Shown here in pieces: positions 1 to 64,000 of a DNA stretch of 64,000 nt. The notes under the pieces were generated by a model. The model saw only the letters and a list, made by a program, of their open reading frames with translations. It made no database searches and was not told the DNA's origin. The first letter of the stretch is position 1, and each line of letters begins with the position of its first letter. Source of the stretch: Entomortierella parvispora E1425. Lineage: Eukaryota > Fungi > Mortierellomycota. Made by a program: the position numbers and the translations under genes. The stretch lies in the NCBI GenBank assembly GCA_020891255.1, contig BQFW01000011.1:1612001-1676000 (forward strand). Reading direction: 5' to 3'.

Positions 1-507
1 GAACATCATCCCTGTTTTGATTCCCTGTTTTGCATCCTGCTCGTACTGTGGATACGAACCATCTCCCTTACCATCTGATCCGCCATCAAAGTCCTCTCCA
101 AGAAGGCTACGACCGTCTTCTTCGTCGTACTCCATGGCTCCGTCGAAAGCAGAATCGTGTTCATCCATCTCTGAAATGAATCCTCCTCCGGCAGTATATG
201 AATCCTCGCTTTCTGAATGTGCTGCTAGAGCTGCTTCGTAAGAATGGTTTTTGTTCTTGGATGCTGATCCTTTGGACAAAACCTTGGTCGATGTTGATGT
301 CCCTGTCTGCTTGCCGTGACTGGTTGGTTTGATGTCCTTTGAATTCGGTTGCCGATGGACCTTGGATGTAGCTGAGGGAGAAGAAGTTCTTTGTGAAATG
401 GAAGGGGATGAATGAGAAGAGTGGCTGTGGTTATTGTTGCTCTTGTTGATATTGTGGTTGTTGCTGATGGAGTGTCTGGATTCAATTGTGGTCGAGGAGG
501 AGAGCAT
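1..507 (-). CDS. 5' part of a gene running off the window start; S/N/H-rich then acidic low-complexity N-terminus, product unknown
   Basis: Stop-free minus frame from ATG at 507 to base 1 (MLSSSTTIESRHSISNNHN...DEEDGRSLLGEDFDGGSDG...). Not in the ORF track because it has no stop in the window. Confidence 0.7.
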   Translation of the reverse strand, partial: MLSSSTTIESRHSISNNHNINKSNNNHSHSSHSSPSISQRTSSPSATSKVHRQPNSKDIKPTSHGKQTGTSTSTKVLSKGSASKNKNHSYEAALAAHSESEDSYTAGGGFISEMDEHDSAFDGAMEYDEEDGRSLLGEDFDGGSDGKGDGSYPQYEQDAKQGIKTGMMF

Positions 508-1242
508 GGCTTCTCTTTTTGTTCGAGTCCACAGAATTTCAAGTGGTTGTCGGTCTCCTGACTATGTCTGAATAGGACGAGTACCTCTAGTTTGTATTAG
601 CCTGGGTCGAGTCGAGACTAGAACAAAAGGTCAAAGTCGAGAGAGGAGAGGATGGGGCCGTTGTTGAATCCTGGTCGCGTTTGGTGAGGAGGGTTGTGGT
701 AAAGAATGAAGGAGACCTTTGAAACGGAAGAATGAGTGGCTGGCTCAGTGGCCATTCTCTGCCTCTGGGCTCCAGGGATTTTCGTCACATGATTTATTCG
801 CGTACGGCGGCGCGTTTTTTTTTTTCCCCCTTCGTCGTCGTCGTTTACCTCATATGCCTGAAAGGAATGAGGCAAGTTCCGCCTTTCCATGTGTTTCATG
901 ATTTATAATTGCTCAGCTCTTGAAAGAACCTTGGTCTGCTTTCTCTTCTCGATGAAGATAATCCTGGAAAGACCTGGGAAATCTTGAGTGTGTTTGGAGC
1001 TGAATCATTGCATAAATAAGAAATGCTGTGCTGTACATCCGTGTCAGAGGCAAAGAAGAGTCAAGCGCCTTGGTTTATTGATATAGGTATGCCCTTTTCT
1101 GAAAAGAAATAGGGGAGGATGATTCAACATCAACTCTCTCTGTCTCTCCATCTCTGGAAATCAACTTTGCAGGGCTTGATTCTTGATTGGAACTGATGTT
1201 GACATATTCATAAATGTGTTCTGTCAAACGCCCCAAGTGAAC

Positions 1243-2372
1243 TTACTCTTCACCTTCAGCAAGCTCCTGAATCTTGGGAGCGGTTCCAGACCAAGTCGAA
1301 GGCTTGTACTCCTCGTCCTTGACCACCTTTGGTGGTTTGCGTGTTGTGCTGTTCACCTTGGACGCCAATGTTGGTTTTGACTTTGGTGTGGCCTTGGGAG
1401 CAGGGGCGGCAGGAGCTGCCTGAGATGACGAAGCCTCGCTTGCCTCTTCTTCTGGGTCAATGATCCTGCCTCGGGACAAAAATCCACCCATTGACTTGCG
1501 CTGTTTCTCCTCCGCCTCCTTGGACTTTTTCTTCAGCTTTTCCATCTCTGCCTTCACTCCTGGGACTAGATAGCATTTGAAGCACAAAGATATAAAGGAA
1601 CCAACGTTAGTCTTCTTTTTCTGGCAAAAGTTCGGGACTCTCCCTCTTCATTGGCTATCCACCTACCTTTGTCGCCCAGGTCGGTTAAATCAGCCTCGGC
1701 ACCGGCCAAGTTTCCTTCTAAAAGTTTTGCCTGCGCACGACGGAACTTTGCCTTCACGTTGTTAGGGTCCTGCTTCAAGGCAGTGGTGCAAACCTCGATG
1801 GCACGCTTGTAGTTGGCGTTCTTCAAATGGCAGGCACCCATGTTAGAGTAGACAATTGCCAGGTTAGTCTTGATCTCTGACTTTTGACCGTCGTTGATTG
1901 TTGTGGCTGCGGTTTCCTGTGGTCGCATAGAGGACATCATGGGCATTCCTGCCATCTGGTTATCAAGTCCACTCAAGCCCAAGACAGCCTATCGAAAAAC
2001 AGAGTGATGATCAGTATTGGTATCTTGCTTTCTTGCTTTGGATTCCCTGTACGAATGCGAGCTCTTACCAAGTGGTACTGCATCAATGCTATAAGGAAGA
2101 ACATCAAATAGGAACATGGAAACAAAAGAAACACATATGCTGGTTAGTTTGGCTCTTATAAAAGTGGTGGCGCGATGCATTCAGAATCCGCTGATTGTCG
2201 GTGGCGTCCCAAGTAATCGGTGTGCGGAAGGGAAGAATGCAACCAATGAACATGCTCAATCGACGAGGTCAAGAGAATTACCAGCTTTCATGTCGCCATT
2301 CTTGAATGCCTCGTTTCCGAGATCCTTCTTGGTGAGCGCGTCCGCAATCTTTTCCTGGATAGTGGGAGCCAT
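1243..2372 (-). CDS. TPR-repeat protein (TTC9/FKBP-type three-TPR module), 4 exons
   Basis: Spliced reading MAPTIQEKIADALTKKDLGNEAFKNGDMKA|ALMQYHL|AVLG...VYSNMGACHLKNANYKRAIEVCTTALKQDPNNVKAKFRRAQA has classic TPR motifs and GT-AG junctions. Confidence 0.85.
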
Positions 2373-2761
2373 TGTTCTGTGCTGTGCTGTGTTGAGTGTG
2401 GAGGTATGAGGGTGAGTGAGTAGCGGAGAGAGGCGGGTGGGGCGAGACAAGGATGGGGATGGAATCGGGTGAAGGTTGGGAAGTGGATGTGGATGTGGAT
2501 GTGGAGAAGGACGAGGGACAAGGAGGCAAAGCAGAAAGGAGCAGAGAAACGAAAAGAAAAAGAGAGAACAACGAAGGACCATCCACACCCTGTCCTGCTG
2601 AACGGCCTACAAGGGGTATTGTTGGTTGCACTGCCAGAATCAGGGCCAAAAAAGCCGCCGCGATCGTGGTCACATGATCCAAGCAAGTGGCAAAAGTCGT
2701 TCTTGTTTCTCGCCCATGGCTTCTCCCTTCACCCCAACACACGTTTCTCCTTGCAAAGACC

Positions 2762-4972
2762 ATGCGCCCAACTAGAGGCCGAAAGCCTGCAATCAGGACA
2801 GCAACAGTCGCTGACGATAACACGACCACTAGCACCGCCACTCCCTCTGCACGTTCTACTCGATTGTCGCGAAGAAATCAACCGAATGAAAACAATGAAA
2901 GACGCGTCGCGAACACAGAGGATAATCAGAGCAAGAATCGCATTTCCTCAAGCCCAACTCTTGATTCCGACAAGCCGAAATCGACAAAGAACAAGAAGGA
3001 CATTGGGTTCACCATCATTATCCCTTACAAACCTTTTCCCAGAAAACTCACGCAGAGCAGTGTCACTCAACCAAAGGCTTCAATCGTTTCGGAAGACGAC
3101 CGTGGTGATGAGACCGTGGAGACCAAGCCAACAAGGACGAGGAGGGGTGCACGTCGCATCGAAGAGAAATCCCACATCCCATGCTCGGGCGATGAGGTAG
3201 ATGACATCGAATATCCACGCCAACAAGTACAACGAATGGAAGCCGTCGTCCTTTTCGAGAAACCACGCATACTTCGGAAGCCAACCCCATCATCAAATGC
3301 CATTTTGGAGCAAAAACTGGAAAAAATGACCGAGGAATCCGCACCAGCAACAATCAGCGCCATTGCCGAGGATATCACAGCAGCAGCATCCGAAGGACTT
3401 GACGTTGGATCCTTTTCCAGACTTTCCATCACGCCACCACCTTCGTTACCATTGTTTGATTTGAAAGATCCCGATGGCTCAGGAAGTCCTTGGTTGATGG
3501 TGTTTGATTCCTCAGAACACTCTGCAAGCTCTCGACCATCACAGCTTCAAGAAAGCTGGAATGATGAGAATACATCGCCTGCACCGGATTCACCATCGTC
3601 ACCAACACGCCATCACTACACTCGCCACCACAGTGAGATCGCTAGAGATCAATCTGAATATCCAGCGTCTGCTACGTCTTCGAAAACCGAAAACCACGGA
3701 TGGATGGACGAGGATCACGATACATCAGAATCAGGAGACAAAGGCGAGGATGATGACGATCCTTTTGGATTTTCAAAAGTGGAGCGGCGAATCAAGAGAG
3801 CGCAAATACTACAACCTATCTCGAGATCCCGCACACCTTTGGATCCGGACGACGACTTTAGTACCGGAATCGACATTGTCAATCCTTTCAACCCACCTAG
3901 ACCGAGACGCAGGGGTGAAACAAGGAACAAGGGAAAGGGCGTTGACAGGACCTGGTTTTTGACCAAAGATCCTTTGCACCCAGATACGACTGCATCCGAG
4001 CCCAAGGGAGGGAGCGAAGACCTGAGAAAAGCCATAGAACTCAGCAAAGCCGATACAACTTCAATGAACGAAAAGGAGCAGGAGGATCTCAAGAAGGCTT
4101 TGCAACTTAGCATGGGCGTTGATTTGGATTCAGGCGTTGGAACATCCTCAATGGCTGCATTGCTCTCTCGCCCAGAAACAGCTCTGGTTCGTGAGGTGGC
4201 TTCCAGCGGTGCTATGTCTCGTGCCGAAACCAACGTAGCTACACGATCCATCCGCAGCCCTTCACCCGAGTCAGAACCAGAAGATCTCTTTGCGGTCACT
4301 GAGCCTTGCACTACGCGAACGAGAAGCCCAGCTCCCCCATCCACGCCACCAAGGAAATCTAGGAGCAACCACAACCGAATCTCTTTTGGCGATATAGACG
4401 AGCTCCCAATTGTGATTGAAAGAACCCCTACCAAGAAACCGGAAGCTGGCATGCCTGCTTCCATGGAATCTCCGTCCTCCAAGGACGGTCGAGGAGGAAA
4501 AGCTGGCAAGACAAAGAGAACTTACATGCGAACGGAACAACTGGAAGCTCTTTTACCTCGACGCAAGAAAGCGCGAGTCGTGACCACAAACTCAAAGTCT
4601 GCGGCGATCCGTCTGGATGCCAGTGACGATGAAGATGAAGATGAGGAAGAGGACGAGGAGGATGAGGAGCCACTACTTCGTCAAGGTCGGACCCGACAAC
4701 TTACTAAGGCCGCCTCGACAACCTCAGTCGCGCCTCCGAAACAAACGCGGGCAAAAGCTGCGTCCTACAAGAATACCGCAAAGTCTACGACCTTGAAACA
4801 GACCTCAGACAAGAAGGGCAAGGGCAGGAGCGAGGACAGTGACCACATCAAACAACAGAGTGGCGAGGACAAGAGTGGATGGACAGAGGCTCAACGGAAA
4901 GCCCATGAAGAGCGGATCCTCTACTTTGCGGAAATCGACAACTTCGAACTGGATGTGGAAACAACTCGATAA
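2762..4972 (+). CDS. Sororin-like (Sor1/CDCA5-type) cohesin regulator, intronless and mostly disordered, with two UIMs
   Basis: Acidic FGF motif DDDDDPFGFSKVE (FGF at 3764-3772) and C-terminus RILYFAEIDNFELDVETTR resembling the Sororin C-terminal motif. ATG 2762 chosen over the ORF-track start at 2687. Confidence 0.7.
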   Translation: MRPTRGRKPAIRTATVADDNTTTSTATPSARSTRLSRRNQPNENNERRVANTEDNQSKNRISSSPTLDSDKPKSTKNKKDIGFTIIIPYKPFPRKLTQSSVTQPKASIVSEDDRGDETVETKPTRTRRGARRIEEKSHIPCSGDEVDDIEYPRQQVQRMEAVVLFEKPRILRKPTPSSNAILEQKLEKMTEESAPATISAIAEDITAAASEGLDVGSFSRLSITPPPSLPLFDLKDPDGSGSPWLMVFDSSEHSASSRPSQLQESWNDENTSPAPDSPSSPTRHHYTRHHSEIARDQSEYPASATSSKTENHGWMDEDHDTSESGDKGEDDDDPFGFSKVERRIKRAQILQPISRSRTPLDPDDDFSTGIDIVNPFNPPRPRRRGETRNKGKGVDRTWFLTKDPLHPDTTASEPKGGSEDLRKAIELSKADTTSMNEKEQEDLKKALQLSMGVDLDSGVGTSSMAALLSRPETALVREVASSGAMSRAETNVATRSIRSPSPESEPEDLFAVTEPCTTRTRSPAPPSTPPRKSRSNHNRISFGDIDELPIVIERTPTKKPEAGMPASMESPSSKDGRGGKAGKTKRTYMRTEQLEALLPRRKKARVVTTNSKSAAIRLDASDDEDEDEEEDEEDEEPLLRQGRTRQLTKAASTTSVAPPKQTRAKAASYKNTAKSTTLKQTSDKKGKGRSEDSDHIKQQSGEDKSGWTEAQRKAHEERILYFAEIDNFELDVETTR

Positions 4973-5132
4973 TAGTCGGGAACAATACCTTAATAAAACA
5001 ACCAGAATTGAGCATGGATAAAGAAGCGATACTCTAAAGATTTTTCTTATTATTAGACTATGCCTAGACTATGCTAAACTATATCTATTGTAGTGCGAAA
5101 AATCATAAGCACGCATCAGATGGTTAGGGCCT

Positions 5133-6759
5133 CTACCAGTAGGCGAGTTTGGCCTTGTTGAACATGTCGGCATAGGCATTCGTAGTCGCACAATCAGACT
5201 TGTGCCACGTCTCCATAGCTTCGGGCATCCACTGTTCCAGTTTGACAACCCGATCCTTACTGGCAGGATGGGTGTTCAAAAAAGCGAAAGAGAGACCCTT
5301 CTCCTGGTTCGACATACGCGTCCACATCTTGGTGCTCTCTCGAGGATCAAAGCATGCCTGAGCTATGAGTTGAAGACCAATTTGATCCGCCTCAGTTTCG
5401 CACTTTCGACTGAATGGAAGCTAAGGATGAAAACAAAAAACGATAAGAAAAGATGGTTTCAGAGTCTCTGCTACCCTCAGCTGGATGTGGTGTTAACAGA
5501 TTCCTTACCATCATTCCAAGCTCCATCAACACCCGCTGAGAGGTATAGGAGGGATCAAACACAATCGCAACAATAGCTCCAACAAAGAGTGCGATCTTGG
5601 TAAAACTCAGCTTCTCGGCAGAATGGCGGGCCAATTGATGTGCAATTTCGTGTCCCAGAACCGTCGCCAATCCGTTTTCATTCTCTGCAATGGGCAAAAT
5701 GCTGAACGTTACAAGTTAGAGTCAGCAAACATGATTTACAGAAACAGTATCATAAGAGCAAAAAAAAATACAACATACCCAGTGAACACAAACACCTTTC
5801 CTCCTGGCAGCACAAAGGCGTTCTTTTCGTCGCTGTGGATAACATGAAACTCCCAGTCCAGATCTAAAGCGTGTCGTTGTAATCATGAGCAGCAAAGTAA
5901 AGGTGCGTTAGTTCGTGTTCTGTGGACTGAATATCTATCCAGGCAACATATTGAAGACGTGAATAATACCCTGCATTCCTGCTGCCTTGATAATTCGTCC
6001 TGCTACTCTCTTGACGTATTGAGTGTAGGCGTGGTTCGCTGGCAACATTTGATTTCGGTACTACAAATCAGAAGGAAGTAGGTCAAAAAATGATCATTTC
6101 ATAGTTCCTGGTCCACAGTGGGCCATACCTCGTGCATGACTTGGTTATATGCTTCTTTAGCCATCATCTCTTCTTGTGCTTTGGAAACATCCATGAATCT
6201 CCGGCGACCCGTCATTGGCACCCTAAACGCATACGTCAAGGCGCTCGGTTAGATAATCGACTTTTTTTTTTTTTTTTTTTTGGACATGGAGCAAGAACCA
6301 GGGGTGAACAATCGACATCCAGGGTGAAACAACATACGTTTCCAAATGGGTTACGTAGTACCCTCCCGCTCCTACTGTGACAACCCCTCCAATAACCTGG
6401 TATCGCCTGTCGTAAAAGATGGGCATGCCCCGTCCTCCTTTGCCTTGGCCGTTGTTTTGACCAAAGCGCTTGTATTGGGGTCGGAGGATGATCTTGCTGA
6501 TGGAATCGGAATTAGAAGATGAAGGTGGTTGTGGTCGAGGAATCATGTCTCCCCATGAAGACGACGGCGGATTCCGTGCATTCACTGAGGAGACATGAAT
6601 GCTACGAGCAGAGGTTGTTGTAGTTGTGGGTAATGTCCTGGAGATGCATGCAGGGCTGAAAAGGCGGGCAGTAAGAGAGGCCCTTCCTTTGAGGCCGCTT
6701 TGCGCAGCGAGGGATACTGCTGTCCTGGATAACGTTGCGGCCTGTCTTGCAAAGGACAT
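5133..6759 (-). CDS. OMA1: Mitochondrial metalloendopeptidase OMA1 (peptidase M48), multi-exon
   Basis: Arg/Ser-rich presequence [31 protein letters not shown]...[15 protein letters not shown], the HEXXH motif [16 protein letters not shown], and FLNTHP. Confidence 0.93.
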
Positions 6760-6909
6760 TGTGGGTGATGGATGGGGAGTAAGGGAAGAAAGATGCCGAA
6801 GCAGCCGGCTGAGGCATGCAGTTCGCAAAAAGGAAAAAAAGTTCAAGACGCGTCGTTTCACTGTCACACTGGGTAAGAGTCAACGCCACCAATTTATTAC
6901 GTAACATCT

Positions 6910-9109
6910 CTACATCTTTGACTGGGGGATCTCGCCTTCCTCGGTGGCCCATGCTTTCAGGATATGGTGCGCAATGGCTATTTCAACAGGATTTAGAGTG
7001 AGTATCATTGTTCAGTCCATGGTTTTTCATTCACATTATCATTCATATCGCAATCATGCTTACCAGTGGCAGGAGGCAGGCGCAATTGATTGCCCTCTGA
7101 AGGTTTACCCCAGTTTACACCTCGAGATCCTTTCAATGCCTCCAGGATCTGCGATCGGCTGAACCAACGCGCATCCTCCAGTTCTTTATCTTCCAAGGTC
7201 ACGTTAGGGTCCTCGTTCAATGCCTCAGCATGGCAACCAATCATAAGCGAGTTGGGGAACGGCCAAGGCTGCGAAGAATGGTACATGACATGTCCAAGAC
7301 GGATGCCTGACTCTTCCTTAACTTCGCGTCTGGCTGCCTCTTCCAAAGACTCGCCTGGCTCGACAAATCCAGCAAGGCAAGAGTACATTCCTTGTGGCCA
7401 AACAGCTTGTCTTCCGAGAAGGACACGATCGCCATCTGGCGATATCACACAGACAATAACGACGGGATCTAAATATTTGGCCAGGAAATCAAGAGTTAGA
7501 TATTGGAGATCCTTGGAAGGCCCGCAAGTCAACAGGGGCAGTTGGCAGACTTGCCTGTCCGGGGATAAGTAAAGTTTTGAACTCCACGATGGGCCAAGCA
7601 ATCAGAAGGCTCCTCCTTGCCAGATTCCGAGACAATAGTCGACGAGCAAGTTCTCTTGTGGCCACCGTCAAGAGACGCATTCCTGCGTCCGCATCCGGCG
7701 CAAAACTTGTTGCGCTTGTTCCAGTCTACGACAGAACGTGCTTGGGCCACCAACCCACTTTCTGGGAAGGAAAGTCCAAAGGCAGCAGGTCGTGCTTCGG
7801 CCATGTAGTGACCATGTTTCTCCGTGAGCGAGTTTGTGAACGACTCCACGGCGTCTTTCAATTCTTGTTTCACGCCAGGGCCCTTTGCAGACATGTCCAA
7901 TGCCCAGTAGCCGACTCCACGACGGCCATGGACCAAGGTCTCCTCCGTTCCTGTTTCATCAGCGCCCAAGAACACAAGCACGAGTCCCTCTGGCAAGTTG
8001 TTCAAGGGATCGGATCCAATCAAGTGTTGGATATCCTGATGGCTGACAAAGGCCAGATCCTTGGTCGAAGACTTGAACAAGACACCATGGTCTGCCAAAA
8101 GCAAGAATTTGGTTGTAGGTGCCTGGACTGAAGCATGAAGATACTCTTTGTCCGTTCTCAAAAAACTCAGGCTATAAAGGAAAGGCGTTTTAGTCCACAG
8201 AAAAGAGGCCGATGGATGGATGGTGACTCTTTTTTGTTCAACTCCATCTCGACGCGGCATGGTTTTCTACAGCACCAAAAACCTTACCGATTATGAATTC
8301 CTCCGGTAAAGTGCAGAGGCTTGTTCTCGTGCACCGTTCTCCTCTTCCACCAGTCTGCCATCGTCGAAGACTTTGATCCGTCGGTGACAATACCGGCGGC
8401 CGCAGCCATGCCTGACGACGCTGATGAGAATGGCGATCCGGAACCGGTGACGGCTCTGGCCACTGTTCGGCTCTTCGGTGCCAGCCGATCAAAGACAGCC
8501 AAAGCCTCGGCCGATCCCCAAAATTCTGCCAGGTCCGCAGCAGTCTTGTTGTCCTTGTTCGTGACCATGGGGTCGACCTTTGCTTCGGCCAAGAGGTATT
8601 CTACCACTGTCGAATGACCATAGCGTGCTGCGAACATGAGCTGAAGAGAAGCGAAAAATGTAGAACGGGGTCGTAGGTATTAGTTGGTGATCGGAGCATG
8701 ATCGGCCGGGGTTGGGTGTACCGGAAAGTCTGACGAGCTGGGAAGAGAGCCAAGTACTCACTGGTGTCCATCCACGGTCATTCTTGGCTTCGAGGTGGAT
8801 GCGACCGAGAGACTTGATGTAATCGAGGTTGCCTGAGGCAGCGGCCTCAAAGATATCTGTTGGTTGTTGAGACATGAGGAATTGGTGCTTTGTGCGAGCG
8901 AAGGCGCTGAACGGTGACGCGGGAACGGCTCGAGTTTGTGGTTGCAGGTGAGAACGCTTCCACGGCTGCAAGATGGGTCTTGATGGGCGAATGAATGTGC
9001 AAGTGCGGGGAACAATTGCAGAAGAGAAAGAAGAAGAAGAAGAAGAAGAGAAGAGGCGATGTGGAAGGATGGAAGAAACTCGGGTGCGAATCTGCGCCGA
9101 GGCCATCAT
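6910..9109 (-). CDS. NPY1: NADH pyrophosphatase / NAD-capped RNA hydrolase (NUDT12/Npy1 family) with N-terminal ankyrin repeats
   Basis: Ankyrin repeats (GWTP|LMFAARYGHSTVVEYLL), zinc ribbon FCAGCG, Nudix box GFVEPGESLEEAARREVKEESG and SQPWPFP signature. Spliced last exon ends ...GEIPQSKM* at 6910. Confidence 0.93.
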
Positions 9110-9449
9110 TAGTAATGAACGGTGGGGAAGCAAGCGGCTCAAAGGGGATGGCCTGAAAAAAGGAGGGAGGGGATCGTTTGTGTCCCTCTCGTCTGTTGGC
9201 CGGCCTTGTCGACCTTTTCTACATTCATTCCCCCCCATTCCTTCACTCTCGTTCTCTTTCCGACGTCGGCTGTGCTCCTGTACCTTCGCTCTCGTTTATC
9301 CGCCAAAAGGCCGAAACGGCTCTGCGTTGTCCCCAAGTGGAGCTTCAGAAAGCTGCGCGGCGTTGAGTCGTATTGAGGGGTTTTTTTTATTACAACAGTC
9401 GATCCGGACGCGTTTACACAATCCGTTGTTATTCTCGGAAGATACTCCT

Positions 9450-10264
9450 TTAGTCGATGAAGTACTTGAGGGGAGTGTCCTTCTCCCAAACCGCGCACTC
9501 GGGAGTAGTCTCGAGCGAGTAGAAGCTGATCTCTTCCTTGTTGTTCTTGTGGGCACTGTTTGCGTAAGATAGGATGTTGGCATCATGTCGCAAAAAAACA
9601 CGTCGTTAGTCTCTGTGCTTGGCCACCGTTGTCGTTTCTCCCCTCCCTTGACTCTTCAACTCATGCAATTGCTGCTCATTGTCGTCTATGATACTTACCG
9701 AGCGTGAATGTACTTCTCGTCTCCGAGATGGATCTTGGCAAAGTAGTTGCTATAGATGAAGTGCATGGCCAGATGAGCTCCACTGTCGACGACGTCTCCA
9801 GTATCTTTTTTATGATATTCGTTGAGTAGGACACTGTTTCTTACCGGCCAAAGGCAACATCTTCAGTGGCGTAGAGGACGGGGGAGTACTCGGTGATGTG
9901 CTTGACTGAGAAGGTTAAAGGAAAGCAACCGAGCATAGAGGTTAGTCAGGGCGGTTCGATTCCTTTGAATGCTCGAATACTCTAGGAGGCATCGGCATCT
10001 TTGTCCTTGTTCATACGCTTGTCCATCTCGTGGAGACCGTGGCGGGCGTCATCCTTGTTGATGCGGAGAATCTCCTTGACGACATCATCCTTGACGGCGC
10101 GGAAGACTAAGTGTATCAAAAAGGACGAGGGACCGTGAGAACTTGGTCCAATTGCTTATTTTCGCGTGTTAAAACGTGTGCATGGAGGGAGTTGCCGTAC
10201 TCTCAATGCATTCATCGTCGGCCTCGCGAGGGGCGGTCATGGAGTTTTGGTGGACGTCAGACAT
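9450..10264 (-). CDS. Stefin/cystatin (family I25A)-like small protein, 123 aa, 5 exons; absent from the ORF track
   Basis: Exons 10264-10201, 10106-10017, 9905-9845, 9749-9699 and 9555-9450 sum to 372 nt with compatible phases. They give MSDVHQNSMTAPREADDECIEIFRAVKDDVV...YATEDVAFGRNYFAKIHLGDEKYIHARAHK...WEKDTPLKYFID, which parallels stefin NYFIKVHVGD..VHLRV and DELTYF. Confidence 0.75.
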
Positions 10265-11168
10265 GGTGGATAAAGGCTTGGTGTATGGTTCAGATGGAAA
10301 AGAGGGCTGGAAAGAAAAGAAGAAAAGAAAAGAAGAAAAAGAAGAGTGAAAATATGCAGCACAGTGGACTATCAATGGTTCTGCTGAAGTAATGGTGGGT
10401 GGGTCAGGCTGAGGTCACTGCAGCGGGACAGAGCCCATGGAGGGGCGGGATAAAAATAAAGATGGCGGCCTGTCCTGTTCATTCCTCGGTACTTTGACCA
10501 GCCAGAGTTTCTGGAAACGAAACGCTGTCCAAGGAACAACATTGAACCTGCGCCCAGGCCTGTGGTTTGCTCCTGCGTGCCCATGAGTTCATTGACATCT
10601 CTAGACTTGTCAAGCGCGTACTTGCACTTTGTGGAGAGGACCTGCACGTTTATCAAACGTGCGCTTGACGCGTCTCCTCACCAGGACCATCTCCCCGACT
10701 GTGGACCGATGGACCGATCAACACCCCAGACCACGATCCAGTTGAACGGTTGCCTTGACTCCTCGTTGGCAAAAGCAACTTTTTATGTTCTCCATGTCTA
10801 TCCAGACCCCACAAGCCGACTCGGATACTCGAGAGTCAGGATCAGGGAGCTTTCTTCACTCTGATGCAAGGCAACTCACCTTTAAGAGTACGGAATGTGA
10901 AAGAGCACCGTTCTCTGCACAAACGCGCCCACGAGAAGTCGCGTTTCCAAGAATACAAAAATAAAAAAATAAAAAGCCCTGCACAAACTGCATGTGAACT
11001 TTACACCGTCCCAGTACATATTCTCCGCCTAATCTACCTCGCAGTTGCATTCCAACGATTCTTTCGTCGCATTCATTCGATCAATTCATTTCATTTCATT
11101 TATTCATTCCCATTATCTCCCTCCACCATCACCCATGAGGTCGTAGAGTAACATTTCTTCCTGGTGCC

Positions 11169-14100
11169 ATGCGAACCGCCGACCTCATCCATCTCTTGCG
11201 TAGCCGTGAGAGGAATTCTTCACAGGCGAAAACCGAACTCGCCTCACTGCACCCCACTCGACTTCGCCACCTCCTTGGCGAAACCTCCAACTGGCTTCGA
11301 GCCGAGATCCAAAAGTATCAGGATCGACAACAGCGACCTCAAGGAGGACTCAATAGTGGCCGTGGTGGAGGTGTCGGAGCAGAGACAGAGCACCAAGCAG
11401 AGATCAGAGCACAGATCAAGAAAACTCTCCAGGCCATTCAACAGATCCTTGACTGCGACAATCATGGACAACAACAACCGCAGCAGCAGCAAATGGACTC
11501 CATACCGGCCGTCCAAGGACGTTCCAATGGGTCAAGGCCAAGATCGGACACGGGAGGCTCGGCAAATCCGCAAGAACTTGCTCTCAGCGATCGGGCAGAG
11601 GAAAGGATCCTGGATAGCTTACTGACCGCGATCCTGATCGGGATCATGCCGCTTGGAGGGCTACAGAGAGATTCAACAGATGTGCAATACATGAGCGCAA
11701 AGATTCTCTACTACTGCCTTTGTCCGCCTACAGCGCCGTCAAGTCTTGGAAGCCATGGCAACACTAATCCTCTCTTTGTGCCCGCTCAGGTTGCAAAGAG
11801 GATGATGGATCTCACAAGGAAGAGCAGGAACCAACCTTTGAGAGTCGACAAGGACAGGAACAGTGTCGGCTCAGGATCATCTCGTCCGTCGTCGGACCAA
11901 AAGGTGGATGCAATTGAGGGCTTGGCAACATTACTGCAGTCTCCCTTGATCAAGCTCCGAGATTATGGTCTAAGGATCATCGCATCGCATCGGATACTGA
12001 TCAGTTATGATGAATGTTGGATCCTGCTGGCGCCTATCTCTTCAATCGTCCAGTCTCTTGTCACTAATCTGGAAGGGATATCGGCCACCTCTCACGCCAC
12101 GACAACGTCTTCAGCTTACACAGCTGATGGAAGCAATGGCGAGAGTACAAATGGAATTGTGGGGCAAGAACTAGAGAATGAAATTGGAGTCCACTTCAAG
12201 GCCTTGGTACTACTCCAGTGCTTCTTGCAGGAAGCAGGAAAACATATCGGTGGTCCTTCACAATCAACAACATCGTCTTCCTCATTTCGTGTTGGCAGCA
12301 CAAAATGGAAACAATTACAATCAGCGTCTTCTGTTGCATTGATATTCAGCCTATGGAGAGAGATCCAATTGATTTCAATCGTCTACAAGGTGGATTTCAA
12401 AGGAAGGGACAAAATTGTTCTTCAGTCGATGGCGGTCGTTTACTGGATATTGTGGGTCTTCCAAGAGGAGTCTGCAGCATACATAGCGGCAGAAGGTGCC
12501 GATACCCTGATGGCCTGGTATGGGTACTTTATCGTCTCCCGCGATCTTTCCCAGGCGTCATTAGGGGCTGCCTCTGAGGACCACGGGATCTTGAGCGATC
12601 ATCCTGTTCAAAAAGCTCCCTTGATAGAGGATGACATCAAGCACCAAAGCGCCGTCCTTGAATATCTATCAAAGATCATTCAGACCATCGTCACATCAAA
12701 GAAACACCACGTAACACTCTTTTCAGGGAAGCGACCAGTCGGGATCATTGTAATTCGTCGAACAATCGAGTTTTTGGAAAACATCTTGGACTCGACCCTT
12801 CCTGTAACCACCGATTTGGAAGCTCCTAGTCCTTACAATACAGAGAGTCCTTCAGAAGAGATCCCCAGGCACCTGTCATTCTCTGTTCGGATCATTCAAC
12901 AAAAACCAGGCATCCTAGAATCCATGCTAGCGATCTTGCTGGGATGTTTTAAAGTGACGAGAGAGGGAGACGACCTAATACTGCATACAGGACTCTCCAA
13001 TCTTCTCATCTTGACTTTATCCGGCATCCAGTCCTTGTTTGGAGTTCATTCCGTGAGCACGACAGTGGACTTTCGGATACAACTTTTGACTCTGAACCTT
13101 CTACTCCAGATCATGAAACGCGATCTTGTTCCGAGGTTAGAGGACATACCCAAAAATCACTGGGACATCGCCTATCCTGCGCTGGTCGATAGGATTATGG
13201 GGCCGCTGGAGAATGAGACAGAGACTATCCTGTTAGGTAGCATTGAGGAGAGTCCGGGCAGGGCGAACTTGGACCCAAAGATGACACAGGAGCAGGATAT
13301 CGGCATCAAGGCACTGAGACTGTTTCTGTTACTCTGGAGACATAAGCCTCGAAGTCGAAGTGATCTCTCGGATCTGCTGGGGCCCCGTCTTTTTCAGTTG
13401 AGACTGCTGCTTGTGCTTGGAGTGAATAAAACCGACAACTGGATCCCACCGCGATCACAATGGGTTCAGGACCGAGCACTTCTGATACTGAAAACGATGG
13501 TTTGTTTCAGCTCTGAGTCCAGTGTGCGGATCAACATGCGAGAGCGCTGGCCGTCCTTGCAGTTTCTTGCGATTTTAATTACCGTCAACGTTGATCGTCT
13601 TGTCGGAGGTCTTCAGTTCGAGGATCCATCTTTGGTCGGGTTTGTCAGGGCTGTGGTTCTAAAATGTCTGGTTGGTCTGAAGAGCTTTTGGTTCGACCAG
13701 GTGGGATTGACACGGATGATGGATATGGAACTCTTGAGGTCGGATGAGAATACAAGGGTTCTGGATCGGCTGCCCTCTATAGCCCTTTTGGTCAAGTCCA
13801 ACCCACCGGGCGATAGGCAGATCATTTCTTTGATGCCAGTTTTGCTCTCCATCTTGGCACCACCAAACATTCAGTGGACAAGCGATCTAATGCTCAGGAT
13901 GGAAGGACGATGTCTATCCAAGATGACCCACCCGTTATTTGAGAATAACGATCCGATTTTGGTGGAGGCCGCGTTGGTTTTGAACCAGTTGGCGCAATTT
14001 GTGGAGTGTCAGCAGTTTTTGATGTCAAAACCTGGAGCAATCTGGATTCTGGGTCGGATGATGGTGGAACGAACACTTGTTGGCACTCCTGCTCTAAAGG

Positions 14101-15954
14101 AGAATCTCGAGAAGGATCAAGATGGCAACATGGATGAAAATGACGATGGTGCTGGGCCTGAGGATGAAACGCATCAAGCAGCAGTGGATACGTCGACGGC
14201 TGTTATAGGCGCGGCAGCCACACTTGCCAATGAAGAGACTATACCAAGACTGTTGCTGGAAAAGGTCCTCTTTGATACGTTGACCAGAGTTTTTTCTGCA
14301 GTGGACATGGCCAAGACACTGGTTTCGAACAACACAGCCACGGAGCTCTTTGCTGCCATTTTGGAGACTGATCAGCCATTGTGCTTTTATTCATCAAGAC
14401 TAGATCTTGAAGGTAAGGATCTGTCTGTTTTCTCATTTTGTACTTCAGGTGTCTAATGTTGTTCTAACTTTTTTTTATTCTTTCATGGATCGCTTAGTCA
14501 ATTCAGGTTCAGTGCAGACACCACCCAACGATGACGACTCTGAGCAAGATCCGGTTCAAATTCTCCCTGTTCCTCGGCAACATGCCCTCCATCAACAACT
14601 CCTAGGCCATTTCCGCGAAGTCCTGACCCGATCTAGAAAGCGATTCGATAACATCTTCAAGTATGTGGGCGGCCATCGATCGTTGCGACAGGACGCGGAC
14701 GACTCTGAAGACACTATGTACTGGCTTCGGGAGTTTGGAGCCCTCGTTTTCTTGTATCTTTCGAGTCCTGAAGAAGTGACGGCAGCCCTGAGCAAGATGG
14801 ACAAAACCGCGCTTTTAAACTCAGAATCTGTCTTTGGCGTCGTGTGTCGAATGCTGACGCTGGAAGTTCACTACGAGGATGATCCCGAGGAAAAGTCGCC
14901 AACACAGGACACTAGTCAGGACATCATCATGGAGGAAGGGACGGAGACTGTCAAGAGGGAGGAAGCTGTTCTAAGACGGTTTAGTGCTGGGCTGGCGATT
15001 CAATCGCTCTGTTGGCGCCATGCGGAAAAATGGCGACAACAACACTTGACGCTGATGCAGTCGTATGACTCTGTTTTAACTACGGAATGGGAGACTCATA
15101 TGGCGGCATTGAAGGGTGCAGACACCAAAGGCGTAGTCTTTTCCACATCGCAACCACCATCACCTCCCCGCCTTGCCAACTTCTTGGTGCAGGGGAGAGT
15201 GATCATATTCCAGAACCGTGCCCTCTTAGCGCGAGCCTCGGCCTACTTTGAAGCGTTGCTCCAGAGCGAGTTTAAGGAGACGTCCATGGACCAGATTCCC
15301 TTGGGTGACGTTGATCCGGATGATTTCGAACTGCTGTTGGATGTGATTCGAGAGTCTGAGATGACGGCACTACACTTGTTGCCAGAAGATCTACCGTTTA
15401 CAGTGGTCCTGCGATTGATGGTCTGTGCAGACAGGTTCCTGGTCGGATTCGTGAAAAGACTAGCAGAAAAGTGGATCCTGTCGACTCTTGGAAAGAAGGA
15501 ACTGAAATATTATCGAGCCAAGAAGTCTTTGAGTCAGGAGGTTCAGAGCCAGGAATCGAAAGAGGTGGCTCTTGGATCAAAGCGTGGTCGCGAGTCAAGT
15601 CCAGCGCCACCCTCAAAGCGGACCAAAATCGATCATAATCCGGGATCCCTGGGATTTTCGTCCTCGGATCAGGATGTTGAGAAGGCCAAAGGCACAGAGA
15701 CGGGAGAGGAGGAGACCCTCCAAGACTGCCTGCTCATGATTTATGAGATGTGCTCCCATCCACGGCTTGGAGATTTTCGTTTTCGTGAGCACCCGTTTCA
15801 TGGTCTCCTCTGGGATGCCCTAAAACGAATGGCCTTGCGACTCCAAACCGTGGCAATCACCCCCCGCTTCGCGACTCTGATGGACCAAGGCGAGGACAAA
15901 ATTCAAGAGTTCCTTCAGATTCTTCATGAACTTGTTGAAAACAGTATCCCATAG
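11169..15954 (+). CDS. Large alpha-solenoid (ARM/HEAT-like) protein with a C-terminal BTB/POZ domain; putative Cul3 adaptor
   Basis: Two long ORFs joined by intron 14413-14497 (GAAG|gtaagg...ctaac...ttag|TCAAT). BTB-like segment FLVQGRVIIFQNRALLARASAYFEALLQSEFKETSMDQIPLGDVDPDDFELLL. ARM-like segment NNDPILVEAALVLNQLAQ...KPGAIWILGRM. Confidence 0.75.
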
Positions 15955-16324
15955 ACGCCGACTCTCATCACCAAGCCTCAGTGTTATTCAACAAGATACA
16001 ATAAAAAGCAGAAAAGAAAAGAAAAGGAGGACTGAAGGATTGATTATTATTTCGTTTGTCGTTTTTTGTAATCGTAATGAGGAGAGGCAGGGAGGGGAAA
16101 AGGTGCGGGAAGGATATTCTCTAGGTCAAGAGTGTCGTCAAGAAGAAGCAATGAAAAGGTAGTGGTATTTTGTTGTTGTTGCTTTTCTGATGGCTTTCTT
16201 TGCTTTGCTACGAATTCGTCCCACGCGACTCGTCCTTTTTTTTGCTTGTTTCTCCCTGTTGAACGCCGTTGTTGTGGGGGGGGGAGGAGGAGGTAATAGT
16301 CGCTTAATCTTTTTGTCGCTTCCG

Positions 16325-19290
16325 CTACATCCTCAACAAGAACTCTATCGCCGAATTCACATCTCCGCCAGAGGCCAGCAAGGCCCTCAGGTTTTTGGTT
16401 TGGTCTGAGAACCCCATGTCACGCAACGAGATTAACTGTGTTTCGAACCGCACCTCTGGGGGTTGTGTGGGCGCTGCTGCTGCTGCTGCTCCTGTATCTG
16501 CTGTGGATGTGGCAGCTGGGGCGGCAGGAAGGCCTGCTCCTGGGATTGGGGGGAATCCTCCGAACCTAGAAGGGAAAACGAAGATCGCGGTTAATCATCT
16601 TGGAAATCTGACGGTCGAAAGGGTAGAATGAATTGACAGAAATGTAGCACAATATCCTACATGGTAGGGAAGGCTGGGAACCCTGCTGCTGGAAGTTGCG
16701 ATGATGCTGGCGTGGCTGCCGAGGTGGATGTTGCGTCTGACGGTGAATGGATTTGATGTTGCTGCATCTGCCTCATCATCTGGTTGAACTGCATCATTTG
16801 TTGAAACATCTCGGGGCTGTTGCCCATCGGAGGGAATCCACCGTCGCCCATACCCATACCCATCCCTGGGAATCCAAAGGGACTGCTGGCCTGTGCACTA
16901 CCGGGACCACTGCCCATCCGTTGACTCATCATAGCAGCAAATGGGTGGGGAGGGACCTGAGAGCTATTGCCACTGATAGCAGGCTGTGATGTGGCAGTTG
17001 CTCCCTCTCCTGTAGCTGCTGTTGCGTTTGTTGCTGCTGCCCCCGTTCCTGTTGTTGCTGATGATCCAGGTGCTGATCCTGCTGCGGGTGTGTTTGCTGT
17101 TCCTCCAGGCAAACTGTTCTCCATGGCCGCAAATGGGTTGGCGCTGAAAGGATTGGCGCCAAAAGGGCTGGGGCCGAATGGACTGGGGCCGAAAGGGTTG
17201 GGGCCAAAACTATAAGGATTAAAGCCTCTGTTCCTAGCTGCGCCCGATCCTTGCATACCAGGCATTTCGGACATGCCGGGGAATCCTGGAAAGGCCGGTG
17301 GTGTGGCTAAATTTATCCGGTACGGGGGCCATATAAAAATGATAAAAAAAAAAAAGGACTTACGTTTAGTATTTCGATCGATCAGAAGTAGGACCCCCTC
17401 ACTCCGACTGCTTGCATCATTCTCTGTCTCCCTGTCTCTATCAGCTCATTTACGTCTGGCAGGCCGAGCCCATGGGTTGGGAAGAGCGGTATTATTAATG
17501 GATCCAGCCTGAGGACGGGTATCGGCATTCAAGCGTGCAGCGAATCGCTCATTGAGATCGTCTGTAGAAGGATCTGGTGAACTTCTAGAGGCCTCCATGG
17601 GTTCCTGAACGCTATGGTACATTCTCCTGAGATGGTTGAATCCTCCAGGGATCATCTCCAGGTTGGACAAAGCCCTGTCATTGTTTCGGAGAGCCTGCTT
17701 CATAAGCTTTGGGTTCCTGGCCATGTCCAGAGACTATTGGACAAAAGGCCAAAGAAGAAAATAAAATAAAATTTGGGGGCGGCACATGAGTTTTCTGTCG
17801 ATCATGATCTTGTTGCGTTCCCTTCCAGGATGTCTCTCCAATTCAGTCCATGTCCCTTTTTTTTGTTCTGTACCTGACGGAGAAACGATGGGTCGCTAAG
17901 CATCTGAGCAACCTCGGGGTTGTTTTCCATGACCTCTCGTGTCTGTGGGTTGGACATCATCATCCTGCGTACGACTTCGGGGTTCGCCATCATGTCCTAT
18001 TTTAAAGTAGAATATGGAAAAATCAGTAAATTGGTCACCCAGTCATGAGAACTCTCTCTCTCTCTCCTCACATTTTGATGGGCGTAGAAAACATCTCCAT
18101 AGACTTACTCTAATCGCAGGGTTATCCAGTAGAGCGTGCAGCATGCCCTATTTCGTCGTCAAAATGAAAATAATACAGCCATGTACATGTCAGTGAATGA
18201 TCATCCTAAATTGATCTTTCCAGAGTCATCTCCTTGGTCGTCTGGTGAATTATCCACGCAGTTCTTGTCCGCCCCCTCTCTATCTCGGTTTCCTCTGTTG
18301 GTGGCACCTGCAAGACGTTAGCTGGCTGGGAGAGGGCGGATGGCGTGCGCAAGTTGATCGAGAGAAGAAAAAAAATCCGCGTGGGCAAGATTTTTTTTTC
18401 TGTGTTCGCCTCTCTTCTTTGTGCTCCAATAATACGATACGTCGTCCTTTGTAGTCGCCATGTCATAGTTCCACGATCGATCGTTTTTTTTTTTTTTTGT
18501 GTTGGCTGCCATGTTGGGTGCTAGGTGGTCCCCTTCAGAACCAACGCCTCCAGAAGGTTCCTTGGCAATAAAATGACTTACAGAGTCGTCTCCAAATGCA
18601 TCCAGGCCTCCAGCTCCTGGACCTCGGGCGGTAGTTGCGCTTTTACTGCCAGGTCGGGCTGTCTGGACCGCCTGCTCGTTGGCTCTATTAGTAGCACTCT
18701 TGACCATGTGCACGGTGTGTCCTTCTTTGATGGCTGCATGGAGAAAGGAAGAAAAGAGAAAAAGAGTTGAGTAATGGGTTCTGCTCACATGCCAGAGTGG
18801 ACATTGTCGCATCTGCAAATAAGAGTCGATTGGAATTGTGTGGCAAAGATGGGACCCTGTCCTGCGGCAACAGCATTTCGTTCATGCATGCACACGCAAC
18901 ACGCACGCATGCATGGGTCCGCGGAGGGGGGGCATGCATACGCACTGCACGCAGTGCACACACCACACACACAAGCCCTTTGTTTCGAAGCGGGTCCACA
19001 CTTCTTTTGTCCTGAAGAAAGAAACCCTTGTCGCAAGGGGAGGGACAGGGGGAGGGCTGACGAGTGAATGAGCACCTACAGTAGACAGACAGCTGATCCT
19101 CATCCTTCAGGACTCTGCCAGAGTAGACCAGACGAATGGATGCTGCCGGCAGATCTGTTGTAGCAAGCTTTTCCTTGAGGGCGAGCACGGTGCTGTCGGT
19201 CGAGATGGCGACTGTGAACGTGGCTCCAGAGGATGGGCGGATGGTGAGAACGATGGCCTGGGTGGCGACATTGGACTCTGAGTCATCCAT
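16325..19290 (-). CDS. DSK2: Ubiquilin/Dsk2 (UBL-STI1-UBA)
   Basis: UBL (IRLVYSGRVLKDEDQLSVY|SIKEGHTVHMVK), STI1 repeats (MMANPEVVRRMMMSNPQ, DRALSNLEMIPGGFNHLRRMY) and UBA (RFETQLISLRDMGFSDQTKNLRALLASGGDVNSAIEFLL). Confidence 0.95.
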
Positions 19291-19806
19291 GGTGTGTCTT
19301 TGTGTTTGCTGTGAAGGAAGGTGGGGGAGAGGAGGGCGAGGGAGAAGGTTGGAGAAAAGGGTGGAGAGGAGGGCAAAGGGTGGAGCGGAGGGCGAAGGGC
19401 GAAGGGTGGAGTGGAGAGTGGAGAGTGAGTGCGAAAGAACAAGAGGAGAGAGAGAAGGCAAAGAAAAAAAAGCTGAAAAGAAAAATATGATGGCGGAGCC
19501 CTTTGGTCTCTTTTGTCCTTTCCTTCTCTCTTCTTTCTTTCCTAGGCACCGGTTCCTTCTTTGTTCGCAATACCCCACCGAAGCGTGCTTCCTCTCTCCT
19601 CGCTACTATCTCTCTCTCTCTCCTCACCGAGGAGATCCCGATGCATGCATTGAAGCGGTCCTTTATTGCTGATGCATACATGACTAATGGATAGAGCCGA
19701 AACGACCGCAGGGAACAGGACTGTTGAGCTTTTTACGGATGATGTCGAACCACCAGAAGCTGACGCGTTTTGTTTTTTTAGGTCCATCGCCCGTGCTCTC
19801 ACCTCG

Positions 19807-20315
19807 TCAGGTCCACAGGAATGTGTTCCACAATCCGCACACGAGCCCTCTAGCCTGGACACTATGGCCTTCCAACCTGGCGACCCTTTGAAAGGTATAT
19901 TGATCAGGAATGACCGAGAGAACTCTGCTCGAGAGTTTGGGTGTCGACGCCTCGGTTGGTGTCTCCTGAGGCCCCAGCTGTCCATATTTACCCCACCCGC
20001 AACTCCAAACCTGGCCCTGGTCTATCGCAGAGAATGGCAACCATGTCAGATCAATCTAAACGAATAAAAGTCGTTGTAAAAGAGACACGGGGCACGGCCT
20101 ACCGTCTATGACCACAGAATGAGCGGTACCACATGCGACCTTGACAATGTTGACGTCGTTGTCTTCCTCGTCGTGGTTCCCGATGGGAAACTCGATCAGT
20201 TGGGCAAAGGCAGTGTTGCTTTTGCCTGCACCTTCTGCTCCTATTCCGAGTTGTCCATGGTCATTGAGTCCAAACGTGTAGACGTCTCCCGTTTCTACAG
20301 ATGTAAGCATGCGCG

Positions 20316-20349
<34 letters not shown>

Positions 20350-21224
20350 AAAATGAAGAAAAGACCATGTGGCAAAATGGTGAACAAAGAATGTAACAGC
20401 ATTGGTGGCGAAAACTCGAGGGGTGTGCGTGAGTGCCTCACTGACCAGATAAAACAATGCTGAAAGAGGATCCACACGCTGCGCTTGTTATCCGAATCCC
20501 TTGTAAGGACTCGATCACTTTGGGGTGCTCTTCCGATACGAGATCCCCGTGTCCAAGTTGTCCATGTCGCCCCGAGCCCCAACTATAGAGATCGCCATTA
20601 CTAGCCAGCGCCAAAAGGTGCGCCTCGCCAGCCCAGATCCTGTCAAACTTGATGTTCTCGATCCATGGCGGTTGCAAAAGTTGAGCATTGGGTTTGGATG
20701 CGGTCCATTGGAAAAGATGCCCAGAGTCTTTGTCGATCGCGACAGTGAGGTGATCGGCTGAGAGTCCGCAGGCCGCCACGTCTTTGGCTTTCTCTAGGAA
20801 GATGTGTTTCGATCCTGATCTACCAAGCCCAACGACTTTACCAGAGGCCAAGAGAAAGCCTTGGAGGGACTCCCAGCCATAACACTTTACTAGTGGATCG
20901 GCCACGACAAGTTCACTTAGTTCACAGATCAGCTCAACCTCGGACGAGCTTTCGTCGCCGGTGATCGTGAGTTTTCCTTGATCATCCTCTATATTCATGA
21001 GAAGTGGGGTGAAATGTGTGAGAGATAAAAACAAAATTGGCCCTCACTACCCTGACAGGAGCATATAATTTACCAAGCACAAGACTTGCCCAGCCTGCAA
21101 ACAGAACTTGAACCGGCACAGATCGCCCAACGGCTTTCTTGATTTTGTCTCCGGCTGCGGTATCCATTGTTGAATGGGGGCTACCTTCTGGCGAGGCGTT
21201 GAATCCAAAAGCAATCAGCGTCAT
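19807..21224 (-). CDS. RCC1-repeat protein, RCCD1-like
   Basis: YSWGSGRHGQLGHGD...IESLQGIRI, ETGDVYTFGLNDHGQLG, CGWGKYGQLG and C-terminal CGLWNTFLWT follow the repeat order I recall for RCCD1. The start could be 21239 or 21224. Confidence 0.8.
20318..20347. repeat. 30-nt poly(A/T) homopolymer in an RCCD1 intron
   Basis: Counted directly. Confidence 0.9.
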
Positions 21225-21482
21225 TTCTGATGATTCCATGAGAAGAGCTAATGGTCATTAGCATGTCGACGTCTCCTGAGTAAACTGGTTTAATGATGAA
21301 TGAATTAGAGAACCAAACACACGAAAGACCCTCTACCTTAACGGAGTTCAATCGATCGAGCCAACGAGATAATAACGCAACTGAACAAATGGGCAGGAGT
21401 TGAAGGAAGAAAATGAAAAACACGCGACGCGCTCTCTGATGAAACTAAGAGAAAAAAAAAACAAACTGCACCATGAACTTTG

Positions 21483-22488
21483 ATGCCTGGACTGAACACA
21501 TATGTTCACAAGAACTTCGTCTCGATGACCCTCCGAGACTCGGCGGCAGTCCTTCGCCAGATGGATAGATGCCAGCTTGAAGAGGTGCTTTTGAAACGTT
21601 TTTTTTTTATTCTTTGTTCTCTTTACCGTTACTAAAAAAGATTTTGGATCTTTGGCCTGCTCTCAGTCAACTTGCCCCTCTTGCTTAAGAGAGGACAAGC
21701 TGTGCAGGGCGCGCCAACGAGCAGGCGACAGGTCATCGCACCCCAATACCCCAATAGTAGTTCATGTCCACAGGAGATGGTTGCCAAACATATATGACAT
21801 TGCTGCCAATAAAAGACCTGTAGTAGATTCAGCTGTATTGACGATAACCCCACTTGCTCACGAACCTGTGGTGTGGTGGTTCCGCCGCTGGCATTGGAAG
21901 CATCCCTGCCCCAAGTCCTCCTTACAATGCCACAAACACCAAGGCAAACTTACACGGAGGCCCTGTCCCATTCCGCCATGTCTCCAAGAGATGTACAAGC
22001 TGCAACAGTGTCAGGGAATGGAGGGGGACCACTCCTCTGATGTCCCTACGACCAGTACTTCTCTTTTCCAAGTGTCCAGAGGGGCGGAAATCCTCTCGGG
22101 TTCCTACACCGGGAACGTTGTTGAAGCGGTTGAAAAGGCCGCGTCTCTTGCCACATGACGGGTATGGGGGCTCAATGAACAACAACACAACAACAGTCGA
22201 TTTGTATCTCCCTGGGGTGGCTGCCTGTCAGCACGAGATACTTACCATACTTACGTTGGATAACCCCCAGGTTGGACATCCCAATGGCAACGGTGCAATC
22301 GCGAAGGCGCGCTCATTTTAACTTGGCACTGGCCACCATGCCCACTCAGAACACAAGCCACCGAATCTGGGTCGCATGCTATTTCATTTTGAGATCATCT
22401 CCAACTTACAGAACTCAAGTTCTATGTGCCTGGGGTCAGTGAAGAGATCTACAAATTTGGTTCTCATATAGTCGCCTTTTATTATTAA
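21483..22488 (+). CDS. Unresolved small spliced gene; possible CxxC...CxxC zinc-ribbon protein (Rpr2/Rpp21/Snm1/C18orf21-like)
   Basis: Lies divergent from RCCD1 and convergent with the methyltransferase. Fragments STCPSCLREDKLCRARQR (frame 1) and SKRCTSCNSVREWRG (frame 2) plus plausible acceptors at 21666, 22270 and 22411. No fully consistent exon chain found. Confidence 0.3.
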
Positions 22489-22717
22489 CTTATTTACAAT
22501 TGAGCACAGGTAAATGCAGAGATCCGCGATACAGATCAGAAATAGATACTTTTTTTTACGAAGAAAAAAAAAAGAAAAAAAGGAAAAAAAAAAAGTTGGA
22601 GCTGGGAATAAGGACCACGCAAACAAATCAAAGATATGTGTGCGGATCAAATGAAAATAATATAAAGGAAGGAGAGAAAGAAAAACTCTGTGACAAGCTA
22701 CTAGTCAGGGATTGATA

Positions 22718-25380
22718 TTACTGTGGCTTCTCTGTCGAGGTCACCTGGGGGTCCGGAACAGACATGTCCGGGGTGTAAGGTTGCTGCTGGTTTTGTTGCT
22801 GCTGTTGAACAGCTTGCTGTTGCAAAAGCTGCTGCTGTTGCTGTCGGTGTATCTCTTGTTGAAGCAGTTGCTGTCGCTGTTGCTCGAATTGCTGCTGTCT
22901 CTGCAGCTCTTCTTCTTTTTGCTTCTGCATTTGCTGGTGTGCCATTCTCTCCGAGGCTGAGGCTGGTTTTTGACCAACGATCGCATGGTAGTTGATGTAC
23001 GCCTTCTTCTCCACGGCCTCCTCAAAGATACTTTTTGTCAGCTCACGGTACTCCTCTGACTTGCCATGGCCTTGTCGGACATAGATCGGCTCTAGTTCAT
23101 TAACGAACCCACGTTGATTCACCAGCATGGCCTGTCCAATCACACCGCCCCATCCCAATGGAATCGACCAAACCTTCACCGCCACATTTACGAATCCTGC
23201 GTTCTCGAGAAGGTGTGCCATCTCGTGGATCACGTTGGGGTTCCGACCCATGGCCTCAAAAATTCCGACGCAGTATTCTCCTGCAAGTTGACAAAGTTCG
23301 CCACCGCCTCGAAGAAACAGGTCCGGCTCCACAATCTCGACCCATCCACCCCGTTTAAGAACTCTAAAGAGCTCGAGTACAGTGCGCTGCCATTCTGTGG
23401 ACATGAGGACGACATTTTGGCGTCGTTGGTATACGAAATCGAACTGCTCATTGGTGAAGGGGAGTCGATTCAATGGCACATCTGGAACAAAGGTACAATT
23501 CCGTGGTCGAATGTTGGGTCGGATCGTTCCTGCAGGGAGGGCAGCTGAAGAGGATGAGGTTGAACCTCGTGCAGTTTGGGGGTCGGGGACAGAAAGGTTG
23601 CTGGGGGTCCCACTGGGGGGAGTGGATCCCATTTGGGATTGATCCGCCCCTAAAAGCCCACGGGGGCGGAGAATAGGCGTGTTCTTTTCAGCGTTGGAGG
23701 TGGTAAACATGATCTGTGGACATCCAATAAAGTCTGTTTCAGGCATTTCGCTAGCCATGTCCTACAGAGCCAAAGATACATGAAAAAGCAACGGGATAGA
23801 AAATAAGGTCAGGTAAGGCAAAACGTGGAATGTGAGAGCAATGGCATTTGATGGGTACAGTCAGCTTAGGTAACCTCCCCATCATTAAAGAGATCCTAAG
23901 CAGTTGTGCAACCCACTTTCTCCTTTGTGCTTCCAGTACTTTCAAGTTCGCTCCAAAGATCCAACCCCTGATTTCTTGCCATGCGTTGGGCGATCCTCCC
24001 TCATTTTTGAAACAATTTCTCGTGTAAAAAAAAAAACGTGGTTATGTCTCGGGGCTTTTTAATCTTACCAGTGTCCAATCTCCAGCTCCACAACCATTTT
24101 CGAGAACCCGCTTGAAAGCAAGATCAATGGCGGCGTGGTAGTTTCCGCCCATGACATCCTTCATGAGATAGTGTTGATCCGTTATGCTAAAAAGAGAACG
24201 AAAAGAAAAAAAAAATTACTAAAACGAAAAACTCTTGAACCAACACCTTCAATTCAATAACAGGTTTCTAATAAAAAGTCCTTACCGGTCGACATAACCT
24301 TTCGCCGCTTCAACCTCCATCTCGTTGAGCAACTGGCCTTGTTGATATGTCCAGCTGTTGTCACTCAGTGTCTTTTCGTCGTCCATCTCCATGGATGCTG
24401 GCGGAAGTCTCTTTTCTAGCCACGCAAACCCTGGTTTTCCTCGAATAAAGCTCGCACGAGGTCGGTTCATTGGTACGTTTGGCATTGACACAGAGGAGGC
24501 TGAGGAGAGTGCTGCGGAGAAGGACGACGATGGGGATGAGTCCATGGCCTGGACGAGGGATGGGGAGATTGACGAAGGCTGTCCTCCATTTTTGTCCTTT
24601 CCAGATCGCAAAGCTGAGAAGAACGAAGGCGATGAACTACCCGATCGGCTCCCGGTTTGCGGTGTACCTGCCTCTCCAAAGATGGGCGTTGTTGGTGGTA
24701 ACTGCGGTGATTGAGAGGTCGAGAAAGTCGGTGCAGGTGTAGGGGGTAGATCCGGGTCGACTCTTGAGCTGCCTATCGTGGAAAAGATGCCCGTAGCACT
24801 TTTCGCTTTTGCTGAAGGAGACGGCATCGTACCGGAGTGTACTGATTTTGGCGACGAAGCACTCAGAGGTGCAAAGGTGGACCAAGTCGCTGCTCCTGCT
24901 TGGTTCTGGTATGGGAGGAGAGGAGGACTTTGCTGTTGTTGCTGTTGCTGTTGCTGTTGTTGCCGTTTGCGCTGCTGTTGCTTCTGGGCCTTTTCTTTTA
25001 TGCGATTGATTTTTTTCTGCTGTTTTTGCTCCTTGAGATCCTCTAGGCGGCGGCTTTCTTCATCCAGCTGTTGCTGGTCGAAGTCTCCATCGAACTGTGG
25101 CACTTCATCACCGATACGAGAATCCTTGCCCTTGCTGCGAATCGAACTCAAGAAGGAAGACAAGTTAGTCTTTGAACTAACTGCCGACTCTGAATGTGCT
25201 CCTGCTCTGCTGTCTCCGCCTCCCACAATGCCTAGAGGTGAGTCAGTGGTCAGTTGAGAGTCGGTCCCCAGCATGTCCGAGTATCCATCAGAGTTGGGAT
25301 CCAAGGGTGTGCTAAGAGGTAGTGCCGATAGGGGGGTCAAGGAGAGGCCAGCCAGATCCTTGTGGAGGTATTCATGATGA

Positions 25381-25412
<32 letters not shown>

Positions 25413-25532
25413 TTGTTGTTGCTGTTGGTGGTGGTGGTGTTGTTTCCTTGACTTGCGTGAAGAGGAATTGCTGCTGCTGTCTGTAGTGGTTCTGGAAAGG
25501 ACCTTATTGAGTTTTGAAGGTTGGGCACCCAT
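22718..25532 (-). CDS. Class I SAM-dependent methyltransferase (LaeA-like/Methyltransf_23 type) with a long disordered polyQ N-terminus, 3 exons
   Basis: The middle exon gives DQHYLMKDVMGGNYHAAID...RVLENGCGAGDWTL|DMASEMPETDFIG. Later motifs are LPFTNEQFDFVYQR and ELFRVLKRGGWVEIVE. N-terminus is MGAQPSK. Confidence 0.88.
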
Positions 25533-26331
25533 AGCCGATCAACTGACTTTCCTCTTTCTCTTCTCTGAACCAAAAGGAATACAAAAAAAAAATCGAAGAT
25601 CACAGAGTGGCGACGACCATGGAATAAGAGAACAGGAGAAGATACCGATTGAAAATGAGGGGTGGAAGAGGGGTAGCGAGATGGGAAGATAGAGGAGGAA
25701 GGGGTTCGGGTGCAGAGATTTGCGCTGCACAACGGATAATAAATGAGGGTGGAAGGAAAGCAAGAGCAGAGGAAGAAAGAACGAAAAGAAGGAAAAGAAT
25801 GAACGTTTTTTTTTTTTCTCTTTTTTCATTTTCGGTTGAAATCACGACCGCCCGTTTCCCGTTTGGGAGACAGAGGAGCGTGGAGCTGCGCGAGGAGAGC
25901 AGAGTGCTCACCTCTGCTGCTCATGCCATTCATCTCAAGGCCCGTCAGTCTGGACTGGTCGGTCGACTTCGCCTTTGCTTTCGCCCTCCTTCCGTGCATC
26001 CAGGACAGGAAACAGACCAGGGATGGACCAGACCAGGCCTCCAGGGCCTCATTCCTTCCCTGCTGTTGCTAGCGAAGGTGTAGATACCCAGCACTGCGCT
26101 GCGGCCAGGCCCCACACACAACCACTCAAAGGGATCAACACCTGCACGCAGGTGCGACTGGCTCGTGTCCCGTGACCGGCGTGGATGCATTTAAGGAAGA
26201 CGACATGCATGCACTTCATCCCTCTTCTCATCTCTCTCTCTCTCTCTCTCTCACTCTTTCTCCCTTAATTCATCAGCATACTCCCACCATCACCACGCAC
26301 AGACCCAACAGACTTGACAGACATAAACACC

Positions 26332-27312
26332 ATGCCAGAGGCAACATCCCCTACCATCCCCACAAACACCATTACGGTCACCAACCTTGAGGCTGTGCAC
26401 TTTGAAAAGGAGACTATGCTCAAGCTCAAGGCTATGGCTGAATCCTTTGGTCAGGTCTACTACTTTGCACCGATAAAGTCTTTCTACCGTGTCTTTGTCG
26501 TCTATCATTCCACTGTGGATGCACGACGTGCCAAGGCAGACCTCCACAACACAGAGTTTGAGGGTACAACCCTTCGTGTATACTTTGGCCAGGTAATATA
26601 ATAGCCATGCCATGGCATGATGGAATAACCAGGTTGTTGCTAAACTCTTAAAATTCTAGAAGCCGATCTAACGCCTTGTTCAAACAACTTTTAGCATACG
26701 GAGATATCGATTGATCCATCGAGACATTATCTTCATCCCCCAGAGCTGGAGAAGAACTGGCTAATCTCGCCACCTGGCTCACCTCCAGTGGGTTGGTCCC
26801 AAATTCGTGAGGATCCGCCTAATGCCCTTCACTTGGCCGATGATCTGGTGAAGGCCTTGCTCGAGATGGGACAGCCGGTCTATCAACTACCTCAGCCTGA
26901 TGGCTCGTTCGCTGATCGCTCCCACCTGTTCGAGTCTGAGATTGAGGACTTCTCTTTAGAGGAACCACATAATCAGGAACAAGAAGTGAAAGTGGAGACT
27001 TCGCCCGAATCATCACAGCGTCAGGATAAGCTTCCTCAGCGTCTTCAAGCACTTAAGATCGATACCCACCCTAACCCGACATCGCGGACATCCTCACCTG
27101 GTTCAATCAACTCACCCTCATCTTCACTCTTTCCACCGTCGACGCCTACAGTGTTGGCCTTCCAGCCTGCCAAGGAAGCAGAAGGGGACCAACCATTTAT
27201 TACTGTTCAGGACTGGGGCATAGAAGAGGAAGCATCTCCATCTCCCGCCTTGAAGAGACGTGGCTCGATTCCCAAGACTGCTTTGCCATCCTTCCGTCCA
27301 CAAAATCATTAG
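26332..27312 (+). CDS. RCN1: Calcipressin / regulator of calcineurin (RCAN)
   Basis: RRM-like N-terminus (FAPIKSFYRVFVVY...LRVYFGQ), intron 26593-26694, YLHPP, signature WLISPPGSPPVGW, PxIxIT-like PFITVQ and terminal PKTALP. Confidence 0.93.
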
Positions 27313-27745
27313 CCCCAACTGACGCAAAAGTCTTCGTCCTTGGATGGACCCCATATTTCAATTGTACAATAAACCACAACATTCTAAATACAAGAAGACG
27401 ATTCCTTCAACGTTACTGCTCAAGGACACAGTGTTTTATTTGGTAGCGCACCATCTTGAGCAACCGAGCTGTCTGCGAGACGATAGCGTCCATGACGCAT
27501 GTTGACGGAATGCACGACTGCCAGTGATCTACGGTGTGTATACTGGCCGTAAAAATGACATCCGGCCTTGCTTTGCATCATAACATTTTGAGACCTGTCC
27601 AACTGATGATGCTCATTGTCTATCTACGCGTGCTCCCAATGGACGAGACGATCACAATATAGTACAATCTTGCTGTAACTGTGCGTCGTCCGAGTCAACT
27701 ACCATAGCCGGTGGCACGACTGACACTAGCATGCTACTCAATCAT

Positions 27746-28225
27746 TTAGACCATCTCTAGTGCTTCATATTGAGGTCGGGATCTTCTGAGGCGAACTTCT
27801 CGGAGATGATCCACGACTGTGGCCAGTAACAGTCCCACACAGGCGCCAAACACATTGGCTACAATATCGTGACTATCATATGCTCGGGTCTAGTAGAGAG
27901 AGAAAAGGAACGTATGGTTAAGAATCAAGCAAGAGCCATGGATCCTTTAACGTTTAGGTCTTACGGGTGATAGAATTGGTTGAAGGACCTCGGACCCAAA
28001 GGCAAGGAATCCGATTGGAATGACAGTGAGGAGGACATTATGAATGCGCCGAGGTCGGTCCCAGATGAAGAATGTAAGAAAAGTCAGGATGAGGAACCCA
28101 GAAAAATGGAGCAGCTTGTCCTGTGGAAGAATCTCATGGTATGGGATCTGGTCTGTTGGCAGGAATCCCAGCCCTGCGAGCAAGAAGCACTGCAGGAGAA
28201 CCAGAAGCACAAAGAAGTAGCGCAT
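27746..28225 (-). CDS. VanZ-like family small membrane protein, 2 exons
   Basis: Hydrophobic helices with QDKLLHFSGF, GSEVLQPILSP|TRAYDSHDIVANVFG, typical of VanZ-like proteins. Confidence 0.85.
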
Positions 28226-29433
28226 CCCTGTTGGGCCGACCGTTCAAGTTGGGAAGATGGAGGGCAATGAGAAACCCAGCAGGGTGCGATGGACAGAAGA
28301 AACGCGTGCCAACAGTCACAGACGCGTTCTTTTTTTTTTTTTTTTTGGTCGTTGCAACCAACTGAGAAAGAGTACCGTGCAAACAGGACGGGTTGCCATC
28401 ACCGCCACCAGAGGCTCTCTCGCGCACGACTTAGCACGAGGAGGACAGCTGCCTCAAGCAAGCCATGTTTAATGCGAAAAGGGGTGTCAACGCCGACAGG
28501 CGAGTTGAGATGAAAGAAAAGGGGTCAGCAGTCTTCGGTCAGTTGGATGGCAGCCTGACTATTGGGCATGCATTCACAATCGACGGTGGTCATCCATACC
28601 TCTTTCCAGATGTGCTTCACAGTTCTCTATCGTTCGACAAGAGGCAAGGCGGCTTGTGCGTTGCATTGTTGTTGCTGGCTTGCCATCCGACCGGGAGCAG
28701 CAAGCGATTCAGGGGCTTTCACCCTGGTGGCCAATTTTTCTGGGAATGGCATTCTCATCTTCTCATCTCTTTTTTTCCCTCGCTTTTTTTTCTGTCATCG
28801 GGATATGTTGCTTCTTCCCGCACTCCTTTCGTTCGCACTCTTCTCTCCTCTTCCACCCAACCCCTACCATCTTATTTCTTCTGTTTTTTAGTATTCAGCA
28901 TCTCGGCATCCTGCTGCTTGTTTTTTAGTTCCGTCCTGCTGGTCTAACTACCTCCCCCTCAATCTCGTTTTTTTCTATTCCCCTTCTCCCTGTCCTTTCT
29001 TCTGCATAAAGAATCGTCAGGCACGCACCCCCGCAGGAAGGCGAGAAAAAAGTTTCTGAGCGCTCGCCTCTTTCTTTCTTCAAGCAGGAACACTGTCATC
29101 ACTACTCAACCTTTGCCGTCGTCGCATTATTCCTACTGCCTCTGACAACTGTTGAACGTGGCCCCGATTCGATCCCAGTTCAACGTGGGCGACGAGCACC
29201 ATCCAGAACCTTACTTATCCGTCCTCGATCTCGCCCTTGCCTCCTTGCCTGCCGTTCCGTTATACCCTTTCCTCTCCCCTCCTCGTTTCTCCTCCTACAT
29301 ACCCCATCTCTTTGCCGGGTCGAAAAAAAACACAGCAGTTTCTTTTCCCACGAGACTTTTTGTGTCTCTCCACCCTTTTCTCTCCTCGTTTCCCCCCTGC
29401 ACTAGCAGCGTGCGCATTGTCGTTTTTGCTTGG

Positions 29434-32400
29434 ATGGACCAAGGGACGCCTTCAAATTTCTACTTGACCATTTGTCTCTATGTCTCTTTCTACTTTCTCT
29501 TCTTCACCACCGCCTCACCCCAATTGATCCCAACCGACCAAGAACTTCATGAAAGTCGTCGAGCACAGTCCTATTCAGAACAACTCGACCCTTTTCTAGC
29601 CGCCACTCGTCAAGCACAGGCTACTAAACAAGTAAAAGATCTTGCAAAGGCTCGAGCGAAACAAACCGTTGGTACTGTACGAAGTTATCATCATAAAAGA
29701 CACTCCACCTCTACCTCGAGAAGATCCGATTCGACCTCGACTTCTTCACCCACCCCATACTCGACTACAGCCTCACCCGTTCACTCGAGACAACACTCGA
29801 GAAATCTTTCGACGTCAGGAGCGAAATCGAGTCCCCGTTCACAACAGCAGCAGCAGCAACAACAACGCCACGGTAACAACCACTCAAGGCCGCAACACAC
29901 GGGGATCAATACATTCCTACGAGAATTTTCGCTGCACAAGGTCGAGAAGCTTCAGGACAACAGTCAATTGCAAGAAGAACCGGTGCTGTCTACCCTTCCT
30001 GGTGCCTTCAAGTTCTCATTCCCCGACCCCCCTTCCTTTAACCCCTCAGTGGCAACCTCCACCGGCAACACCGAGGCCCCCAGCTCGAATAGCAGTAACA
30101 CGAGCACCGGCAGCAACAGCCACAACCCCCACGGTCTCAACTTTCAACTCTTGCAGCATCAGCAGGCTCGAGAACAGACGCGGCCTTTTCACCAACAACA
30201 ACAGTTCCATCAGGACTCTTCTCAGCCCCTCTCCTCTCATTCACCCCACATCCAATTCCAGGATCAAGGTTCTTCTTCTGCGGCACCACCACCTGTCTTG
30301 ATACCGAGTGCCTTTTTCAAGTTTTCGCCCCAGAGACAGCCGCCTCGACGTTTCCCTCGTCAAAACCAGAATCGATACTACCACTTTTATCCAGAGACCC
30401 CGCTCTTCCGGAAGAAACCCTCGATCAACAGCGTAAACAACAGTTCCACCGACATCACAACCGCTGCCCTGCACCACCCTCACCCACATCACCACATCCT
30501 CCCCCCTACATCTATTACGTCCAGATCTGCGAGCAAACCCGCCGCTCCATTCGGTCACGGCATGATATCACCCTCCTCTGCAGCCACGGCCACAACGACC
30601 ACCACATCAACAAGCCCCGCGGGTAGTAGTCCCTCGCAAGGGTCTGTTTCAACAGCAGTTGCGGCCGAGAGCCAAACGATACCCCCGTCACCACCGGTCG
30701 TCAAGAAGGTGTCCATTGCAGCTGCCCGCCAGATAAACGACCAACATTCCCATTCAAAACCGCAACCGCAAGGGCAAAGTCAGGGACAACAGGGATTGCA
30801 ACAGAACTCAGGGCAGGAGGAAGAGGAGGCCCAAGCACGGACTTTATCAATAGAGGATCAGGCGCAATCACAATCGCAACAGAAACAAACGCAGCTGCTG
30901 CAACAGCACCAAGCACGGGGCAACAGTAATGTCAACAACAACAATGACAACCATAACAGCACGACCACTCCCCCTCTCCCACTCTCACAAACAGCACCCA
31001 GATCCCATCGCGGCACCATCCATACTCTTAATCACACCACGACAGGAACCAGGACCCGTTATGAAGCAAAGGTTCATTTGGAAGGTAAGCAACAAGACAA
31101 ATCTTCTTCCAGTGTTGGCTCTTCCATTTCTCCATCATCCACAAGGGGATCTCGAACTCCAAATTCCACCACAACCTGGGAACGAGGCCAATGTGGATAC
31201 ATACAATACGGATCATGCAAGTCTATTTTTGAGTTGGTGTTCGGGGGCGAGCCCTTTGGCGCTCTACTGGAGTCAGGGGGAGCGAAGAACGATGGGAGTC
31301 TTAAGAACCAGTGGTCCTTCGTCTACTTTTTTCCAGGTCTAGCCCAGCTACGACCCTTTTTTTTATATAACTTCCTTACTTGGCCGCGCCTTCCACCGGT
31401 CTCTTTCTTGTCTTTACCCTACTGTCGTCGCCATCGTCGCCACTCTCTCCCCTCTCCCCCCTCTTTTATTTCTTTTTGCGCAAGCTGGATCTTGCCACAA
31501 CTGACGAAAAATGTCCATATCTGTTGCCTCCACCCCCACCGCCCCTTTTCTAGATTCGGTCACGCCGGCGACGTTGTTGGCTCATCTCCGACTGTTGCGT
31601 CTGGTCCAAAGTCTGGTGATTGTCGAAGATGAGGATCTGGATTTCTTGTTCTTGATTCGATCAGAAGAACGTTATCTCCTGTACATGGACATGCTGCAGC
31701 AACGTCAACCCTTGCCGGCTTCGGTTCCCCTACCTCCTTTAGGTAGGTCAGTTGATCCGGTTTCTGGCCATCTACAACCGACAGATGACATGGAGAAGCA
31801 AGAAAAAGTGTGGTGTGCATTGGCCATCGGAACTTCTGGACCGCCCATCTCAACCTTTTTCCCTTTTTTTTTCCTTGTTTTTGTTCACGGCGATAGATGT
31901 CGCTTTGATGTGGACCGTACATATGCTGGCCCCCTTTAGGTATCATGAGGACCTATTAAGGAGTTACGGTCCCCACCTTCTCAACTACTATTTTCCATTG
32001 GAGCGATACGTAAGCGATTTGAACTTGATTTTCCTTTTTTTTTTTTTTTTTTTTCCCTTTGTTTTGCAGGAATATCTGGATTGTGGACAATCTCGAACAA
32101 ACAACTCCACAAACCTCCGCGTTATTCCACGTTGTTGTCATCTTGCAGACAGGCACGAGACAACACGTTTTTTTTCTTCTGGATTTAGCGCTAGTTCGAC
32201 TGCTCGCTGCATGCACTCCGTTCGCCTTTTTTGACTCCTTCTGATCATTCTCTGACTTCAATGTCTTGCTTGTACTTTACTCCTTTTTAGGTTGCAGCTG
32301 TGGACATTGAGAACCCCTCCACAGAGCATGAGGATTTTTTGGATTCCAAGGCAATGTGGCAACAACAGTACCCGGGCGAACCATTTGACCTGGATAAAGA

Positions 32401-34433
32401 GGACACCACTCGTATGTTCGATATACAGTGCCTTTGGTGTGGAGGGACCAATGTCATGGATAGGTACGTTCATCAGGACGCGATTTTTTTTTTTTTTGGT
32501 GGCAAAAATGAGCCTAATCGTTTCTTTCTGTTGATACTCCTCTAGCTCCACCTACATCAAGTTCAGGATTGATGGCATGTCCATTGACTGTGCAGGATGT
32601 GAATCTCAGTGCAGTCTCGAGACTCTGTCCTCAAAACGTCTCTGGGATGGTATTGAAGCATACAGAGCGGATTCGTCATACCTTCTGGCGTAAGTAGATC
32701 TTGATGTACCGGGCATGTGGTTTTTTTATTCTCTCAACTACAGTAGATTGACAATTGATGCTGCCATCTCCCCTCTCCTACCTCCTTTTTTGTTTACCAG
32801 TGGATCCCTTTTATCACCCTGGACTGGCTCCCCAGATCCAATTGCAGCGCAACGTGAACATCACCATCTCTTTTTCCACCCTCGGATCCAATTTGGACTG
32901 GACCAGGCCTCTGTGTCATTGAACTGTACCTGGCCAAAGGTCATCCAGGCCTTTCAGGATTTAGGACCCGACCAATATTATGGGATCCGACCCACGACTC
33001 TGGCTCGGATAATGAGTTCTTATATGAGTTTGATCGATGATCGGCTTTCCATGGACTTGGTCGCGGGTGCCTTGAGACAGCGGGATTTCCAAAAGGCGAT
33101 GATGGTCACAGGTGGACAAGCCTGGTGCCAACCCCAGGTATTGCAACGGTCGCTGGATCGGTACAAGAAATTCATGCTCTTGGCCCGTGCGGAGAGCAAA
33201 CATTCCTCGTCGACTGCAACAACCACAGTCGGATCAGGCATTGGAGGCGCAGGAGTAGCTGGAGGCGGCAGTAATTCCTCTGGAATCGGAGGTGGAGGCA
33301 TTGGTAACGTTGGAGGGCTCCCTGGACGGCATTCTTTGGTTCCAACATTGGACATTGATCTTGCATGGCACACTCACATGTTGTCACCGGCTCATTACCG
33401 TCAGTACCAACAGTTTCACTACGGTCGGGTCTTGAACCACGACGATACTGTCCAAGCAACGTCCTTGATGACAAAACAGGATTTTGTACGGACGGCCGAA
33501 CTCTGGCAAGAGTTGTACCAGGAACGGTACTCCAGTCAGGAATTGGCTTGGGTGGGTCTATTTGTGCTGACACCGGAGAAGCTGTGTGTGGGTGTAGTCT
33601 TCCCGCCCTATGGTATTTACCTGATCTGGAAGAGTTTAAAGGCCAAGAAGAAGGCTAGACGTTTGCTCAAGGCGGAAAAGAAACGTCAAAAGCAGTCTCT
33701 GTCATCCAGGGCGAGTCGAGAGGCTGAGATCGTAGCGGCTGCATCCAGCATGAGGCTAAATGAAAAGCAACAACCGCAGGAACATCTGCAGCAGCAAGAG
33801 CTGATGGCCGAAGGTGTGGGTCCTAGCCAGGCGATCGCGGATTCGCAAGCCGAGCCGTCAGAGAAATCTGGTCTGGAGATCTCGGAAGAAACATCGACCC
33901 AAGCCGCTGTACCTGATGCCAAGGGCAAGGGCAGGATGGACGAGAACGCGTCCTTCGATGAAAAGAGTGCTACAGGAAGCGAGAACTCCACAGCCAAGGA
34001 GCCCACTGACTCGCTGCACAGGAATCTGACTCCAGCTCTGGGACTGGATGGTAGATTCAGTAACTGGAATGACGAAGCACTTGGACCAGATGGGTAAGCA
34101 CCACTTTCTTGTTATGAGGAGCCAAAGATTTTGGGCCATGTAATCCCTCCTAACTCGACTCCTGTTCTCTTTTTTATAGTCAGGCATCATGTTCCTCAGG
34201 CGCGTGTATCATGTCCCCCTGGAATGAGCTTCAAGGTAAGAAGTGGAAACTACTTCTTCTGATTTAAGAGAGAAAAACCGAGTAAAAAGAACTGTGAAGC
34301 GCTGTAGCTCACATAGTCCATTCTCTTCATTCACCCATTAGATTTTTCACCCTATGCCGAGATCCAATACCAACATCAGCAACATCAACAGCAGCAACGC
34401 GAGTTGCGGAAAGAAAGGTCTTCTGGTCCTTAA
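29434..34433 (+). CDS. Glycine-rich domain-containing (GRDP/DUF1399-like) protein with a ~550-aa disordered Q/S/T/H-rich N-terminal exon; a short form may start at ATG 31511
   Basis: PLPPL|DVALMWTVHMLAPFRYHED and LVPTLDIDLAWHTHMLSPAHY...LNHDD are GRDP motifs. Phase-1 donor 31085 (GAAG|gtaagc) fits acceptor 31553 (ctgac...ccccttttctag|AT). The 5' start is uncertain. Confidence 0.75.
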
Positions 34434-34671
34434 AATCTAGACAAAGAAACCCATCCTTTATCTACATTTCACATCTACAGCCGTTCTTAAAACAAAAGAA
34501 AAAAACATCAAAAATCCTTGGAAAACTGTTCAGTTGCCAGCAGATCGTGAAGAAGGGCAATTAAAAAGTTTTGGTTAGATCAAGATCGATAGTTTTTATG
34601 GGGTGCTTATGTACAAGTGTTTTTGCGTGTGCTAGAATACAGTAAAGAGGGGTAGGGCGAGAGGGAAGCAT

Positions 34672-35679
34672 CTAAGAGGGGTTGTTGGATAATGTCAAGG
34701 CAAGAGAAGCCGCAGCGTTCAGCTCCTGCTGTCTCTCGTTGGCCCTTGCCTCTCTTTCCTGTTGTAATTGCAGCTCTCGCTCTTCTTCTTCTTCATGCTA
34801 TTTTCCAGGAAGAATAAAAGAATAATCATAGTTAGTCAAAAGCATCCATTTTCTCTAACCCGATGGTAGCTGGTGAAAAAAACACCAAAAAAAAGAGAGA
34901 ACATACCCACATCTCCTCTTGCTCGATCCACCAGTTTGGTAAGGATTCTGGCAGAGTGATCCAGTCGATATCAAAGAGTTCAATAAACTGTTCGTTCACA
35001 TAACGCGCCTTGTTACCGGCATATGCTCTGTACTCTACGATGATGGAGCTGAAATTCCAATGCTGCAGTCGCCGTAAACAACCCATAAACGTGCCAATCT
35101 CATGGATTCCTGACCTGTTGTTGTTTTTTTGAAATGAGAGAGAAATGGTACAATGAGTGGGGATCCAAGAGTCTAAAGAGGCAAGGAACAGGAAGAAGAA
35201 ATAAAACGTCCATGATATACGCGTAAAATAGAAACTTACGTGTCCATGACAATGATAGGGTAGTTTTTAGCATCCAAGATCATCTCTAGGCCATCCTTGA
35301 TCAGTTCCTCGCTGAGAGGCTTCCACCAACTTGTGTGGAAGGGTGCGACTGGGATCGACGACGTGACCATGGTTGAGAAGTTACTCTCGCCTTGGTTGGG
35401 GTTACTACCGCTACCGTTGTTATTGTTCGAGCCGTTTCCTTGAGCGTCGCCAGTAGTGTTGTTGTTGTTGTTCTTCCAGGATCCTAGGGCCAGGTCGATG
35501 AGGCGAATCTGATTCTCTTCAAAAAAATTGGACATTGCTCTTGAAGGCAGTTCTGGCGTGAGGAGGATGGCCGTCTTGATGTTGAGGGAGCGGATGAATG
35601 GAAAGTGCGATGGATGCAGTGTGTCTGAGCGGTAGAGTCCTGGCTCGACGATGCCAAACTGCTCTGGAGGTGTCAGCAT
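34672..35679 (-). CDS. Siw14/OCA family tyrosine-phosphatase-like protein, OCA4-like and probably catalytically dead
   Basis: MLTPPEQFGIVEPGLYRS, GCLRRLQHWNFSSIIVEYRAYAG and EQFIELFD. The active-site region reads VMDT|SGIHEIG instead of HCxxGxHRTG. Confidence 0.85.
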
Positions 35680-35950
35680 CCTGTTTGTATGTATGTGTGT
35701 GTGTGTCTACTTGGGTCGTCCTTGATGGTGGTGGGGTCTGAAGCAACAGCGAAAGGAAGGGAAAGGGCAGCAGCAGGTGAAAAGGAGCGGAATTTGTGTG
35801 GCTTTGCAGGCCAGGGAAGGGACGCGCATGAGGAGAAGGCAATGTCAGGAGTGAGTTGGTTCGAGTCGTTTGCATCCCATCCCCACTTCTCTCTCTCCCT
35901 ATCCCTCTCTGCCCTCAGGACAACCTCCATTCACCCCGCCGCAAAGAACT

Positions 35951-36925
35951 ATGGTGAGCCAACGGATCCGCAATCTGGAGCTGGGGCAGGACCCAGTCCA
36001 CAGGAATTGGCAGTGCATCATCTCAGAAAAGGACGCAGGACTTTGCCGACATGTTCAGCACAAGAGTCAAATTAGTCAAATCATGCTTGAGCAAGTGGAC
36101 TTATCCCTCCTCAGGATGGAGCTAATCCATACTCTGAACTGAATGAACACCAGGATCGCCCGTCGAAATCATACATGGATCTGCTGGCAGGAAATCTCTC
36201 CATGAACTTTCTTCTTTGGATCGAGCGCTGGAACAACGCGACCCTCCTCCAATAAGGCTCAAAATACACAACCCAAAGGGCTTCCCAAAGACACAACACT
36301 CGTTACTCACAACTTACCAATGGTATCATTTGACTATCCTCACTCTAGCTTTTCTACTCATTCTTCAAGACTCTTGTTGGCCAGCCCGTGACCGTGGAGC
36401 TCAAGAACGACTTGGCCATTACAGGAGTGTTGGTCTCTGTGGATCAGTTCTTGAACATCAAGCTGGATAACATCAAGGTCGTTGATGAAGAACGCTACCC
36501 TCACATGGTAAACAAGAACATGACATTACCACTGTTGTTTGGACGGGATCGATCAAATCAGGATCATGGAGACAGCTTTACTTGACTGGCAGAATGTTTG
36601 AAGGGACGCTGATTGATAGCTCATTGGAATATTACCTGGTCATTCAGAAGGAGGCGGCAATTCGGGCTACAACCAGGACACTTTGTCCATTTCGACTATG
36701 AGCTCGAGCATACAACCTCAATATCTGAATGCGCAAAGATATCAATGCGATCTCTGACATCCCTTGTATTACCGAACTGCTTTTTAATAGCTTGCAGTCA
36801 AGAACTGCTTTATTCGTGGATCGGTTGTTCGTTATGTTCAATTGCCCGCCCCATCAGTCGACACAGCATTGCTTCAGGACGCTGCTCGACGTGAAAGACA
36901 GCAGCCCGCAGCAGCCAGGAGATAG
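35951..36925 (+). CDS. LSM2: U6 snRNA-associated Sm-like protein LSm2, 3 exons (first coding exon is ATG only)
   Basis: ATG|gtgagc then LFYSFFKTLVGQPVTVELKNDLAITGVLVSVDQFLNIKL...RYPHM|LAVKNCFIRGSVVRYVQLP, nearly identical to LSm2 as I recall it. Confidence 0.96.
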
Positions 36926-37237
36926 GAAGGACCCTTATTGGTGCCTAATAAGCATGAATAAAACTGTACAAACACTACCATTACAAGGAACATCAGTCTG
37001 TTACTGAAGAGTTTTATTTATATGAAGATGGAAAAAAAGAGATGGGTGTTGAAAATTACAGAGGAAAAGGAAACACAAATGCAGATGGGAAAAAAAAACT
37101 GAATGCCGGGGTATTGTTCGCCTTTCTTTCGCTTTCTTCGATCCAGCCCTTTTTTTTTTCTTCCTTCTGTCCAACCGATCTGATTCTCCTGCTGAAGAGT
37201 GGGGGGTTTCACGATCGATCAAGGGTCAGAATCTTTC

Positions 37238-38569
37238 TTAGTTGGCAACGTTGGCGTTGCCCTCGAGCTCCGAGGCAACAGCCGAGACCTTGGACTTCAA
37301 GTTCTGGTAGGAGGCATCGATCTCAGACTTGTGCTGGACCAAGAAAGGGCGGAGGATACGGGAGTAGACGATGGCGGCACCCTATTGAGAAAGAACCATC
37401 AAGATCAAAAGGGGGTTTCATTAGCGATTATTGAGCAGTGATATCACTTTTGTATCGTCTCTCTGTCGGGGAAAACAAAAAAAAGTATCCACTCGAACGG
37501 GTGACCGAAAAAACAAGGAAAATCCACTTACGTTGAAGGTGGGGATCATCAACCACATCAAGAAGACGGTCTTGAGGAAGAAGTAGAAGGGGAACCAGTA
37601 CAACAAGACATCGGTGAAGGACTCGATGATGGAAACGAATCCGTAGACGGTCCTAAAGATCAAGGATGGGTCAGGTTAGTCCTTGCCTTTTTTTTTTTTT
37701 TTTTTTTTTTTTGGTCGTCTCCCTCGCTGTGGTTGGGTGGTCAAGGCGTTCGTTTTCAACACTGCCTCCTTCTTTGTTCCCCTTCCCCTGGGGTTTCATT
37801 CAAGGCATGCACATGATTCGGCCCAGATGTGGGCTTGAAAATTATTAGCCAAGATGACAATAATAGTGAATAAAGGTACTCACCAGTAGGTCAACCACTG
37901 CTTATCATCCTCCTTCTCGGGAGTCTCCAAAGCCTTGAAGGAACGGTAGGCGGGGTAGACGAATCCGAGGAGGTTAGAGAAGAGCTGTCCAGCAACGTTG
38001 AAGAAGATCATCAAGAAGACGAAAGATCCGGCACCGATGGCGACATAGGTCTTGGGGACACCAGTGGCAGCCTGGAACTGGTTGAACTGGGGGATCTTGC
38101 TCAACTCCTTGTCGAGCTGGGCGTTGTAGTAGCGGGCTAAAGGTGAACCATACAATCAGAAGGAGGTCAGTCGACGGCCAGATTCTTCTTTGTCTTCTTT
38201 TTTTTTTTTGCTCCCGTTGGGCTGTCTCTTGTGCTGACACATTTTGCTGTTTCCCAGGCTGGATGCTGCCCTTTCGGTTTTCCGCCTTGGCCTTTGGCTG
38301 TGTGAACTGGGCCGATATCGATCCATTTGTCATTGCGTCCTAACTCTGAGTGCCCAGACTGTGGGTTGTGCCGCACATCCGAGGAAGTATTGCGCGTGTC
38401 CTTGTCCCGTGTGGGTGAGCATGAGGGGGCGTGCTCGGTCAGGGCACAATCGCGCGCACATACACACACGCACACGATGATCACGATCTCGATCCGAGCG
38501 CGATTAAGTTGTGGCCCGCAAACTAACGAGAATGAGAATTAGGTTACCTTTGACTTGAATGGACTCCAT
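37238..38569 (-). CDS. YOP1: ER-shaping protein Yop1/DP1 (REEP, TB2_DP1_HVA22)
   Basis: LGFVYPAYRSFKALETPEKEDDKQWLTYW|TVYGFVSIIESFTDVLLYWFPFYFFLKTVFLMWL. Confidence 0.95.
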
Positions 38570-39811
38570 GGTTGAAATGGTTTTGGATGAGAGGGGGGAG
38601 GGGGGTAAAGTTGAATTTGAGTGAAAAAGAAGAAGAAAAGAAGAGAAGGGATGAGAGAGGAAAGATGGCGAGATAAAGACGACTCAACTCGACTCCCTGC
38701 CTGCGGGAAACTGGCCCCTCCGCCCTGCGCATACTGCGACTGGCTGGCTGAGTCCTTTTTTCTTTTCTTTTTTTTTTATCTTCACTGACATGTGGGCGCT
38801 CTTTCGTTCTTCCTTTTGATCCGTTTCGTCCATTGTTCAGTTGCTTGGCCAAGAACAACCACGTCTCTTCTCTTTCTCTCTTTCCTTCTTTCCTGTCCTT
38901 CATCCACGGCCGTCCAGGTCTCTACGTGGAAGCAAGTCGTTAGGCCAAGAGGCGAGGAAGGATAAGACAAGGGTAGCAAACCAGAGACCCAAGCGACACG
39001 GACAATGATCCGCTTTTTGTCTCTCACTCTCTTTCTCGATCAGATCTTTGCTCGCTTTTTTAGTTTCTGGTCCCAGGGGTGGGACTCCAAGCTCGTGTGC
39101 CTTTCCTCCCTTGTGTTGCGTGCACAAAAACTCCAAAGCCAACGCAAAATAGAGCGGAGTTATTCTTTGTATTCTGTTTCCATTCATTATTGTTTTTCTT
39201 TATTCACTACTGCTGTACCTTCTCCGCTTCTCGCACCTTCCCATCGTGTCAACTCGCTCCCGGAGTGAGCTGCTGCTGTAGCTCCATCTCATCATCCCAC
39301 ACCTTCTTGGACTGGAACGAAACTCTCTCCTCCTCATCCTGCTGTCGTGCAAGACCAACACTCCACTGCTGCCACCGGGAAAGTCTCCAGTGAGCAATTG
39401 AACGAAAAAAAAAGAGTTATTCACGCGTCCACCGCAGCCTTCTCCTCAATGGACCCGACTCTTTCTTATCATTCTCCAGCAGAGGCACAGTCCATCCCAG
39501 CTGTCCAACCTAGAAACCCAATTTTGTTCCTGCGACTGGAGTTGTCTCGAATTTTTATTTCATTTCTTTTGGCCATGATGATGGTCCCTAAGCCGCTGAT
39601 CACGTACAACACAAAGTGGCACGGATACGTAAGTTGTTGACAACCCTTTGCTACGCCTTCCGATGCAGGGTGTAGGTGCCCAATGCCACTCCACTCCACC
39701 TCACTCTTCTTCACTCTCCCCTCTTTCATCATACGGAATAGAAACCACACACCATTTTTCTTTTCTTTTTTTTTTTATTTACAATGAGGGATCCTCTCCA
39801 AAATGATCCTC

Positions 39812-40528
39812 TTAGTGCTTGTGTGCAGCCTGGATAGCAGTATGAACAGCCTCTCCGAATCCGGGAGCAGAGGAAGGGCCCTGGCCCGTGATCACTCGGC
39901 CGTCTGTGACGACCTTGGCGCCCCAGGGTTGATCGGCCTTGTGGTAGATGGCGCCAATCTGCTTGAGCTTTGTCTCCAACATCGAGGGCATGTACTTTGA
40001 CTTGCCAACCATATCCTCCTCCACGTTCGAGAATCCAGTCACGTTCTTGCCCTTGAGCAACAAGGTGCCATCCTTCAACTTGACTTCGGTCAAACCAATG
40101 GGTCCGTGACAGACAGCACCCACGACCTTACCTGCCTCATAAGCATTGGCGGTGACCTTGGCGGCGGCCGCGTTGTGCTCGAGATCAAACATGGGTCCAT
40201 GTCCGCCAGGGAAGAGAACGGCCTCGAATTGAGATTCCTTGCCGACAAACTCTTCAATCTTGTGGGTATGATCCAGCTTCTTTTGGATCTCGGCATCAGC
40301 CAAGAACGTGGTCACGACCTTGTTGTCCTTGGCGGCCACGACCGAACCGGGGTCCAAAGGGGCCTTGCCTCCCTTGGGCGAGGCATAGACGATCTCGTAA
40401 CCGTGATGGGTGAGAATGGTAGCGGGCTCAGCAACCTCCTCGGCGTACCAACCGGTCTTTTCACCAGAGCTACCCAACTGGTCGTGAGATGTAACGATAA
40501 AGAGGATCTTCTTGTGTGCAGTAGCCAT
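39812..40528 (-). CDS. DJ-1/PfpI family glyoxalase III / Hsp31-like protein, intronless
   Basis: KILFIVTSHDQLG...TGWYAEEVAEP, GGKAPLDPGS, PGGHGPMFDL, nucleophile elbow GAVCHGP and VITGQGPSS. Confidence 0.92.
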   Translation of the reverse strand: MATAHKKILFIVTSHDQLGSSGEKTGWYAEEVAEPATILTHHGYEIVYASPKGGKAPLDPGSVVAAKDNKVVTTFLADAEIQKKLDHTHKIEEFVGKESQFEAVLFPGGHGPMFDLEHNAAAAKVTANAYEAGKVVGAVCHGPIGLTEVKLKDGTLLLKGKNVTGFSNVEEDMVGKSKYMPSMLETKLKQIGAIYHKADQPWGAKVVTDGRVITGQGPSSAPGFGEAVHTAIQAAHKH

Positions 40529-41532
40529 GATGGAGGAAGTGTAAAGAAAAAAAAAAGGTGTGTGTGAAGAGAGTGGTGCAGACAAGAGAGCGAGCGTGAG
40601 AAGGTTGAGTGATGTCAGAATTTTGAGAGGAAAGCTGATGTGGGAATTCGTCTGGCTTTTTATACAAAAACGCGTTTTGTTGAGCTTGGACGTGCTTTTG
40701 ATTCGATGTCACCTTTGCTGTGTGTTGTTGGATGCATGATTTGCGTCTCTGTGAGGGGACAGCGAAGGGGCCATGTTGCTGAATAATGACGCGCTGGTTG
40801 GCTGCCAACAGGACTGGAACAAAAGAGCGACACTTTTTTTTTTCACCAATTTCGCAGTCTCCTTGTTATCCAAAGCGCGGTAGCCAAAGCTCCGGAGGAA
40901 GCAATTGGAAGCTTTCTGTTGCTTTCTTAGTAGCTAGCTGTTCCCACGGGGGCCGAGGAGGTGGATACTAAGGGAGGCAGGTAACTGACATTTGTCATCA
41001 TACTCAATAAATGGCACAGCTGGGTATCCTTGATCACTGAGAGGAAGGGGAGGAGAAAAAGAAAGGGGGTCCAGTCGGATTTCACAGCGTTTCCCGATCA
41101 GATCGGTCAGTTCTCGCGGCAAACAACGTCAAAATGTTGATTTCTAATGAGGTTATGGTTTGGTCTTTCGATCGGTTTCTTCTTGTGCACAGATCGCGGA
41201 TGTTTGACGGCGAGGATCTTATCCGTCCCGCGATCATTCTAGTGCCCACGTTGTGTGGGAGAACTTCCGGAAAGCATTTATCCAAGGGTGTCCAGATTGG
41301 TGGCAATCAAACGATGCTTTCACTTTCTTGATGTCTGTCCACATGGTTCCTGTTGTTCGTGTCACCACTGGCTCAATTCTGCATCGTCCGTCTCTGCAGC
41401 CCTCCTTCTCGATGGTGCACAACGCACCCTCTTTCATTCGTTCTTTTTTTTTTTTGTCTAGATTTTTTTATTATTGTCACTGCTGGAGTCTACGAGGCAG
41501 CAATGACTTCTTCCACGCTGGGATACAAACTA

Positions 41533-42657
41533 CTAATCCAGGCGAGTGAAACTCCTGCCTCCGCGAGGCTTATCGTTCAACTTTGGGTTGGCCTTGGTCA
41601 ATTGCTCCTTCCCCATCTTTGCAAAGTCAAAGTCGCAATCGTGCTTGGCCGTTGCCTTGTGGGTGTCACAAAAGACGTAATCGCAGCGGCACTTGTTGAT
41701 GGCCTGCTTCGCCAAAGGAATCTTGGCCCTGCACATAAAACACCGCCCCTTGTTCACCTGCACAGCCCGCTCACCAGGAGCAGGGGCGTCGGGTGTTGTA
41801 TCCATCGCTGCAGTCGATGACGCAGTCGGTGAGGGCACATTATGTTGTTGTTGTTGTTGTGATGGCTCCTGCTTTTGCTCGACTGCTACTGGTGCTGGCA
41901 CGACTGCTGGTACAGGCGCTGATGGTTGCTCCACAGCCAGGGGTGCTTGTACGAGGGGCGAAGAGGAAGTGGACGAAGATGGGGGTGTATCTGCTGCGGG
42001 AGCCAAGTGGGTGATGGGCAAATCTGGAAGGTTCTGCTTCTGCTGTGGCGCAGTCAAGGCGGTGCCTGTGCTGTCGGTTTGGATGGGCTTCTGGCCTCCG
42101 ACCTCCCTGAAGCACTTTGAGCACATGTTGTTATTAATCGGGTTTCTGTGGAGACATGAAATAAAAATTATTAATATGTTTGAGTAAAGACAGACAGGAC
42201 CTTATTTGTCACTGGTCACCAGACTGGAATCGTATCACGAGGTGAAAGAGAAGGACAAAGAACAAAAAAAAGGCAGCTTTGCACCACCACCAGCACAGAT
42301 GGTGGCCATAGCAACGGACGGGTGAAGCACCGGTCCAACAGTAAACTGTGGTCGCAACAGGAACTGGGCCTGGCTTGCGAGGGCCTCGACCACTACTGTT
42401 ACAGTGGCCACTCTCGGAGGGGTTGACTCAGCAGCTGAAACAATACGGGCTGCCACGTAAGCGCAAGGTTGCATTCGAAACAATGCACTCTTGAGAATGT
42501 CCCCATGAGGAAATAAAACACAAGAAGAGCAAGCACAGAGTGACCAAAGGAGAAGGGGGAAAAGGAAAGAAAAGAGAGACAGACATTGTTCTTACCCGTA
42601 GTATCCGCAGCCATTGGCGCAAGAGATGGGAACGTTCTGAGCGTTGTTGTCTTCCAT
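41533..42657 (-). CDS. A20/AN1 zinc-finger protein (ZFAND5/6, SAP-like), 2 exons
   Basis: N-terminal CANGCGY|GNP..NMCSKCFRE and C-terminal RCFMCRAK...CRCDYVFCDTH...HDCDFDF. Confidence 0.9.
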
Positions 42658-43073
42658 GTTGGTTATAGAGGGAGGTGGTATTTGAGGAAGAAAGGAGTGG
42701 TGCGGTGGGGTTGCAGGTATAGGGTGAAGGAAGAGTACGAGTGAGTGAGTGAGTGAGAGTACGCTTGTGCGAAAGAGGGGGAAGGGGAAGAAAGAGTCGA
42801 TGAGGAATGAAGAGAAGAATGAATGAAAGAATGAAAGAACTTGGCTCTATATCTGGACTGGAAAAGGGAAAAGGGCGGAGAGCGCTGAGTGGCGGACACC
42901 ACGGCAGAACAGGAGGGAACCACTCACCCGACCGAATGACGCACTTTGATCACTTGGATTTGGCATTTTGTCTGTCTCTCTCTCTCTCTCATTTTTGCAT
43001 TGCGTTGTTTGGTTTGCTCATTGTCACTCACTCATTTGTTTCTTTGTTTTCGCCTCTTTGCTCTCTGTCTGCA

Positions 43074-43077
<4 letters not shown>

Positions 43078-43108
<31 letters not shown>
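43078..43108. repeat. 31-nt poly(T/A) homopolymer in the NDUFA9-ZFAND intergenic region
   Basis: Counted directly. Confidence 0.9.
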
Positions 43109-43109
<1 letters not shown>

Positions 43110-43516
43110 GGATGCTGTGTCGATCTCACTCACTCGCCCACCCACCCCTCTCCTTCCCTCTTCACCCCTCTCTCTCATTTTGTGCATCATCTCCCCATCA
43201 TCATCATCCTCAGGGCAATACCCTCCGTCTCTGTTGCTCTTCACACGTCTTTGAAATCAAGAACCAGGAACACACCCTCATCAATCACTGCCTAACTCTT
43301 TGATCGATTTTTTTGGATTGATCGTCCCTTTTTTGAGGGAGCCTATTTTATTTGTCTAAATTTGTCTCATTCGTTGGATGGGTGGTATGAGGAGGGAGGG
43401 CGGATGGGCACACGTCGTGTGGTTGGTGGGTTTGACCCATGTGTGTACTTATCATTTGAATGTGGGTCTTTGTTTGGTTGGTGTTCTGGACAAGGTGTTG
43501 GATCACATCTGCGGAT

Positions 43517-45733
43517 TTACAGGTAGCTGGTGTGAATGACCTTCTTCTTGCCAACAACTCCCTTCTTAAGAGGCTCATCGTTGTACAAGTTGGTACGGAA
43601 GCGACGCAAGTACTGAATACCGGTCACCTCAAGGGTAGAGGGCTCAATACCAAGATCAGCAAAGGTCTTGGCTCCAGGGGTCAGCTTGTCATCAATCATC
43701 ATCTGTCAACGGAGAAGAACAATACAGGCATTGTTAGTCATGTGTAAATCTCATGATAGCTTCACAATTACACTTCTTGAGCACGTACACGCTCAATCTC
43801 ATCAGCACCGAGAGTTTGCCATGGGAGCAAGTTCATGGCCTTGGCCATCAAGGTGGCGATGGGCTTGGGAATGTTGATATCACCGATATCCAAGTTGGTG
43901 GTCTCCTTGATGAAGTCCAAGAGCTCGGCATAGGTGTAGGTCTTGTCACTATGTCACACAAACAAACGGATGATTGGAATGTTGAGCAAGCCAAAATTCG
44001 AAACGGACTACTACCATGAAGTGGCCACACCCGTTATCTTACCCAACGAGCTCAAAAGTCTCTCCGACAGTGTTAGTGCCATCGAGCATCTGATGCATAG
44101 CAGTAGCAACATCAGAGACATTGACAGGGCGAACCTTGGTCTGACCGCCGTTAATACGGACAGAGAGACCGCGAGACACTATCACGATGTAAGCAAACAA
44201 AAGAATTATCAGTATACAAATCTATGCACCCCGGAGACTGGTCACTGCAGTAATGTAGACAGGCAGCTTACTGGCGAGACGGGCAAGGAAGCGATCCTCC
44301 TGACCGTACATGGCAGAGGGGCGAACAATGGTGGCGCTGGGGAAGATGCTCTTGACAAGGTTCTCACCCTCAGCCTATGGCGAAAAAAAAAGGGTTGCGA
44401 GTAGCTTGTTAGAATAAACAAAGTCTGGTAACCACCATGCTCAGTTCGGTATTTACCTTGGTGCTCAAGAATCTTGAGCGAGAGTCGATATCGGCGTTCA
44501 TGGCAGACATCTGGATGAAGCGGTCAACATCGTGCTTCTGGGCGAGCTCAGCGAGAACACCAGCAGCCTCGACGTGGATATCGTTGAACGAGAAGTTTCT
44601 AAAATACAGGATCAAAGGGTCCTGTTAGATTATGTAATTCCTGCTCCAAGATGCAGTATTGCTGTCCTGTAACGCCGTTGCTCGATTTGTACCTGGTCTC
44701 GTAGTCACGTCCAAGCAAGTTGTAGACGGTATCAGAGTGACGAACGGCAGCCTCCAAGGAGTCCTTGTTACGGAGGTGAATTTCCATAGGGACAATCTTT
44801 CCGAGATCGCCCATGACCTTCAAGTGGCGCATGTCATCCTCGTCACGGTAGGGGACAATGACATGAGCACCCTCGCGAGCTAAGTTAGAACAACGAGATA
44901 TCCCGTTAGATGACCATACTCCTCCCTGTCATAACCAATGCCCATGACGATCCTGATGTCCATATTTTTCCTACCAAGGCGGTTGACAAGGTAACGTCCG
45001 AGAAATCCGGTGCATCCAAAGACAGTGATAACATGTCCGTTGGAAGAAGAGCTATTCAAGGGTGCAATTGAGAAGGTTAGATACAGCAATTGCTTTCCTC
45101 AGACATCCCTTCAGCTGGGATCATCGCGGAATGCTTACCGTCCACCGGCACCGGTCTTGATGATGGTGCGTCCAGTCTTGGGCGAGACAATCAAGTCATG
45201 AGAGAAACGCTAAAAAAATAAAAACACATTCTTTCAGTGAGTAACGGGTTCCATGACCATGATATCGATTACGGCTGAAGGTTGCGGATCACTGCTTCCT
45301 ACCTTCTGGACAAGACCAGCAACGGTCTGCTTGGACTCTGAAAGGAGAAAACAGAAATCAGTCTGTTAGTACTGAAGGTACATTCAAGACAGAATGAGTA
45401 GTGTTTCCTTGAGGTTGTTATAAAGGTCGCGCTCAGCTAGTCGTCAGAGTTGTGTTCGGAAATGATTGGTTTCTGGATCGCGAAAAGGACAGTTCCAGTA
45501 AATCGAAGCGAGTCTAGAGAATTCAATTGATCCAGGAAGACTGCGATGCCGAATGCGGGTTGTTGCAAGCTACTGTAGGTACACCCAGTCTCCAGTCCAG
45601 CAAAATCCGAAGAATTCGTTCGCGATGATCGTGCCGTTCCTGTGCCCGGAGATTTTGTCCGGTAGGGGTTGAAGGACAGGTACGGCAGTGTTGGGGATAA
45701 ATTACGTTTGGCAAGGTTGATTCCCGCAAGCAT
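43517..45733 (-). CDS. NDUFA9: NADH:ubiquinone oxidoreductase 39/40-kDa subunit (NDUFA9), many exons
   Basis: GGR|SS..GHVITVFGCTGFLGRYLVNRL, MRHLKVMGDLGKIV, VYNLLGRDYETR|NFSFNDIHVE and FADLGIEP. First exon MLAGINLAK starts at 45733. Confidence 0.93.
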
Positions 45734-46060
45734 GGTGATGAATCCAGGGAGGGGAGGGATGAAGCGAAGAGGATGGAGTGGAGAGAGACAAACAGAGGAT
45801 GCGATGTGATGAACTCCTCCGGACATCATCCTTTTCGATCACTGTCTCCGGCAGGCCGACTTCCTGGCCGGAAGTGTGACGTCACTTTAATGTTCGTCGG
45901 AAATAAGGAAAGTAAGCGAAAATTAACTCGGCCAGGAAATAACGCCTTCAGACCGCGTCTCCACCGTCTCACTCCCTGCGCATTGTCTGTCTGCATTCTC
46001 TTTCTTTGGTCTGTCTTCAAATCAATCCCATCTCGAACTTCACTCCTTCAAATCAGAATC
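45734..46060. promoter_or_regulatory. 327-bp head-to-head promoter shared by NDUFA9 and the FET gene, with a palindromic CRE-type site
   Basis: Divergent ATGs at 45733 and 46061. GTGACGTCAC at 45876-45885 directly follows the near-palindrome ACTTCCTGGCCGGAAGT (45859-45875). Confidence 0.6.
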
Positions 46061-48207
46061 ATGGCCGACAGACACGATTCCGCACCCGCCTCCGGTGCTG
46101 GTGCCGGTGGCTCTTCAGAGGATGCTAATGCGGCTGCCATGGCCCTGTATGAGCAGCAATGTGCACAATGTATGTAAATCAGACAATGTCAATAGGAGCT
46201 GTATTTACCTTCTTGAAACCCCTGAAAAACATATTTCGCATGGCCGAGGATATGCAAGGATACAAAAAGAGCATGCCGATATTCTGCCCATCGGTTAAAG
46301 CTGCCGCTGAACAAAGCCCACCTTACAGATATCGTAACGAACCATATTCTTACGTTTTTGCTTTGTTTTTTTTTTTTATCAATCTTCAGACGCCGAAGCT
46401 CAAGCAGCCTATGATGCCTATTACGGTGCTGGAGCTTCCGCTGCCTATGCTGCTGCCGCTGCTTCTGGAAACTTACCTGCAGGTGATTCAGGTGCACCTC
46501 CAAGCTCTTCTGCGGCCTATGCAGCATCATCAGGAGCTGGATATGGTGACCATGATCAGAGCCATTCCTCGAGCGATCGTAGTAGACAGGACCCCTACTC
46601 GGCACCATCTGGACGGGGGGCTGACTCATACGGATCAGGTGGAGCCCCTCGTGATGGGGGAAGCAGTCATTATTCCTCGTCGGATCGCGAAGGACCTCGC
46701 GATGGCGGACGCGATGGTGGGCGCGATGGCGGACGAGATTCTTCTCGCGGCGGCTATGGTGATGACCGAAGCGAGAGACCTTCCTATGGGGGCGATAGAC
46801 CATCGTATGGAGGTGACAGACCATCGTACGGAAGCGACAGACCCTCGTACGGAGGGGACCGCCACGGCTCTTCATCGTCTTATGGAGGACAGTCGCAGAG
46901 TATGACACTCTTTTGTGGATTTGACTGATTGACTTTGTGTATATCCACTGCTGAATTCTTACCTCATCGCTTGCTTTGTATTAGGTCATGATGATGGTGG
47001 CATGCAAAAGAGCTCAGATACCGTTTACATTAGTGGACTTGGAACTGACTCTACCGAGAAAGAGTTGACCGAAAACCTGGAAAAACTCTTTGCGTCCATT
47101 GGAAGAATCAAGATGGATAAGCGAACAGGAACTGCTAAAAGTACGGCCATTGTGCGCTGGGAGGATTTTCAGCTCAATTCGTCAAAGACTTACCATGATC
47201 AATCTGCTTCTAGTTCGTATTTATGTTGAGAGCGCCACGGGAGTACCAAAAGGAGATGGTATGTTCTTTGCGAGCTGGTTAGCCAATGACTCAGTAGTGA
47301 CATTGAATAATCGAGACACTAAACCCCATTCATTGATCCACAAACTAGCCACTATTACGTACGAAGATCCCTACACGACAGATGCTGCCATCAAATGGTT
47401 TGATGGAAAGGACTTTCACGGTCATGTAAGATCAATCTCATTGCTTCGTGCGAACCTTGCGCATTTATATTGATAGGAAATCACTAACTTGTTTTTGCAT
47501 ACTTTCCAGACCATTAAAGTAGAAATGTCTGAACAGAAGGTGTGGACCCCTGCATTTGGAGGGGGCCGTGGTCGTGGACGTGGACGTGGAGGATTCGGCG
47601 GTAGCGACCGTGGAGGCTTTAGCGGTGGACGAGGAGGAGGCCGTGGAGGCTTTAGCGGAGGTTTCGCCGGTGGTGCCGGAGGACCTCCTCCTCGTGAGGG
47701 AGATTGGATTTGTGACAGGTACTGTCTATCTCTAGACTTGCTACCACCCATCGAGATTGAACGTGGCAACTGACTTTGTTTGCTTGATCCACAATTTTCT
47801 CTAGTTGTCAAAAGAATAACTTTGCTAGCAGACAAGAGTGTTTCAAGTGCCAAGCCCCCAGACCAGCAGGCGCTGGTGGCGGTTCTGGCGGTGCCCCTCG
47901 CTATGGCGGCGGTGGAGACCGCGGAAGCTCTCGCCCAAGCTACGGCGGCGACAGCAGAGGCGATCGAGGAGGCTATGGAGATCGTGGTGGAGACCGCGGC
48001 GGCTATGGAGGAAGCAGTGACAGAGGTAGCTATGGCGGCGATCGTGGAGGCGATCGTGGCAGTTCAGGAGGTTATGGTGATCGCTCTGACCGCGGCGGTG
48101 GAAGCCGCGGTGGTCGAGGTGGCCGAGACGAAGGAGGTCGCGGATCATACGGAGGCGGCGGTGGAGACCGTGATGATCGTCGTTATGAGCGTCCCAGACC
48201 GTACTAG
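46061..48207 (+). CDS. FET-family (FUS/EWS/TAF15-like) RNA-binding protein: Y/S/G-rich low-complexity region, RRM, RGG, RanBP2 zinc finger, RGG
   Basis: DTVYISGLG...[20 protein letters not shown]|[22 protein letters not shown] boxes, REGDWICD|[21 protein letters not shown] and C-terminal ...[10 protein letters not shown] (PY-NLS-like). Confidence 0.9.
46776..46859 (+). repeat. Four imperfect 21-nt coding tandem repeats (RPSYGGD)
   Basis: AGACCTTCCTATGGGGGCGAT / AGACCATCGTATGGAGGTGAC / AGACCATCGTACGGAAGCGAC / AGACCCTCGTACGGAGGGGAC read directly from the sequence. Confidence 0.9.
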
Positions 48208-48657
48208 TCATTACTAACCGCGTGAAATCCAGAGAAAACTGAAATCAGTGCGATTGGTTGAGCAAGCACAAAGCAGGAAAGGCAACAAGCAACACACACA
48301 CAAAAAAGAGAAAAAAGAATGAGAGAACAAGAAACAATCACGTTAAATAACTAGGCATGGCCCGACCATGCCACCCCAGCTAAAAAAAAAAAAACCTCAA
48401 CAGGAGTGGTTGCGCAAACGGAATGTGTGCGCTGATGAATTTTGGACCAGTGATCGGGTGTAACATGTAACTGGAACTGCAAAATGTCGCGTGGGGTGAG
48501 TATTTCATTCAGAAGATCCAGGATGAGTAGCGTCGAAGAGAATGTGATGGAAAGCGATGGCTGCGAAGACTTGGACAAAGACAGCTCAAGTAGTTTTTGA
48601 TAGTTGTGAACTTTTTTTTTTCTTTTTAATTATTTCACTCTGTTGAAGTAAAGACAT

Positions 48658-50451
48658 CTACAGCTCTTCTTTGGCAGCGGCGGGTGTGGCGTGGAAGGAA
48701 GTAAGGATGTTCTGGCGGATAACGAGGTCGTCGAGCTGGTTGCTGCTCACCGTGCCAGACTTGATGAGCTTGCTCAAGCGAGCAGACTCGTTGAGGGCAA
48801 AGTCGGGGGTATCCAAGGCTTTCTGGAAGATGCGGCCATAGTGGCGTGCGTTCTTGTCAGAGTCCATCAGATGAGCGGCCAAATTAGCGCCCTGCTCCGA
48901 AAGAATGCGACGTTCCTCTGGATCGGTGGCCTTTGTGAACTTGACAGCGATCTCATCCAGCTTGACATTGCGACCAACCTCGCTTCGGAGGAGACCACCA
49001 GCAGCGCGTTGAGTTCCGACCTTGTTGTTGATAAAGTTCAAAAAGTCATCCTCTTGGCGACCTCCTTCGTACTCGGACACGGTGCCGTCCTTGCTGAAGT
49101 ACTTGATGGTGGGGTAACCCGTGACACCGTATTCTTCTGCGACACGCGTCTCAGTCGTGGCATCAACCTTGGCGATGGTAATCTATTCATTTTTTTGGTT
49201 GGGTTAAAGAGACATTGAGGTCAAATGTGAGTGAGATGTTGGGCCCTAAATGGGGCTGGAGCAATATCAATGGACAAATTGCATCAAGTGGCCATCAGAA
49301 CGTACATCCTTCTCCTTCAAAAAGTCAGCAGCAACCTTCTCGTATGTGGGCGCTATTGAGTGAGCGAATAGTGAATGTCAAAACAGCAGATTTAGTAAGT
49401 GTACAGGGATCATTCACGAACAAGAGACGGGTTTTCTTGCTAGATACTTTTTACTCACCAAGGTTCTTGCAGTGACCACACCAGGGAGCGTAGAACTCGA
49501 CCAAATAGTGCTTGCCACTCTTCTTGACCTTTTCCTCAAAGTTGGAATCGGTCAAGACTTCGACAGCCGAGATGACCTTCTTGTGTGAAGACCGGACTCC
49601 TACACAAACAAAACAAAGGAAAAAAAAAAAGAAAAAAAAAAAACACAGCAACGCACGTTTTAGAAAAGCTCTCTCTCGCACTCATACTTCTCTCCTCAGA
49701 TGTATCTCTTACCAGACTTCTTGGTCACGAACTCGGTGAGAGATTCGAGATCACGCCCACCAGAGTAGTCTTCGGGAGCACTGGCCACGCCATTCGGGAA
49801 CCACTTGATGGTGGGGAAACCTTGAACGCCGTAGCGACCGCCAAGAGCCTTGTGCTCATCTGCATCCACCTTGGCGATAATGACCTGATCCTTCTTGGTA
49901 CTGAAAGCATCTCCAAGTTGATCATATACCTATTACACGAACACCATCAAAACAAAAGGCGTTGAGAAACCAAGAATATTGCCAGGATGGGATTAAAAAA
50001 AAAAGGAAGACTGGGGGAAATGTGGCAGCAGTATGATCCATGCGACTTACAGGAGCAAGGTTCTAAAAAATCATGATTTGGACAGGAGAAGAACAACTGT
50101 TAGCTGCCTGTTTCGAGACTTGACAGAATCCATGAATCTCGGTCTTCTCTTCGTTCCTCTCTATCTTCATCTACCTTGCAGTGTCCGCACCAAGGAGCGT
50201 AGAACTCGACAAGGGCTGGCTTTGATCCCAAGACCTAATTATGTTAAAGATTCGATGTTTGTTCAGATCTCGATTATTACACCGTCGATTTGTTTCGTGT
50301 CGTAGACAGATGCATGTCGCTTTCATTTCCTCCAAAAACATACCCCATCAAAGGTATCTGGTGTCAAGGCGTGGACATTGTCGCCGAGAACGGTAGCAGC
50401 AAATGATAGGAATGAAGCAATGGCTCCGAGAACAAAGTTCTTTCTCAACAT
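48658..50451 (-). CDS. Protein disulfide isomerase, ERp38/TigA type (two thioredoxin domains plus an ERp29-like C-terminal domain)
   Basis: Signal peptide [47 protein letters not shown], helical tail [13 protein letters not shown] and ER-retention-like KEEL*. Confidence 0.92.
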
Positions 50452-50992
50452 TTTGTTGTGCTTTCAATTGAAGGAATGTGGGACAACGGGTGTACGGGGT
50501 GACGAACAAGGAAAGGCGTGAACAAGAGCAGGGGGGTGTTGAAGAGAAAGAGAGAAAAAAAAAGAGGAGGGAGATTCCGAAAGATGAAATGGGGTGGGAT
50601 TATAGGGTGAAGATCCCTCCAGGGAGGTCAATGCTGGACCAGATCGAACTTTTTCATTGTTTGTGGCCATATTATTTAAGGAGGCATTTCTGTCTGCTCG
50701 AGGGGTGGAAATCCCAACTTCCTTTGGGATGGCCCCTAACTCTGTGAGAAAAAGGAAGGGCACGAAGTGGCAGACTTAGCGATGGTGATGATCCTTTGTT
50801 GGAAGACGCGAACAGTAGCCAGTACCATATAGCCGCAAATCCAAGGAAAGGGGGCTAGTCTTTGGCAATGTCGATTAGTAACGCACAGCAAGCGATGGTA
50901 AGGTAATATACAAAGGATTTTAATGGTCTTCAGAATGCGAACGCGTTTCTTGATTCTATTTGGGAGTCGCTCGTATTTCAAGACTGAGCTCC

Positions 50993-52111
50993 TTACTATG
51001 TTTTTTTTTTATCAGATGTGAAGATGAAAAGTTTGTGTTAATTTCGCGCCACCAATTGACAAACTGGAATGTCATGTCTCGTGTCTCCACATCCTTATTT
51101 ACCTTCTTGGCTGCCTTACGACCCCTGGTCACTGTAGCAGGCTCAGGCTTTGCCCGAGTGCGTCGACCAGCGGCTGCTCCTGTTGCTGAACTGGTCCTTG
51201 GGCTTGGCGTCTCGTTCACATCTGACTTCTTAATAGCTCGAGACGTCCGCTTTTTCCTCGGTGCTAATAAAGATTCAGATGATTCGCCCAAATTTCAGAA
51301 CAAAATCCCAATAAAAAAACAGCATTCAGTTGCCAGGTCATGATGACAGCCTTACCATCATCCTCGGGAGAAGATGCCCGACTTGACTCAGCAATAGATG
51401 GCGTTTGGGACGCCGCCCTTGTTGTCCTCATAGGTGAAGGCGATGGGTTCCTGGATGTCTCTCTAACCACCTCTCGCACATGGTCGTCGAAATCGTGCAG
51501 TGGTAATACAAACTCCTCGCTGTGCTTGAAACTAATGGCATCTGGGTCTCCGTCCTCCTCTTCTTCCTCCTCTTCCTCTTCCTCTCCAACAAACATGGCA
51601 GAGTCCTCCTAGAATAGTGGAAAACGATGGATTGTTCCAAGACAAAAGGGATAGGATATTAGCTGATTTTGTTCCTGACGCATGGGATTCCCTGTATTCT
51701 GCTCCTTTCCCGATGCAGGGTGACTGGACCTACCCTTTCGTCTAATGTTGACAGGTCATAGAGAGTCCCGAGTTTCTCCCAAAGTTCTGTTATTGTGCAG
51801 GGTGTGGGTGAACACTTGTTGAAATATCTATGGAGGTTGATCATGCGGAAGTGTTTGTGCATCCCTAATATACATTCAATCACACCGAAAGAAGGGTCAG
51901 CCTGCGGGTCTGTTTGTCTGTTTGTCTGTTTGTAGAGTAATTGTCATCCCAGTTTCTCTAGCATGTCCTGATTTCCTTCCTGCTTTCGTTTCGTACCCAC
52001 TGGTTTGAATTTAATAGCGGCGTAACAGAGAGCCATCTCCATGGTCTCGTCCCAGACATTCGCGCCCTCCGCCATCTCCTCGTCGCCGGAATGTGTTGAC
52101 TCTGTTGGCAT
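50993..52111 (-). CDS. EAF7: NuA4 subunit Eaf7/MRGBP
   Basis: WDETMEMALCYAAIKFKPVG|MHKHFRMINL...ELWEKLGTLYDLSTLDER and EEFVLP, followed by an acidic/basic tail. An alternative in-frame ATG lies at 52135. Confidence 0.9.
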
Positions 52112-52211
52112 TGTTGAAGCAGGTGAAGAGCGCATGCATCAGCAGCATCTACCACGGTTTTATCTTGGATTAAAACGCAGTCACATATTTTTCTTTATTT
52201 CGACTTGCGCG

Positions 52212-54700
52212 TTACTCCCACCCCATACCTTGCCGCCTTTCTTCTTTCCACCGCGCTATCCACTCCGTCATGGCATGGCGACCCTTCTCGCTGCCAACAC
52301 CAACAGTGGGGATCACCTTGTGTATATTCAGCGATCGGACGAATCCAGCGAGCTCATTAAAACTCGAATGTTCACTGTATGGAACTGGGTATATCTTGAT
52401 GGTCGACGACGTGAAACTCGGTTTTAACACAAGTGAAGAACTCGGAGGGGAGGGTGCATCCAGTGCACTACTGTCTGCAGAGGTCATAATTTTAGATCCG
52501 GTAAATGTCCACCCTGTTGGCCTGATGGCGATCAATCGCGTAAAAGTCGGTGACAATGTGTCCAGATAGTCCTGAAGTCCAGCTTGATTCATGTCCTGGC
52601 CCATATGCATCAAGTGTACCTGTGCCTCAAATCGATTGCTTGTGAGCATGTCCATGAGCTCTGGATCCTCTAGACAAGACAGAATTTCCATTTTTGAAGA
52701 CTGGACAAACACTTTGCTCCCCATGGCCTTGGCAATGGCCATCCAAACGCGCTCTTTCCCGATGAGATAGGTTCCGACACAAATCACAATCTTGCTTTTT
52801 TGTTCCGGCTCTTGCCATTTCTCTTTCGCTTTCGAGGCCTGCGAGGACTTTATCGACAGTGATAGAAGTTTCTCTGCGTTTCCAGACTCCTTCTTGAGCC
52901 AGCGCTCCATGATGTTGAACTTCTTTTGAACCACTGGCTTGGGAGGCTCTGGTACTGGCGAATCATCTTCGAATGGAACTCCTACTTCTCCACAAACTAG
53001 GCGAGTTGTCTCTCGAATAACGACATTCTGCGGCGGAAATGTATATCTTGGATTGCTGTAGGTTGTATCCAGATACAAAATATCGATGGGAATATTTGGG
53101 GGTTGAGCCAGAATTGGGTCGACAGACATTCCTGGATTTGCTCGAAAATCCCCTGTATGAAGATAGCGTCGCTTTGGATGCTCAAGATCAAAGATGAAAA
53201 GGACTGACCCTGGACAATGGTTGGCATCCATGAGTCGAACAGTGACTCCCTGAACGACTGTTGGCTCGTACATGGGTAGTCTCCTGATGTATTTTTCATC
53301 GACACGTAGCCGACTATGAACAAGATTAGCAGTGATGCTGGAGCAATAGATGGGTCCATGGTTCCATGTCGACGTCAATCCTCCATAGTGATCCGAATGA
53401 AAATGCGTAAGAAAATATGCCTCACATCCTTCGATGGCTCCATAACAGAAGGCGTCAACGGTGAAACTAGTGTCTATATCAGTGAAGCGAATATGTAAGC
53501 ATGCTATGTCTACATCCTGTAACCTGCCTCTCAACACTTGAGCTGTATTTACCTGGCATCTTCTTATAAAAAGGACATGGTCTTGATGACTTGGTTCTGG
53601 GCTGCCACTCAGTCTTTTTTGGCACAACCTGGTTCACAGGCAATAGATTTGTGGAATTGTCGTCACGCACAATGGATGACAACCTGGATACCACTGATTC
53701 TATAGTCCCAACGATGGCCGAGAAGGTGCTTCCTGCTGCAGAATTCTGTTCGATTATTGGCTGCTGTTCCTGCACTGGGGGTGGATTGTCTAGGCAGTCA
53801 TTTACATGAGCGTCTGGGGTCTGTTGTCGCCGAGAAACGTTGTTGATTAGTTGGTTGCCTAACCAGCGTTTGTTGGGCAAGATGCACTGCAGCCCACAGA
53901 TAGTCAGGGAGTACACCACATACCGTAATGGTGAGTGTGCTCAAATCCACTCCACAGATCGGGCACGCATTATCCGGGACGACGACATTTTGCACATCTC
54001 CAAAGTCGTCTTTGAAGTCTTCCCATCCCTCAATCTCATCAATAGAAGGAAAAACATCTACATCTTGGAAGTCGGTATCCTGATCCTCATTGCAATCAGG
54101 GTCAAGGTTGCTAAAACTAATTGTACTTTGGACTTGGCAAGCCTCCATTATGACAGTCGTAGGACATTCAGCTTGTCGAGAAGACCCGTCATCCTGTGTT
54201 GTTGAGCTCTTGGCGTTCGACTCACTCGATAGATTCGCCGACTGAAAGTATGCCTCTGTTTGACAAAGCCCATCTTCCCTTTCTTGTGTAATGAAAGCGG
54301 CATCCGTCGCTTGAAGACAATCCTTCTCGTCCTCAAGAGTTGTCTGGGGTGCTTTCTCGCAGGGTGATGAGCTGTTGGTGGTCTCGGTACTCGTTTCCGG
54401 ACTCTGGTCGGGTGGAGAGGGTGGTAGATTATGCCTGTCTGTGATTGATACATGAATATGTCCGTCGCTATCGCTTTGGTTGCTATTGCTGCTGCTGATG
54501 TTGTTGTTGTTGTCAGGGGAGGATCTTGCAGAGAGAGGTCGGCAAAGGGACCGACGGGGAGGGGGTTCTGGTTTTGGTTTCTTTAGATTGGGACCAGCAG
54601 GGGGTTGAGAGTGATCGACCAGGAGCACATGCTTGCGCGAGCTGTCAATGAAGTCGTCGTTGCTAATTCTGCTACTTTGTGGGCCACTTGTCCTGTTCAT
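52212..54700 (-). CDS. PSO2: DNA cross-link repair nuclease Pso2/SNM1A (metallo-beta-lactamase plus beta-CASP) with a UBZ-like zinc finger
   Basis: CPFYKKMPG|..FTVDAFCYG, YFLTHFHSDHYGGL, DANHCPGS, LHTGDFRA, LYLDTTY, VPYSEHSSFNEL and CPICGVDL...AHVNDCLD. The start codon is uncertain. Confidence 0.93.
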
Positions 54701-55134
54701 GTGATTGTGTGCAGGTTATACGACTGAAGTGGAGAGGTGCGGACAGAAGAGACAAGACGATTAAGCCATGTTGTTCGGGGGTAGGGTTGAGCAATGCAGT
54801 TGAACCTCGACTGACTGCCAGAAAACGAACAATGGCCAAAGAATCCTTTTTGGCGGCCGTTGCCACCAAAAGGTGCCATGTGACTATTTTTGTTGCCAAC
54901 GGAGCTTGGCCACCATGCCTACTTTCATATCGCAAAGATACCAGTTCCCCCCACCCAAAAAGCATCACGAACACAGTCCACAGCAACCAACCTTTGTGTT
55001 CTTTTGTTTATTAGAAACTATCACCGTCCATCGTCACCATAGATCCGCCTTGGTCCACAAGGCACGAACTGAAGCAGACTCAACGTGAACGAGGCAGGTA
55101 ACGTATTCCCACGATTTTATTCATTTACACGGGT

Positions 55135-57048
55135 TCAACTGTATTCAAAGCGAGAAACACCCGATCGGATCTTATATCCGTTATAAAAATCTTTGGCAGA
55201 GACTCTCTTCTTGCCCTCAAACTGGAGGGCCGAAATACCTAGCAACGACCCATTGGCACAGCTAACATGGAAGCTCTCTGTTGGCTTATGATAAAAAATC
55301 GTTCCTGGTGTGGATCCTAGTGTGGCCACTGATTGGCTGTCTTCGAGGACATACTCTGACGCTGGCAATGCCTTGTCAATTGTGAAAAGGTCGAACAGTG
55401 AAACAGAGAGATGCTTGTCCGTGTCCTGTACTTTCCAGAGAGTCGACATTGGGTACTATCAAAATGAAAGTCAAGGGAAGAAGAGTTACGAGTTACACGA
55501 GAGATCTTGGCCGATCCGATCTGCTTTATCGAGATTAGACCTACTCTGAATCCATTTGCACGGTATAAACGTTCAGCTCGCGGAGCATCCCATGTGTTCC
55601 ATTGAATCTTGCATGCTTCTCGACTGATTTTGTTGGCTTTGGTTACCAAGGCCGGATCCTGCGTTTTTGCATCTCGCTATTTTGCAACATATTCATCGTT
55701 AATACATACCGGCCGTTGCCAAAATGTATCGAGCAGTGTTTGACCGCGGTCTTTGCCATGACCGACTTACCCTTCTCTCATCGAAGTTGTTTACAACGTC
55801 TACGACCAATTCGCCTCCTTTCTTTGCAAGTAATGACTCTAGCGACCGATAGGTTGGGTTCTCGGGCATGTTCTATTGGTATGATCCAGCGTCGTACTTT
55901 GTGTCAGATATAAGTTTGTGTTTTCCGGTGTATGCTCATAGGTTCGTGAACTTACCACTTCTGCCTGCGCCAGAATTTTTCCCGCATCAAACTCGTTTGG
56001 ATCAAGCAACTGAACCGTGACTCCAGTGACCTTGTCCTGGTTCATAATCGCACGTTGAAGAGGGGCCGATCCACGGTATCTTGTTTTGCAAGAGTTCAAA
56101 AGTAGAAGAAAAAAAGCTGTTATCAGTATCTAGTGATCATTTCTCTCTTGGATTAGGCCAACAAACTCCTCGCAATAGCTACCTTGGCAATAAGGATGGG
56201 TGGACATTGATCCCAGCCTTTTTGAATCGAGTAATAACATTATCAGGCAGGAACCATCCGAACGAAACAACCACACCAAAGTCCCATGCAGCCACATCCT
56301 TGTCCTCTGGGAACGTCCAAGCGTCAAAGCCTCCCTTACGATCCGGCGAAGGGTAAGTTTTGAGATTGTTTTGCTTTGCAAGCAATGTCAGCGGAGCTAT
56401 TTGGAAAGTCAATGATTTCATGTGGGAAAAAAAATCGTGAGTGTTGGGAGATCCATTATCGAAGAGACGTGATAAAGAATCAAATGTACAGTCATTACAG
56501 TCTTCTGCGTCCCGCTTCGACTTTTTTGTGCGTTCCTTTGGCGAGACCACGTCGATTCTTTCAATGATCGATCCAGGTTTCTCTACAAGAGAACGAGGAT
56601 ATGTGTTAAGTTGCGTTGTACTTTTTGCCTTTTTTTTCCATAGCTGAAATAGCCAATAGCATGGCAACAGTCAGGTCTACTGCCGATAGCGAATATTATT
56701 AATAATAGATAGATACCTTTCTCTGCCAATAAAGCTTCCAGGTGAGGGACAGAGAATGAGTCGCTTCCAAAAAATAGAATTTTGATCTTTTTTTGGTCCT
56801 GGCTCTGCGTTTGTTCTTGAGAACGCGTTGTTGATACACTAAAGGATCGATCGACTTGCTGCAAAAGCGCGATCCGCAAATAATATAGGTCGTCAATTTT
56901 GTGCTTTGGATTGGACGATGGTACGCTGGAGGTTGCGCAAGGAGCTCAATATTCGTTCCTTCGTACATTCACGTTTCTGCATCCAAATGAGATGGTCCCT
57001 GAGTGCATGCGAACAAATCCCAAGTGAGCTCTTAGTGGACGTTGACAT
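55135..57048 (-). CDS. FMT1: Mitochondrial methionyl-tRNA formyltransferase
   Basis: KILFFGSDSFSV, DFGVVVSFGWFLP, GINVHPSLLPR|YRGSAPLQRAIMNQDKVTGVTVQ, FDAGKILAQ and LQFEGKK. The 5' exon boundaries are approximate. Confidence 0.92.
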
Positions 57049-57564
57049 GCCATGGACATGACTCTGCCGGCGTAGTTGTTCCATGTCCGCATGGAGAGCG
57101 AGTGCGACATGGTGATGATTGTCTAGAATGCAGAAAGAGAATGGAGATCAGACTTCGTGTGCTCGGGACACATGGTGGTGGCTTTTATGATTTATCGCGA
57201 TTAAATTTATTAGTGAGAATATTTATTAATAATAAATTTTTAATATTTATCAGGGTGTCGTCTGTCAGCCCTGGCGCGTGTTCCAATCCAGCCAGCGAAC
57301 CCGGGGAGCCAGTTGGTCTTGGCAATTGGAGGTACCCATGTACATACGATACACTCTCTCCACTGCTCCTACCTTTTTCAATGCACCCACGCTCAACTTG
57401 CCAGTCTTTTCTCTTGTCCATCCCCATACCTCTTTTGTTTACAGGTAAAGGTCCTTTCTCGGCCCTGCTTGCGACATATAACTACTGCTCTAACGATAAT
57501 CTTACATTCTCTCCTCTTTTCACCACCCCTAGTCCAAACACAACAACACCAAAGCCCCACCACC

Positions 57565-57975
57565 ATGTCCGACCACAACTCCTCAATCTCCAACGTGGAT
57601 AATTCAAGCAGCATCGCCTCCAACGATCTGAACCTGGTACCCGCTTTGCAGACTGACCGACCACGGTTCCGCATCGGCGGGTTCCAGGGCACGCTTCCCA
57701 CCGGCAACATTTTGCCTCCTGCACCTTCTTCGCCCTCCGTTCCCAACACGACTCCAGCCGTCGGTGACGTGGATGTCGTAGAAGAGAACAAAGAGAAGCG
57801 ATCCGATGAAGAAGAGGCAGAGCTTGATGCGCAGGAGGCTGAAGATGCCAAGATTCGAGCTCAGCGTCGAAAGCAGCTTCAGGAATTGGCCGACAGTGGA
57901 GAGCTTGACTTTATGAACAATGTGCGCCCTGGCAAGGTTTACACGCTGCCCGTGGTCAAGCCCAAGCTGTTGTAG
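57565..57975 (+). CDS. Small hypothetical protein, 136 aa, intronless, with a charged coiled-coil-like C-terminal half
   Basis: Good Kozak context (caccATG), coding-like codon usage, position divergent from FMT1, no recognisable motif. Confidence 0.7.
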   Translation: MSDHNSSISNVDNSSSIASNDLNLVPALQTDRPRFRIGGFQGTLPTGNILPPAPSSPSVPNTTPAVGDVDVVEENKEKRSDEEEAELDAQEAEDAKIRAQRRKQLQELADSGELDFMNNVRPGKVYTLPVVKPKLL

Positions 57976-58812
57976 ATGCTCGGCGGTGGAATGACTCGTT
58001 CAAACTCGTGTACATAAAAAACGTCTCTGTTTCGCTCTCCTTGTCAAGTTACGTGTGAATGCCGTCCAGACATAGATGAAGGTGATGGAGGCTGAGTGAG
58101 TGATTAAGAGAGGGACCAAGTGAGTGAATATATGAAGAGAGTTGGCAAGGGCGGGTAGAGCGAGTGCAGCAAGCAAGCAAGCAAACCAGCACGAGCGACC
58201 CGCAAAGAGAGCGTTGTTTCCCCTCCCTCCTCTCCTCTCCTCGTCCTCCTTCGTGCCCCCTTCTTCCGTGCGCTCTTCCACTGTCTGTCCGTGTGTGTTC
58301 GAATTGAATTGTGCTCTCAATTAGAAAAAAAGAAAAAAAAGTCGAGTGAGTGGGTGGGTGGGTGGACAGAGAGGCAGATAGGCAGACGGACAGGTAGACC
58401 GACAGGTGGACGGACAGACGTGTGTGGTGTCTGATTGATGATATGAGTGAGATTGCGTGTGGACCCACAGGAAGGTCAAGGACTCTCCACTCGTCGTCGT
58501 CCTTGGAGGACCACCGCGACGAGACCCTGCCCCTATCATACCCGTCCTTTTCTTTTTTGTTCATTCTCTCTTTTCTTCCGTTGATTCATCACTTCTTCTT
58601 CCTTCTCCTCTCATCCTCACCCTGTCCCACCGATCTTTCACCTGAACGTTTTTTTTTTCACGAAACAAAAAGAGCTCGAGCGACTCCTCCTTTTCCTGCA
58701 ACAAGATCTCCCCCCCTTCCCTTCAAGACTCGCCACGTCCCCCAACACGGTTTACTCTATTCCAAACCCCTCTTCCTTTTCGAAAAAGACCCTCTCCGCC
58801 GACATAAACACG

Positions 58813-61126
58813 ATGATGGACCCCCAACTGATTGAGCATTTACGCGTCGATGATCCCATGGAGGAGCCAGAGCTGAATCTCGACAACATTCCGATCAGCT
58901 CGATCCAGGTTCTTCTTGAGCCACCAACAAGTCTCCCTGGAGGGGACGACGACGACAGTTTCTACTCGCCCTTGGACCACTTCCAGAACCTGGTCAAGTT
59001 GACAATGACAAACTCCCAGTGCCAGTCCTTGGAAGGGTTTCCACATCTGCCATTGTTGCGAACGGTAAGTGGGGATATTATTGTGTTTTTTTTAATACTT
59101 CGTTTTTGTTGAGGGCGTAAGAGAGGGAAAAAAAAGGGTTGAGAGAAAAGGGAAGATTTGGTTGGTGGCCTTTGAGAACTCAAACAAAGGGCACGACTGA
59201 ACAAAAAAAATCAGAGGGAAGGGAAAAGGGCAGGGGAGGAAAGGGGAAGGGGCTCTTTCGGAGTCTTGTCTTGTTGCGAAGGCAAAGAACGCGAATGATT
59301 CACGTCTGTTTATCCTCCCTTTGCGCTGCTCATTTTTCACTTTTTTTTTTTTCGGTTCCTCGTCCGCGTGGGGCAAACATTTAGAAACAACCCAGTTGAC
59401 CAAGCAAATCATTTTCTCCCTTCTCAAATAGCTGCTGTTGGCCGATAACGAGCTGTCGACCGGGTTCGAGGCTCTGGCCGAGGCGGACCTGCAGACCCTT
59501 GTGCGATTGGATCTGACCGCCAACAAAATTTCAGACCTGTCAGTTCTGAGGCCGTTGGTATGAATGAACGGAAAACGAGCCAGCTTTTTGCTCAAAACAA
59601 GGCAGAGGAAAGTAAAGTGGGCGAACAAGTCTACTGACATGAGTAATATTCTTTTGATCATTTATTCTTTAGAACTCTCTTGAAAATCTTCAGTACCTTT
59701 ACTTGGCCGAGAATGAGGTCGCAGACAAGGAGGGCTATCGCGACGAAGTCTTTGATATCCTCCCACAGCTGGTCACAGTGGATGGACTCGACAGGTAACG
59801 AAACAAAAACTGACGACAACAAAAGACCCTTTGGGCGATTCCCTCCGCAATGGAACTCAAAGACTGACAAAGAACGACGCAATTGTACACACAACCAACC
59901 TTTTCTTACTGGTTTTTTTTCTCGTGTGTATTTAGAGATGGAACCGAGGTTGCCGAGCAGCGGGATAATATTGTGCCAACTAATGAAGAGGCTGAGTACT
60001 CTGAGGTGAGTACAGCTGTGGATTTTTTTTTGTTCTCTCTTTGCCTCTTCACTTGAAAATGGACCAGATGTCGGGTTCGAGATCCATATTACTCACAGCT
60101 TTATGGTCTCCTTCAACTGAACAAAATACAGGGAAGCGAGGGCGAATACGATGATGAAGGTCGTCCTCAAGTCCATGGAGGAAAGTACCCCAGCCACGAG
60201 TATCAAGGTGGCGAAGAAGAGGACGAGGAAGAGTACGACGAAGAGGATGATGATGAATATGAGGCCGGTCCACCAGCACATCATCCTCAGTCACACCACA
60301 ACAATGACGACGAAAGCGAGGATATCGGAAGCGAGGAGGAAGAGGAGGAAGACTATGATGAAGAAGAGGTAAAAAAAATTCGTTTTCCCCTTATGGAGCG
60401 ATGCAACTGAAGCGACTTTATCGCTCATAATGTTCTAACCGACCGCCCCTCTGTCGCTTTTTTGTTGTCTTTTAGCGCTATGACTCCAACAGCGACTCTG
60501 ATAAAGAAAACAGGCCACTCATGAGCGGAAAGACAACGGGTCCTTCGAATACAGCTGCAGATGAAGAGGATGATGACGAGCTGGAGGAGGAGGAAGACGA
60601 AGATGATGAGGAAGAAGACCACCAGCAACAGCAACAACATTCACATCATCAAGAGGTCGGCTCAGACTCTGGAGAAGAGGACGAGGAGGACGATGATTTG
60701 GAGGAGGAGGAAGACGAGGATGAAGAGGAAGAGGAGGAAGAGGAGGAGGGTCCCGGTCTGGCCTACCTTCTTACAGAGGATATCCCCAGCGAGAACGATG
60801 ACGAGTTTGAGCCAGGCAACGAGGTCGAGGAGGAAAGCGAAATTGAGAGTTCAGATGAGGATGAGTTTGGTTCCTCTTCCAAAGCCTCAGCAGGCCCAAC
60901 CCTGTCCTCCAGCAACACAAACGGCCACCCCCCAAAGAGACCACGGTCACCAGCACTGGAGGATACAGTCGCTTTTGATCATGGCCCCGCAGATGTGATC
61001 GATGGCTCAAACACTGGATTCGATGTTGACGGCGAAGACGCCAATGGCTTTGGCATGGCTTCCTTTGACGGACCTGCGACGTTTGATGAAGAGTCTGGAC
61101 ACGATTCCAAACGCCCACGCACGTAA
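58813..61126 (+). CDS. ANP32-like acidic leucine-rich nuclear phosphoprotein
   Basis: LRRs (SLEGFPHLPLLRT|LLLADNELS, LVRLDLTANKISDLSVLRPL), LRR cap YRDEVFDILPQLVTVDG, long D/E tail and terminal basic NLS-like SKRPRT*. Confidence 0.85.
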
Positions 61127-61422
61127 CCGCAAGAAAAGTCCCTGCCCATTGCCACTACCATCCTCCTTTGTTCTAGTGCCATACCCCCCCCCCCCCATAT
61201 TACTACAACAGCTCTGTGTTTTCTGATCCAACTATTGAAAAATCATTTCAGACCCTGCTAGACCGAAGACGAAGAAGAAAGAAAAAAACCAAAAAATCGA
61301 TGTTTGAGTATCGTTTATTCTATCATAACGGTTAATGAATGGGGGTGGGGTGATCATGGATATGTATGGAAAGATGGACGTGTGTGCTGTCAAAGACAAG
61401 ATGAATGAGAGGAGATGAAAAT

Positions 61423-63317
61423 TTAGGTGAGGCACCAGTGCCAGATCAAGCCCTGTCCTCCACGACGGCCGGCCTCGAAGAGAGTGCTCATGTCGCACAT
61501 GTAGGTAGTGATGGTCTTGAGACCACCAGCAACCATACGCTCGCGAACAGGGGGTTCAAGAACCTTGATGGCATCCATGTACTTTTCGTCGCCCCAGATA
61601 GTGTATGCGATTTGGAGACACTTGAGGAAATCAGCCATCTCAAAGCCCTTGATGTTGTCCACCGGCCAGTCCTTTCCATTTGTAAGAGAATAAGGCAAGA
61701 GAAAGTCGACAGCCTTCTTGATCGACTGTCCCTCTGGTCCCTCATAGTTCCACATGTCCACACCCACATCATCGCCCCATCGAGCCAGCGACATGAGGGC
61801 TTGGAGGTTGAAGACAGAGTAGTACCACGACGTCTTGCGAGCCAACTCTTCGGGCTGCCTTCCGTCGGCCTCAATCTGAGCATCGATACGGGTCTTGAGA
61901 GCAGATTTTGCAACAGCACGGGCATCCTCCGTTCTTCCAAGGAAGAGATAGATGCCAATAACCTGAACGTCGTAGTAGGTACCGTGGTTGTTGTTGCCCT
62001 CGCGTTCCAGTCTGGCCAAAGAAGAAGTGTTGAGCCACTGGACATACTTTTTAAACCACTCCTGCAAAGAGGGAATCAGATCCGCAGGCCAAGAAGGGTC
62101 CTGCTTGAGGTAATGCAGGGCATCAAAGACACTATTTTGTTTGTTCCCGATAAGAAGAAATCCCGAAGGTAAAATTAGCGTTCTTTCGTTCTATTGCTAT
62201 TTTTATCCTTGCGCACCCGCCAGAAGTTTGAAAATGGGAAGCGAACACCAGAAAATGTCATGGGCACAAGATCACAGACACAAACACACAAAAAAACTTA
62301 CCGGAAGATGGTGAACATGTCCAGCACGCCTGTACGCACACCAAGCTTCTTACCCTTCTGGAGAGAACCATAGTTGATGTTGGGGTTCATGTACGTCTCC
62401 TCGTCCAAGAACCACTCGCGCAGACGAGAGGCACATTTCTGAGCATAGGCAGAATCGCCGGTGAAGTGATAGGCCATGCCCATCATGTGGACCTCACGGA
62501 TCATGGTTCGCAAGAGACGGTAGTCCTCCACTGTCTCAATCTCGGGGTTGACAAAACCATCCCTGCGGATATAAGGCAACCCACTCTCAGTCTTCGATGG
62601 CCAGTAATACTTGGACAGAGAAAGGTAATCGTGGATGTCGCCTGAAGGGGCAGTTTGGTTCTTGAGCGTCACAGAGTAGACCCTGGTCGACCTCATGGCC
62701 AAGTCGGCCTCCTTGACAATCAGTGCCACAGCGTAATCGCGCTCACGACGGTTGGCTGAAAGCAACTCGGGGTACGTAGCAGGCGCTGCTAACCGGGCTT
62801 TAGTGGCCTTGTCCAAAGGAGTCTCCTCTGTCTCGGTCTCCTCAGAATCGTCTTCAAAGGTGGCATCTCCCTCGTCATCGACAGTGACCGCATCTTCTCC
62901 ACTTTTCTCCCCAGCTTCTTTGGGCTCTTCGTTTCCATAGACGACTCCCTTCTCCGCCTCCTCCTCGATCGGTGTGAGGTTGATTGGCTCTGGAAGTGGT
63001 TCTTTTTGTTCGCGGTGCTTGTTGTTGCTGTTGTTGTTGTTGTAAATGGCATTCCTGTCCTTAGGTACAGAATCACCATAAGGATCACTCTCTGGCCGCA
63101 ACTGAATGGGCCCCTTGCGCTGATGTTCGGGACCAGGGCCAAAGATGGTGGTGAGAGTGATGTAGACAAAGAGCAGACCACCAGCCCCGAGGATGACTTT
63201 ACGCAGGGTCCAGCGTCCAGCCGCAGCGTTACTGGAAGCGTCTCCTAGCATGGGCTTGTCCTTGAACTGTGAGTGGTGAGATGGTAGAACCGAGACTGAA
63301 CTGGGTCTCGCCTTCAT
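61423..63317 (-). CDS. Alginate-lyase-domain (PF05426-type) polysaccharide lyase with an N-terminal transmembrane anchor, 574 aa, 2 exons
   Basis: GDIHDYLSLSKYYWP, GLPYIRRDGFVNPE, NNHGTYYDVQ and SWYYSVFNLQAL. Single intron 62301-62132. TM segment VILGAGGLLFVYITLTTIFG. Confidence 0.87.
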
Positions 63318-63508
63318 CGCGAATGTTTGTGTGGTGGATGGGAAGAATAAAGAGAAGGATGAGGTCAAGATGAGGTGCAGTCCCTGGTTGCCTCCAATAT
63401 GTGAGCCTCAGCCGTTGAAATGAATGCAGCACGTGGACAAAATCGCTTCCGTGACGTGGTAATTTTTTTTATTTTTTATTCTAACTATTTATGTACAATT
63501 TCTATTCT

Positions 63509-64000
63509 TCACCGGTTGTTTTTGCGCCGCTTGGCACGATTCTCTCCTCCTCCTCCAGCATTGCCACCACTAGAACCTGCCTCTCCTTTAGACCCGCCGC
63601 CTCGGTTCTTCTCCATCAAGCGACTGATACGCTGCCAGTCTCGGTCCAGCTTTTCGTCCTTGCTCAGACCCTTGTTTTTGCCTTCATCCCATTTGCCAGT
63701 CTTTCGACCTTCACTCATCTTCACGCCAAACTGGAAAGATGTCTTTGGGATAACCTCGACCGTATCCTTGTATCGATTGAAGCCCTCCTCCGTGTCAAAA
63801 TCGAAACGCCCCAGCTGTGCGCGTTTGTTCTTGTGCGTGCCCTTGTCAATAAGAATTGTCGACTGCCCTTCATCTTCGTCGTCATCCGAATCGTAAGCCG
63901 TGCTTCCTAGTCCTCGCCCGCTTGTACCGAGTCCATATGCAGAGTAATAATCCGCATCTTCATCCACGTCCATGCTGTCCAAAGTAGGCTTGCGACGTGG
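63509..64000 (-). CDS. 3' end of spliceosomal protein RED/IK (RED_C domain)
   Basis: YDSDDD...QLGRFDFDTEEGF..Y....EVIPKTSFQFGVKMSEGRKT...KLDRDWQRISRLMEK matches the RED C-terminal motif as I recall it. Confidence 0.88.
   Translation of the reverse strand, partial: PRRKPTLDSMDVDEDADYYSAYGLGTSGRGLGSTAYDSDDDEDEGQSTILIDKGTHKNKRAQLGRFDFDTEEGFNRYKDTVEVIPKTSFQFGVKMSEGRKTGKWDEGKNKGLSKDEKLDRDWQRISRLMEKNRGGGSKGEAGSSGGNAGGGGENRAKRRKNNR

Follow-up and report, generated by a model that had tools for sequence, protein, structure and literature searches.

A putative ubiquitin-interacting motif conserved in a Sororin-like protein of Mortierellomycotina

A gene of Entomortierella parvispora at positions 2762-4972 of the window (the whole stretch of 64,000 nucleotides that was analysed) probably encodes the Mortierellomycotina counterpart of Sororin/Sor1, with a genuine ubiquitin-interacting motif (UIM2), a further motif (UIM1) specific to its clade and a low-affinity role in ubiquitin binding. 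Its product, P0001, would most likely be a disordered protector of cohesive cohesin from WAPL. The original prediction had described a Sororin with tandem UIMs and had supposed that such a combination was undescribed. On the latter point it was supported, as no paper pairing Sororin with a UIM was found in the literature searched; beyond the literature, the Sororin-like proteins P0030 and P0031 were also without a UIM.

The host protein and its Sororin-like features

The 736-residue product is present letter for letter in the ESM Atlas, with a mean pLDDT of 0.40, and its orthologues are colinear with it along the full length in the alignment. The mean column identity of P0001 in the family alignment was 0.38. 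Eight conservation islands were identified in an alignment of 23 family sequences, UIM2 being one of them (Table 1). No RNA run was listed for the gene. A sequence search with the whole of P0001 against the PDB returned low-complexity noise only. The ESM Atlas gave no usable feature match for the whole protein or for its C-terminus, structure matches being meaningless for a disordered protein.

Table 1. Features of the P0001 gene. Positions are those of the window; residue numbers are those of P0001.
Feature	Position	Strand	Remarks
Single-exon CDS, 736-aa disordered Sororin-like protein P0001	2762..4972	+	Stop codon included; uninterrupted ORF
N-terminal conserved island SRLSxxPPPxxxF...PWxMxFDS	3410..3514	+	Peak ~aa 224 (23-sequence family alignment); has invariant residues
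FGF motif DDDDPFGFSKVER, candidate Pds5-binding element	3749..3787	+	D332, D333, P334, F335, G336, F337 invariant
Basic conserved island RRRGxxxxKGKxVDR	3902..3949	+	Peak ~aa 387; R382, R384, G385, K390, G391, K392 invariant
UIM1 SEDLRKAIELSKAD, aa 418-431	4013..4054	+	UIM consensus; string RKAIELS common with Vps27 UIM1
Linker TTSMN between the UIM helices	4055..4069	+	Non-helical in the AF2 model, residues 430-436 unstructured
UIM2 EKEQEDLKKALQLSMGVD, aa 437-454	4070..4123	+	Family-wide conserved putative UIM
PSTPPRK, full CDK consensus (TPxR/K) and S-T-P site	4331..4357	+	P526, S527, T528, P529 invariant; regex scan
Conserved island TPTKKPEAGMPxSxES with second full CDK site	4409..4474	+	Peak 0.85 ~aa 560; P556, P560, E561, A562, G563, P565 invariant
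Conserved island YMRTEQLEALLPRRKK	4517..4570	+	Peak 0.84 ~aa 596
C-terminal Sororin box SGWTEAQRKAHEERILYFAEIDNFELDVETTR	4874..4969	+	Core FAEIDNFELDVE fits the published animal consensus

The C-terminus of P0001 was compared with the animal Sororin-box consensus, [W/F/Y]xxxPhiNxxFxE[A/Phi][E/D]x[F/Y]ELxPhiE (PMC10656103). The box core, located 3 residues from the C-terminus, fits the 12-residue part FxE[A/Phi][E/D]x[F/Y]ELxPhiE at all specified positions. The number of such cores expected by chance is 1.3e-7 for P0001 and 9e-4 per 5 million residues, and a six-frame scan of the window gave this single match. The upstream half of the consensus ([W/F/Y]xxxPhiNxxF) was unmatched in P0001, with respect to both PhiNxx and the aromatic residue at -8; a Trp is located at -15. 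In the AlphaFold2 (AF2) model the box is predicted as a helix of five turns (residues 709-726, pLDDT ~90) followed by an extended tail. Residues F299, V302, D303 and Y305 of Schizosaccharomyces pombe Sor1 are needed for its function, and matching of the pattern F-x-x-[V/I]-D-x-[Y/F] gives F722, I725, D726 and F728 as their counterparts in P0001. Of these, F722 and D726 do not vary among the family members.

Scores against Pfam Sororin_C (PF25220) lay between 16.4 and 17.5 bits, with E between 0.004 and 0.009, and thus below the gathering cut-off of 27.4 bits; 17.2 bits (E 0.005) were recorded for the C-terminal box. Sororin_C was matched by 14 of the 25 family C-termini (E up to 1), with a best E of 3.4e-4, and was the sole Pfam family that they matched recurrently. 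This result is stronger than the scores at which the published fungal and plant Sororins were picked: candidates from S. pombe, Yarrowia and Arabidopsis had first been selected at E 0.03 to 1, and the fungal ones were subsequently validated genetically. A sequence search of the C-terminal 60 residues against the PDB found nothing, and the C-terminal family profile matched no Sororin chain there, its PDB matches being limited to weak ones, at chance level, with RPA1 and Grc3. A profile search over 1.84 billion proteins gave no link between the family and any annotated Sororin.

The FGF motif forms the highest conservation peak of P0001 (0.87). Published work describes FGF as a Pds5-binding motif of Sororin and Wapl (PMC11148194, PMC10656103); in P0001 it is located ~370 residues upstream of the box, not near it, and the vertebrate flanks ([S/T]Phi before and ExL after) were unmatched around DDPFGF. 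As candidates for the K/R-rich stretch that precedes the box in Sororin, there are Lys-rich mixed-charge segments ahead of it (KKGKGRSEDSDHIK in P0001, KRKDKGKGK or KSKKAV in relatives). No KEN box was found in P0001 by a motif scan and no YSR-like motif was seen; accepted Sororins of fungi and plants lack the two features as well, so that neither defines the wider family. P0030 and P0031 are short proteins with an FGF motif and a C-terminal box-like motif, and form a bridge towards the typical short Sororins. The distant P0031 also contains LTALLPKRR, which is related to the island ending at 4570. Vertebrate Sororin is regulated by Cdk1/Plk1, and by analogy PSTPPRK may act as a CDK site, its S-T-P being a candidate polo-box docking site.

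An assignment of P0001 to Sororin is below the Pfam thresholds and is based on short motifs, and at this level it appears reasonable. The identification made in the original prediction was retained on the box core, the invariant DDPFGF and the disorder, whereas Sororin_C remained sub-threshold.

The UIM pair and its conservation

Two units that follow the UIM consensus (an acidic run followed by Phi-x-x-Ala-x-x-x-Ser-x-x-acidic), EDLRKAIELSKAD and EQEDLKKALQLSMGVD, are encoded by 4013-4123 (+), and both also satisfy the pattern acidic-Phi-x-x-A-Phi-x-Phi-S. Translation of 4013-4114 (+) gives SEDLRKAIELSKADTTSMNEKEQEDLKKALQLSM. The serines of the two units, Ser428 and Ser450 of P0001, are 22 residues apart, as had been read in the original prediction; the peptide that it had placed at 4013-4116 is found at 4016 to 4117, so that neither end is off by more than 3 nt. 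When P0001 was shuffled 20,000 times, 6.9% of the shuffles contained the core UIM pattern once or more and 0.25% contained it twice or more.

With the Pfam UIM family (PF02809; gathering cut-off 21 bits), an excised 57-residue piece scored 32.8 bits (E 4.6e-8, two stretches), UIM2 alone (a 35-residue piece) 19.5 bits, and the orthologous pieces of P0002 and P0003 26.2 and 27.3 bits, respectively. Full-length P0001 scored 12.7 bits (E 0.12), below the cut-off. The best PDB match of the 57-residue piece was the tandem UIM of ataxin-3 (PDB entry 2KLZ, E 0.035), aligned over both units, which agrees with the likeness to ataxin-3 UIM1-UIM2 noted originally; the second match was the Vps27 UIMs (PDB entry 1Q0V). 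AlphaFold2 predicts a helix-linker-helix arrangement, with helices at residues 415-429 for UIM1 (pLDDT ~71) and 437-451 for UIM2 (pLDDT ~86).

Conservation of UIM2 was assessed in 19 cluster representatives (clustered at 50% identity) from several Mortierellomycotina genera. A446 and S450 were the sole invariant columns, and Pfam UIM or UIM_2 was matched by 11 to 12 of the 19 members. The family profile of the UIM2 region was searched against the PDB and its top four matches were the ataxin-3 tandem UIM (E 6.6e-5) and the UIMs of Vps27, STAM2 and ANKRD13D; nothing related to cohesin was present among its results. Judged from these alignments and profiles, UIM2 looks like a real UIM. Conservation continues beyond it into G-L-D-V-x-x-G-E-G-C-S, of which G-x-D...G-E-G-C/S-S is outside the UIM definition, and these additional residues may point to another role of the element. 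The string VDLD / LDV that follows UIM2 was considered as a SUMO-interacting motif and rejected, as the canonical Phi-x-Phi-Phi core is present in one orthologue only.

UIM1 was intact in two of the 24 full-length representatives, P0001 and P0003. P0003 is distant (32% identity) and has the full UIM1 consensus with the same Ser-Ser spacing of 22 residues as P0001. In P0002, the closest relative (68% identity), UIM1 is degenerate, with Thr at the key Ala position and a Ser-Ser spacing of 25, and the motif is missing from all remaining family members. The mean column conservation of UIM1 was 0.19, compared with the protein mean of 0.38. UIM1 is young, weakly constrained and confined to the small clade of the window. 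Its restriction to this clade, together with the Thr in P0002, supports the view that the 'tandem' is a local elaboration, with a single UIM throughout the family and a lineage-specific second copy. The expected conservation of the Ala and Ser positions in orthologues was therefore found for UIM2 and not for UIM1. The suggestion of a conserved tandem polyubiquitin reader (ataxin-3/RAP80 type) was abandoned on the orthologue alignments, in which the intact pair is clade-specific.

The orthologues from Podila, Actinomortierella and Mortierella alpina were without a UIM, as were the two Sororin-like proteins that are short and more distant. The M. alpina gene is one uninterrupted ORF; a gene-model artefact was therefore ruled out as the cause of the absence and the central region is truly deleted. 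The absence of the motif from these three lineages argues that the UIM is dispensable for the core function of the family.

Comparison with known systems and alternative explanations

Ataxin-3 UIM1-UIM2, the best PDB match of both the window piece and the family profile, likewise has a pair of UIM helices with a very short, flexible linker between them, a linker of this kind being predicted in P0001. The strings of ataxin-3 and P0001 run in parallel (EDLQRALALS...ADLRRAIQLSM and EDLRKAIELS...EDLKKALQLSM, respectively), with a Ser-Ser spacing of 20 residues in ataxin-3 against 22 in P0001. The host proteins are unrelated, however, P0001 having no Josephin domain, and among the relatives of P0001 conservation is limited to the second unit. 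RAP80 also contains a tandem UIM and is a chromatin-associated scaffold in which the pair provides chain avidity at specific chromosomal sites. K63 linkages are measured by the RAP80 linker, which becomes a helix that is continuous and rigid, whereas TTSMN is predicted to be non-helical and its length varies in relatives, so that no linkage preference is inferable; a preference derived from the 22-residue spacing was rejected in view of the predicted flexibility and the different spacing in P0002. The single UIMs of Vps27, STAM2 and ANKRD13D share the sequence core, which for Vps27 UIM1 and P0001 UIM1 includes RKAIELS. These proteins act in endosomal sorting, and P0001 is without their VHS, FYVE, SH3 and ankyrin domains.

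Sororin, S. pombe Sor1 and Sordaria Sororin resemble P0001 in being largely disordered and in having a box at the extreme C-terminus and an FGF motif, and the KEN box is missing as in the fungal members. The length of P0001 is near that of Sordaria Sororin (701 residues). The P0001 family differs in its one or two UIMs, which are reported for no Sororin in the literature searched (S. pombe Sor1 is without any Pfam domain), and P0001 itself in the distance between FGF and box, in that no YSR was seen, in four extra conserved islands and in the sub-threshold Sororin_C score.

An alternative reading is that P0001 is no Sororin orthologue and is instead a disordered nuclear scaffold specific to Mortierellomycotina (for example, in repair or replication), with a real UIM and a convergent likeness to the box. 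Every Sororin_C score is beneath the gathering cut-off, neither the PDB nor the 1.84-billion-protein search gave a statistically significant link to an annotated Sororin, and the islands at ~aa 224, 387, 560 and 596 are without a known Sororin counterpart, all of which favours such a scaffold. We nevertheless consider it unlikely, because the chance expectation per proteome is <1e-3 for the exact 12-residue box core found at the extreme C-terminus, and because the invariance of the FGF motif, the disorder and the length are in keeping with Sororin. In addition, the published fungal Sororins were picked on weaker evidence before genetics validated them, and the two short proteins with FGF and box-like motifs would connect the family to typical Sororins. 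In another reading, the conserved helix is a UIM look-alike without ubiquitin binding. It would be amphipathic and would dock on a cohesin regulator such as Pds5, Scc3 or Wapl, and the conserved G-x-D...GEG(C/S)S tail would belong to the same interface. Against this stands the pattern of invariance, which is limited to the UIM-defining Ala and Ser, with the usual acidic run ahead, and the profile search, in which the four top PDB matches are UIMs and cohesin-related proteins are absent. The extension of conservation past the UIM does fit a docking helix, as do the short helices or motifs by which Sororin, Wapl and Esco1 all dock on Pds5 and the typically weak affinity of UIMs for mono-ubiquitin (~100-300 uM for the ataxin-3 UIMs); on balance a look-alike appears quite improbable.

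For UIM1, absence of function has a considerable chance of being correct, although we would stop short of calling it probable. P0001 would then work with a single UIM, as its relatives do, and UIM1 would be a chance or decaying motif, as suggested by its rarity among the full-length representatives, by the Thr in the closest relative, by a column conservation below the background and by the frequency of a single core pattern in the shuffles. The retention of the full consensus and of the spacing in both P0001 and the distant P0003 argues for a function, as do the predicted helix and the presence of RKAIELS in the verified UIM1 of Vps27.

Proposed role and significance

Under the preferred assignment to Sororin, the C-terminal box would by analogy contact the Smc3-Scc1 junction and the FGF motif would contact Pds5. 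UIM2, in the disordered middle of the protein, would form a single amphipathic helix with its Ala and Ser packed on the Ile44 patch of ubiquitin. In the clade of the window, UIM1 would lie one short flexible linker upstream and complete an ataxin-3-like helix-linker-helix pair, which could raise the avidity for a chain or for two ubiquitins. The analysis shows the motifs, their pattern of conservation, the predicted helices and the Sororin features at the level of motifs, whereas we infer that P0001 binds ubiquitin and cohesin and whatever biological role it has. The most likely role would be low-affinity ubiquitin binding that tunes the place or dwell time of P0001 on chromatin-bound cohesin. 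In trans, the bound ubiquitin may be carried by a partner in cohesin, the replisome or chromatin; alternatively, the UIM may act in cis by coupled ubiquitylation and turnover of P0001, which would fit a Sororin without a KEN box. It is a tentative proposal, and on the doubtful side, that in most Mortierellomycotina a Sororin-type protector is itself a ubiquitin reader in which the UIM, present twice in the clade of the window, couples protection from WAPL, or the turnover of the protector, with a ubiquitin mark carried by cohesin, the replisome or chromatin. The recruitment that the original prediction had envisaged, to ubiquitinated chromatin or to sites of replication and damage, is pure conjecture.

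It was not until 2024 that orthologues of Sororin were recognised outside animals. The fungal Sororins are without the KEN box that vertebrates use. The present case concerns one little-studied fungal subphylum, relies on sequence throughout and involves a motif that is apparently dispensable in some members. Natural comparisons are available within the group: the clade of the window has two UIMs and most genera have one, whereas Podila, Actinomortierella and M. alpina have none. A conserved UIM in a Sororin-like protein would provide a concrete handle on how fungal Sororins are recruited and removed, as ubiquitin signals could help to place or clear the cohesion protector. If true, this would be ubiquitin-coupled cohesion protection, which the literature searched describes for no Sororin.

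The motif pair in P0001

The two ubiquitin-interacting motifs of the original prediction (UIM1 and UIM2) lie at 4013-4114 (+), where the translation, SEDLRKAIELSKADTTSMNEKEQEDLKKALQLSM, has the same letters as the peptide first read; the place was right, with each end off by at most one codon. The surrounding ORF is uninterrupted over 2,286 nt and from its first ATG, at 2762, gives the 736-residue Sororin-like protein P0001, which is present letter for letter in the ESM Atlas (predicted disordered, mean pLDDT 0.40). P0001 and its orthologues align colinearly over their whole length, and no intron need be assumed for the gene.

The spacing from Ser428 to Ser450 is 22 residues. When P0001 was shuffled 20,000 times, 6.9% of the shuffles had one or more copies of the core Phi-x-x-A-Phi-x-Phi-S and 0.25% had two or more. 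With Pfam UIM the prediction held for an excised 57-residue piece (32.8 bits, E 4.6e-8, two stretches matched) and not for full-length P0001 (12.7 bits, E 0.12, under the cut-off). Since excision flatters the score, independent evidence was sought. The top PDB sequence match of the piece was the ataxin-3 tandem UIM (2KLZ), in an alignment covering both units, as the likeness proposed earlier would have it; the second was the Vps27 UIM pair, whose UIM1 has the string RKAIELS in common with UIM1 of P0001. AlphaFold2, run on residues 400-480 with five orthologue rows, predicted a helix (415-429, pLDDT ~71), a non-helical linker and a second helix (437-451, pLDDT ~86), the same architecture as that of free ataxin-3 UIM12 (PMC2951365).

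Conservation, gain and loss of the motifs

Four relatives of P0001 were retrieved by word-index search, and a profile run against 1.84 billion cluster representatives gave 29 proteins; the named members come from Linnemannia, Haplosporangium, Mortierella, Podila, Actinomortierella and Gryganskiella, together with one short Mycena protein. Family conservation is poor overall (mean column identity 0.38) apart from eight sharp islands, UIM2 among them. Over a 35-residue window of the 19 UIM2-bearing representatives the UIM Ala and Ser are the sole invariant columns, preceded by a nearly invariant Asp. The four best PDB matches of a profile made from that window were all UIMs [ataxin-3 (E 6.6e-5), Vps27 (E 0.023), STAM2 (E 0.058) and ANKRD13D (E 0.35)], and, of the 19 pieces, 11 to 12 match Pfam UIM or UIM_2. 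A rival reading, which the conserved G-x-D...GEG(C/S)S tail behind UIM2 keeps alive, is that the UIM2 helix docks on a partner other than ubiquitin. UIM2 itself is taken, on its sequence, to be a genuine UIM.

UIM1 is restricted to the clade of P0001, its closest relative P0002 and the more distant P0003, and its column conservation (0.19) is under background. It is intact and identically spaced in P0003, just 32% identical to P0001; in P0002 (68% identical), Thr replaces the key Ala and the spacing is 25 residues. The expected retention of the key Ala and Ser in orthologues was thus seen for UIM2 and failed for UIM1.

The UIM is absent from the Podila (P0024, P0025) and Actinomortierella (P0028) orthologues, which retain the remaining islands. 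The Mortierella alpina orthologue lacks the whole central ~200 residues (RRRG-KGK island, UIM and PSTPP site) and retains the FGF, PEAG and LLP islands and the Sororin box. As its gene is one uninterrupted ORF, this is a real deletion, and the protein a natural deletion variant. In an unrooted maximum-likelihood tree of 24 full-length members, with the UIM columns (about 20 of 765) left in, a well-supported branch separates the Podila and Actinomortierella proteins from the rest, and M. alpina falls within the UIM bearers. This distribution takes two changes: two losses explain it as well as a single gain with a single loss. Tandem UIMs have a single origin, in the P0001-P0003 clade (support 100).

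For four other islands (see table) no counterpart could be named in known Sororins; they are candidate short linear motifs of a new type for the binding of cohesin regulators. P0001 also has full CDK consensus sites at the invariant PSTPPRK and TPTKK, which would be consistent with cell-cycle control.

One gene model, P0011 (1741 aa), joins an S8 subtilase to a Sororin-like C-terminal half. Because the two genes are separate and adjoining in M. alpina, P0011 is probably a merged annotation; the gene pair is probably syntenic across genera.

Features of P0001, its neighbourhood and related loci
Feature	Location	Strand	Remark
UIM1	P0001 aa 418-431		
UIM2	P0001 aa 437-454		
SRLSxxPPP...PWxMxFDS island	window 3410-3514	+	strongly conserved in family
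RRRGxxxxKGKxVDR island	window 3902-3949	+	strongly conserved in family
G-x-D-x-x-x-G-E/V-G-C/S-S-S	window 4124-4150	+	directly 3' of UIM2, kept across family, outside UIM definition
TPxKKPEAGMP island	window 4409-4474	+	strongly conserved in family
YMxTEQLEALLPRR island	window 4517-4570	+	strongly conserved in family
M48-family zinc metallopeptidase gene	window 5133-5700	-	spliced; HEIAH motif; Pfam Peptidase_M48, E 3e-8; converges on 3' end of Sororin-like gene
NADH pyrophosphatase-like ORF	window 7529-8260	-	NUDIX N-terminal domain and zinc ribbon (Pfam E 3e-7, 3e-4)
M. alpina Peptidase_S8 gene	L003 1-1288		directly upstream of Sororin-like gene
M. alpina Sororin-like gene	L003 1501-3342		uninterrupted ORF
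P0031 gene	L001 3001-3876		fungal, public sequencing-run assembly; ZGRF1-like gene upstream
Box-like ...RLRMYDDLDKFSLEEEVVY	L001 about 3921 onward	+	downstream of P0031 ORF, in another frame

The host protein as a probable Sororin

P0001 ends in ...YFAEIDNFELDVETTR. Three residues from the C-terminus, FAEIDNFELDVE matches all specified positions of the 12-residue core of the animal Sororin box [consensus [W/F/Y]xxxPhiNxxFxE[A/Phi][E/D]x[F/Y]ELxPhiE; PMC10656103], the upstream half of which is unmatched. The chance expectation of a core match is 1.3e-7 for P0001 and about 9e-4 per 5-million-residue proteome, and this was the sole six-frame match within the 64-kb window. F722, I725, D726 and F728 are the pattern counterparts of F299, V302, D303 and Y305, required for function in S. 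pombe Sor1 (PMC11148194). The box is predicted by AlphaFold2 as a five-turn helix (709-726, pLDDT ~90) with an extended tail, fitting the published description. The DDPFGF motif, invariant in the family, is the FGF element. P0001 is long and disordered like Sordaria Sororin (701 aa) and, like other fungal Sororins, is missing a KEN box.

Pfam Sororin_C, the sole Pfam family to recur at the C-termini, matched 14 of 25 family C-termini (best E 3.4e-4), every score being under the 27.4-bit cut-off. Accepted Sororins were first picked at E 1 (S. pombe), 0.03 (Yarrowia) and 0.04 (Arabidopsis), on C-terminal position and hydrophobic pattern, and the Sor1 family is reported without a Pfam domain. No YSR motif was seen in P0001, and about 370 residues separate its FGF motif from the box. 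Neither the search of 1.84 billion representatives nor a C-terminal family profile against the PDB gave a statistically significant tie to an annotated Sororin. Several motif-level tests agree on a Sororin, though the full-length Pfam scan of P0001 had no Sororin family match, and we regard orthology as probable.

Two weak family matches, the Mycena protein P0030 and P0031, are short, have an FGF motif and end in a box-like sequence; neither has a UIM. The called P0031 ORF, on the + strand, contains DDDPFGFSKVE and LTALLPKRR; the box-like stretch in another frame implies an intron missed by the gene caller.

Possible role of the UIM

As first proposed, no described Sororin with a UIM came to light: in the literature library searched, no paper had "Sororin" plus "UIM" or "ubiquitin-interacting motif". 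Single UIMs, tandem UIMs and Sororins each belong to known kinds, and what is new is their combination, confined so far as seen to one fungal subphylum.

By analogy with characterised Sororins, the Sororin box would engage the Smc3-Scc1 junction, and the FGF motif the Pds5 trough. The UIM would contribute weak binding to ubiquitin; the UIMs of ataxin-3 have affinities of about 100-300 uM for mono-ubiquitin, and the pair one of about 10 uM for di-ubiquitin. Plausibly, it recognises a ubiquitylated partner on chromatin in trans or drives ubiquitylation of its own host protein in cis. The latter is plausible because UIMs, as a passage of PMC2951365 has it, also promote ubiquitylation of their host, and it could replace the KEN-box removal route missing here. 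Its absence from some genera makes the UIM modulatory and not part of the core.
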